Positions 1 to 64,000 of a stretch of 64,000 nt of DNA are shown one piece after another. The stretch comes from Psilocybe cubensis (Eukaryota), in NCBI GenBank assembly GCA_017499595.2, contig CM038999.1, forward strand, positions 1,798,001 through 1,862,000, in the 5' to 3' direction. Each line of letters starts with the position of its first letter. Positions within the stretch are counted from its first letter, which is position 1. Both the position numbers and the translations under genes were made by a program. Below the pieces are notes generated by a model, which saw only the letters and a list, made by a program, of their open reading frames with translations, made no database searches and was not told the origin of the DNA.

Positions 1-3000
1 GATGCGTACCTCATCAGAAGATTCACCTTGACGAGGGCTAAGAAGAATAAGTAAAGGTCAGTTTCTTGAAACTCTGGCATGTTTGTCGAGAAAAAAAGCA
101 TACAATCTAAGCAACCCAGCTTGCAATTTGGGGTCTGAAGGGCCGCCACATTTCGCGATGATTTCCTTAAGGCCTTGTCCACCAGCACCGATAATTGAAC
201 GATGGAATTTGTTGTCGACAGTAACAGATGCCGTAGTCTCTTCAGTCACTTGTTCTGAAATGGCAAGAATAGCTGCCTTGGCGGCGGCCACAGCCTTCTT
301 GGTACCACGAACAGTAATAGAAGTGGTGAGCCCACTCTCATCTGAGTTCTTGTCGATGTCAATCTGCGCCTCAGTTTCGTCCTTGATCTCATTGATGGAG
401 GCACCACCGCGTCCAAGGATACGAGCTACCGAACGAGTTGGAACAGTGAACTTCAGGACGTTGTTTGACTCCTTCTCAAATTCCACTGCGTCCAGGAGTT
501 CGGATTTGGCACCAGCAACACCCTTCTTTCCACCTTTGATGAGGACTTCATCGGATTTGAGTTGTTCCCTGGTCTTGCTCTCACCATTCTCAGGAGATTG
601 TCGAGGGAAGGTAATCTTTACGGAGTACTTCTCCTCCAGGCGAATGGCATATTTTCCACTTTGCCCAATCAAAGAAGAATGGTATTGGCTGGGGATCTTG
701 AGGATCTCAGAGGTCTCGTCGGCCTATCAAAACTTGATATAAGAGCCAAATAATTAAATCAAAGAGAGAAACTTACGAGACGATCAATTTGGGCCAGAAT
801 GCGCTTCTTAGCCTCCTCAACGTTCTCCTTTCGTCCAGTAATCTTATATAACGCTGAGAACGCCATCTTTGTGCTAAGCTTGAGTCACACTTTACCTTGA
901 CTTTGGACTTTTGGTGAACTGGCTTCTTCTTCTTGCTACCTTCCTTTTCTTTCTCCTCAACGTCGTCCGAAACGTCAACCTTGACACCAAGTTGATCTCG
1001 GAGCTTATTGATACCAGCACCTTGCGAGCCAACGATGCGACCAACATATTCCTTGTCGATGTCGAATTCGGTCGACTGAAAAGAAATTTGGTTCGGCTCA
1101 CTAGATAGGCAAATAATTCACATACGTAGCTGTTCACAATTTCGTCGTTCTTGGCATTTTCGACAATCTTTTGAATTTCCTTGACGGCACGATCAACATC
1201 GCTGCTGACACCGCGCACAATGATGATATCTTCTGTGGATGCACCGGCCTCAGCGCCAACCTTGATAGAAAGAGTGGTATCTTCGCCAATGATACTGTGT
1301 TAAACGTAAGTCTGTTATCGTGTGAAAGGATAGACAATCAACGGACGCATTCAGAGTTGTCCCACCATTACCCACGACAGCGTCATGCCAACGCTTGTCA
1401 ACCTCAATAGTCTCCGTTTTAACGTCAGCAGCATCCCGAGCCAGTTTCAGGAGTTCTTTCTCAACATCATCCAGATGTTTTTTCTTCTCATCGGGAGAAA
1501 GAGAAGCTCCGGTACTGAGAGGATCGTAAACCAAAAGAATGTGGGAAGACTCCAATGACTCGCTCGGGAAGTAGGCCTGAACATTATGAACGTCATGGAA
1601 TTGCTTGATCCTGCGACACCGTGAATTTCAAAACAAACAAATCAACATCAAAACATACTTTTTACTGTTCTTTCCAGTGATAACGCGATGTAAAAGCCAA
1701 TCAACGGTGACGTCCCTTGTTCCACCGATCAATTTACCAATGAGTTCCGAAACCTGTTTGACGACAGCATCCACCTCAGGCTTATCGCCAACCAAGTCAA
1801 TGCTAAGGGCCGAAGACGTGGCGTCTGCGGAGGGGAGAAACACGTCGACGGTAGGGTGGCTGGCCTTGATAAGCTTGGTATATTGAACACGGGTCAAGTA
1901 CGTAGCGAGTTGCTTTGAAAGAGCGATGGGTCCAGGCAGAGTCAATTCGTGGATGTACTTGGAATTGGCCTGTTCCATGACAGCAGCGAGTCCAGCGGGA
2001 AGGTCTGCAGCTTTGCCCCAGACAGTGACCTCGTCACTGGTCTCTTCAGGTTTGCCCACAGTGACAGCGCAATTACTCTTTGCCAGAATGGCGTCGGCAT
2101 TTTGACCGCTGAGAAGACGGTGCTGGCGTTTTGGAAGAGAAATCTTGACTGAGGTGATAGCCGACTGCAATGCTTCAATGGTTTTCTTGATAGTCTCTAC
2201 AACTCGAACGACGGCCTCGCGATCGCCGCTAACAGTAATCTCACGAGCGGTAGCATTCAAAGCCAAATTGACGTTCCCACCCTGAGCAGCTTCCAAGAAA
2301 TTGGGCCTGCGAACGAGCACAAAGGGCAAAATATGGGCAGGAATATCACGAACTCGTTGGGTGGCTTTGGACGTTTTCGAAGAAATGATCTGGTTCAAGA
2401 GCTCCTGTGCCTCATACGCCAAAGGAGAAGGACCGATGAGGGTGACAGGAACAGTGGGTTCCTCTTCGTCGTCATCGTCGTCGTGAGAAGCCTTGCCGTT
2501 TGCATGACCATTGCCTATAGGAGTGTCCCTCTTGGGAATGTCGACTCTAACACTCGTTTGGTCACGAATTTGTTTCAAAGTCGCGCCTTTTGGACCGATG
2601 ATAGAGGCAATGGTGGAAGCCGGTGCATTAATGACTAGCGTAATCTACATTTGAACGATTCAGTAACCATACCGCGGAGACGAGAAATTATACGCACGAC
2701 GGGACTTAACAGGGCCACGAGGCTCCGTTTAGCCTTGTCCAATTCCTTCTGCGATTCCGCTTTGACATAGAAGGTGGTTTGACGGGTCTTTTGATTGGCG
2801 CTGGCTTCTACCTTAACCTTGTACTTGGAAATAACCTGTTTAATGACCTCCCCGAGCGTAGCAGGTTTGCCGTCTTTACCAGAGTTGGACAAGTCAATTG
2901 CCGAGAGAGTAAAGGTGTCGGTGAAGACAGGGACCCTGGGAATGTTGGCCTTGATACGAGGACCAGCAGCCGCACCCCAGGCGGAGTTGGCAACTGGGTT

Positions 3001-3234
3001 TGCAGGAGAGGCGGATGCAAGCGTAGGAAATGCAACCTCAGAGTCGGTATCCAACGGAACGACAGCGGGGGCCTTGGGCTTGGTGGGAGTAGGCTGAGAG
3101 AGAGACGGGAACGGGTCAGGAGCGCCCTCGAGCTCGTGTCTCCTCTATATGCGTATGAAGATCGATGTAAGAAGCTTAATGACACAAATAAGAGTAAGAA
3201 CTCGGACCTGAAGGTCAGCGGCGGATAAAGCCAT
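1..3234 (-). CDS. SCP160: Vigilin/Scp160-like multi-KH-domain RNA-binding protein (multi-exon; 3' end lies outside the window)
   Basis: ATG at 3234 (MALSAADLQ|RRHELEGAPDPFP). Repeated KH GxxG motifs in successive exons: IIGPKGATLKQI, ILGRGGASINEI, IIGAGGQGLKEI, VVGNGGTTLNA. Confidence 0.9.
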
Positions 3235-3418
3235 ATTGTTCGGAAAACGGGTGTCCGGAGAGCGAGAAGCCTTGACGGGAAGAAGAGCCTGCGATTAAAA
3301 TAAGAGATATACTCGAATTTTATCACTGCTGGTGAATGAGATGGTGGTAGTATATAGAAACCATTTTTTGCCCGACTCCGAGTCTTAATTTCGCGCCAGA
3401 CCGTGGGACTTGTTTTTA

Positions 3419-3668
3419 TTGACGTGGCAAGCCATGGAAATCCCTGGGCTACAACAATTACCCTGGTGATCAATAAACTTGTCCCGCATTCTATACACTA
3501 CAAGCGCTGGGGGCTCGAACTAGAACAGACTGCAGACACTCTGAACAGCGACGACGAGTATTGACGGCTGTTAACCTCGGAGGTTGCAGTGAATGTGATC
3601 ACTCTCGACTGGTCTAGCCACGTGTGCTGTAGTATGTCATTATAGTATTATTCACACCGAGGACGTGG
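3419..3668 (+). promoter_or_regulatory. Cluster of UPRE-like ACGTGG elements in the SCP160/ERO1 divergent promoter
   Basis: TGACGTGGC at 3420-3428, GCCACGTG at 3617-3624 and GGACGTGG at 3661-3668, all upstream of ERO1, a classical UPR target. Confidence 0.45.
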
Positions 3669-3747
3669 AACTTAGTATCCAGCGCCGTCTAGATCTCTTC
3701 ATGACCTAGCACTTCACCCTCCTCTCTCTCTATCTCGCACAGTCACC

Positions 3748-5877
3748 ATGCATAGACGCGCACTCAAGCTTGCGTCGCTCCTTTACGCTTTCATCTGGCC
3801 AGTCAGTGCCAATGAGTCGTTTTTAGGGGAAACACTAGTTCGAAAGAGGCCGATTCAGAATGTGTTGGACCACCAACCTATAAAACATACTACATGTCAC
3901 AATTCTATCGTACGTACATTGCTTCGTGTCTGCTTATTTCTCACCTAGTGTATTTTGTCAGTTGACAGGACCGATAGAAACTACTATGTGCGACTATGAA
4001 ACCATTGAAAGTGTGAACGACGAATTGTTCGCCAATCTATCAGACTTGGTCGAGAAACCCTTCTTCCGTTATTTTCAGGTGTGTGTCCTCTCTGTTCTCC
4101 ATCACTTCTGGCTGACGTGCGCATAGGTTGATCTGTACAGAGAATGCCCATTCTGGCCGGACGACGGATCCTGCAATGACCCAGGGTGTGCTATAACTAC
4201 AGTTGACGAGGTTAGTATTTCGGGAAGCCATCCCCGTACCATAGTGACTTTTAGGAATCATAGAGCAACGTTCCGGAGAAATGGAGAGCGAAAGCGTTGA
4301 GTGAGTTGGATCCAGCGTCCGTGGACAAGGTGAGCTCTTTCAGTCAGGCCGTAATACCGTATTCCTCACACTCGTACTAGCGACATTCTCTACCTGGTTG
4401 CTATTACCGCGACTCAGATTTCTGTTTCCTCGATGATAATACAGGTACGCGAGTAATGGTGACTGAGCGAGTCGTGTCTCATTCTGTCATCGCACGTAGA
4501 AGGCGAATATTTCGACCTGCGACTTGTTCCAGAAAGATACACAGGATATTCTGGAAAGGACGCTCAACGGGTGTGGAAATCTATTTACGAGGAAAACTGT
4601 TTCGGTCTCTCCGAGCTTGCCTTGATGACGGGAAAGTCCCCCGCTCCAGTGTCTCTCCCTGATACGATGATAGAGGTCCTTCACGAAGACGGAGAGGAAT
4701 CTGCTGCGCAATGTCTGGAGAAACGCGTATACTATAAAGTAATTTCAGGTATATATATACATTCACTCTATTGACTAGACATATACTCATTTTTCAGGTC
4801 TCCATGCGTCAATTTCCACACACATCTGTCATGAATATCTGAATCAGACGACTGGTGAATGGGTGCGTATTTGTGGTTTGAGACCCCATTACAGTTGATT
4901 TATTGGTTCCTACAGCATCCAAATCTCAACTGTTTTATAACGAGAGTAGCATCTCACCCAGAGCGCCTTCAATACATCTATTTCGATACCATTCTATTGC
5001 TTCGAGCCGTTTCGAGGCTGGGTCCATATCTTTCTGCTTTTGATTATTGTTCGACGGGCACACATGAAGACGATATGGAAACGTTACAAACTCTTACAAA
5101 GGTATTGAATATTGCGGAAGATGCAGGCGCGTTTGATGAAAGTATATTGTTCCGAGGTGAAAACGCCAATGTTAGTGCGCCTTCCTGCCCTGATCGAATC
5201 ACTAATACCTTTGTAGATATTGAAAGAAGAATTCAAAACTCATTTCCGCAATGTCACACGTATAATGGATTGTGTTGGGTGTGATAAGTGTCGCCTATGG
5301 GGTAAAATACAAACGACTGGCCTAGCCACAGCGATGAAGATTCTGTTTGAACTTGATGAAACCGCTTTGGAGTGGGTGTTTTTAAGCTCACATTCATCAA
5401 ATACTTATCTGCTCCCTTCTTAGCCCTCGAGCCAACTCTGATCTCTTACAACGCTCAGAAGTTGTTGCCTTGATGAATACTTTGTTTAGATTCAGTGAAA
5501 GTTTGAAGGCAGTGGAGACCTTCCGCAAACTATGGCGAGAGATGGATGATGCAGAAGCCGAAAAAATTGTCAAACAAACCGAAGCAATCACAGCTGCTCA
5601 TGTGAGTATATATCTGCTACAAATTTCGACACTTTGGTCAATAACGCCCGCCCATCAGGCACAAGCACCTCATAAAGCCAATGTCAATCACTCGAAAAAT
5701 TATTTTGATGCTGCCTGCGAACAGTCAATATATGTCCTTCGGCATTGCAAACATAGTATCGAGGAAAATGTTACACAAGCTATGACCGCACTGGGGAATG
5801 CCTTCAGCGCGGTCCTATCGGCATTCCGTCCATCAGAGAAGGGAAAGGGCCCTAGCTCGACATACGGCGATCTCTGA
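3748..5877 (+). CDS. ERO1: ER oxidoreductin 1 (FAD-dependent thiol oxidase), multi-exon
   Basis: Signal peptide [21 protein letters not shown]. Motifs [22 protein letters not shown] (shuttle cysteines), [22 protein letters not shown] and [21 protein letters not shown] (CxxCxxC). Confidence 0.96.
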
Positions 5878-6569
5878 GTTAGACACACCTATATAATCTG
5901 ATGTTACGTACATACATATGTGTATCAAAAGTACTGAAGTAATCTAAAAGTTGAAAACATCACGTCAGATACTGTCAGATACTTCTACTACTTACACATT
6001 GTGGAGGCCTCATCGCTACAAGAGCCGCCTGAATTGATATTACGATGCCGATCATATCCGAATCTGACTCCTTGTTCGCGACTTGAGAGTTGAATATTGA
6101 AGAATATTATCTACAGCAGCACTTGATCGAGTGCAGCTGCCTGACTCGTCACTACTGAAAGATAAATCGGGGTGCTATCAATGTTATCCCGGCATTGTGA
6201 CCAATCCTGTTACAACTCTATTTGTCTGATAATGTCTCTCTCAGAATCTTCACGGACTACCGCACACAGTCTCGCCACTTGAGGAGTCAGGTATTTCCTG
6301 ATATTTCTATTGAATGCTTCCGATTGAAAAGCGATATATCCTTAACTCTGTCAGGCCGTGCTAAAGTTCCACAAGTTCGAGGTCACGATTCATGCATGAT
6401 CATGCATCATGACTTAGCAGAAATAGAAAGCCAATGTCAAAAGGTAGCGCTTGGACCTGATCCGATACTTCACCTTTCACCGTCTGCCGTTGGCTGGCTC
6501 TGGAATAGGTTGGTTACTGAGATACGTCTCTCACTGCAGTAACTCGGCCTACATGACCGCAGAGTTATC

Positions 6570-8385
6570 ATGATCATTCTTGATGGAGACTCAGGACAGC
6601 CAAAGAATGACAATTATCCAGGGTTAACTCTCCGACATCCCCAAGCCGCTGTCACTCGTTCCAGCTCTCCTCTTCCAGACTATGATACATCAGAGGCACA
6701 ACACTGGAAGATTTCTGAAACGCGCAAGCCACGAAAAATCTTTGATTCAACAATATGGAAGGGCGCTTTGTATGGTTTTGTGATGTACATCTTTCTCTCC
6801 CTGGTTATCGTCATACCAATTCTTGTTGTGGTAAGTCTAAATTGCGCCCGCTCTACTCTATGTCTCAAGTACACTAGAAAGCTCGCGCCAAAAGGAATGA
6901 GGTCGACTGGGGCCTTAAACCCACTGGTTCGCTGTGGGCTGTGGAAGACAATGATTTATCATCTCCTATTCATTTATCTCCAGCCGTTCTGACGACTCTT
7001 GACGATCATAACCTATGCAACTTGTGGAACTATACCATTTTTAATGTTTCTCGGTATGAGACATACACTTTAATTTTTGCACACTTACTCAAAACAAGAT
7101 ATCTAGTGCTTCATTCAACTTACCACCTGCCGGAATCATTTCCATTCGTTCAAATATTACTTATGACACGTTCACCCATGATCAAATTTCCGGAACTTTA
7201 TCAGTAACCAAAAGCAAGGACGTCAGCAGACGAGATGTCGTCTTCTCTGTTGACATGAAATCATCTAGTCCAGAAATACAAAACAGAACAAGTGTGTGTT
7301 TTAATCGGATTGGCCCTAACAGAGGTCTGTCGGTCTATGTGGGTGTCTGTTCTCGGCCTCGTGCAATCTTGACCTCAATACTACTCTAGGTTCCTGCTAA
7401 GCTCGCTAAAGGCGACTTTCTGGACCTGCAAATAGATGTTGTGTTGCCACAGAATGCCCCCCCTATTGACAGATTCTTTACTTACCTTCCGATGATCTCT
7501 CAACAATTCCACGACTTCAATAGTTCATCTCCGACTTTCAACCACATAAACATTGAAGGAGCTGTTCGTCCAATCACTTGCAAGGTATCTCCCTGGTTTA
7601 TTGTCTTTTGGAACGAAGGGTCTTAGATGTTCTTCTAGTTGCTCAAAGCTTCTACGATCATGGTGAAAAATCTTGCTTCAACAATAGAAGGAGTGTTTGA
7701 TGTTACAAGCACTATTAGCCTTGATTCGGTCAAAGGGTGTGTTCCCGCTGTAATTTTTTCCTTTTAAACTTCCAACTCATTACGGTAGGAATTTCTCTTG
7801 CAGGGCAATATTTTCCGACATTACCTTGACACGACCAGAGGTGGCCTACCGCCCCACATTTCTCACGATTGAAACAGGAGACAGGTGGACCTCTTTAGTG
7901 AAATGATCTCTTAGCTTTTCTAATCGTCATCTAGTGCCATTAATGCAAATATTACGCTGAACTCACTGCTCAGTAGCACGACAGTTCTGCCCAATACTCC
8001 GTCCTTTGTAGCTAAGGTGTCAACTTTCAATGGGCCGTTGGATCTCAACGTCAGGTACAGCAATGGCACCAATCCCGCCCTTCCACTTCAATTGCAGGTT
8101 CAAAATAACTTAGCGGAGTCATCAATCTTTTTGGACCCTATTTATCAAGGTCGGTTTTCTGCCAGAACCAAGATGTCTCAGGTGATCACTGCCGAGTCTG
8201 CTGAGTTCAATATAACGACCAAAACCGGTTCCAGGCCACGGACTATCATCTATGATCAAAAGTTGCTCGATGTAGTCAATGGCTGGGTGGGGTGGGGTGA
8301 GAAGCCTGTGAACAATCGGCGGGTAGTACAGAGTACTCTCGACGTCGTTTCTGCGCTCAGTCCAATTAAATTGACCTTTGGATGA
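6570..8385 (+). CDS. Uncharacterised type II membrane protein with a large beta-rich luminal domain (multi-exon)
   Basis: Cytosolic N-terminus with SPLPDY. One TM segment (ALYGFVMYIFLSLVIVIPILVV). Several GT-AG-bounded exons. The last exon (ORF 8017-8385) ends GWVGWG...LSPIKLTFG. N-glycosylation sequons present. Confidence 0.7.
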
Positions 8386-8970
8386 TGATTCTAATCTTAG
8401 AACTCCAAACTCTGAAGGACTTTGCCTAATTGAACTACATGCATGTCCAATTCGTGTCTCCCTTGCGGACAGAGCAGGGTTTATTTGGTGTGACTGATAC
8501 CGCTTCAACAAGGCAGCGCTGTATATAAAGATGCGACCGTGTAGTTAGCCGTTACAGTCTTTGTGAATTCAACTAACCCTTGTTATCATTGAACAACACT
8601 ATGTGTTGATCGCTAAGTTATTCGAAAGTACTCCTCATGTACCTTCCAAGAGGAAATAATGGGCATAGAAACCTTGCCCAGCCCCTGTAGCGAAATGCTA
8701 CTATAGAAATCACCTCAAATTACTGTAATAAATAACAGTCCTTGATCTTTGTACGTGTCGGCTTTGTAATCTTCAAATCTATTCGTCGAGCTGAAGTCTG
8801 CAAATATGTCACTCTACAATTGCCTGCAATTGCGTGATCGTTCGTCAATTGAAAGCACATCATCATGAACCATAGAAGCAGTAGGAAACCTCTTATACCA
8901 ATGCACAACCCCACAACGATAGCTACTAAACCCAAAATCTCTCCTGTCGTTTCTTACACTAATCCTTAAC

Positions 8971-11147
<2,177 letters not shown>

Positions 11148-11441
11148 TAGCGTAGGACAGGGCTCTGAATGTTTTGTTTCTTCTTGTACTTATATGTAAA
11201 TCATTTAAATATCTTCAAATTTACAGCAGCTTCTTGTCAGTGAACCGACGTTTATAATTTTACTTACTGTTATATAAGCTTTGTTGACGGTTGTAGATGC
11301 CGCCAAGGCGTTGATATCCCGAGGAAGGGTTGTTGTTGCCTTGGTTCAAGTTCACCAATTCGACTCAGTAAACATTTAGGCCCACTCGTCACTAAACCAT
11401 CTGGGCCCTGCGACACAAGCGGTACAAGAGCACGTTTTGGA

Positions 11442-12015
11442 ATGTCAGTTGCTCGATACATCACTGGTAGCATCCATCCGCTCTCCAGGAGACTATCGAC
11501 CATGAATAACCTGCAACACGCCCGAAACTCGCCATCCTCGTCACCGGGTCCAGTGGAAATCTCAATCCGTGAGAAGGTTATTATGGTTTTGACATTTTAT
11601 GTTGCCCCTTCAACGATCTGACAGGCCTTTTACAGCTAACAGCACTTTTGCAGCCTGCGTCAATCACAATCACGAACGACTCTTGGCAACACCGCCATCA
11701 TTCCGCCATGCGCGATCAAGAAAATAATGGAGAAACTCGTAGGTCTTCATTGGACATTTCAAAATCACTAATCTGCATCGAAGATTGCCAGACTTTTCAG
11801 TTCAGGTCGTTTCTGATGCGTTTGAAAAGAAAGTTAGTAGCCTACTTGTGACCCAATTTTCAGCATTAAACTCGTTTGACTTGCAGACCACCATGCAGCG
11901 TCATCGGATTGTTTATTCTGCATTATCTGATGAATTCGCTCGCGGGTTGCACGCACTCTCTCTCAAAACCAAGACTGTAGCAGAAGTCGCTGCCTCTGGG
12001 GACGGCAGGAGTTGA
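11442..12015 (+). CDS. BolA-family protein, probably mitochondrial (4 exons)
   Basis: Arg/Ser-rich presequence-like start. GPVEISIREK|LTALLQPASITITNDSWQHRHH...GET|HFSVQVVSDAF...MQRHRIVYSALSDEFARGLHALSLKTKT. Confidence 0.9.
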
Positions 12016-12651
12016 GAATTATTATTAACAATTGAATTGGCTGTTCAAGTTTCAAGGTTGATTGGTCGTAAGCTATATTAATAATTGATTTTTACCCGCT
12101 TCACCAACGATATCTTTATTCCACGATCTTCGGCAATCCAGCTGGTGTTTACATCCAGCTGGTACCCACCACCAAAGGCGCACCTCTCCAACCGCCCAAT
12201 CGACCGATGATGGCTTCCATGACTACATCAAGTGACCACTGTGAGATTGTATGTGCCTATAAACTCAGATGAAACCTTTACCGTGTATCACCAGGGATAA
12301 GCTTTTGGTGCTGGAGCCATTGCCTAAGTTCTCTGAAACCCCTCGCCCATAATCGCCTGCGCGGGTTAAGAATTTCAGCATAACCATACAGCAATGGCTG
12401 TGCATTGTGACGTAGATCGCAGCTACATAGGGCGTACGCCTGGAGATCGCTGCGTAGTGACCGACTCCGATGCGCATAACAGCCAACTTAGATTAACAGA
12501 TTTTCTTAACATCTATGTACATAGAGTGTATTCGGAGCAGCAGGGTGGCGCAGTTCGTCTAACCGGTTTTCCTGATCATTTTCTTGTTATATAGCATGTT
12601 GCGTCATGGACACATCTTTGATTTTTTCAACCCTCTATCCCTTTTCCGACC

Positions 12652-13857
12652 ATGCAGTCTTCCTCCCAGTACACGCGACCGACACTTCCACCTATTCGCG
12701 ATCTGTTCCCAGGTGAACTTGACATATTGTCTACTATTGTGGCCGTGACTCAACTCTTTCCCCGTAGATGAACTCGCCAGGCGTCCCAGTTTACAAGGAT
12801 CGCCATCTATGGCATTGGCAAAGCTGCGAGTCAGCGATGAAGATCACGATGATCCTTCCTCTCACAGTCGCTCTATGTCAAGAACATCTTACAGACCAGG
12901 CAAATATCCTATTTTTTTTTCTTATTTTGGCCGATACTTATGTATGGGTAGGATACTCAGAACCAAACATTAATTCTCACAGAGCTACATCTGATAGAGA
13001 ATCCCATCATCTTCCAAGATTCGACGCACAATATCCTACGTCGCATAACCGGACAGAGTCGCCTTTTCTTCGAGAAGCACCCTCGACGGGATCTTCTTCG
13101 AGATCAACCCATGGCGATTTGCCTGACACCTATGATGCCCACAACCATTATTTACAACCTCGGCATAGACATACTGTACTGCAGCCATATGATTACCGAG
13201 ATTCTGTAGCTCTCCATCATCCGTACAGCTCTACTGCTCTGCCTCGTCATAGGTCCGAAACTTCTAATTCTGAACCACCCGCAACATGGAACATTTCAAC
13301 GACTATTCCGAGAGGCAATATTGTCGAAGACGATGAACGTACTCCTGTGGCTCGCTTTGGTTCTGATATCGTGCACAACGGGCCTAATTCTTCGGAGGAA
13401 AATGGTGGCTCTGCCAAATATGAATGTTCATATTGTGGCAAAGGTTTCAACAGACCTAGCAGTTTGAAGGTATTTGTGATAGCTTGTCTAATCCCATCGT
13501 AACACTCATTTTGTTTTAAGATACACCTTAACAGCCACACTGGAGAGAAACGTGAGTAGTTTATTCCCTCATTTTAAATGAAATAAAAGCAAGCGCCTGA
13601 TGCCTTACATATTTTTAGCCTTTGTTTGTCCAGTGGAAAGCTGTGGGCGCAGCTTCAGCGTTCTAAGTAATATGCGGCGTCATACCCGCGTTCACGCGAC
13701 GGTCCCGTATTCGGAATCTCATATTGTTGACGACGTGTCTTCATCATCAGCCATCCCGGAGTCTTTATCCCGAAAATGGCATCGCCGTCGAGATAGCAGT
13801 GTCTCTACATCGAGCAGTGGTAGAAGTAACAGCATTTCTTCGACCGAAGAAGATTAA
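12652..13857 (+). CDS. C2H2 zinc-finger transcription factor (two fingers)
   Basis: N-terminal LPPIRDLFP motif. YECSYCGKGFNRPSSLK|IHLNSHTGEK|PFVCPVESCGRSFSVLSNMRRHTRVH. Intron 12900-12951 needs a GC donor to keep frame. Confidence 0.9.
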
Positions 13858-14529
13858 GATCAGGACCATTGCTCCTCGAAACACGTTCCCATCAATTGTT
13901 GCCTGTATCGCCTCATACAAAATTCCCCTTGGTCGCTCACCTTTTATTTATTGCGTTTCGCTTATCCTTATGCTCTCTGGATCCGTTTTCACCATATTGC
14001 CCACATCCATCCTATCAGAACACGTTTACAATCTAACATGTATGTATTCTCTTCGCTTCACATTCATTTGTACGACATTTTCCCTGCCTGTGGTCCGGAT
14101 ACACCGCATATTTATTTACAAGCCTTTACCCATTTGTAAGATAATACTTTATAGACAACAAAAATTGTACTAGTCGTAGTAGTTACTTTCCGAAATAATC
14201 TTTAGATGCATCATGTCGAGCATGATGACGATGTACTAATCACCTCATGTTGTGGCTTCATGATCGCATTTTAGCCTTTACTTAAGGCCCAGATGAGATT
14301 ATTTAATGTACCTGCATGCTCTACGTAATGGGCAAGTCAGTCGCCTTGACAGAGAGACCGTACAAGCAACCTAGAAGACATTAGTGGCATTCAGAAGATA
14401 AAAACTTGACCCTGCATATATTTGCAAATCGAGGGTAGAATTTACCATTGCGAAATGAAAAAAGTGAGTTGTTAGTAGTGTACATGCTGGGGGTACAGTT
14501 ACAAGAATACACGTCTCTTCGCTAATTAA

Positions 14530-17500
14530 TTACATAGAAATAGCACGGCCCAGCCCCACTTCTCGTGTTTCTCGAACGACTGGGCGCCCCCTTACAGTGC
14601 CCTTGACAGGCTTGAGGTCGTGTAAGGCGTCAAATGCTTTGTCGGCTCTGGTATAATCCAATGTGCGAGGACTCTTGTGCGTGAAACCAGCAAATGCTAA
14701 AGCCTTCCGTACGTCCAAAATTTCTGCGCCGTGAACCTTATGTCGAAGTAGAGGATCTTTGGTAGCATCTGGAGGGGCGCCATTGGCAGGTGCTAAAGGC
14801 TTGAAACGTAGAATGATTGAGTAAACTTTGCAGTGAAAGTGGAATTTGCCTGATCCATGTTTACCTCAGCAGGAATATCGTCGTCAAAATGGCGCGTGTC
14901 TTCAGGACTCGCAAGTTCCGGGCGGTAGGGCGCAGGGTAACGATGTATATTCGCCCAATCGATGCCTTTGAACCAAGGATGGGCCTATGCCTAACATTGA
15001 AGGGATTTATGAATGAATGCGAGAGCGCAGAGACGGACCTTGATGAGGTGCGCTCCGTCACCTTCTGAGGAAGTTAACTGTGAAACAAACCCACTTCTCC
15101 GCGCTTGAACGACCATGGAGTCGGGCCGCAGAGTAGAAGATGACGTTTGAGAACCCAATCGATCCTCCGGTTCGCAAAGCAGTTGTTGCATGAGGTTGAC
15201 ACCCTCAAGGGACACCTTCGGCCGAGAGGGAAAACGTAGGGATTGCTTCCAGTTCAATATCTTCTGTCTAGTGACATGCCGCTTGATGTGAAAATCAGGA
15301 ACACTTCCACATGGTTTCCACATAGATACACTTACAGAGTTACTAACAAATGGCGGGAATCTATTACATGGCTGTAAGGCAGGTGTAGGGGAAGCAATAG
15401 CAAAAACTGACCCATATAAGCATTCGAACATGATAACACCAAGACTCCACCAATCACAAGAGTAGGAGTAGCCATGACCTCTAATCACTTCTGGTGACAC
15501 TGACAAAACGTCAGACACAGATTTGAGTATGAGTGAGTGGACTCACTGTAGGAATTGGTACCACATCTGATTAAAGCCCGACTCAGCTTCGTGCCATTGC
15601 AAAGAAAGGGAATGAAACTGTACATACACAGAGTAGGCTAACTATAACTCTGAATGAGACCTGTTTCTTATTATGATTGACTGCCAAATCGTACCTTTCT
15701 TCGGTTTTTCTCGCGCCATGTAAATATACCCCCTTCCCCCTCGCCACCTCCCATTAGAAGTTCGACTTCCTTGGGATCCATTCGTTTGGTCTTTCTTCCG
15801 TCAGCGATACCAATAGGGTCTTCGAGGTCTATACCGTGCTTGTGGAGCAGATGTAATCTCTGTTGTTCATAATCTGGAACAGTGATTTATTTAGCGCTTA
15901 TCAATGGAAGATTGAAACGAAACATGACCCACACGAAGTATCATGGGCCCAATGGAGATCAGTTCTGAATGGACGGTTAGAACACTGAAGCGCCAGATAG
16001 AATGTAGCGAGGGAAAGACTCACGCTAAGCCGAAATCGCTGAGCTTGATGTGTCCTTCTGGATCAAATAAAAAGTTCTGTCGGCAAAGAAATATAGATCA
16101 AATGTGTATGAGCGTTCCATAGAATACGCACATCTGGTTTAATGTCACGATGGATAAACCCGTGGCGATGACAGCTTTCTATCGCGAGAATCATCTTACG
16201 AGTTCAAGGTTAGTCTCGAGGGGTATGGAAATAATGTGGAATGGAAAGTGGTTACCTCGGCAACATAGAATCTGGTAAAGTCTTCTTCAAAGACATCCCT
16301 CTCTATCAGAAGGTTTAGCAAGTCTCCCCCGCCCATGTATTCCAGGACCTGAGCAAGAATGGTGAATTTAATAACACGAAATGAAATCGATATTAAAAGG
16401 GGCCGAGGTCGGTAATCTTGGGAACATAAATTGTTGATACTGACCAGATAAAGGTGGTCGCGGTCCTGAAAGCTATAGTAAAGCCTTACTATCCACTCGG
16501 CACCACCCGGGGTGTGAACCAAAGACGCAGATTTGAGGACATCGCGTTCAGCACGGACGTGGCCTTCCTGGCCTTTCCTCAACATGTCAGCTTTACGCAA
16601 CTAAGAATGACGTTCAGCACATAGTCACTACACCTAAACATGCTACCCACCTGCTTCATTGCGTAAAGACTACCAGTTGACTTCTCTCTCACGAGAGAAA
16701 CGACGCCAAACGCACCTTTAGTTGAATGGTGTTAGACAGCACGACGAGGTTGATCAAAAGAAGTGAATTCACCGTGCCCAATGGTCTTTAGCTTTACAAA
16801 CGAACTAGCATCAACTTTTTGCCTTCTTTCTCGCAAGTAATCGGTCTCGTTTTGCCTCCATCGAGCCCGAAGTTGCTCCTTCTGTAGGTGGGTTAATTGC
16901 ATCTCAGCCATATCCTTTTCCATAGCCAGTTTTCTTTGTTCTCGCGATGAAGGATGTCGGAAGAGTGGAAAATATAAATTCTCAAAATAAATGCGGGCAG
17001 CCACAGCTTTTTCCAAAGTTGCAAGGGATGGTGATATAAGTCTCGGTGGTTTTACAACCTGTACAGTCTCTAACGACGAGTTCGGATCTTGATCATCCAC
17101 TTCTTGAACTTCAGGATGAGATCTAAGACCCCCCAAACGAAAAGTAGAATTTCCAGCTCTTCCTCCTGGAAGGCCTTCTGGGTAAGAGGAAGTAAAAATT
17201 ACATTCTCCCTGGCGGCTGTCGTGAGAGAAGAGGAAGTGGCACTGGTGGTACTCATTCCATTTACGACGTGAAGCTGCCCAGAAAGGGGTCCATCCAGTC
17301 TACCGCCTTGAGACGGTTTGAGAGCGCTGACCACTTCGTTGATAGCCTTTTCTTGATTCCTTTGTCTGATATAATTCTTGATCGGGTTTGCCCAGTGAGG
17401 ATCTTTGGATTGTTATTAGAGACTGAAGAGTGGGCTAGAACGGTCGACTAACCTCCAAGCTTTCCAACACCATCTGGACCCCAGCGCGTTAGAAGAGCTT

Positions 17501-18015
17501 CAAGCTGGTCTGCATCGGAGGCATGTACGAGATGACTGATTAAGTCGCGGTCAGAAAACAAAGTAAAGATGACTCTAAGGATCGTACACAAATCCTGTCG
17601 GTTTGGACACCATGTCTTTGCTGACACGCCGTCCTCTTTTGGGCATAGCCCGCGTAGTTGGGGTGGTATCCAACTCCTCATATCTAGGACCAGCAACAAC
17701 AGGCTCAGGAGGGGGAGCAGCAGTTTTCCAGAGTAAACGAGATGGAGAAGGAGTAGGAATCATGGCTAAGAGGTCATAGAAGCCTTTGTGAAGGAACGTT
17801 CCGGCTGGAACAGATGTCGTCTGAGGCTCTTCGTAGTGGTCCGATGGAGGATAAGGTGCGTGTGGATGGTACGGGGAGGGTATCATATAGGGGTCGTGAA
17901 AAGAATAGATAGCATTAGGTATTGCAGAGGTATACTGATCTTGCCATGAGTGCACAGGGGTGACCTGGGCAGGTGGAGACGGTAAAGGACGCTGCCGACG
18001 GGCAGGGGTAGCCAT
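14530..18015 (-). CDS. AGC/NDR-family Ser/Thr kinase (Cbk1/Orb6-related) with an N-terminal CRIB-like motif
   Basis: Mob-binding NTR (ATLEKAVAARIYFENLY...ETDYLRERR). Catalytic motifs IGHGAFG, HVRAERDVL, HRDIKPDN, DFGLA, LAYSVCGTNSYMSPE and CDWWSLGVIMFECLYG. Hydrophobic motif AFAGFTH. Confidence 0.93.
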
Positions 18016-19146
18016 AGAAAAAGAACAGCAAATGTTATAACGATTGGAGATGACGACGACAAGCTACAGTGTTCGTCGATGGCGGCGATGAGCCTACTTG
18101 GGCATCGTCGGGCGCAGAGCCGTGCCTCTACTGTCGCAGCAGGACAAGAGAGGCTGTTTATATCTTGAATGATGCTGATTGCAGAGGCGCTATAACATGA
18201 TCCACGTGACATACAGAATATTACGTCATTGCTGAGCATCTATCCTTATACGGACGGTTGTTTTCCAGTCGCGGTTTGTCTGTTTCTTTTCTCTTCCTAT
18301 AGCAAGTCGTTCTGCGCTGGGAATTCTCTGCAGATTGGATCTGCGTTGACACAGCGATTTGAATTTGTCAGTTTGCCTCCGTTCCTTGCTAGTGTGGTAT
18401 TTATATGGCCCAATCATCCGCCTCGACGGATGGCCCAGTGCGCTGCTCATCAGTCAAGCCTGCCTGCGACATAGCATGAACCTGCGTCGGCAGTCGTGGG
18501 TCGCTTGGACCCCATGTTGGCGTGGATGCGACGTGCATTCGGTCGAGCTGGGGTAGGATCGATGACTCTGGAGTCTGCTTACCTACTGTTTCTATCTCAG
18601 GAAAACATGAGGCTTTCATAAACGATCATTTATTAAAATTCCTTCTCCATTTGAACTGGCAGAGCATCATCGATTCATCGTCAATCTTGCTATCATATCT
18701 GGATGAGGGACCCGGAAACGCGGTTCTTTTCGATACAGGTCCGTGAAAAGCTTTCCCGACTCGTGCCTTCTGGGCTTCCTACGAGGCTTAATCAACAAAA
18801 CAATGGCATACCAACTACTGCCTTGACTTTAAACACATTTCTATCAGCACCCACTTGCCCACAACCTCCAGCATCTCGTATCTGATCTTCAGCAGCCACG
18901 CGCACCGTTCCAACCCTTTTCCATTCGCCTCGACAAAACCTCGTTGCATCTTCTGCTAGTGCATGTTCCCCACCTTGTTCTTCTTCCCCTGTTTTGACAA
19001 CTTTTCTGTGCTGCCGAACTCTTCAGCGCGTGCATGCTTAAACGTGTTCCTTTTGAAGACGTTATTTAAGTTCGGACACTTCTTCCATTAATTTTCACCT
19101 CCTCCCATTTCCTTTTTTTCTATTACTATCTCTTTTCACTAATACT

Positions 19147-20593
19147 ATGACGAGCCCCAACAACAAAGATCGATTCTATACGACTGTAGGCAAATCGCGT
19201 CGAAGCTCGCCAGGAGATTCACAAAATAGCCACGGTGCTTTATTTCAGACGGGACAGGGTGGGCGACCAGTGCTGCCTCCTCTTGCTAATAACAGCCCAC
19301 CAACCTCACGTTTGACAGGTCTGTTCTCTCCATCCAATGTTGAAATATCGTCAAACTCAATTTCACTATCTTCACCGTGTACAGTGCCCGCTGGATATTC
19401 TAATGCGTATACACAGCCGCGTTCTGCTCCCAACAAGATTGGTTATGAGCTAAACCCACAAGTTCTGTACGGTACTCCTTACCAAGCAACGAGCGCCTGT
19501 GAGTAGACGCTCATATTGCCATGATTTTTAAACCCTTTGATTTCATTCATATCTTTTTTACAGCGCCGCAATTTCCGACCGGTTTTGGCAACTATGAAAT
19601 GCATGACCGATATTCTTCTCCCCAACCTTCATATCCCGCGTTTCCGTCTAGGTCTTCAACGCCTAACATGTTAAATCCAGCAGATTCAAGAAGGCTCCCT
19701 CCGTTGTCGACATCTACTACTCCTCCTTTAGAGCGCTGGCAGCAAACTTCCTTTATGCCACAGCAACCTGCTAACTTCTTTGGTGCTTCTATTCGTTCTC
19801 CGACTGCCTCTTATCCCTCAGCATATGTTCCCTACTCAAGTGGGAACCACGATGTATATCCCTATCATATACAAGCTACGCATGACCACCTCTCTTCTAT
19901 AAATCCTCAGGGTCATGCGCATGGACATGGACATGGGCATGGACACGGACACGGACACGGGCATGGGCATGGACACGGACACGGACACGGACACGCTCCG
20001 ATGTTCGACGACCCGCGATCTACTTCGCCTTATAGCCGCGGCTCAGGATCGTCTCATCCTCCCCCTCCTCCACGAAATTACTCTCCTCCGCCGGTCTCCC
20101 CCACGTCTCCAGTCGAAGAACCAGCAATCAAAAAGAAGAGAAAACGTGCTGATGCCGCTCAACTCAAAGTCTTGAACGAAACCTACAGCAGAACTGCCTT
20201 TCCCTCAACCGAGGAGCGCATTGCATTGGCCAAGATGCTCGATATGTCAGCACGCAGCGTGCAAATATGGTATTATCCATAGACAAGCCTATAACCGTTT
20301 CTATACTAACGATGTAGTGCAGGTTCCAGAATAAAAGGCAATCGATGAGGCAAACCAACCGACAGTCATCGACTGTGGGATCTAGCTCTCACCACCCCTT
20401 CTCGATGCAAAATCAGCTTGATCCTATGACTGAGGATCTTGTTGCTCACCCCCCGTCCGGTTATGATACCGGGTCTGGAGGAATGGGGGACACGATGTAC
20501 TTGACATCCCAAGAGGCTTCTCGATCCCATGCTCACTCTCAACACCACTACCACCATCATTCTTCTTCATCTCATCGAACACCCCGCGATTGA
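19147..20593 (+). CDS. Homeodomain transcription factor with a His-Gly repeat
   Basis: KKKRKRADAAQLKVLNETYSRTAFPSTEERIALAKMLDMSARSVQIW|FQNKRQSMR (intron inside WFQN). Long Pro/Ser-rich N-terminal region. Confidence 0.93.
19911..19994 (+). repeat. Coding hexanucleotide repeat (GGRCAY)n encoding a Gly-His tract with 14 His
   Basis: ggtcatgcgcatggacatggacatgggcatggacacggacacggacacgggcatgggcatggacacggacacggacacggacac. Confidence 0.95.
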
Positions 20594-21365
20594 GAAGATA
20601 TCGACACATTTTGTCAAAGTGCAAAAGCGAATACCGTCGCTCTTGTCCATCGTCGTCATCCTCGTAGCTACATCCGCTCTTTTGATCCTTATACCATGAC
20701 CATACCATCTTAGAAGGCTTTCTTGGCCATTTAATTTATCTGCCCCAGTTTCATTAATAGCCAACCTAATTTTCTATCGCTACGTATTTGATCGGACGGA
20801 TACTTTATTTTTGCCCTTTTCATTATTTGCTCAGTGATCGTCTTCATACCCCCAACCCAAGCGTAGTTTATTACTTATATCTTTCTTACCTGTCTGTTAC
20901 AAATGTAGTTTCTAGTTTCTGTACTGTTTACTTCCATTCCTTTACTGTTTACTGTTGACATAATTGAGTCATCGATAGCATGGAGCTTCCAAGTAATGTT
21001 TACAGTTCTCGCCAAGTATACTTTTATCATCTGATCATCATCATTTGGAGTCAAACCACACCCTCTTCTGCCCTCTAATCACTATCACTAAAAATTGATG
21101 TTGTATTGTCACTCATGGCGAGTACAAACCTGTTGTGTTACCCATATTCATATCATTGAGCAAAGGACGGTATAGCATGGAGTGGTACACCCAATATAGT
21201 TACTTAAGTTTAAGCCATACATTACAGACCAATATAATAAGATCGTCAGACTTGACCCAGGACACCCTTTCATTCTAGAAGCCCCAGTCAGGGGTTTCTT
21301 GTTTATAGAAAGGTGAATTGCGCACAAGGAATCTTGAATCTAGGCCATAAAAAACACGCGTGTGA

Positions 21366-22695
21366 TCAGGTTCCACGCAGCAACGAGTTCCGCCTTTGTA
21401 GTTTTCTTGAGCCAAGATGGCACTGGCGGTTATCAGGGCCAGGGCTGGAGAAACCAGGGACTGACGTCTGAGGCAAGCTTCCTGCCACAGTTGATGATAT
21501 ATTCGGTGTAGTTGTTGCGGGGCTTCCAACCTGTCCATTGAAGGTAACGGGTGGAGGACCAGGGACGGTGAAAGACACTGAATCGGCATAGATGTTTGGA
21601 AATGTCACACTTGCATACAATGCCTGCACAGTGACCAGTTGACTATCCGAAGGAGTGTTTGTTCCTGATCCAGTGATCTCAAGTTGTCTACGCTCAAGTT
21701 AGACGTTTTTCACCTTCATCCAGGTGGGGATACCACTTACGAACAACTAGGGTAGAATTGTGGTTCTGAAGAATGCAATGCGATGCTGAAAGATAAAGCC
21801 TTAATTAGTAGGTCAATAAGTCCACCACAAGTGAAGTACATTTCGTTCCGCATGAGCTAATGGAATTTTAGGTGAGTAGAGGGCAGGATCTGATTAGGGG
21901 GTACGTATGCCTACATATTGACCAGGTGCTAGTCCAGCCGGAATAGTGGAAACCCAGGAAAAGTTATCTATAGTAATCCGAGTAAGCCCAGTATGACCAT
22001 CAAAAGAAAATGTTGACTAACTTGCGATCAGTTTGGCAGCTGCCCATTGCTTATTGGAAGGGTCGTAACCATCGGCGTCGATTTTGAACCAACGAGCGGT
22101 GTTCGCAGAGAATAACGAGCAATCGCCGTTACAAGAAGTCATGTACGTAGATACAGGCCCTTGGTGGTCTGAAGAGTGTGAATTTGTGACAAGAATATCG
22201 GCAGAAAGGCAATAGAAATACCAGCAGGCCACTGAAAAAAGAAAAATTATTTTGTGACCACATTTTAACACACAAATGCTCTCACATATTCCCATTGAAA
22301 GGTAACTTGTGATCCAGACGGAGCGTTGGCAAGAGCAGTGGTACCGACGTCGCCACCATGGTGGCATGCAAGATCCGAATCATTACCCGAAACTAGACGA
22401 GAATCGGGGTTATTAGAAAATAGATCTGATAATGTTTTGGACGTACCATAGCCATCGTTTAGCACTTTGCGGACAATCCGAGGAGGAGTGATAGCGTAAC
22501 TAGCGGAATGTATCAAGATTGACAACCTCTAAACACGGACAGAGAAGTGAATGCATACGGATCTACAAATGGGTTCCATCCGGGATATATCTGCCCGTTA
22601 GCCACGACACTGTGCACAAATCCATGGCCAGCTATCAAGTGTACCAGTGAACAAAGCACAATGATTTTCGAAAGAGAGATGAGGAAGGGCGTCAT
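21366..22695 (-). CDS. AA9 (GH61) lytic polysaccharide monooxygenase, secreted, no CBM1
   Basis: Signal peptide followed by mature N-terminal His (HGFVHSV). WPADHQGPVSTYM carries the second His of the brace. Also WFKID, PGQYLMRNEIIALH and PQFYPSC (axial Tyr). Confidence 0.93.
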
Positions 22696-23003
22696 TGAAA
22701 TTCGCGCGGTACAGTATCAATTGGCTCCCGGGGTTCAAATAAGATTGTATGCGCTGTTTCCTTGCAGCCTGCGACGAGGCAAGGGCAAGGTACCTGTAGC
22801 AGTCAGTGTGTTGTCCGCAGCTTCCACCACTCGCTACTGGAGTTTACTTCGCTTCGAGGCAAAACCAAGCCAAGAAAACTGATCAATATCAGATAGGCGC
22901 ACATACATTATACAGCACACTAATCATCTTGATAATGGCCAGATGAAATGGCGATTATAACGTAGTCCATAGTGCCCTTACAACATAGGGGTACGCAGGC
23001 TCA

Positions 23004-23367
23004 TCACTGTCCAGTTCGACCTTCGTGTAACCCGCGCAACGTCTGTGAGAAGAAAAAGCTTAAAAAAAACTGCAACGGAGAGTAAAACCTGGATCCCATT
23101 AGCTGGATATACAGTGCATCGTGTTTGACTCATGGCCCGCGGAAAACCCATGAGGCTCCAGAATGGTCCCGGCGGATGAAAAAATTCATGTCGCATTGGC
23201 AATCCGCCTGCATGAATCCTCAAGCCGAGCAGAAACGTATCAAACGCCTGAGAAGCGTCGTGTAAGTCGGACACTAGCATATTGTAGAGCGCTGGACGTT
23301 GGTACAGCAGGTATAAGCCAAATGAAGTTGTCACCAAAAGCAAACCAAATGAGGCAAAAAATTCCAT
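23004..23367 (-). CDS. Possible small orphan protein (~105 aa) with an N-terminal hydrophobic segment
   Basis: ATG at 23367 (MEFFASFGLLLVTTSFGLYLLYQRP). Plausible 46-nt intron 23043-23088 with a strong pyrimidine tract and CAG. No recognisable domain. Confidence 0.3.
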
Positions 23368-23523
23368 ATGCAATTATATCAGAGATAAAAAGAAGTGTCT
23401 TGAATTATGTAATAATCTTCCAACTGGAATGAGGAGATATTTTAAAAGGTTAAGTACCTATTACATAGATCTAAAAAAGAAGAGAATAAGAGAACCCCAG
23501 GCAAATAAAAAAAAGCAAATAGC

Positions 23524-26500
23524 TCAGTCGCTGTCAGTATCCTCAGGTTTAGGACCTCCCTCACTGAGCCAACGCAACTTCCTAAGCCGTCTTCTCTCTT
23601 CCTGGGCCTTCTGCTGGTTACGCGTCATCTTCTTTTTCTTCTTGACCACGGGTTTAGGACCTCCCTCTTCATCTCCGCTGGCCACTGGGGTACCAGCAGC
23701 AGATGCGACGGGAGTCTGGAGGCGTGATCTGGCAGGAGTGTTGGCGCCACTTCCTTTAGGCGTTTTATCCAAGAAGCTGTCATCGACAACCGCGGCCTTT
23801 CCTTGGTGGGTAACGTGCCCGTTGTCCACATTCCAAATTTCAGGGCCTGAATTCAGAAAGTTAAGGAAAAAGAAAATAATGAGCAGCAAGACGCAACTTA
23901 CACAAAGAAGTGATGAATTCGTGATTATGCGAGATGATAACCTGAACAACAGCCATGAGAATGGATAGGAGTGAAAGTGATAGTTGACTCACAACTGCAC
24001 CGGCCCATTCCTTGATTGCCACAGCTAAACCACCCAGAGCCTCCCTGTCCAAGAAATTACTGGGTTCGTCAAGGATACATATCTACAGTAAGAAAAGTTA
24101 AAAACAAGCCTATCCACTGCGGCGTTAAGTACCTCACCTGAGGGTTATTCCAAAGGCAAGCAGCGATCACCAACTTGATTTTTTGTCCTCCAGACAAGCC
24201 CGAAATTTCATTGTACTGGGCAATGTCTCCATCAAGGCCGATATCCTCCAGATGCTTGCGCACAAGGTGAGCTGAAGTATCACGGGAACCGGCACCTTCA
24301 CGGGACGACTCGAGGTCATCGAATTGTTGTACAATCTTGAAGAATCCCTTTTTGATGAGATCTTCACGGCCGACCCAAGTATTGTATTTGTGGTCCAATC
24401 CCCGCCACTTGACCTCATATTGGAAGGATTTTTTTAGTTTTTGACGACCCATAATCAACTAGGGATTATTTGAATAAAGCTAGGTATATGCCACATTAGA
24501 AAGATGCATACCTCGAGTTTGCGCTTGCTGCCATCCTTTCCAACCCACTCTTGTTCCATGATTGCTTGTTCTTCAGGAGTCAAAACTCGAGTCGCTTTCT
24601 CCAAAAGTTCACCTATCCAGGACTTAGTTACATTTAGGAGTTCATCAAGTTGGAGATACTAACGATCATGACCATCTTGGAATCGCCATTGAATATATCC
24701 AATTGGGGTCTTCTCTAAGTGACGTTCAATGTGATGGGTCGCATGCTGGGAAACATATCCAACTCGAAGAGCGGGATGCTTATAAACTGTTCCCTCTTGG
24801 GGGATGGTCTCACCCTACATCTCATTTTAGTAAACAAATGTGGTTAAAGAGAGTTGAAGCATACAGTGAGGAGCTTGATCATTGTGGATTTTCCAGCGCC
24901 GTTTGGCCCAACCACTCCAACTCGACTAGCAAGATAATGACCATTAGGTTATATAATCACAAAGGGAGTATTCGATTTACCTTGACAAAGTCAACGCACA
25001 ACTGACGTTATATAAACTGGGTTTTGACCTTCCGGGATACGTGAATGTGCAATTCGATAATTTTAAAATAGCGCGCGTATTGCTTCGGACGCCCATCAGG
25101 GAACCCGGAGGAGGGAATGAAAATTTGACAGAAGTAGCAGCAAGGGTATAGTAGGATTTTGCCTCAGGATGTCTTTCTACGAAGGATGAAAGGTTTCCAG
25201 GATAATATACAAGCTAAAATCGAGGAACTGTTAGTAGAATTCTGTGACAACTGAAGGTCTACCGACCTTTTTAGATTCGTAATGTATGATATCTGTCGTG
25301 ACATTATCCAAGAAACTGTTGTTTGTGGTTGAACGATGGTGTCAAGGGGGAGTAACATAAGAAACATACCCAGAGTCGTGACTGACGATCAAGCAGGTAA
25401 CATTTGTCTTGCTTTTGAGGTATGCTTCGAGCCAGTTTACAGAATTACGATCCAACTAAAACGTGCTCGTCAATACGCCTGTTTTGTAGAAGACCACATC
25501 ATGATCTTACATGATTAGTAGGTTCGTCCAGCAAGAGAAGATCAGCGTTGTAAAGCATAGCTCGAGCGAGCTCTAACTTCATTTTCCATCCTCCCGAAAG
25601 ACCGCCAACAATATCAGCTTGGCGAGCGTCGTCGAACCCGACTTCAGTCAGTTGGTCCCTGATCTTTTCTCTGGAAACATGGGCTAAAGCTTTATCTGAA
25701 TGGTACTCAACATCAAAAAGACAGTAATTGCAACGAGAGACGAGATATATACCGGCGGCGATGAAGTCTAAAACAGACAGTGAACCATCTTCTCCCTGTA
25801 AAGAATGTTCAACCATAACGCAGCGAAGTTGGTCTTGGGGTGGGAAGTTTTCGACTTTTCCGTCACGGAGTTGACGCATCAAGGTCGACTTTCCTGAACC
25901 ATTGGTACCCAAAATACCGTACCGTCGTCCACGGATAAGGCGAAGAGTTGTATGGGATAAAAGAAGCAATGCCCCATAGGCCAAAGAAAATAGAGTGTCG
26001 CATAGTAGCTCGCCTTCGGAGGAGTCATGTTCTTGAGCAACGGCATACTTTGACTGCGAAATATATGAATAAAAGAAGTGACAAAAAATTTGATCTACGT
26101 ACCTGGTCGATAGCCAAGAAGTGAGCGAGGACCGCGTCGGAAAAGTCATTGCTTCTGGCTTCATCGATCCAGATTGACATATACACAGCGATGGAGCGTC
26201 TCCAGACCTTTTTGTCGCTAAAGTTGCGCTTGAACACAACATCAGTGACAAGCTCGGCCTGGAAAGCCAAGGAGACTTCGAGGCCGGCGTATTTTGGGCG
26301 CTTGGGAGCATTCGGTAAAGAGGGGTTGCCCTCAGCCAATTCTTGAGGTAATACTGTTTTCAAAGTGGCTAAAATCACGGCCGCCTCAGCTGGGATGTCC
26401 CGGTGGACTGGCGGGGGTCCAGATGAAGATGCTCCAGATTTTAACAATGTCTTGAGAGCTGTGTCACCGAATGCACGAACCTAAGAAATTTTTATAAGAG

Positions 26501-27611
26501 AGATGAAAACGTATCTGGAGGGTCACTGTTTACCTCGGGGAATGCGGCTCCGGTAGCAATCTTTTGAACGCCGTCGACCAAGGGACTAAGGTAAGTAGCA
26601 GCGACATTCGGATCTCGTACAAGTTTAACGAGATTGTCCACCACCACGACTGTACGACGTTGAACTTCCATGCTCCTGTCGTTCAATGCACGAAGCAATA
26701 ATGGCACAAGGACGGCCAATGCGGGGGATGTAACTTCGGCAACGAAAGTGGTGTTCGACAAGGCTTTGATACAAGCAGGTACAGAGTCTGGATTTGCCAT
26801 ACACTTCACTAGAACGGGGATATGTGGTATAAGATCTGGGTTGGCAAGAGTAGCACAGAGAGATGTGGCACATTTGATAGCAGCGGATGAGACCTATACT
26901 CAAAATATGAGGCGACAATATGTCATATAAAATAAGGCATCGTACCTCTGCTTTAGTATCGTGCATAGCAGATTCGACCTTGGGCAGAGTAACTCCCAGC
27001 TCCGCTGCTACGGCATCTCTAGCCGAGGTGACAAACGTCTTGAAAGATTCCAAAACGCCTACTTTGGTACGCCATTTTCCGTTCTCTAAAATCGACTCCA
27101 GTTGTCGAAAAACAGTACGAGTGGCTTCGGGGGGGAATAGTTTTAGGATTGCTTTGGTTGCTGCAGCTGCAGCGGCGCGGACTACTTCCCCCTTGTCCAT
27201 GTAAAGATCAAAGATAACAGGAAGAGACGGAAGTAAAAGAGGAGCGATGGGGGCACCCAAGATTGTTGCAAGAGATTGGAAGGCGATAGCAGCGGATTCG
27301 CGTTCGAATCCCGATTTCTTATTGGTGGCGAAATCATGGAGGGTTTTGATGACATGGAAATCACTGAACAATAGTCAATGGACGCCAATAAAAGGTAAAA
27401 AGGCACGCACTCTAAGGACTGGGGTCCTTGTTTTGCTACTTCACGAGCGAGCCTATCGCCCGCAGCTTTGGCATCTGGGAGATCCAATTAGCACACGGAA
27501 AAGCGACTAAGAGGGCAAAGCTGGACCTGGCGCAGTGGGTGCTGTGCGAAGGGCATCAAAAAGAGGCGTAAAGGACGAAACTGAGGTATCAGGCATGGAA
27601 ACAGGCGACAT
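23524..27611 (-). CDS. NEW1: New1/Elf1-type eEF3-family ABC-F ATPase (HEAT repeats, two ABC domains, chromodomain insert)
   Basis: HEAT region (KWRTKVG, FVAEVTSPALA). ABC1: GTNGSGKST, LSGGWKMK, LLLDEPTNH. ABC2: GPNGAGKST, chromo insert YEVKWRGLDHKYNTW, LSGGQKIK. C-tail KKKKKMTRNQQKAQEERRRLRKLRWL resembles New1/Elf1 rather than Yef3. Confidence 0.88.
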
Positions 27612-28112
27612 CTAAGGTTGGATATACAGTGATTACAGATGAGATCGAGAGACGGTTGTCCGCGAGTGCTGCAAATTAGAACAAATGGGTAGTCTAAAGT
27701 GTAAAAATCTGGCGATTAAGAGAAATTTTGGAAGGAAAGCGTCGACTTTGGGCGATTGAAGAGTAGATCGCGATATAAAAGCACTGCAGCTGCCTACAGG
27801 CCGGTCTAAGGGTAAGGATAAGAGCAGTCACCGCGGCGGCGCACTTTGATGTGATAAAACTTTCATTTCGGCACGTGGTCTGCATTTATAATTATCTCAT
27901 CGATCTCACTCTCTATTTTTACACTTGCTCATTCAAGCGCCCAGACAGAAGAGTCGGTCTCAAGTTGCGCAATGTATACTCCTTTCACGGAAACTCCTTT
28001 GTATCTCCTATTAGAAGGTTTCTTATCCCTTGGTAAGGAGATCTACTGGTGGCCCTTATTTAAATACCACTGCGACTGGTAGCCCAATCCTAAATACCAC
28101 CACTGGGCGCAT

Positions 28113-28982
28113 ATGGAGTCCAACTTACCACTCGTCATAGGACTAGCGTCCGGATTTGCTTTTCTCAACTTGCTCTTGGTCGTCACATGGTATCTTTGGG
28201 AGCGCAATCGGAGAAGGAAGAACAATAGGCGGGTCGACGCGGAGGACAAACTCACTGCCCTTAATCCAAGGCATGCCAAGCTACAGAAAGCAAGACGGTC
28301 GAAGTCGAAGCCCAAGCCCACGATTACCTTACTGCCAGACAATTGGCACCAGTATGCGCGCACGGGTCCCAAGTCGCATCCCTCCTGCATATCTTCCCCG
28401 CTTCCTATACACCACAGCCCTACCAGGAACCTTGCGCACCATCATCATCCTATGGGATTATCTTCTCTACGGAATGAGCTGTACCCGACATCACGGATGA
28501 ACTCTGGGCGCAGAAATTCGCTGGAAACAGTGTCGGTATACTCCACCATGTCTGCTCCCACCCATCTTCATGACGAGCTTCTGTCGGACACCCACGATTC
28601 ACTTTCTACAGCTGTCAACTCCCATGACGATCCTTACTTGGACGATAAATATGCCGTATTACAGTGTGCGGAGTATTCTCTCCCAAGGGATCGCAGGAGC
28701 CCGCTTTATTCTATCCCTGAGTGGGAACAAGATGTCTTTGATAGAGGGTCCTCACAGTGCTGGAGCCCATATCTGACGAACAACGCAAGGGCTGGTACCT
28801 CACCGATGTTCCATGAACAATGTCCCGCTTCTCACGGGACGAATATCCATGGCTTGGATGTGTCTCCTTTGAACATACGGAAACGGACACCGTCACCACC
28901 TTTTGGGGTGGTCAGACACTTCCCTCCCGCTCGCCCTCCACGGTGTCCTTCTCCTAACCTCCCATCGCCTTATTCTCCATGA
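28113..28982 (+). CDS. Hypothetical single-pass membrane protein, intronless, 289 aa
   Basis: ATG-initiated ORF. N-terminal TM (LPLVIGLASGFAFLNLLLVVTWYLW), then a basic stop-transfer stretch RNRRRKNNRR and a Ser/Pro-rich tail. Confidence 0.7.
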   Translation: MESNLPLVIGLASGFAFLNLLLVVTWYLWERNRRRKNNRRVDAEDKLTALNPRHAKLQKARRSKSKPKPTITLLPDNWHQYARTGPKSHPSCISSPLPIHHSPTRNLAHHHHPMGLSSLRNELYPTSRMNSGRRNSLETVSVYSTMSAPTHLHDELLSDTHDSLSTAVNSHDDPYLDDKYAVLQCAEYSLPRDRRSPLYSIPEWEQDVFDRGSSQCWSPYLTNNARAGTSPMFHEQCPASHGTNIHGLDVSPLNIRKRTPSPPFGVVRHFPPARPPRCPSPNLPSPYSP

Positions 28983-29107
28983 TCACATACTTTGATAGTT
29001 TGATTGTTTTTTATACTGACTAGTCTCGCTATGTAATAGTATTTCTTAGGATATTGGAACTTGGAATGTACATTGTATTTGCAACCAGTGACTTGATATC
29101 GAAGTAT

Positions 29108-31178
29108 TCATTCCTCGTCAGGGTAATCAACTTTATCGTAAAGGCGGAGAGTCTCATTCCAATCTCTCTTCCTCCTTCTCTTAATTGAAAAATACCTGGC
29201 TTTACTATCCCAACTCCCTTGAATCCTTCCCTTCTCCTTACCCCCAGCATGCGAGAAGTAGAATTCAGGGTCATCTGGTAACCCAAGCTTCTGAACAGCG
29301 AAGTTCATCACCCGTGCATGTAAGTCCTTTCGGTTTTCACGCATGGTTTTCAGCGTCGATTTCCCAACGAGCAGCAGTCGTAAAAGTGAAGAAAAAGCAC
29401 GGAAAGCAGCTACTGCATCCTCGAACCAACGCAAGGTCATCCACATGAAGGCCGGGACCAAGAAGAAAGTCACCAGTGCGAATGGCCATGTGAAGGCAAC
29501 TGCAGTAAACCACACACAGATGCCTGACATTAAACCGTAGATCAGCTTGTACTGAGCAATTTCATCCCATGTGTCGAATATTGGACCTGTTTTCTTGAAG
29601 TTGTGAACTGCATAGAAAGTGGTCCCAAACACAGGAAACCATAGAAGTAATCCAGGAAGAGATATTGTGAGTAAACAAATAGCCCAAATGAGCCTAACAA
29701 GCATGCGGGAAAGGATAGTCCGTCGAGAAAGGGGACGACGTATTCGATCGTCTTTAATGGACAGTTTAGCGAGTTGGTCCTGATATATCTATCAGATGAT
29801 AATGAGTATCAATAGGCTTACGGTGAATAATAGTTGATTTACCTTTAAATCGTGTTGAAGTTTTTTTGATCCATCATCTTCTGTAGATGCAAGAGAGTTT
29901 TGAAGAGTTTTAAACTCGTCAATGAAAGTACGGACAATCCGGACATGGTCCCCTAAGGTCATCATTGTTCCCAGAGGAGCATACATTCGTGCGGCCAACT
30001 TTGCGTTTCTAATGAGATCCCAGGAGGGGGCATCAAAAGTTCCACTGCTAATTTTATCGTGTAATTTGGCCGTTACTGCTCGGATATTGGCAAAATCAAC
30101 TGGTTCCAATAATTCTGGATTATCCTGAAGACGAATGAATAAGTTGTGAGAGAAAAGATGTCAAGGTTAATTACCTTCGGTGTAAAGATCATAGGGGCGT
30201 GAAATGTCACCAACACATCGGACCGGAAATGTTGTCGATGCCTTAAGCCCGCCAATGTCAACTGCCATAATTAAAAGAGAAAAGAAAGAAAGGGTGCACA
30301 TGTAAGTTATTGAACAAGTCTGGACGGAAATCTCGAAATCGGGATTATCCCGATTTCTCGACAAAACATCAGATACGAGGCGGGCAACTGTAATAAAAGG
30401 TTCAAGATTCACTTCAACATCCCCATAAAAATCTTACTAACCTCCTGTCTTGAGGGGCGCGATTGTTGGATGATAGCGACTAAGCCCCTCTGGAAAAAGA
30501 CACACAGCATCACCATTTTCCAGAGCCTAATAATATGAGTACAGTGGATTTCGGTTAAGCAAAGCGATAAAAGTGCAACTGACCATCATAAGATTTGCCA
30601 TGACTTGAGAATTGTCAACAGTGCCATCAGGTGAATCCTTCTTCCGTTGCAATGGGACAGTACCGGCCGATTCGATGAGCCAACTCGTAAACGTTGGACG
30701 GCCAAATTGGGTGGCCTTTGCGGTCAGTCGCAGCATATTGCGTTTCTAAAACGAGTTTTGAGCTTTGCATGTATTCGGTGTGTATGCTAGGTAAATACCC
30801 ATGTTGGAATAGAAGTGACAAGGAGACTAAACTGATTGAGAATCGGGATGTAGTAAAGACAGACAAAGGACTTACAGAGCATCAGTCAGTGAATTGCTGT
30901 GATTCGCACAGACAATGCTACACAAGCATATTTTAATATGAAGACAGTGGTCCAAGGAAACCCACGAAATCGTTCATACCAGGGTCTCCCCGTCTCTGGA
31001 ATAAGGTCGGCATTTTCAATGACAATGGTTCCATAGAAAATCTTTAGAACAAATCTGAAGAGCAGCCTAGATGCGGTTCGAGTGGAGCATTAATTGCGAT
31101 ACTTCGAAGCTCATATGACTGGAAAAGACTGTACCGGATGAGAGCGTACGACCAGGGAGTTGGTGTACCTTGCGGCAT
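29108..31178 (-). CDS. PlsC-domain glycerol-3-phosphate/DHAP O-acyltransferase (Sct1/Gpt2-like)
   Basis: MPQGTPTPWSYALIR|LLFRFVLKIFYGTIV. Acyltransferase motifs CANHSNSLTD (HxxxxD), LRLTAKATQFG, GTVPLQRKKD and CLFPEG. C-terminal TM segments. Confidence 0.88.
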
Positions 31179-31462
31179 ACGTTGTATTGTGTTCCACAAG
31201 CTCCAACAGCAGCAAATTCTGTGGATGTGGACGAAGGAACTGGTAAGGAATCAGGATCCGAATGCACGTTCGTTCGGGGCAGCATTGATGGGTGATCGGA
31301 TACAATAGGATTACTTGCCTATTAAGGCAGGCTGGTAAACGCGATCGACAATGGACAAGCAAGCTGACTAAGCAAAATTTTGAGAATACTATCCTCTCAA
31401 CTCAAGTTAAGACACTGGAATCTGTTCTCTTTATTCTTGGCTTGTATTAACATCTAACAAAA

Positions 31463-34400
31463 ATGGAGGAGGCTCTCGAAAAAATAAGGCCTCATACCTC
31501 CTCATCACTACCCCACCAAAAGACACCCGCTAATCTTCTCATCGCACTTGAATCTACCTTCAAGGACCAAAACACAGAGGCTACATCTACAGCCTATTTC
31601 GCCGCACTCTTAACCACATTAGATGGGACAATCCAAAAAAAAGATGTTTCCCTTGACGATGGGGCCATCCTTCCCGCTGAGCTATACCTGCTGGCTCTAG
31701 TCGCTCCCTACGTACCCGCACCGGTTATGCGATCAAATCTTAATACTTTGCTCTCTCTCACAGCACCTCTATTCCCTTCATTGACCCAGCACGCCCCATC
31801 TCTGAGATCTCAACTTTCTCTCTATCATGCTATTTTCCATTCTGTGGACCGATCGCATTTGGAAGCCCAGGGTGTTCGCCAAACCTTTGCTTCAATTCTG
31901 CAGCTGTGCATAGATCCTCGACCGAAAGTTCGCAAGAAGGCTGTCGATGTTGTGAAGGATGTGCTTGCCAATCCTCCAACCCCGTTACTGCTGCATCCAT
32001 ATGCCGAGAGAGTTGCTGAGTGGGCTTTAGCTACCTTGTCTGAAGTCAACGCAGGGCCTTTCGCAAAAGGCAAGTCTGCGAAGCAAACCGCTGCCCCAGG
32101 GGCAGAGATAGCTATACATGTACTAGCGTTTTTACGTCCCATAATCCCCCATCTCCCTTCAGAAGTAAGTTTGATTCACTTCATTGGATCAATACAACTA
32201 ACTCCATCGTGTTCCTGCAGGCGCTTCCTTCAATCACGAATATCCTATTGACTTTGCCTCGCCTCGGAAACACCTATCTTTCACAATCATCGTATTCCAT
32301 CCTGACAGAAATATTCCAAACGTCAGTTGAAGACGTTTCGACAAATGTTGGAAGCCAGCTCTCCGAAGTCCTGAAAGTCGTTCTGTCCTCACTCCCTTCA
32401 AAGTCAGATTCGACTCTTTCTGCCAGTTGGGTACAGGTGCTTGGTGGTGCCATGGCGGCACATTATACACTCGATCCGGACAAAGCCTCAAAGGAAGTCG
32501 GGAAAGTGTGGAAAAGTGTGTGGAATTTCATGGATTCCACGGATGTTGGAGTCCGGAAAGCGACTTCAGAGGCTTTATGCTCTATTTCATCTTGCTTTTC
32601 ATCAACCCTGATTTCTGCTGCTGTTTCTGACAAGGATGGCTCTAGTACTATACGCAAGATTGTTGCACAGGTATCAAAAGCTCTTGACTCACTGCAATAC
32701 GCTCGCGCTATCCCTGAGATCCTTTCCGTTATCTCTGCATTCATCACCAACCTCCAAGTCAGGTCATCGAAAACCTCGCCCACTGCAACAGAGTTGTTGC
32801 TCATGCCCCTTATTGTCAGAATAGCTGATCTAAGAATATCTAAGGGCTTCGAACACAAAGAGGCTGCAGATTCTACACTCTCGGTTGCTATGCGTATCCT
32901 GGGACCTGAAGTTTTGCTGGGAACTTTACCTTTAAACCTCGAGCCAGGCGACCGGTATGGTTTCACCAAATGTTTAAACATGTCTGTTGACTAATTACTT
33001 TCATAGAAAACCAGGTTCAGAACCTCGTGCCTTCCTTCTCCCTCTACTTGCTCAGCCACATTCTTCACATCTTTCCCATTTTGTTTCGTACTTTGTCCCT
33101 CTGAGTGAAAGAATGTTTGATCTGCAACAAAAGGCCGAAACAGAAGGCCGCCAGGCAGAAGCTAAGATGTGGAGCGTCCTTGTGGGACAGATCTGGGCTG
33201 GATTATCAGGCTACTGCATCGGTACAGCGAATCTCAAGGAAGTGAGTCACTAACATGTCATTTTTCAACCATTTGCTCATCATTTTCAGTCATTAAGCAC
33301 AGGGTTTTCGCAGCTTCTTTCGCAGCTTTTGTACGGGCAGCCAGACCTTCGAGTTTCGATTTTGAAGGCCTTGAAGATAATGATTGACTCAAACCTGGTC
33401 CTTACTGAGGCAACTGAAGAAGAAATGGTTTCTTCCACAGCATTAATCACGCAGCAAGAAGCCAAGGATAATATTGAGTTCCTGCGCACCCAAGTAGAAA
33501 GTTGGCTTGCTGTACTGTTCAATGTTTACGGTAGCGTTGGACGTGATTCTCGTGGTCTCATTGGAGAAGTCATTGTGTCATGGGCATCAATAGCTGGAAC
33601 TCAGGTACGATTGCTGCTTGTATCTATAGCTGTTGCAGTCGAGTTAATTCTGCAACCAGGAAATCCACAATGCATTTTTAAAAGTAGTACAGCTCTTCAA
33701 AACCAGCCTTCCAATGGCCCAGAAAACCTTGGGAAACATATCGTCCGCTGGAGACATCGGCAATATGACGACAACCTCTCAAGATATCCTTATCCTTCTA
33801 CTGACTAACCTTTCAGTCACCGATTCGCAGGCTCTGTTTGAATTCACATTGACCCCCGAGGTTCTTTCGTGCAAAGACAACGGCGTTCAAAAGCGAGGAT
33901 ACAAGATTTTGGCCAAATTAGTGGATGCCGGGGATATTGCCGTCGATCCGGAAGTCGTCCTGCGGAAGTTGGATGATTTGACCGAGGGCTTGACTGCCGC
34001 TGCCAAGAAGGCACGTTGGATAACTCTTTGCTGACCATGTACTAAGACCTTTGTTTTAGGACCGATTTAATTTGTTGGCCTCTCTGATTGATTTGCTTCC
34101 ATCGTCATCTCTTCACATCATCCCATCTCTAATCCCAGAAGTCGTTCTTGGGACCAAAGAACCGTCTGAAAAGGCGCGAACCGCTGCTTTCGAGGCAATC
34201 ATTTCCATGGGTAGAAAGATGAGTGTTGGAGGAGTTGTTAAGAGGAGCATGGTGGACGGCATGGAAGAAGACGGTGCAGAAGACGGTAGGTTGAGAGTTT
34301 GACCGTCGCCAGTATCATGCATTTACTCATCCCCCCCCCTCTCCCTCTCCTCCCTCTCTCCCAAGCTGTCGCAAGTATCGAGGAGTTCTTAACAATGATT

Positions 34401-35761
34401 GCTGGTGGGTTAGCAGGAGCAAGTCCACATATGATTAGCGCTACCGTCACTGCCATTTCTCGCCTGGTTTTTGAGTTCAAAGGTTCGTCCTAGACTTGTA
34501 CCTAATGTACACCTCGCAACTGACTTGGGTACAGAGTCTATCTCACCCAATATGCACAATGAAATTCTGACGACGCTTCTTGTGTTCTTATCATCTGCCA
34601 ATCGTGAAATTGTGAAGTCCATTCTCGGATTTGTCAAACTTGCCATCCATACCCTTCCAGTCGATCTTATCCGACCTCACCTCAAGGAACTTGTACCAGC
34701 TTTGTTGAACTGGTCACACGATCACAAAAACCATTTCAAGGTCAAAGTTCGTCATATTTTCGAGAGGATGCTTAGACGCTTCAGCTGGGACGAAATCTAT
34801 TCTTGTGCAGGTGAAGAAGAGGCTGCTAAAGTTCTTGTTAATATCAAAAAGCGCAAGGAAAGAGCTAAACGTAAAAAAGCCAACAAAGCGGAAGCTGATG
34901 AGGATGACAACGAGGTGTGTTGGGCCGCTCTTCTAGTATTCTTATATGCTCATCGACAACATTGTTCTAGCCCACACCTGCCAAAATCACTACCGGAGAC
35001 GCCTTTGAAGATGTTCTGTACGGGAGTGAAAGTGAACTTGATGACAGCGACGACGAGCAGGCAGCAGATGCTGCACCCTCTAGTTCTAAGAAAAAGAATA
35101 ACTCTCGAGGTGACGTGAGATTGCGATTAGATGGCGATGAGCCCATAGATCTTCTGCAGGGCGCTGCAACACATTTAACAAGTCGGTCCTGTCGTCAGAC
35201 ATTTTAGACATATTCTTACCCTTTCTCTTTAGATGCAAATTCAAATCGTCGTCGCCAGCCTGGTAAAGATGCTGCGCGCTTCAGGACAGACGAGGACACA
35301 GGGAAGATGATTATCGATGCCAACTCTGATTCTGAAGGACCCCCTGAAGGACCCCCTAATGAAATTGGAGCTACCGATGTTGCTGGAACAGCATATCGGG
35401 AGAGCATGGTTTCTGTCGATGGTTTCACCCGTGGTCCTAATGGTAGGATCAAATTCCACAAGGACACAAAAAAGCGGAGGAGAGAGGAAGAAGCCATGGA
35501 TGTCGAAATGGCTGATTCTGAAGAGGTGACTGGCTCCAAACCCAAAAAATCGAAGAAAAAATCGGAAGTCAATTTTGGTCATGAATTCAAAGCCAAGGTT
35601 TTTTTTTTTTTGAAACTACGATCCATCATTCAAAGTCTGATGGTTTGTTACAGAAAGCTGGCGGTGATGTCAAGAAGGGAGGTGTGGATCCATATGCCTA
35701 TCTTTCACTTTCCCAGGCAGCAAAATCTGGACGCAAAAGTGGTATTTCAGGCAAACGATGA
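31463..35761 (+). CDS. RRP12: Ribosome biogenesis protein Rrp12 (HEAT/NUC173)
   Basis: DPRPKVRKKA, LPLNLEP..RAFLLPLL, VQKRGYKIL, WSHDHKNHFKVKVRHIFERM, and C-terminal GHEFKAK|KAGGDVKKGGVDPYAY. Stop at 35759-35761. Confidence 0.93.
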
Positions 35762-35841
35762 TGTTGTACTTCCTATTCTCCCCATCATCTCGTGTTTTTT
35801 TCATATCAATGACATTTTATATTATGCTTCATTTTGTCTAA

Positions 35842-36847
35842 TTACCCATAGAGCGTTTGATCATGAGGTGTTCCAAATAAGCCATCCCTCCAGCTGGCGG
35901 GCTGCTTCCATTGGCCAACTTCTTTGTGACCGACCACCCTCACGACTACGGAGGCAAGTAGTGCAGCATCTCCCCGATTGTCTCCTTCGAGAACAAATTG
36001 GAGCAGACATGCTGCTGGAATGTTCCACCCAGTTGGAATTGAAGATAAGATTCTTCTGGTTAAACCCCCTCCGGGAATAAATGGGATTTCTAGGCTACGA
36101 TCTGAAAGATGTTGAGGATGCTGCTGTACGGGAGAGCTGTATATTGGGATTGGAAGCGAAAGTAGGCTGGCAAGTGATGTAGCATTCAAAGGTCCACTCG
36201 TATAAGGGCGAATTTGATACGTTGGAGTCCTAGGGGAGTAAGGCTTGTGTGCATGCGTCAAAACGGTAACGGAGCTTACATCATTTGAGAATCTGTTCTG
36301 TTCGATAGGTCGACACCTGCTAAAAACAGTACTGCCCCAAGTTTTGAGTCTTTGATGAAGTTCAGGAGTGCATCAATGAATTCTTTCTTCAATGACTTTT
36401 AAGGAGGGCACGCTATATATCAGCGACGAGAATATAGCGAAAACAGACGGGGCTTACTTTCAGAACAGGAGATCTTTGTTGAATTACAACAAAATCCAGG
36501 TCATCACGGCCATATACTGCATACGCTTATTTTCGTGTCCCATAATCATTGAATCAAAAACTCACCCTCCAGGGGTGTAGTAATGCCTTTCTGACCATTC
36601 TCTCTCCCACCTACCACCGGAACACAATAACTTGAATCCAAAATGGCGAGTCGTTCGAGAGAGAGAGTAGCAACAATAAGATCAATAGCTAGTTGTCCAA
36701 CGTTTGCTGTTGACACCACAGGCTAGAACGAAAAGTCTAGTGTTAGCGTCCGAAATAACCAGAAGTAATGTAAATAATATGGCAATTGACAATTATGATT
36801 GTTTTCCCCTCAAGCCGTAACAAAGTACCTGATTGAATAAACCCCAT
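35842..36847 (-). CDS. Proteasome assembly chaperone 2 (PAC2/PSMG2 family)
   Basis: MGFIQSGTLLRLEGKTIII|PVVSTANVGQLAIDLIVATL...FVVIQQRSPVLK...IPGGGLTRRIL...EGDNRGDA...WKQPASWRDGLFGTPHDQTLYG. Confidence 0.9.
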
Positions 36848-36913
36848 CGATAGCCGGGTAGAGGTGCTCAACGAATAGAGATTGTCGTTAGAGATAATGA
36901 AGCAGAACTTGTC

Positions 36914-36938
36914 GCGACGCGCAATCAGTGCGCGTCGC
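36914..36938. repeat. Perfect 10-bp inverted repeat in the PAC2/monooxygenase divergent promoter
   Basis: GCGACGCGCA-atcag-TGCGCGTCGC. Confidence 0.85.
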
Positions 36939-37341
36939 TCCGGCCCGCGCTTTACACATCATGTTCAGCTCGTTTCACGTAGCCTCGTGACGGCTCCTTG
37001 CCTCTCCAAGACTCAACAAGACTCAGTAGTCAGTATGCAGTATGCTGCAGCATATTTTTCTGTTTCTCTCATTATCGTCGGGCTATGACTCCAGCCATTC
37101 ACTACATCCAGCACCAATTTGCTTGCTTTTATAAAATGAACGTTTCTCTGTGGCACTATGGGAGAATTTGTCATGAGCTCTATGAGGATTCAGTTCCAAT
37201 CTCCCAGGATGTCTGTGATCCGCATGGACTACGCAGCATCATTTTCGTCACTTGTTACATTTTGAGAAACTGGCATGAACTACGGCACGCTTGAAGCTTT
37301 TCAGGAACTTGCACCAGTGTTTAACGGTTCGATCATCCTTA

Positions 37342-39172
37342 ATGGCTTCTGACGATGTTCGTAAACCTAGTCTTCGCATTGCAATCTGGTAAAGCTGTTC
37401 ACTCTTGCAGAAGCAGTGGTAGACAAATGTTGACTTTATATCTTCCTTTGTAGTGGAGGTGGTATAGGAGGATTATGCTTGGCTGTTTGTCTATCCAAGT
37501 TCGCCCATCTTGAAGTAAAGTTGTACGAAGCTGCTGGTCAATTCAAAGAAATTGGGGCAGGTGTTATGATATGGGCCAGAACCTGGCGTATCCTCCAATC
37601 CATGGGTTTGGACAGAGAGTTCTCCAAGATCGCACATTCCCCTCCAACTGGGGCACAAGGCAAGTTTATACGAGTTCAATTGTTACCAAAACCTGAACCT
37701 TGATGCACTCAAAGGAGTTGGCTTCAATTACAGACGGTCCGATCAACCACATGAAGGCTTTCGCTTCAAATTGGTAGAGATGCCTTGTGAGTATTTACCT
37801 CATTCTGTTACAGTATTTGTCTGAATTCTTGCCCGCCACTTCAAGATGGAGTGCGTTTTGGCACTATCAAGCTACCTTGGAGGATCTAACTAAATTTTCA
37901 GTGCATTCGCTTCCACAGGGCCCAGTTCTTGGATATATTCGTGGATCACTTGCCCTCTGGAGTTGCTCATTTCGGTAAAAGGCTGATATCTTATTCTAAG
38001 GACATGAATGGACCACAGACGACGCTACTCTTCGAAGATGGTACATTTGCAACTTGTGATGTCCTTGTTGGAGCAGACGGAATCAAATCTACCATACGGT
38101 CGCAAATGTTCCGCGAAGCCGCAGAGGCTAGTCAAGATGCAAATCTTTTTCGATTTACTTCTCCAGTTTGGACAGGCACAATTGCATACAGGGGGCTCAT
38201 CCGTGCTCAAGACATACCATTGACAAAAGATGGATTACCACATCGGACAATCAAAGACCCTATGATGGTAAGTTTTTCTTTGAATTAATATTTGAGTTAT
38301 AAGTTTACCAATGGCAGTACTGTGGCAAAAGCAAGGTGCCTGTCTACCTTCCCGAAGAAATCGAAGTTTTGTCTCACAGGGGATCTCCTCAAGCACGTTG
38401 TTAGCTATTCTATATCTCAAGGTGATATTATTAATGTCGTCACATTTGCTTCGAATCCCAAAAGACACGGAGATCTCTATGAAGGAGACTGGGTTACCAC
38501 TTGTTCACAGGACGAGCTTCTAGGTTGTTATTCTGGGTGGGAACCTGAGGTCGAACAGTTGCTGAAGGTACACATCGATTGCTGGCAGTGAAACATTAAT
38601 ATCTAACACTTTCTTTTCGCAGTGCATCAGGAATCCTACTCGTTGGGCAATACATCATATTTTGCCTTTACCCTTCTATTACAAGGACAATGTGGTTCTG
38701 ATGGGCGACGCGGTGCGTAGATGTAAACAGTGTTTTAGAACACTAAACCATTATTTGTTATTCATTTTGTATTATTTTATAAGGCTCATGCCATGTCGCC
38801 TCATCAAGGCGCTGGGGCCGGTCAGGCAATTGAAGTTTGTATCCCTTTCTTTACGTCCTCTTTCATGAAGTTGAACATATTTGTTAGGATGCATACATTC
38901 TTTCTAATCTTCTGGCTACAGCGACCCGGAAATCATTACCAAAAGTTTTGAACGCATACGAAGCTGTTCGGCTACCGGCTGCGAACCACGTTTTATTGGG
39001 TTCCTATGAGTCAGGAATGATGTATGAATTCAACAGCAAATATGGCGAAAACTATGAGATTTTGGGACCAGCTATACAACGTCAATGGGATTGGATTGAT
39101 AGGCCATCCTTGGAGGAAAGCTTGGAAGCTGCTATAAGATTGAGTAAAGGAATACCTGATTCTCGGCTCTAA
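37342..39172 (+). CDS. Group A flavin-dependent monooxygenase (salicylate hydroxylase-like) with C-terminal SRL
   Basis: RIAI|xGGGIGGL (GxGxxG), EIGAGV, DVLVGADGIKS, VVLMGDA|AHAMSPHQGAGAGQAIE|D, YEAVRLP. Ends GIPDSRL*. Confidence 0.92.
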
Positions 39173-39404
39173 ACAAGTTGTACCGAATGTGGGTCGAATT
39201 ATCATGCAGAAGAATATATTGGTTTCCACGCCTCCATTAGCTACATCGAGAGTCTGTCGAACCTTGTCGAGCATCAGTTCGAGTCGACGTACTAGCGCGG
39301 CTGTCAAGCGGTCGACATGTGAGAATTTGTAATTACCTAATCAAGCTGTGACGATGAAAATATTCTCGGACTTCGAAGTGAAGTCTTTTTACTCTCACTC
39401 GAAT

Positions 39405-40769
39405 ATGTTCTCTCGTTGCCACTTAGCATCTCGCATCTCTAAAAGTGCTTCGACTTGTAAGTTCAATATAAAGATTAAAAAACACGTCATTAATTTGCCC
39501 GAATAACAGCACTGCTTGACGGCGCCCCCGTGAAGAGCATACCGAGAGCAACTAAGAAAAGGACATGTTCAGTCAACTTCAACTCTGCAAGGCGTCATTC
39601 AGACGTAGCCACCTCTTACAGAGCAGCTTCACCTACGTGAATATCGATATTTTTTTTCGGGGTTGACAATATTGGCTTACTTTTTGTGCATTAGCCAAAA
39701 CATTGACATCGAATGGCCTTCAGATTCATGGGATGACATTTTCAACGAGTTGGACAAGGTTCCTCTCAAACCAAGGACGTCGTCTTTCTCTCCAAGGAGG
39801 CATGATTCTTTGTATCCCTCCAGACCCGCACCCCGCCATCCGTCACCTCACTTCCTGTCCCCACAACCAACTCAGCGTCAAACTCTGACCAAACGCGAGC
39901 AAGATACCCTGTCAGAAATGGTTGACTGGATCCTTAAACCAGAGCCAGAGCCTTCAACAACAAACGATACCCAGGCATCTGAATCCTCACAGGTAGCTCC
40001 CAGTAGCAAGGCTGACGATCTCGTCAGCAGGCTTCGTCGGTTCTCCCGGAAAGCAAGAATGTCCATCAGCCCGTCGACAGAATTGCTGGACAAGAAAAAG
40101 GAGGAAATGAGCTTGTGTACAACTGATCAGGAGCTTTTGTCCTGGGCCGCGAAAGAGGTTTTTGGTCAATCGGCGGAGCTGGAAGAGCAGGCTAGCATGG
40201 CGATAGCAACTCAATCAGGACACATCGAGAGCTCACATCTTCAATCCCCCATATACCCTGAAATGGTTGCACATCTCATGCAGACATTCCGGGTACAGTT
40301 CGGGGATCCCAACCTGGCGCTTTATATCTTTGACCACACCAAACGACTGTCGACCCTTTCCTTTGTCTTTGGGTGCTCTACAAATGCCTACAACGAACTA
40401 TTAGAAACGCAGTGGCTTCTATCCCGTGATCTCAATATCATCTATAACTCTATAGAAGAGATGATCATAAATGGGGTTGTGCCTAATGCCAGGACGCGAA
40501 AACTCGTCGATACATTCCGCCGACAAGTCTCGGAGGAGATAAGCAGTGAAACCCTCTTACAGAAGCGCATGGAATGCTTACTCAAAATTGAACATCTGCT
40601 ATCTCCACCTAAACAGCCTAAAGGGAAGGCATTTGACGAGTGGAAGTCTGGTTTAGGCCATTTGGAAGAAGGAGAGGAGGACTTCAATGACTGGACACCA
40701 AAAAAGATCACGCGGGATCAACACAGCAACAGGAACAAATTTCGGTCAAGGATACTGGCACATAACTGA
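39405..40769 (+). CDS. Mtf2/Nam1-like mitochondrial RNA-metabolism protein
   Basis: Presequence-like start MFSRCHLASRISK. C-domain TDQELLSWA...YPEMVAHLMQTFRVQFGDPNLALYIFDHTKRLSTLSFVFGCSTNAYNELLETQW. Confidence 0.75.
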
Positions 40770-40928
40770 TACTCTTCGCCAGGTGGTATAGATAGATGTA
40801 TAAGTTATAATATGTCATTATATTAAGCAAAAAGATGATAGCTTTCATTAATGTGATATTCTATGCAACCAAGATAGATGTGTTTACAAAGATGTGGCTA
40901 GAAAAAAATATACAAAACACAGGTAGGC

Positions 40929-43900
40929 TCATTGTTCGGGGCGGCGAGAACGATTTCTGGATTTCTTCGGCGAACTGACATTAGCCACAGCTCCGAGCCC
41001 GTGAACGGGTTTATACTGGCTATCCAATTCGTCACATCTAAGATGTAGCAACAGGTTGTAGACGAAGATTTGTTCGTACCTGCACCAAAAACTTCATCAG
41101 AGTACTAACGAATAGTTCGAAAAAAACTCACTGAGCATTAGTAAATACAACCGACATCGACTCTGAATTGCAGCGTAAAAGATTTGGGGCCATGACAAGC
41201 GCCAGGTTTGCAGGCGTCATTTTGGTCACGCTTTGAGTGCGTTCTTCAAGGAAGATTTGAAGGAAGCTGATCACGAAAAGCACAACCCGTCGATTAATTG
41301 TTGGCAATCTTTCTACAATTTGTACGCATGCCTCAGGGTCTTTTGAGTTTTGAATGCACTCGTTATATAATTCGTCTGGGACCAGGGGATCACATAATTC
41401 ACGAAGCCATAGTTTCATGAGAGATGCCAGAACGTGGGGATCGTCAACGCCTTCCAGAGTATAGTACCCGCGGTCGATCCGGAGCTTCAGGGCTGAAACC
41501 GAGTCGTTGTCTCCTGGAACGCGGAATATGCCTTCCGACTTTGTTCCTCCAAGAGCGAGAATACCATCTGCAAGAAATGGGAGAATAATTGGTATTTTCT
41601 GATGAGGGTAGTTTCGTTCTTGTAGTCTAATCGTAGCATCCAATGATTCCCCAAAAGTTGATGGGTTGAAAGCAGCATCCTAGATGGTTGATTTGAGTAA
41701 ACGTGATGTCCGCATCAAAATTTATCTCTCTCACCGATGCTGTTTCAATTTCTGCAATGGAAGGAGGCTTCCCCCTTGGACCCTTTTTGGATATGGAGGC
41801 GAGACGTCGAAGACAATGTTTTGCCATTACATCTACTCTTCCTTCTTGCTGAGTGGTGTGCTTTTGAATAAATGCTTGCAAGTAGGCTTCAAAGTTCTTC
41901 GATGGTGGGAATGAAATGACCAAAACACAGAGCAGCTGCCATCCCTTGAATATGCTCTCTCTTTGATGAATGAATAACAAAGTATGAGAATCTGAAAAGG
42001 CCGCAAAGTGTGCATCACGTACTTAATGGGGTTACCAGTCAACTGTTTCATGAGTTGGCAATAAATTTCATCCCTGAGCTCTCCATGCTTCAGTCCTTCA
42101 CTTATAAGCCACCGTTCCTCTTCCAGGATGCTGACCGTGTGTGTAGAGAGTGATGTTGTCGAATTATTAATGGTATTGGCCAATGATGTTTGATTCTCAG
42201 AATTGTAGCGCACGTTAATAGGTTTCTCGCGTTCTCGGTCTCCCATAATATGCTGAATGACTTTGAACATCTTCACTGCATCTTTACTGAGTGCGCGATT
42301 CAGCACCAACAAAGGCGACGTAAGAGGAAGCTGTATAACAACATACGTTAGTGAATTATAGGATAAGTCGTATAGTGAACATGAAGATATACTTTTTGGT
42401 AAGTCATCAGTTGGGCAACTGGTACCCTACGTTTGAATATAAAGCCCGTTCGATGAGTAGAGAAGTATTGTTTGGCATAGTCGGATTCCGAAAACTGCTG
42501 AATATCGCTTGCCAGTGCATGCGGCAAAATTGGAAAGGTACTAGAAAGAAAGCATTACCATCAATCAATTAGGATCCTTTTTATGTTTATGAATACGTGC
42601 CCAGATTGTAGTGTTGCCACGGATGCTCCTGGAATAAAAGATCTATTTGAAGGTTCAACTGTAATTGGCTTTCCGGTAGACTTATTTTTGACAGGGCTCA
42701 TTTGCATGGTTGCAGCTATAGAAGATAAGATTAATCGTATTTGCGCGATCTCAGTTGAGTAGACACGCACCATGATTAAGAATGGGACTACTGATACCCT
42801 TCCCTCCAACAGTGGGCTGATACTTCGGTGTCCCGGGTATAGGTCGAGAAGGCGACGGTGGAATGTCCCGATTATGTCTCTTGGACGGGGTGGAGGGAAC
42901 TTCGTCACTTGATGATCCGTAACCATGTACACTACTAGCGGCATTAGTTGAGCCATCTTGTGCCCCGTTTTCAGAATTACTTGGGGTGGTCAAAATTTCG
43001 AGGGCGGCATGAAGGCTTTGCGGAGGAGGAGAGCGATGAGAAGTATATCCTTTGGAACGGGTTCGCGCGCTTGAGTCAGGGGAACGAGAATGTTCGTTAT
43101 TGCTTTGCGACCTTCGGCCTGGAGAATCATTAAGTTTAGGCACCGTTAGCTTTCCAATATCATCATCGTTCTGTGAGAGAATGGATTTCTTGGAAGCGAG
43201 AGATGGTGAACACGATTCATCGGTGGCGTTCGGAGAACCAGGAATGGGTGTTAGTTGTACGCTGATTACATTGTGGCGTTTGGAAGTAGATGAATAGTGG
43301 TTAGATGCATGGTCTCCTGACGAAGATTTTCGTATAGCTGATTTGACAACATTTCCACCGGGGTGCGATGATGATTTTGTAGGTGATTTAGAATTGTCTT
43401 GAGATGCATCCTAGAGAGCGCAAGCTGAAGTTACATATAAAGGTCTCGATATAGAATACACACCTTGTTGTTCGATATGGGTATCAATTTGGAGAAATGA
43501 TCAAAGGTAGTTTGAGATAGGCGACGGCCAACGGCAGTATTCTGATAAACGGTCGGTTCCTGTCGGGTTTGAATGAAGCTGTGAGCTCACCTGAAGGATA
43601 CCCAACGGAATAACAAAGCCAGATGGACGTTCCCATACTGTTTCGCCCGTCTTTGTTTGATAATAGTAGGGCAAGCCACCTCTCGACTCGTCAGTTAGCT
43701 CCCACCACTCTCCATCCGCGCTCGGGGGAAGACTAGCAACAAGAGTGTATCAAGATTCAGGATTCAAAGGGAAATGGGCAAAGATTGGCATACACAAAGG
43801 TCCCAACAGGAGGATCCCAACTGACCTGGCCTGTCGCAGGGCAAGCAAAAAAGGATGTCGATGTCTTGCAAAGACAAAGGTCAAGGACGCGACGGACAAA

Positions 43901-44179
43901 GGAAGAAAGAGAAGCTACCTGAGGATCGACAAGCGTGACCCAGAAATTAGAGCCCCATGTCGCATCATCTCCATCCTGAGCAGTGAAGGTAGCACGCGTA
44001 GGAGTCTTTACGGTAGATTGACGCGAACTCTGTGTTGTGATTTTTTTGCTTTTATTAGACGATGCGGAGGGTTGCCTAGACAGGCCGGGGTTGACTAGTT
44101 TTGTGGCAGATGACGGCGGTGTTTGTGGGGGCGTGTCGTGTTTCTGAGCAGAAACGGGGGCAGCAACGGCCAAAGACAT
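40929..44179 (-). CDS. WW-MyTH4-RhoGAP protein (ARHGAP39/Vilse-like)
   Basis: Two WW-like repeats (FWVTLVDPQ..FFACPATGQVSWDPP; EWWELTDESRGGLPYYYQTKTGETVWERP). MyTH4 (ELRDEIYCQLMKQLTGNP, GWQLL..FPPS). RhoGAP with arginine finger EGIFRVPG and NLALVMAPNL. Confidence 0.92.
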
Positions 44180-44353
44180 GGGTATATGTAGATGAAGAGA
44201 AGGGGTATAGAAAGTAGAGAAGCGAGGTTACTGTTGAAAGCGAGGGAACATAATGAGGACGGAGCATGAGACCAGAAGCAAGCAACAGGGTCCAGTCGGC
44301 TATCCGAAATAGCAATCACTATCATCACAACTGATTACATGTTAGATTACATT

Positions 44354-45345
44354 CTAAATCCTCTTCTTGGCTTCCGCAACAAACGCCTTGAGCGTCTCCA
44401 CGTCCGTTTGATCTCCCTCTATCGATTCTTCCACTCTTTCGTATATCTTCGACAGTCCATGGTATATATTTCCCTCACCCCCTCCCACAAACCCCGCGAT
44501 CTCCTCCATTTCACCAACCCATCGATATGCTTTCGGGATCATTGCGGGAACTGCCCGAGTGATCCGCTCCAGAAGTTCTGGCTGTGAGTCGCTGAGCTCT
44601 TGTAGGAGTGCGGCGCTCGTCGCAGGTGAGTTTGCATGCGCAGCTGCAACTCTGATGTCATCAGCAGTCCTACAATGCATTGAATTCAAATATACCCAAA
44701 ATGATCGTTGTAAACAGTCCAGTGAGCCCCTTTGAAATACCCTGTAATGTTATGAGCAACACATGGAACCTGCGTGCAAGTAATACTAACGGCATATGAC
44801 ATTTTAAGGGCACTGGCGTCGCCAATCCCTGACCCATCTCCGTTCAAAATCCTCGCTTTGATCCCACTTTGTTTAACAGCATCCCTAAATTGATTCAGTT
44901 CTTTTGCGCGTGCAGGATCCGCGGACGCGTAAATAGTGGGAACATAATTTCCAGAAGGCGGGCCTCCAATGATGCAACCGTCCAGGAACGTAATTGGCGT
45001 GCGCAAGAAGAGAGTTGCTATGCTTTTGATAGTGACCACGTTCACTGCATTGCAATCCGCAAAAATGAGGGGTTCCTTAGACGCCCTGGGTACCGATGTA
45101 AACTCTTTCAATAGGCGTTGGGCGAACGATACCGCATCCCGAGGCGGTATGACGCTCATTATAATGTCGGATCTTTGGATAATCTCTGTCCACGATGCGT
45201 CAATCATTCCCGCGTCATGGGCTCTTTTGCGTGTAGCTTCAGAACGCCCCTCCAAGCTTGTGAGAACAGTGAAGCCAGCTTCCACAAATTTACGACCAAC
45301 ATTGGCCCCCATTGCACCAGCAGATATGAGCGCGATAGTCGACAT
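44354..45345 (-). CDS. NAD(P)-dependent 6PGD/3-hydroxyisobutyrate dehydrogenase-like oxidoreductase with a DUF1932-type C-terminus
   Basis: MSTIALISAGAMGANVG (Rossmann fold), DCNAVN, DGCIIGGPP, ASALKMSYAGISKG and MIPKAYRWVGEMEEIA. Confidence 0.85.
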
Positions 45346-45957
45346 CAGTCGTGAGAGTAAGAGATTAACCGAGCCACATCTCATTTGCAAAAGTAAGAAG
45401 ACATACCCACTGGTGTGAAGGGCGCGTGATAAACAACCGATGGCGCAAAATTTACTAACTTATTTAAAGTCTTGGATCGTAACTCGCATGGACACTCCGA
45501 CCAATTTTGCGCTGGTTTCACAAAGGCAAATGTCTATGAGAAAGGAGCAAAGCGTATGCGGACTTTGAAGCTCACAGATAAACAGTATGGGTGTATACCG
45601 GTTTACTAGAGCAAGCCGCCGAGCCAGAAGTCGAGCTACTAAATCATAAACGCGACTACAGATTGTCAAATACAGAGTTGTCTGCATTTACTATGCCACC
45701 CAGAATGATCATATAGAAAAAGAGCTGGGTAGTTGACCGTGATACTTTGAATGTGGCATTTGATCGACTTCGCGTTATTCGAATTCGTGCTATACGAAAC
45801 CTTCAAGGCCGAGTATCGTTGGCCATTAAAAGAGATATAATCATGTCCCAGTTCATTGCCCAACTAAGCGGATTCAGGGTCTAGATTTAGCATTTGGACT
45901 CTTTTATCGGCCCAACATTCCAAGAAAGGTTCAGATGTCGTCTGTATAAAATATCTA

Positions 45958-47186
45958 TCAGTCTTCGTCCATATCTTCGCCTCGTGCTTTCCGCTGTTCT
46001 ATCCGCTCCTTCATCGCTTTTTTGGCAGCTTCTTCGGCAGCTGTTAGTTGACCTGCTTTTGCGAGTGCTAGGAGAAGCGCTTGGACAAGGCCGACGTGAT
46101 TATGTCGACGTAAGCTATTTTCAAACTAAAAAAAATATTGGAGAGTGTTAGACGACATTTTCTGCGCATATGTCGGAAGTTTACACTCACAGCCCACCTC
46201 TCACGTTTGCCATTTTCATTGGAAATTTTGGCCAGAATTTCGTTTACAAGCTGTTGGTCTCCGGCAGATTGGTAATGTATCAGCTGAGATTGGAGCGATG
46301 GCAAAGGATCATCGCGCAACGCCAACAGACTAAACTCGAGCTGCAGTACAGCTACGAGTTAGGGGTTACCTCCGATTAAGGTGTTCATAAGTACATACCG
46401 CACCAACGGGGTAAGTATTTATACGTGCTTCGATCACGTCTCTAGAGTACAAACGTTTACTCAGAAACTGAAAGTAACAAATAACTTGGAGATAGCTGAC
46501 AAACCTCGCGGTTTTTAGCCATCCTTCTCCCGATTCATTGAACCCCCCATGTCTAATGGCGTGAGGTTTCAAACCATCGAGTTCATATAATGCACCCATA
46601 ACAGGTAGATATACCACGAAATGGTAGGCATCCTCCGATTTCCTGGGTAAACCCAGACCGTCGAGAGAGAAGGCACTTGGTGGAGAAAGCGCGTTATGCA
46701 TTTCTCGAAGCCAGTCTGCGCTAGTGATTACGAGACCGCGCGTCTGCGGATCCATGCCGGCTGTGAACTGCAGCAATTCTGCAAGTTGAGGGCCACTTTG
46801 CAGTGATGGAATATTGCCAAGAGCATTCAGAACGGCCAGAGTTGCACATGCATTATTGACGACTTGATGAGCAAAGAACCCAGCAAAATCTGGATCATCG
46901 GTACCGGCGCGTGGGGGTGCAGCGGAATCAGAGGAAGTCGGTATCCATTTGAACAAAAATATCAAGGCATGCAATGGTTGGAGGGCAGCTAAAGAATCTG
47001 AATCGAGAGAATAGAGATCGTCTACAATCAGGGGCAGACCGAGAGACTTGAGCAATTCTCTTTTTCCGTCGGCGAGTCGCATTAATAATGACCGAGCAAC
47101 CATTACCCAGAAGCGAAGACATACGTGAATACGCCGGGATCCGATTCAGTCAATTGCCAACCACTTGTTTCGTCGTCTGCAGACAT
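45958..47186 (-). CDS. UCH37: Ubiquitin C-terminal hydrolase UCH37/UCHL5 (peptidase C12)
   Basis: GWQLTESDPGVF, FAHQVVNNACAT (catalytic Cys), AYHFVVY..LYELDGL (His/Asp), and the C-terminal ULD KRERWAFENSLRRHN. Confidence 0.93.
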
Positions 47187-47199
47187 GGTTTCAATAAAT

Positions 47200-47296
47200 A
47201 GGGACGCGTTAAGCGAAGAGTTGGTGGAAGAAACCAAAACGTTTTTCCAAGTCCCGAAGAGTTGAGTCGTTCAAATTGAATGGACGACGCGTCCCT
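47200..47296. promoter_or_regulatory. Inverted pair of MCB-core (ACGCGT) 10-mers in the UCH37/MED31 divergent promoter
   Basis: AGGGACGCGT at 47200-47209 and its exact reverse complement ACGCGTCCCT at 47287-47296. Confidence 0.5.
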
Positions 47297-47466
47297 GTTG
47301 TGACACATTGCTTAGCAGAGACATCATGTACAAACAAGGCCAAAGACTGAAGGGGTTTCCATCATCGTCGACTCGTAACACTCGTGCAACTTGCAATGAA
47401 ATAACTTGGGCGACATCTAGAAACATCTTTTGCTCAATTTGCGTCCTTTCTGCGTATTTCTAAAAC

Positions 47467-48008
47467 ATGGATATCACTTCGGATAGCAACGCCGCTCCTC
47501 TGGATCCCAAGGCTGCGAATCGTGCCCGCTTCGAACTCGAGCTTGAATTCGTCCAGGCTCTGGCAAATCCATTCTATTTGCATTCTTTGGCTCAGCAAAA
47601 TATACTGGAGCAGCCCGCTTTCATCAACTTCCTTCAGTATCTTCTTTACTTTAAGGAAAAGGACTATGCTAGATTCATACAGTATGCTCTCATTCATATC
47701 ATTGAGTATAATTATTCTCGAGTCTGATGCGAACTCATAAAGTTATCCTCATGCTCTTCATCACCTTGAATTATTACAACATGCGCAGTTCAGATCTCAG
47801 ATGAAAAAAGATGAATTTCTCAGAGAATATTTGCATCAAAAACAATTCGATCATTGGCGCACTTGGTGAGATTCATAAGCGTAGTCATCTTTTACTCGTC
47901 TCAAAATACCACTCTCCTAATAGGCGGGAGCCAACGTCTGTCAATGCTACTAACCCTGAGGGTATGGTGCCGGAAGAACCTGAGGCGGAGACTAAGCCCG
48001 CATTATAA
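47467..48008 (+). CDS. MED31: Mediator subunit 31 (Soh1)
   Basis: RFELELEFVQALANPFYLHSLAQ...FINFLQYLLYFKEKDYARFI|xYPHALHHLELLQHAQFR. Confidence 0.95.
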
Positions 48009-49239
48009 ATCTCGTTGTTTCCGCATTTCCGTGGACAAAGGATACATTTTGGTATGTCACAAAACAGGACACTGGATTGTCGAGATTTGATACTGAGAAA
48101 AGACCTACTGACTGTCGGCCAACTTAGTCGACACCTGTAACGTCAGCATATGACGGAGCGACGTTTACATTTGCTTGCAGGAACGAATGTGATGATGGGC
48201 AGCTTTAGTTCCTGAATCTTGAGTCCTTTCAAAATTTAAATATTGATTTCGCCCACAATGGTCTGGGCGGACCTGAAAGTGGGTCAACTGTTGGACTGTA
48301 TCAAGTTAAACTGGGTGTAACGACTTAAATACAACTCTGTAGGTTGCTCATTCAGTATATTGGTCGCTATCGGCAACATCGAACCCCCTCCGGATCCCTG
48401 CACACAAAACGTTATGAGAAAAATGCGAACACGTCATTTATTCTGTTACCTCTCCTGGGTGCAAAATTAGAGGAACGGTAGTGTACTACAAACCTTACTA
48501 CCCTTGAACCTCTAGTCCTTGCCTCGACCTCACATTCTTTTTTCTCGTTGTGTCTGGCTCCGGGTCAACGACCTCTTACCGGGAACCCCGCTCTAACTTC
48601 AAATACTGTGACTGGCGCACAAGAATGACCGACAGTTTTTTATATGTCCTATTGTCTGCTTTTGCCTTCTCAACGCACCTTTTCAATACAGTTCCTGATC
48701 AAATCAACAAACCTTTGTGGGAGACCCGTCACCATTCTTCAACTACTTTTCCGGCTTGATATTGATCTAGTTGCTGGAGCAATACTATATTGTCAATGTA
48801 TCTGTAAATCTTAAGTTCCCATAACCTTCCTATCCGTTTTAAGGTCCAGCTGGATGCAATGGTCGCTCATTTTCTATAGCCGGAAAGAATGTTTCCGTAG
48901 ACCGCATAAACTTAGGGAAAGCGGTGTTACCGGTGAAGTCTGGCCTGTTGTTTAAAGTCTCAAGGACTAATTCTAATCCAACCAAGGAATGTGCGACCTT
49001 GATGCAGTATTCAATCCTTTTTTTCAAATAGTTTTATGGCGTCATCATTGGAAAGCGTTCTTCAAGAATTTAGTTTGGATTTAGTTGTAAATTGTTGAAG
49101 TCTGTAAGCTGAGTTGAGTGTCGCAAGTAAAGCCTCTAGTAGCGTTGTGTCGTGACCGACACGGATGTTGTCGACGAGCGGACATCAGACTCTCCCACGT
49201 GTCTACTTCTCTTACCTTAACCACGCTCATCCATGGATC

Positions 49240-51021
49240 ATGGAACGACCTCACCCTGCTGAAAACTCTGAGCAGTTCTCTTCGGACGAACCGCTTAGAT
49301 ACAGACATTCGTATGATGACGAGATAAATGAAAACACGCCTGGTGAAGGTGTTCATTTAGCATCCATACAGGAAAAGAAACGCCTTTGGTGGAGGAATGC
49401 CATTATAAATACCATATTTATTGCTTGTTGGTGCGTTATATAGCTCACACACGCTATGTATTTTTCATTACAGGGCATAGGTTTCTTTTTGCAACTTTGT
49501 TATCCGTGTACAACAAATGGATGTTCTCGCCAGAACACCTTGGATTCCCCGCCCCCCTATTTGTGACGACAATCCATATGTTTATCCAGTTTGCTCTTGC
49601 GGCTCTTCTCCGATATTTCTGGCCAAAAACTTTCAAACCCCGGCACGATCCTACTAGGGAAGATTATGCGTAAGTCGTCCCCTTAAGGATCATGTAAATC
49701 CGGCTTTGCTGGCAGGGCGTGCTAATTTGTAAATGAAGAAAAAAGGCTGTCCCAACAGCTGTTGCCACTGGCCTGGATATTGGCCTTTCCAACTTATCTC
49801 TGAAAACGATAACTCTATCTTTCTATAGTGGGTGCCTTCATAACTAGCCATACGACCTTGAAAACTCAACAAGTTGTTTGTTGCACAACAGCCATGTGCA
49901 AATCATCATCATTAATCTTCGTCCTCGGCTTTGCATTTCTATTCCGTTTAGAAGTCTTTTCGTGGCGCCTAGTCGCGGTAATCTTACTTATATTCTCAGG
50001 GGTGGTCTTAATGGTGGCGACCGAGGCACATTTTGTGCTGGAAGGTCTAATTCTCGTACTGAGTGCGAGTGCACTTGGGGGTCTTCGCTGGAGTCTTACC
50101 CAAGTGCTTTTGAAAAGTAAAAACATGGGATTTGACAATCCAGCGGCGACAATTTTCTGGCTTGCACCTTCGATGGGGATTACTCTAGGAATATCCAGCG
50201 CTATTCTGGAAGACTGGTCAAGCATCTTCCGCAGCAAATTTTTTGAAGGCACGATTCGGACATTGGGGACACTATTTTTCCTGACGACACCAGGGGCCAT
50301 AGCATTTTGCATGGTGCTGAGCGAGTTCTAGTACGTCTGTCGTAAAATTTGAATGATTGAAAGATGTTTACCACTAATTATAGCATTTTGCAACGCGCAG
50401 GAGTGGTGCCTATGTCAATAGCTGGCATTGCAAAAGAAGTTTCAACAATCTTGATCTCTGCCTGGTTCTTTGGGGACAAACTTACATTGATTAATGCCAT
50501 CGGTGTCGCGATTACGGTGTGCGGTGAGTGCATAGGGACTGTCTCTTAACCATTCTTCGATTAAGCCGGTTTCAAAGGGATCGGACTGTTCACGCACCAT
50601 AAATATCGCAAGTCTCTGGACTCTACAGTTCCCTTGGATGCTCATGGCAACCCGATTGTCGAGCTGGATGACGCGCTATTGCTGCCTGATGAGAATGAAG
50701 GGTACAGACCAGTTGAAGAAAGCATCGGATTGACTTTGACACGTGAAGGGAACGATGTGGACTACGAGGTTCGTTGAATGCACCATGACCCGGGTTCCAG
50801 GGCAGAAAAAGGACAAAAAACTGACCAGACACCCGACACAGGGGGACGAGAGGAGCGACGGCCTGGTAGAGAGACCGGAGGACAATGAAGCTGAAGAACG
50901 GCACCCGCTGGTGGCTCCTGAGTTTCAGAGGGACTCCGGGTACACCGGCGAGACCAGACGAGGCCGAAATGATCTAGAACAGGCAATACAAGCGGAGGAT
51001 AGAAAGGGATGGGATGGATAG
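49240..51021 (+). CDS. TPT/nucleotide-sugar transporter family protein (SLC35C2/Ymd8-like)
   Basis: W|FLFATLLSVYNKWMF, FPAPLFVTTIHM, ATGLDIGLSNLSLKTITLSFY|TMCKSSSLIFVL, GGLRWSLTQVLL, SIAGIAKEV. Start codon approximate. Confidence 0.9.
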
Positions 51022-51458
51022 AGTATATCGAGCAAAGGATAGATTAGCTTTGGAGATAATAAGCTTATGACGATGAAGGAGAGGGCGCGATAACCCCATT
51101 ACAGACTGACAACGAAAGAGGCACGTGCGGGCGCGTAAATGTGTGACTGTGACATGGAAAAGGATATTTTGAGGGGGTCTGGAGGGAGCCGAGAAATGCC
51201 GTGTCTGTGTTTCAAAAGAAAGCGCATGGATGTTGACGTAATAAGGGCGCTGTACTGTCAGCTTGGTTGGATGCGAGTGCGCGGCCGCTGCACAGCTGCG
51301 TGCCATTGCGTGTGGGAAAGATTGCTAATGTTTGATTCCATTTGGACCAGATCCGATCTGAGGGGCGAAATTGGCACGTTGGCATGCCTCTGTAAGTTGA
51401 TCATTTAAAAGCGATCCATCTCTTTCTTGTTCCTTTTATCCACACCGCTTCTCCCAGC

Positions 51459-52970
51459 ATGGAGGACTCTTTCCAATTTATTATAGAATCCCCTCAGCAC
51501 AGTCAAGGCCACAAGAAGCGTCCTCGTCTCGTCACCTCCTGCGACAACTGGTTCGTTCTCTCTCTTCTTCTTCCCCGTCCCCAGCTCACCCCGTTCCAGT
51601 CGTCTCAAGAAGATCAAGTGTCTTCAACCGTCTCCAGAGTCAAAGTGTGAGGCATGCAAGGCTGCAAAGATTGCCTGTCGGTTTCGGGACAGGGAGCGCT
51701 ATTTTGCTGAGCGCAGTAGAGCCATCGCGGGCCCTAATTCTAGTGTGTATGCGACGGAGCTCAGGTGTGCATTTTCTCCCTTCTTTTCTTTCATACTCGC
51801 TCACATCCTTCTCCACATCACAGGTCGGAGCCCAGTTCCACCCTAGATGCTTTCTCGGTGGCCTCCGGTTCCTCCAGTCCCTCCCTTTCTTCGTCCGATC
51901 CACGGTCGAATTCCCACTCGCCTAAAGCAAGTGGAATGGTGTCAGCGGATATTGAGCACTCGGGCAGATACCCGTCTTATGCCCCAGACTCGCGTCATAT
52001 TGGGCCTTCCCATGGGTATGTTTTCGCCCTTTTTTGCCCTGCCTCGCCCGTCTTATTGGTTTCCAGGCATTCTTCTTCTATTTCGTCTTTTGATTCTTTA
52101 AGAAGTAACACCGGAGTACCTCCTTATAATAATTTTGTTGGACATACACCACCTCTATATCCTACTGTTTCGCGTAACTCATACCAAGGCGACCAGCGTC
52201 CTATTCAACTATTCGACCCAGAGAATCCCCAGCGGCCACATCCTAATTTGATGACTCATTTCATTCAAGTCTTCTTCGATCGACACGGTCAAGATTTCAC
52301 CTTCCTTACATATCAAGATGTCCTGGCAGATTTCTGGGAACAAAGATTATCTCTCATCTTAGCCAATTGTATAGCCGCTATGGCCGTAAAGTACGTCCCG
52401 ATTCCCCTTCCCTCCCCTCCCCTCCCCGTGCCCTTCAAATTTCTCATTCTGCTCCATCAGATACTCTAATATCTCAGAATTTTCCGCACGCGACCTGCAT
52501 AATGTTGCCGAGAACTACATAGATATCGCAAAGGTACATGCATTCATGTATCGATTGAATATTTCTAGTGCTCAATTTTTCTTCTGCCAGCATCTGCTAA
52601 CCAGCATGGCACATATCCCGTCTTTGGAGACGTTACATGGTCTAATGCTGTTATGTTGGCTAGAGCACAATCATCATAGGTTGCCTGGTGGGTTGGATAC
52701 GGAAGTCACGATACGTGGATCGAAATCTGATTGATTGGTAACAGGTTTCCGAACTTACTACGGGATGGCTGGGAAAATGGCCAACGATCTCGGCCTTCAA
52801 GATCCACATAATCTAGAACTCTATCCCAGCGAGTACGAGCGATCCCGCAGGCGCGCTACCTGGAACGGTATGGTCCAGTTACACATTACTGCAAATTCCT
52901 GTGGGTTTCCAGTGTCGTGAGCATCCAAAACATGCCTGCTGACTCGTTCCTTCGTACAGTTCGATCATAG
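51459..52970 (+). CDS. Zn(II)2Cys6 transcription factor with a short middle-homology region
   Basis: KKRPRLVTSCDN|CRLKKIKCLQPSPESKCEACKAAKIACRF. Later FIQVFFD, SLETLHGLMLLCWLE and MANDLGL..ERSRRRATW. Confidence 0.92.
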
Positions 52971-54328
52971 ATAATCTTACTGCATGGACAATCACGTCCT
53001 CATTCTGTTATGCTTTATTCTCGTGCATTATAACTATCATATATTCCGCTAATCTCATACTATTGACCTCATTTGTGCTTTGCTTTTCGCCGATGCTGCC
53101 TTAGCAGAATCGTTCTTATACACCCCAAGAGATCCCGTATTGTAGCCGGTCCTACAATACAGGATTTTCTTATTAGTAGCATATTTTGACAATGCTGTTG
53201 GCTACTTTGAAATGGCAAGACCGAAGGCATCGGCATATGTCGACTTGTAAGAATTCATGACATCAAGTGGCCGCACAGCTTAGATGAAACACGAAGGGTT
53301 AATTCTACAACAATCTTCTTCCATCTTAAACTACGCTGTCAGAAGCGCAGTTCTAAATATATTTGAAAAATTTGATTATGGCTTGGACGGCTTCGGTTGA
53401 GCACCGATCTCTTGCGCAATCGTGGTGACGTGAAGTCTGCAATAACTCGCTATCCCGACGCTGTGTCTTCATTAACCATAATTTGTCGTCGAGGTCAGAT
53501 ATCTGCTTTTGTATGAGCGCCGCAGACATCCGTCTTTGAATGCCGACACGTGGAGGTTAGGTCCCAATAGTGTTCAAGGCGGGAGTCTCCCCCCTTCGGA
53601 TCCAACTCTGCCAAAAATTATTTATATCGCTTGACAGTCGGCTTTTCGCCCTTTTTTTCGCCCCTGTGATTGACCCGAAGAAGCCAAGTAGGCTGATACA
53701 CACTCTGTCCGGCAAACATACGGGACAAATACACGAGCAAGTCATCTTTCAAAGTACTATATTTACTGTTTTCATTGCTTTACATTACACATCTCAATCT
53801 CCTGCGTACTCTTTTCTTCCGGTTCCTTGTCCCCCGGACGCGCACTGCTCATCGCGCTCGCGTTCGCACATGTCATTCTGCCATTGATTCAGATATCGAG
53901 GAATGTGATATTCTGATACATTTTGCCCCCGAAAGATGTGAGATACCAGATACTTACCATCCTGGGAGGGACTAGGTAAAATATAGCAGAGTCATTTCGT
54001 TACTTTTTAGTGTGTCCGGCCGCTCATAGGTCGCTAGAGTAGCCTTGGCACCCAACGAAATCCATCTTTGATCGCCACACATCGAGTCCAAGCACGCTCT
54101 GTCTACCGTGGTCCACATGCCACTCACTGTCACCAATTTAAATCACATCAGATCACTGTAGCGCGACGTTACATCGGATTCGATAAACAGTATGTCACCT
54201 GGGTAATTATGGTCAATTCTATATCTCGTTATTATGTAGTCTACTAGCTTTGTGTCGCCGCGTTATCCTCGTCTTTGTCTACGCGCTCATTGTTGTTTTG
54301 CTGGGTGACGCGCTGCCCTGCTTTCCCC

Positions 54329-56413
54329 ATGCCTGGTATCGACCCCACGGACTCCAATGCTTTCACAATCGCTGCCTACATGCGCGTAACTTCCATTGCG
54401 ATCGCGGCTTATGAGTGAGTATCTGATTCTTTCTATATATACCTCCAAGCAAGGCGCTAAATTTCCAATGCTCGCCCAATTTTACTGCGACTGCGACCTG
54501 TCGACAGCTATCTGGAAACGCAGCCGACATCCTGGCGATTCTACAAGGAACACTGGCAATCTCGACGATTGACGTGAATATACTCTTCTTCCATTCCCCA
54601 ATCTTCCCATAAAATTTTCGACGAGGAAAACTCATGTTTTGATCTACCCACAGTATATCCGTTCTGTTGTTCTCTCTTCTTCGGTAAGCAGCATGCTCCT
54701 CGGCCAAGTGAATGAATCATGGTGACCTCTCAACTTGGCGTGTAATCCAGCGCTGTGAGCATAGCTACGCTTACCATAAGCAATGTCAGTAATGAACTGC
54801 CAGGTGGTGGTTCGAACATGAGAGCCTTTTTCATTAAACAAGGTTGATCCCAGGTTGGGTTTTTCTATGCCCATTTCACGCAAGCATCATGCTCCCGGTT
54901 TTTCCTGTGGCCGCCCTCTTTTAAAGGTACCTAATGACATCATGAGTAAAATCTTGATCATAACTGACAGTAATCTTCTATGGTACAGTCGTGCAAGCAA
55001 TGGTGACCCAGGCGATCCTGGGTGTTCGGTGAGAAGGCTCCCAAGGAAATTTCTGCCTTCCGCCATTGAAACCATCATCCGAGCAGTGCATTTAACCTAT
55101 CGAGGCGCAAAAAAATCATAGGCTGGTTTCTGCTTTCAGTGTATTGTATAGCTTGTGTTGTGAGTACTTACGCGATCTCGGGAGTAAATGAAGACTGATT
55201 CAATGATTGAAAGCTACAATGGCTGACCACGCTGTACAAAAGAAAACGCAAGTCATTTTATCAATGAAACTTTATGAGATTATTACTGACTGGTGTCTTT
55301 TCCCACACAGCGGTAGTAGGAGGAGATACTCATGTGGGTTGTTGAGTTTTTTTTGCTGATGTATTAAGTGCCCATCTAGCTATGTTGCAGAACAAGTAAG
55401 TTGGTAGATCTGCTACGGCTCCAATATCCGGTCTAATGAAATCCAGTTGTCGTGCAGTAAGCCAAGTAAAGTCGTTAGGAGCTTATGCTTTCTACGCGGT
55501 TGCAATCTCATACGACGTGTTGACGACGTTAATATCGATATACTACCTTTTGAAGTACAAACTGGCATCCACCAACTCTGTGTAGGTCCAATGATTTAAT
55601 TCTCAGGAGCTGGCAGTTGATTGCTTGATCTTTCATAGTACAGCAAAACTGTCGAAAATGTGAGCCTGAACCTCTGACGAGATGATTTGCTTTCTCAGAC
55701 ATTTTATCTCAGGATGCTTTACGATGGCCTTGGGTACCTTTTCGTGCTGACAGGTAAGATCGATGGTTCCTTGCATCAAAAAAAACTGCTCTAAAGCTTC
55801 TCCTTTTTTGCTCAGGCATCAATATCTTCAACCTGATTCTATTCAAGACCAGTCAGGATATTCAAGTGGGTACCATTGTATTGACACATTTCGTGAACAT
55901 TTTGCTCATATACGTGGTTTCAATAACAGACTGCTGCGTGGGTGGCTTTTTTGCACATCGAGATATATTACCAGCCGTCTAATTTTATCCCGACAGCGCA
56001 TCTCTAGGCTACTGTGTCTCCTGGATCATGTCACAAAGACTATTGATCCATCTTTACGGTACGAGCTCCAACAACCAATTTCACCGCTTCTGGAACCCTC
56101 ATTAAATCCCTTGTGAACAGATGCATCTCGTGAGCGCCGCGAAGAAAGCCTGGAAGGGGCCGAGATAACCATATCAAAACATATTGGAACCGCACGCGAT
56201 GTGAGCCGTGTGGTCAGAACCCGTTTCGACCAAAAGAGTGATACCCCGTTCGACCTTGTTCGACGGCCAACAACTGCAGACTCGGAGACTGAAGAAGGAT
56301 ACCCAGAAGATCATGTAGGGGTGGAGGTCCGGATTGAAAGGACAGTAAAGCTAAATCACTACTCAAGAACATATGAACTGGAAGACTACTCGCATCGCAG
56401 CCAAAATCGATGA
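54329..56413 (+). CDS. Orphan 7-transmembrane (GPCR-like, DUF6533-like N-terminus) protein built from ~17 short exons
   Basis: Manual splicing gives MPGIDPTDSNAFTIAAYMRVTSIAIAAYD|YLETQPTSWRFY..ISVLLFSLLR|AVSIATLTISN|VGFFY..SCSRFF..VQAMVTQAILGVR|AFNLS..IGWFLL..|NCRAV..YDVLTTLISIYYLL..MLYDGLGYLFVLT|GINIFNLILF..|TAA|ASLGYCVSWIMSQRLLIHL. Boundaries around 55250-55395 are ambiguous. Confidence 0.8.
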
Positions 56414-56738
56414 ATATGCTGATATTTTTTAACATTTCTATTTCACTGTCATTGTACATTTACGATCTCCGATGTACACTATTCTACTACTTTTATCTTG
56501 TATAGTTTTGGGCAGGTCAGTAGGTCAAACTGGCATCTTTTTATACTCTCCGGTATTCATTCATATTCATATGGAAGTGTTTCGCAATAAATAATATCAT
56601 AGTACAAATATAATTATCGCAGGGGGATCCTATGGGTCCCGTTTATAAGTGTGTGTGGTCCTACTGCTACGTGAATTCTATCAAAAAAGAAGCACAAGGG
56701 GATAATGGTGTGAAAGATGACGACAGCGTGTGATAAAA

Positions 56739-57933
56739 TCAAGTGTCGCGAGAGATGGTCTTTTGAATTTTGGCCCACGGAAGATCTCCTTCGAATAAGG
56801 TATCTTCCCCGCCTTCAGCATCGCCGGGACACCAATCAAGCAATGATGCGATTTCGGGAGACGAAGTATGGTAGGGATGATATCTTGCGAAGGGATTCCG
56901 TGAGCGGCGCTTATTGATTAATAATGAATGACACCCATATAAGTCGAGGCTGTATGGGAGGTACCCATTCTTTTTCTGCGAGTATCATGAATGAACATAT
57001 ATATGGTTAGAGAAGAAAGAAAACAAACGGACCTCTCCCTCTATCGCGTTCGTGCCACCATCATGGTTTGGATCTACTCCCACGTAGTAGAACTTATTTC
57101 TAGGCCATTTTATAGCTTTTCGATGCAGTTCTGTAAATCTTTGTCTCTTGAACTCGTATCCGACGATGGTAATCTTGGTTGGGAAGTGCCCTGTGAATTC
57201 TTGGAAGCGCGCAATCGAGAACAAAAGGTTTTGATAAGAATCCATCGCATAGTTTTCGGTTGTCGTCCTCATCTCAATAGATGATAATGATTGGTCAGAG
57301 CCTCTGGAAAGTATGCCTGCCGTTTGTGCGAGTCGTAGATACGATTCTGCCTCAGTCGTTGAAGATGCAGTTTTTGTTTGACCTCTTTGGGTTGACTTAG
57401 TTGCATTATCACAAAATCATGGAGGACCTTACCCGGAGAAGATAAGAAGTGATTTTGGATCTTCTTTAGCGAGTTGTACACTGACGAACACACGATGAAT
57501 GTGACACATGGACCCAAAGAGTTGTATTATCTTACCTTTTCAAGATATGCTCATAAAATGCCTGCACACGACCGGGTCCTGTTTGGTATGGTTCCAGAAA
57601 CCAGTCTTTCTCTTCTAGCCAGGAGTGGGATGCACCCTTCCAAATAGAATGACAAGGTACAACGATTAGGTGGTCGAGGGATGCTCGCTCCTTAGGATGG
57701 CTAACTGCTAGCAGAGAGGCCCGATTCCGGTACTGAGTTAAAGCAATTGAAGAGTCGGACAACCAATACCGCAAGTTGAGAAGCAGAGAAAGAGAACATA
57801 TTCCAATCAGCAAGAAGACGCCGAGATTCGTTAGCCTTGACCGCCTGGTCAATGATTCCAGGAGTTTCTTGCGAGGGGAAGTATCCAAACGAGCCCTGCG
57901 TTGATATCTGGATACTGAAGGTGATGGAAGCAT
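56739..57933 (-). CDS. YOR238W-like (DUF218-related) type II membrane protein
   Basis: N-terminal TM. HLIVVPCHSIWKG, LIFSGGQT..TTEAESY, TTENYAMDSYQNLLFSIARF...ITIVGYEFKRQRFTELH, DLYGC...RNPFARYHPY. Confidence 0.82.
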
Positions 57934-58254
57934 GAAATATGGTCCCTTTTCAGCATTCCTCTCGTTCCTAATGACGAGGGAGACGTTGGGGACGATGAGG
58001 TATGGCTTGGAATGAAGGCAGCATTTGTGTGACGAGTCGCCATTATCCAAATAAAGAAAGTCTGTTTATTTATAATATGTGGCTGTGAACTAGATTACAG
58101 TAATTTTTTCTAAATTCATGCACTTCGTGAAAACCCTGATGCAGAAATCGATTAATTGCTGACTAGACAGGGAAATAGTGTTGAATAATTTAGTTATCAT
58201 AGAGTCAATTATGCTTCCTTAACGCTAACGTAAATCAAAAGTTGCGAAGGTTTA

Positions 58255-60051
58255 CTACTGCGTTGACTCTTGCTCTATTGCCCATTTTACGGCTTCTTCA
58301 ACATTTTCTGCGCAGTGTGTGGGCAAATGAGAAGGTGGTCCCCTTGATGGATCATAAACACCTGTCTTAACCAGGACTGAGGACCAATTTGCAGCATTTG
58401 CACCGGCGATATCTTAGATCCAAGTCAATACATTGACAACGCTTCGAGTTAATAATTCAAAACATACCTGATTCTGGATTGTCTGCATGAAAAAATGATT
58501 GATATCATCCGCTGGATATCACTTGGACAAATAAAATTCTTACCTCCAATCATATATCTGCATGATCCTCAGAACCGGCTTTCATCTGAAAAAAATAGAA
58601 GGCTTACATTCGCGGGGTGTATGGGGTTTCAGCACCGTATAAATCTTTGATACGCTCCTGTAGAAGTTCTTTGGCAAAAGAATATGTGGCCTCAGTGGGC
58701 TTCCCGTATTGTACATGGGGGTATTCAGCTCCAGTTATATCCTTTTACAATTAGTAAATTGGTCGGGAAAGCGGAGAGAAAAGGAAGTATACCTTGAAGA
58801 CAGCTTGGAATGCCGTTTTGAAAGCCCCTTGGCCGAGTCTTGGCCTATCGAAGTCTGATTTCCACAGGAGGTCGGGGTTACAAAATATTAGCTTCACAGG
58901 CTCTTTCTGTTTGTCCAAATCTCGGTAAGGGCCGCCAATAATCCCTGAGGACAAAATCACATCGCATGCAACCTGAACTGAATTACTTGAAGATTAGCTA
59001 TGAGATTGAATGTTATCCTTTGGAGAGACTCGCCGTCAAGAGCCCAATTTCTTGGGTCGTGATAGACAAAAATGGCTGATATGGGTGTGTTGGAAAAGTC
59101 GACATCCTACATGATATCTATTAGCTAGTTGGCATCTAGTCGATTGAAGAATAACTAAGCACCTCTGTACATTTCTTTTCTATATCTGACAACTTGTGGA
59201 AAGGCCACACACTGATAGCCCCATGAATAGTTTATGGAATTGTAAAAACCGCGGGACTTACGCTGGATTCCACGCCAGGACGTCTAGCGTCGTGTACGCT
59301 TTCTGGTAGCCATATCTTGTAATTTTCCGTTAAATGACTCATACAAGCATTAAAGAAAGAAAGATACCCTTTCGCAACTTGTCGAACAGTATCTAATTCC
59401 CCACCTAGAACTAGCACTGGTTTATCCTGGTATTCGTGGGCTGACCTTCGAAGAATAGTGTGCGCCTGACAATACTGACTAGGAGATATCTATAATTTAG
59501 CAATAACAGTCGGATTGGGGTTTAACTATTTGAAGAGGCGAGTTGCAACGACGGACAATTGACTCACAGGAAAACCTAGTTGTGCGCTCAGTTTTTTGCA
59601 TCGTTCATGTTCCGCGACTCCGCCGCCATTTGTGAGCTATTTGTACTTCAATGAATCATAGTTGCCCATAATTAGCCATGAAACCCACTAGAATATATGG
59701 TATCTTCCTGTGACGACCCGGACATGTCAGAACAAGATGTAGGGTGAAGGGTTTTATCCTACTTGTTGAAAGGATTATTTCCTTCTAGAATGTCTAGAGC
59801 TCGTTTTGCAGCTGGGAGCACATCGGGACCTCGAAGAAGAACTCCATCCTAAGATGTTTCAGAGAAAATAAGACAGTTTTGGCCATCTAACTCACAATAT
59901 CAAAGGCAAATGCCAGCGGAGGAGGTTGGTTTGCCCCTAACTTCGCCCCAAGGTTTAGTTGAGAAAGATCCCGTCCTCTCGCAATGATGCATCTAAACGA
60001 GGGTTTATAGTTTTTCCCCTTTAAAATATGGCGCACACAGTAGAGTTGCAT
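58255..60051 (-). CDS. HAD-superfamily subfamily IIA hydrolase (CECR5/HDHD5-like), probably mitochondrial
   Basis: PLAFAFDI|DGVLLRG (DxD motif I), LTNGGG, YHDPRNWALD, CNPDLLW..RLGQGAF, YGKPTEATY, YMIG|DNPES|DIAGAN..SVLVKTGV. Confidence 0.92.
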
Positions 60052-60352
60052 ATAACAGGCGAAATTATCAGTACGAAGAATCTGTTAGTAGTTGGGACAG
60101 GCCTTGTCGGGCACTTGTTGAGGAAGTCCTAAACAGACGAATAGTTTAGCGAGTGGCTGTGTCGCGATTATACATCTCTACCCTGAAACTCAATTTACCA
60201 TCTTACTCCTTACTCTTTTAACAATTCTCCGGGTTGTGTTCAATCCTACGCCAAAAATCAGTCCTCTAAGAGCTCAATGTACAGTAAAAGATAAAAGTAT
60301 GTAGTTCATTATCAGCAGACGACGGAGTACTAACGTGAACACGTAAGGAAGA

Positions 60353-61969
60353 ATGAGCCTTTTCGTTGAGTCGATACCCTCGCAATTTGGAAATGCATCA
60401 CCTTCAGTCTCGCTTGAACGGGGAAACTACAGGATGAGGGCTCCTGCTCTTCGCCCCCCGCCTCTTTTGCTTCAAGAGAAAGGGCGAGAAACTGTGATAC
60501 CTAATCGAAAGGTTGTTCATCACCGCATCAACAGAACTTTGGTGTCTCTTCTCATGTTACTCACTGTTGCGTGTTTGACATGCTTTGGATCAGCCTACTA
60601 TCTCTATACAACGAGGTGGGACATTCGAATCGTATCTCCCTACAGCACTTCTAATGCCGTATCCGAAGTCGTCGTATCTGACATGGATATCGACGACACG
60701 GACTTTTCGAAAAAATACTTGACATACCTGCCACATAGTGGCTTCCATAATCAACGCATCGCTCTCGAAAATGCTTTGTTGCTTTCACACCTACTTCGTC
60801 GCACGCTCCTTGTACCACCTATTCTGCTAGGAAACAAACCCTTGCGCTATGTTGAATATAATACCCTCTTTCGTCACCATGAACTATCAAGCAAAGAAGG
60901 TCTAGGCCACTGTCCGGGAATTCCTGTCTACATTAGCCTCCCTGTTGAATGTCTTCATTACTTCGAGACGTCTTATGTTCCTTGGACCTGGTTAGTTGAC
61001 CTTTCGACACTCTCTGCTCATCAGTCCCTCTTCCATAGGCCAAATATGTCACAAGCTTGGCTACATGCGAGATTCAGCATCACTTCGACTGACGTATATG
61101 TCCTACGCGATGATACGCCTTACCAATTTCGCTTTTTGGATACTTTGGGAGATTCCTCTCCGCCAACAGATAAATACCAGGAAGATGTATATATCACCGA
61201 GCTTGCTGCAATTCCAGAACGTCTTTTGCAGATCGGGACGTTGTTTGGGACCTCTCGTCTTCGCCTGAAAAACTCTGACAATATTGCTTACCTTGAAATG
61301 GTTCGGCGCAAGATGATTTTTGCGAACTTAGATCTTGTTGCTGCAGCCGATAGTATAAGTCAATCGCTCCATTATTCCTACTTGGGGGTGCATTTACGAT
61401 CTGGCGATGGCAAATTCAAAACAGCAATTGGCACTACCGTTAAAGCAATATGGTGGAACATTCTCCATTCGATGCTTAACTTTTCGTTGGCCCAAATCTG
61501 CGATGTGGAGAACAAAATTTTGGGAGATATGTCTGCATGCATGAATTCCGACATGAAGCACATTGTCACGGTCAACAGCAATGCTTTTCCGCCAAATTCA
61601 TCATGGCCACTTGCATACAAAGGACCCTGTCGCTGGTCTCGTCACCGTGAACAGAAATATGACCTATTAAATACTCCCATATATGTTGCGACTGACTTGC
61701 AGTTTCCTGAGACGCACCCAGAGATGTTAATAATGCGGCAGACTTTTCCTTGTCTATTCTTTTTGGCCGACTTTAAAAAGGAGATTACACCACTTGAAAA
61801 GTTAGTTAGCCCTTACGATGGGGTAGGGCTGGGGCAATTTGTTCTTCCTTTCGTTGATGGTTTAGTTTTAGGGAAGGCTGTGAACGTCGTAGGCACTGAA
61901 GGAAGTACGTTCAGCAAATTTGTAAAGGAGGTTCTTTGGAACAACTACACAGCCTCTGTACTTGACTGA
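60353..61969 (+). CDS. O-fucosyltransferase-like (GT-B, CigA-like) type II membrane protein, intronless, 538 aa
   Basis: TM segment (LVSLLMLLTVACLTCFGSAYYLY). YLPHSGFHNQRIALENA..RTLLVPP, YLGVHLRSGDG (H-x-R), IYVATD and GTEGSTFS are the nucleotide-sugar binding motifs of POFUT-like enzymes. Confidence 0.82.
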   Translation: MSLFVESIPSQFGNASPSVSLERGNYRMRAPALRPPPLLLQEKGRETVIPNRKVVHHRINRTLVSLLMLLTVACLTCFGSAYYLYTTRWDIRIVSPYSTSNAVSEVVVSDMDIDDTDFSKKYLTYLPHSGFHNQRIALENALLLSHLLRRTLLVPPILLGNKPLRYVEYNTLFRHHELSSKEGLGHCPGIPVYISLPVECLHYFETSYVPWTWLVDLSTLSAHQSLFHRPNMSQAWLHARFSITSTDVYVLRDDTPYQFRFLDTLGDSSPPTDKYQEDVYITELAAIPERLLQIGTLFGTSRLRLKNSDNIAYLEMVRRKMIFANLDLVAAADSISQSLHYSYLGVHLRSGDGKFKTAIGTTVKAIWWNILHSMLNFSLAQICDVENKILGDMSACMNSDMKHIVTVNSNAFPPNSSWPLAYKGPCRWSRHREQKYDLLNTPIYVATDLQFPETHPEMLIMRQTFPCLFFLADFKKEITPLEKLVSPYDGVGLGQFVLPFVDGLVLGKAVNVVGTEGSTFSKFVKEVLWNNYTASVLD

Positions 61970-62193
61970 GTTTGTAATTAGAAAACAATCATGCCATCAA
62001 AATTTCCGGAGGCAGCCGTATGAATCAGTGTTGCGGTGTTGTCGGCACTGTGCTCATATCACACCAACTGCGTTGCTATGGATAACTATAACAGCGTTAT
62101 GATCTGTTTCGGCGCAGATGATAAAACTGGGCAGCCTTGGAATATGTTCCCTTGTCCCTGGTACCCCATCCCATCCTCACACTGATCACAGCA

Positions 62194-63806
62194 ATGTCGA
62201 CCATTGAAACTAATGCCAAACTTTCCGTCTCCACTGAAGACGTGAATAACACTCCTGCTTCTGGACAAGCAAATGGAGGTCTTTCTACTCCTCTTCCTCA
62301 GTCTGCCATCGAAGGCTTCGACCGTTGGATCAAGGACTTTCAGAAATATGAGTCTGTCCTGGTTAGTCTGTTTAATTTGCTCACCTCCAGTCCTCTAATT
62401 AAACAATCTATAGAATGAAATGGCCAAAGTGACTGCAGATCCCAAGTTTAAGGAGGAACTTGCTACTATCGAGCACTGTCAGTAACTATTGGATATGAAC
62501 AGCTTATTGACACTCATATACCTTTGGATGGTATCTATCAGGGTTCAAAGTTCTGAATGAGCCTGAGAGGACTGCAGCACTGTATACTCTTCTTCAGAGC
62601 TCTACTCAGGACCAGCTTCGTTTCTTCGTTGCTGTTCTGCAACAAATGATCCGACCGGAGGAGCCTAAGGCTGTGCCTAGTAGGTGTACATCTCAATGTG
62701 ATGTTAGCACATTAATCTAATTAGATTCTCGCAAAGCTCCTGAACCAGCTGCTCAAGTTAAGCCCAAGCTTGGGAAGCTCGCATTCCGTCCCCCTAGCTT
62801 GAACATCGATGACCTTGAATCGCCGATCACCCCAACACCGGCTCATGAACAAACTCATCACAGTCTTCTTGCACAGGCGGCATTGAACCGCGAAGCTATT
62901 CGCCAGAACACGCCTGCTACGGAGAGCTGGGCCAACATGGTCAATACTCCTTTGATCCCCATGTTCCAAAAGGACGTTGGAAAAGAAGCAAAACCGGCCG
63001 CAGGATCTACCAATTCACTGCCCGGCTTCTCGGGAATCAATCCTTATACTTTGAATATGCTTGCCAACGCCGGTCTTTCAGCTGAAGCCCAAGTCCTTGC
63101 CGCTCAGTTGGTCATGAGCGGTCTCGTTCAACCCACTGGTCTTGCTCCTCCTTCTTCGGCGAAGCCTAAAAAGGCACAAGGACCTACTAACTGGAGAACT
63201 CCGACAAGTGCTCGTTATCCTGCCAGCGCTCTCAGGAGCAGTGGCTTGCGTCCTAGTAGCGGTTTGAAGAGCGCTGGCCTGAAGAGTAGCGGTCTAGGAC
63301 CCACTCCTGCTACGCCACTGAGCGCCGTTGATTCTCCTCGTGAAGAGGAATTCGAGCCTGAGATGCTCAACGACATCCCGACTTGGTTGAGAAGTCTCCG
63401 CCTACACAAATATACTTCAGCCTTTGATGGACTTACCTGGCAAGAGATGGTTGTTCTTGATGATGCAACTTTGGAAGCTAAAGGGGTAGCAGCTCTCGGT
63501 GCCCGCAGGCGCCTGCTGAGGACCTTTGAACACGTCAGAAAGAGGATGGGAATGGACGAACCAACTAGTGCCACTCCCACAACAAGCGCGATTCCGACAG
63601 GGGCGGCCTTTGCGGCGGCCCCTGAAGTTGATCGCGTTCCCCACAGTGCACTCCCTCGGTCGAAATTGTCGATCAATTCGCCTATCTTCACTCCGTCCTG
63701 GGACTCCTCCAAAGTCCCGAACAGTGCAACGCCCACCGTGTCTGCTACCGAACCTCCTGCCACTACCACTGAAAGTGTCGTAGTTGCTAGTAGTTCCCCA
63801 GCCTAG
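62194..63806 (+). CDS. VTS1: Vts1/Smaug-family SAM-domain RNA-binding protein (4 exons)
   Basis: N-terminal Smaug-similarity region ([35 protein letters not shown]). SAM domain [30 protein letters not shown]. Confidence 0.85.
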
Positions 63807-64000
63807 GAGAACCTCACTGTACTATATACTTTCATCTTTCTGGCCTGGCACGATGTACAATGTATAGCAATGTGATGTGAGTCTGGTAGTTAGTACCAGG
63901 TTAGTACTGTAGCTCAATATATATAACTGTTCTGCGGAAATGGAATAAATCATTAATTCATGAACCACATAAGACCACAGATACTTACTGTACCTGCCAC

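Follow-up and report, generated by a model that had tools for sequence, protein, structure and literature searches.

A CRIB motif assembled by splicing in a third-clade NDR/LATS kinase of Psilocybe cubensis, a candidate effector of Cdc42/Rac

Introduction

Can a fungal NDR/LATS kinase take its orders directly from Cdc42 or Rac? In fungi, the characterised members of this family depend for their control on Mob cofactors and on kinases acting upstream. Among AGC kinases, MRCK has a CRIB at its C-terminus. The question is raised by a gene on the minus strand of a 64,000-nucleotide stretch of Psilocybe cubensis DNA (the window), for which an original prediction proposed that removal of an intron creates a CRIB motif ahead of an NDR kinase. 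The fungal CRIB effectors given in PMC8847673 are PAKs and Gic proteins, and among the papers listed in a survey of open-licence PMC and bioRxiv texts none ascribes a CRIB to Puk1/STK-21 or to any fungal NDR kinase.

Gene structure and splicing

The gene (14530..18015, minus strand) comprises 17 exons and encodes an 853-aa NDR/LATS-family kinase of a third fungal clade, the Puk1/STK-21 lineage. In the sequence of the window the spliced frame is open across 16 GT-AG introns, and two contigs, X1 and X2, which span 14445-18113, have all 16 introns out; these two are RNA by the tool's guess, none of the listed runs being recorded as RNA, and represent two samples from one study, and contigs X3 and X5 are unspliced. 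Intron 1 (17536..17587, minus strand; 52 nt, GT..AG, phase 2) lies inside codon V143 and so splits the CRIB core. It has a branch site, CTGAC, 19 nt ahead of its end, and its retention leads to a stop after 146 aa. The junction was predicted correctly, as both X1 and X2 join 17535 exactly to 17588. In unspliced gene calls of seven homologues, and in P0100, this same site is interrupted by translated intron. A 14-nt micro-exon (15628..15641, minus strand), which carries the activation-loop serine S598 aligned with the autophosphorylation-site serine of Cbk1, is present in the X1/X2 contigs as letters between a joint.

The CRIB motif and its surroundings

The core, V136-S137-x-P139-x-x-F142-x-H144-x-x-H147, occupies 17523..17610 (minus strand) with intron 1 inside it, and follows a basic patch and lead-in, K126-K133 (KRGRR, V131, S132, K133; 17616..17640, minus strand). 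The CRIB peptide runs from 17631 to 17505 and the patch from 17640 to 17626, both slightly past the range first assigned to them. The patch is as predicted, and it and its lead-in are conserved among 120 homologues (R129 in 112/116, R130 in 110/117 and K133 in 114/117). V131 and K133 are in register with I233 and K235 of WASP, and the spacing of the core together with its lead-in matches WASP 233-249 (PMC6166713).

The strict pattern [IV][SG]xPx(2-4)FxHxxH is found in 109 of the 120 Agaricomycete homologues. In a wider alignment of 105 rows, V or I at position 136 and P139 are each present in 105/105, F142 in 101/104, and H144 and H147 each in 104/104; in another of 35 rows, some of them fragments without a kinase domain, the sole invariant columns are P139, H144, H147 and K168. 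Substitutions of F142 occur in rust and in one chytrid sequence. The proposed match to the CRIB core stands, with five positions identical and V136 in place of I. It covers the core only: at the terminal V-G of the consensus this protein has A148-S149 (H-A-S vs H-V-G), and V-G is absent from every clade member shown. V136, P139, F142, H144 and H147, near-invariant from agarics to Blastocladiomycota, correspond to WASP I238, P241, F244, H246 and H249, whose mutation costs more than 70-fold in affinity for Cdc42, while changes at the WASP positions matching V-G to A-S cost only about 20- and 10-fold (PMC6166713). The CRIB core alone is described as necessary but insufficient for high affinity, and CRIBs that depart from the core at one or two positions are noted to be capable of binding (PMC8847673). 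Valine for isoleucine at the key first position may nevertheless weaken binding. A Cla4-like protein of the same genome has a CRIB with a near-identical core.

Pfam PBD is the sole family matched by the 70-aa stretch (E 0.034, model positions 1-14), but its 14.9 bits lie below the gathering cut-off of 21.3 bits. The profile matched 0/12 full-length Agaricomycete orthologues and none of the seven unspliced ORF pieces of the gene, and the locus is not among the nine matches of a genome-wide PBD search. With the 70-aa stretch as query, the PDB sequence search found no solved CRIB protein, its one match being unrelated (E 2), and the ESM Atlas search gave no usable match.

Where PAK and WASP have V-G-F/W-D and the switch region, this kinase has neither; it carries a clade-specific extension of another kind, A148-K179 (17377..17522, minus strand; helix 151-160, W161, G-K-L, W174), which crosses intron 2 (17452-17403, minus strand). 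In the 105-row alignment W161 and K168 are each conserved in 103/105 and L158 in 98/105. The AlphaFold2 model places helices at 151-160 and 173-198, with a pLDDT of about 50-70. A second N-terminal block, G72-W96 (17728..17802, minus strand), is conserved at 0.9-1.0 in most columns among the 120 Agaricomycete homologues and is weak or absent outside them.

Modelled binding to Cdc42

Binding of the GTPase is suggested by a complex model with Cdc42-GTP, for which Ceraceosorus Cdc42 and Psilocybe cyanescens residues 121-190 served as stand-ins. The model passed, with a score of 0.83 vs 0.43 for the best of three controls, an unrelated protein, and it shows the canonical CRIB register. The pass mark is reached by 51/78 solved and 2/108 mismatched microbial pairs and, in eukaryotes, by 71/105 solved and 2/126 unrelated pairs, the ligands of the model differing from those in the calibration. 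The runs share at least 69% of contacts, with a partner pLDDT of at least 61. V136 contacts Cdc42 residues 44/46/170/173, P139 contacts 42-44/23 and F142 contacts 40-42, which are the contacts tabulated for WASP I238, P241 and F244 (PMC6166713). Residues 153-167 also touch Cdc42, and contacts stop at 167. It should be noted that the pass may reflect memory of solved CRIB complexes, and that the model is blind to the difference between Cdc42 and Rac; the genome encodes both Cdc42-like and Rac-like genes.

An intact NDR/LATS kinase

The downstream kinase is intact, as originally proposed, with the NTR, the catalytic residues and the hydrophobic motif all preserved. The NTR, the predicted Mob-binding helical hairpin (about residues 296-366; 16816..17028, minus strand), aligns to that of Cbk1, has hairpin helices in the predicted structure, and contains the RxxR arginines R324/R327 together with E356, R361, R363 and R364, which are equivalent to residues that bioRxiv 10.1101/242115 names; conservation breaks down at R363, where 64/104 rows have R. 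The kinase domain (about residues 372-729; 14970..16800, minus strand) has K401, E420, HRD D502, DFG 520-522 and a long activation-segment insert. The hydrophobic motif F800-A-G-F-T804-H (14677..14694, minus strand) aligns to the FIGYT motif of Cbk1, its threonine being present in 100/102 rows, and S598 and T804 both align to Cbk1 sites. As judged from the sequence, the AGC domain, catalytic residues, NTR Arg/Glu residues, S598 and T804 all point to an NDR/LATS-family kinase, and Mob genes are encoded in the same genome.

The best Foldseek matches are NDR1 (6bxi) and Cbk1-Mob2 (5ncl), and the nearest solved relatives by sequence are Cbk1 (E 8e-107) and NDR1 (6e-89), followed by MRCK/ROCK; an assignment to MRCK is rejected because the MRCK/ROCK score is far below those of Cbk1 and NDR1. 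PAKs (Ste20/Cla4) likewise join a CRIB to a Ser/Thr kinase, but the kinase here is NDR/LATS rather than STE20 and no full PBD with an inhibitory switch is present, so PAK membership is rejected as well. Cbk1/COT1/Orb6, which include the best solved relative, share the NTR, activation-loop serine, insert and hydrophobic motif with this kinase, yet they form a separate clade without CRIB and have GTPDY in the activation segment, in contrast to GTNSY/GTNNY/GTSQY in the third clade. Dbf2/Sid2 and animal LATS/Warts belong to the same family and have the NTR arginines in common with this kinase, but the LATS rows examined, unlike it, contain no CRIB.

Phylogeny and the relation to Puk1/STK-21

The kinase falls in a third pan-fungal NDR/LATS clade with 100/100 support, in trees built with LG+G4 or FastTree from which 9/150 representatives were dropped as fragments; rows for the 60-row and 30-row trees were chosen by hand, and the paralogues from the same genome are exon pieces joined with X. 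The predicted separation from the two Cbk1-like genes and the one Dbf2-like gene of this genome is upheld, and a duplicate of fungal Cbk1 is rejected, since union of the clade with fungal Cbk1 fails the AU test (p=0.0005). The originally proposed link to RAM/MOR signalling is conjectural for a kinase that did not arise by duplication of fungal Cbk1. A quick tree makes the clade sister to LATS (SH-aLRT 94), a careful tree does not uphold this grouping and gives sisterhood with all NDR at 73/48, and a sister relation to LATS or to Dbf2, the latter a single row on a long branch, is not rejected (p=0.33 and 0.38).

The suggestion of a basidiomycete paralogue proved too narrow and is rejected, because clade members with the motif occur in chytrids, Blastocladiomycota, Mortierellales and Saitoella. 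Beyond Agaricomycetes the motif also occurs in Pucciniomycotina. The motif is present in 24/42 non-Pezizomycotina clade rows vs 0/69 Cbk1/NDR/LATS rows, and in 0/36 and 0/120 Pezizomycotina proteins. Chytrid members have two to three tandem copies, which retain the core and first helix only; when distant proteins were scanned with Pfam PBD, 4/19 (from three chytrid species) scored above the cut-off and six more below it. Probably the CRIB goes back to the ancestor of the clade, with a gain of copies in chytrids and a loss in Pezizomycotina.

Neurospora crassa P0448 and other Pezizomycotina rows group inside the clade (starred support values of 100 and 100/100, respectively), and these members appear to be the known ascospore kinase Puk1/STK-21, which is CRIB-less. 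By this identification the clade includes Puk1 (Fusarium graminearum FGRRES_01058), STK-21 (Neurospora NCU03242) and An-Stk21 (AN10485), the last known as an extra AGC/NDR kinase of A. nidulans whose deletion is viable. We take P0448 to be STK-21/NCU03242 from a feature of its gene model rather than an accession, because the model skips the subdomain-IX DWW stretch, where an RNA-edited stop has been described for PUK1/NCU03242 (PMC4817773). Puk1 is perithecium-specific and requires A-to-I editing, whereas the Psilocybe gene has WW encoded in the genome and its protein, unlike the Puk1/STK-21 proteins of Pezizomycotina, has the CRIB core. PUK1 orthologues are present in Basidiomycota and lost in unicellular yeasts (PMC10776026); the Cryptococcus kinome supplements contain no row for NCU03242T0, FGSG_01058T0 or ANID_10485. 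Pezizomycotina members work without the motif, which counts against the effector reading favoured below.

Discussion

The kinase carries what appears to be an ancient CRIB docking motif for Cdc42/Rac and may therefore take orders directly from these GTPases. We favour, at a probability of about 0.65, a direct Cdc42/Rac effector that is recruited through its CRIB, with binding as modelled, and activated in the usual NDR manner. On this reading, an active third-clade kinase would hold a true CRIB site in its disordered N-terminus, which GTP-loaded Cdc42 and/or Rac would bind at the growing cortex or septum. The basic patch would provide steering toward the GTPase, V136-H147 would pair with the GTPase beta2/switch I strand, and the helix after the core (L154, L157, L158, W161) would cover switch II. 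This would bring the kinase to the patch occupied by the GTPase. There it would be switched on by a Mob cofactor bound to the NTR, by a STE20-type kinase upstream that phosphorylates T804 of the hydrophobic motif, and by autophosphorylation of S598; Mob binding, the phosphorylation switch and recruitment are proposed here by analogy with Cbk1/Dbf2 and WASP.

An unlikely but compatible elaboration is PAK-like autoinhibition, in which the CRIB and its extension (A148-K179, helix 173-198) fold onto the kinase domain or NTR until released by Cdc42/Rac, making the GTPase an allosteric activator and more than a locator. WASP is controlled likewise (PMC6166713), and the extension matches the core in conservation (W161, K168) while reaching in part beyond the Cdc42 interface of the model; however, the AlphaFold2 confidence of the region is low (pLDDT about 45-70), about 100 poorly conserved residues separate the extension from the NTR, the chytrid repeats hold just the core and first helix, and there is no resemblance to the switch part of Pfam PBD. 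It is less probable still that a CRIB-derived motif serves another target, be it a further Rho-family GTPase or a non-GTPase partner recognising the H-x-x-H-A-S-D-helix unit. The systematic loss of V-G with gain of a clade-specific helix, the sub-threshold Pfam score and a model pass that is silent on which family member binds would fit such a change, but the invariant positions are exactly those that contact Cdc42, at canonical spacing, and the core is almost that of the Cla4-like CRIB. A chance resemblance or splice artefact, for which one could cite the shortness of the motif, the guessed RNA status and single-study origin of X1 and X2, and the 30 open GT/GC-AG splices formally possible nearby, can be dismissed almost entirely given the exact junction in both contigs, the occurrence of the strict pattern in only 8/200,000 shuffled versions of the 290 N-terminal residues, its conservation over fungal phyla and its tandem repeats in chytrids.

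Returning to the effector reading, a wider and tentative proposal is that the clade is a third Hippo-type fungal kinase, perhaps the true LATS counterpart, wired to Cdc42/Rac through the CRIB and with different fates per lineage. Jointly with this proposal, one may speculate that the two to three chytrid CRIBs form a multivalent sensor of GTPase density, mushrooms having one site; it is similarly conjectural, and again joint with the LATS proposal, that filamentous ascomycetes dropped GTPase control as Puk1 became an RNA-editing-gated enzyme of the sexual stage.

Overall, a little-studied third branch of fungal NDR/LATS kinases includes a CRIB-bearing kinase that is missing from model yeasts and whose CRIB escapes Pfam annotation in most clade members. 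If the favoured reading is true, Cdc42/Rac would have a further kinase output in mushrooms, rusts and chytrids, and the finding suggests what the Puk1/STK-21 family, so far known only from ascospore formation, may have done ancestrally.

Structure and splicing of the kinase gene

The kinase gene runs on the minus strand from the ATG at 18015 to the stop at 14530, and its 17 exons make up an open frame of 853 aa, separated by 16 introns of 47-96 nt, all with GT-AG borders. Intron 1 (17587-17536, minus strand, 52 nt) lies inside codon V143, and retaining it would end the protein at 146 aa. Near this intron, 30 in-frame splices are formally possible; the original prediction had modelled one, and the exact 17535-17588 joint is found in contigs of two sequencing runs, X1 and X2, from which the other introns are gone too. 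Both runs come from one study and their RNA status is the tool's guess; that their contigs are transcript-derived is suggested by the loss of every intron at its GT-AG borders. Contigs of runs X3 and X5 are unspliced at the kinase gene. The window corresponds to G000:C2:1798001-1862000 of the genome. The closest named homologue, from Psilocybe cyanescens, is 90% identical over exon 3.

The activation segment includes two minus-strand micro-exons, at 15641-15628 (14 nt) and 15566-15547 (20 nt). Several public orthologue gene models have no recognisable activation loop, probably through mis-splicing at these micro-exons.

The CRIB motif

Splicing yields the core V136-S-K-P139-T-G-F142-V-H144-L-V-H147, with KRGRR upstream. 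Against the consensus I-S-x-P-x(2-4)-F-x-H-x-x-H-V-G, as quoted in PMC8847673, five positions are identical and V replaces I at one, so that the predicted match to the core stands; in place of the V-G end, A-S is found. In WASP, according to the mutational values of PMC6166713, loss of I238, P241, F244, H246 or H249 costs more than 70-fold in Cdc42 affinity, and V250 and G251 cost about 20-fold and 10-fold. The former five are in register with V136, P139, F142, H144 and H147, and these columns are nearly invariant in a 105-row alignment, 83 rows of which are close Agaricomycete homologues: V/I136 105/105, P139 105/105, F142 101/104, H144 104/104 and H147 104/104. The strict pattern is kept in 109 of the 120 homologues listed (out of 224 found), and 7 of the other 11 are gene calls broken by a translated intron at the same place. 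Pfam PBD matched none of 12 full-length orthologues; for the 70-aa stretch it was the sole family matched, over its positions 1-14, at 14.9 bits and thus below the cut-off of 21.3.

Two further N-terminal blocks, G72-W96 (17802-17728, minus strand) and A108-E113 (17694-17677, minus strand), are conserved in Agaricomycete orthologues and have no Pfam match. The TPSP run inside the first could hold proline-directed phosphosites.

The kinase domain and its clade

Downstream of the motif lies an NDR kinase, as predicted. The nearest solved structures to P0001, the P. cyanescens orthologue, are Cbk1 (E 8e-107) and NDR1 (6e-89), with MRCK and ROCK behind, and Foldseek agrees. The NTR retains RxxR (R324, R327), E356, R361, R363 and R364, residues discussed for Cbk1/Dbf2 in bioRxiv 10.1101/242115; S598 and T804 align with the activation-loop and hydrophobic-motif sites of Cbk1. 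Members of the clade have GTNSY, GTNNY or GTSQY in the activation segment, where Cbk1 and LATS have GTPDY/GTPNY. This difference hints at different substrates, and therefore the proposed role in RAM/MOR-type signalling should not be assumed.

In a FastTree analysis of the NTR and kinase domain, with the CRIB region left out (141 representatives from the best 150, clustered at 50%, plus 6 added rows), a branch of support 100 separates 78 rows from 69 Cbk1/NDR and LATS rows. The clade has support of 100 (60 chosen rows) and 100/100 (30 chosen rows) in IQ-TREE, and joining it to fungal Cbk1 is rejected (p-AU 0.0005), so its predicted separation from Cbk1 holds. Unions with LATS (p 0.33) and with Dbf2 (p 0.38) are not rejected; in the best careful tree the clade groups weakly with all NDRs (73/48).

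A CRIB-like pattern occurs in 24 of 42 non-Pezizomycotina clade rows (21 by the strict pattern), many misses being N-terminally short, and in 0/36 Pezizomycotina clade rows and 0/69 Cbk1/NDR and LATS rows. Among 30 representatives named, carriers include Rhizoctonia, Kwoniella, Sporobolomyces, Puccinia, Cronartium, Saitoella and Podila, together with Sorochytrium, Blastocladiella, Dinochytrium, Entophlyctis, Batrachochytrium, Terramyces and Globomyces; several chytrids have 2-3 tandem copies. A PBD scan of 19 distant proteins placed four (from three chytrid species) above cut-off and six below, nine having no match. The kinase had been proposed as a basidiomycete paralogue, which is too narrow, as Saitoella, Podila, Blastocladiella and chytrids share both clade and motif. 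A Cryptococcus neoformans kinase table (PMC5052723, supplement 2) gives the NDR label to CBK1, DBF20 and RIM15 only; the third kinase, present in Kwoniella, may there be lost or otherwise labelled.

Probable relation to Puk1/STK-21

The Neurospora crassa protein P0448 falls in the clade's Pezizomycotina branch, and its gene model omits the DWW stretch of subdomain IX; D[WY]WS is absent from 68 of 120 Pezizomycotina proteins, and a Pyricularia protein retains WW. The same pattern is described in PMC4817773, where UAG codons of Fusarium graminearum PUK1 and Neurospora NCU03242/STK-21 are edited to UGG in perithecia and masked by a false intron, WW is genomically fixed in M. oryzae, and puk1 mutants have defective ascospores. 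PUK1 orthologues are reported in Basidiomycota and as lost from unicellular yeasts (PMC10776026), and the Aspergillus nidulans An-Stk21 is listed as an AGC/NDR kinase with viable deletion (PMC3591445, Table 1). We infer, by sequence resemblance rather than accession match, that the Pezizomycotina branch is the Puk1/STK-21 kinase. The clade is thus already known, and its studied members have no CRIB motif: the pattern occurs in 0/120 Pezizomycotina members, with a best profile E of 1.2. Loss in Pezizomycotina would be the simplest reading, because Saitoella and all deeper lineages carry the motif.

Related genes in the genome

The P. cubensis genome has what we take, from similarity and signature sequences, to be two Cbk1-like genes (G000:C4:1828273, L010; C7:1362693, L011) and one Dbf2-like gene. 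Cdc42-like and Rac-like genes are present, as are four Mob-family loci, two in tandem on contig C6. Eight near-identical Rho-type GTPase exons, ~7-10 kb apart, lie at G000:C6:223686-290532 (L033-L039, L044) and represent either a segment repeated in tandem or an error of the assembly. Cla4-like PBD loci at G000:C10:705305 and C10:1162675 (L014-L017), 457 kb apart, have identical scores, and two CRIB-like copies lie 760 nt apart at C1:4361890-4362720. Of the kinase gene's neighbours in the window, judging from their ORFs, 12768-13857 (+) is presumably a C2H2 zinc-finger gene, and 19503-20282 (+), which contains a His-Gly repeat, presumably a homeodomain gene.

Possible mode of action

Ceraceosorus Cdc42 (94% identical to the P. 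cubensis Cdc42 exon) with GTP and Mg was modelled with P0001 residues 121-190, a stretch identical to that of the window's protein except for one residue. The complex scored 0.83 vs 0.43 for the best of 3 controls, passing a mark attained by 51/78 solved complexes and 2/108 mismatched pairs (71/105 and 2/126 for eukaryotes); agreement between runs is 69% of contacts or better, the partner's pLDDT is 61 or above, and the predicted contacts are those tabulated for WASP. Because CRIB-Cdc42 complexes are already solved, the pass may come from structures that the predictor has learnt; it shows likeness rather than proving that this copy binds, and the model cannot tell Cdc42 from Rac. The low AlphaFold2 confidence of the region by itself would be typical of a motif that becomes ordered once bound.

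We favour, at a probability of roughly 0.65, a mechanism in which the CRIB would recruit the kinase to patches of active Cdc42/Rac; the switch usual for NDR kinases (Mob, T804, S598) would act there. C-terminal to the core lies a clade-specific extension (helix 151-160, W161, K168) unlike the remainder of Pfam PBD; it is conceivable, if rather doubtful, that this conserved extension autoinhibits the kinase and its release activates it, which is compatible with recruitment. That the motif binds another partner, to which the A-S end and sub-threshold PBD score might point, is unlikely given the near-invariance of the positions predicted to contact Cdc42. An artefact is highly improbable: when the N-terminal 290 residues were shuffled 200,000 times, the strict pattern arose 8 times.

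Among the papers listed for open-licence PMC and bioRxiv, none reports that a fungal NDR kinase carries a CRIB. Overall, the spliced, CRIB-bearing NDR/LATS-family kinase is real, and it is a variant within a known kinase family.
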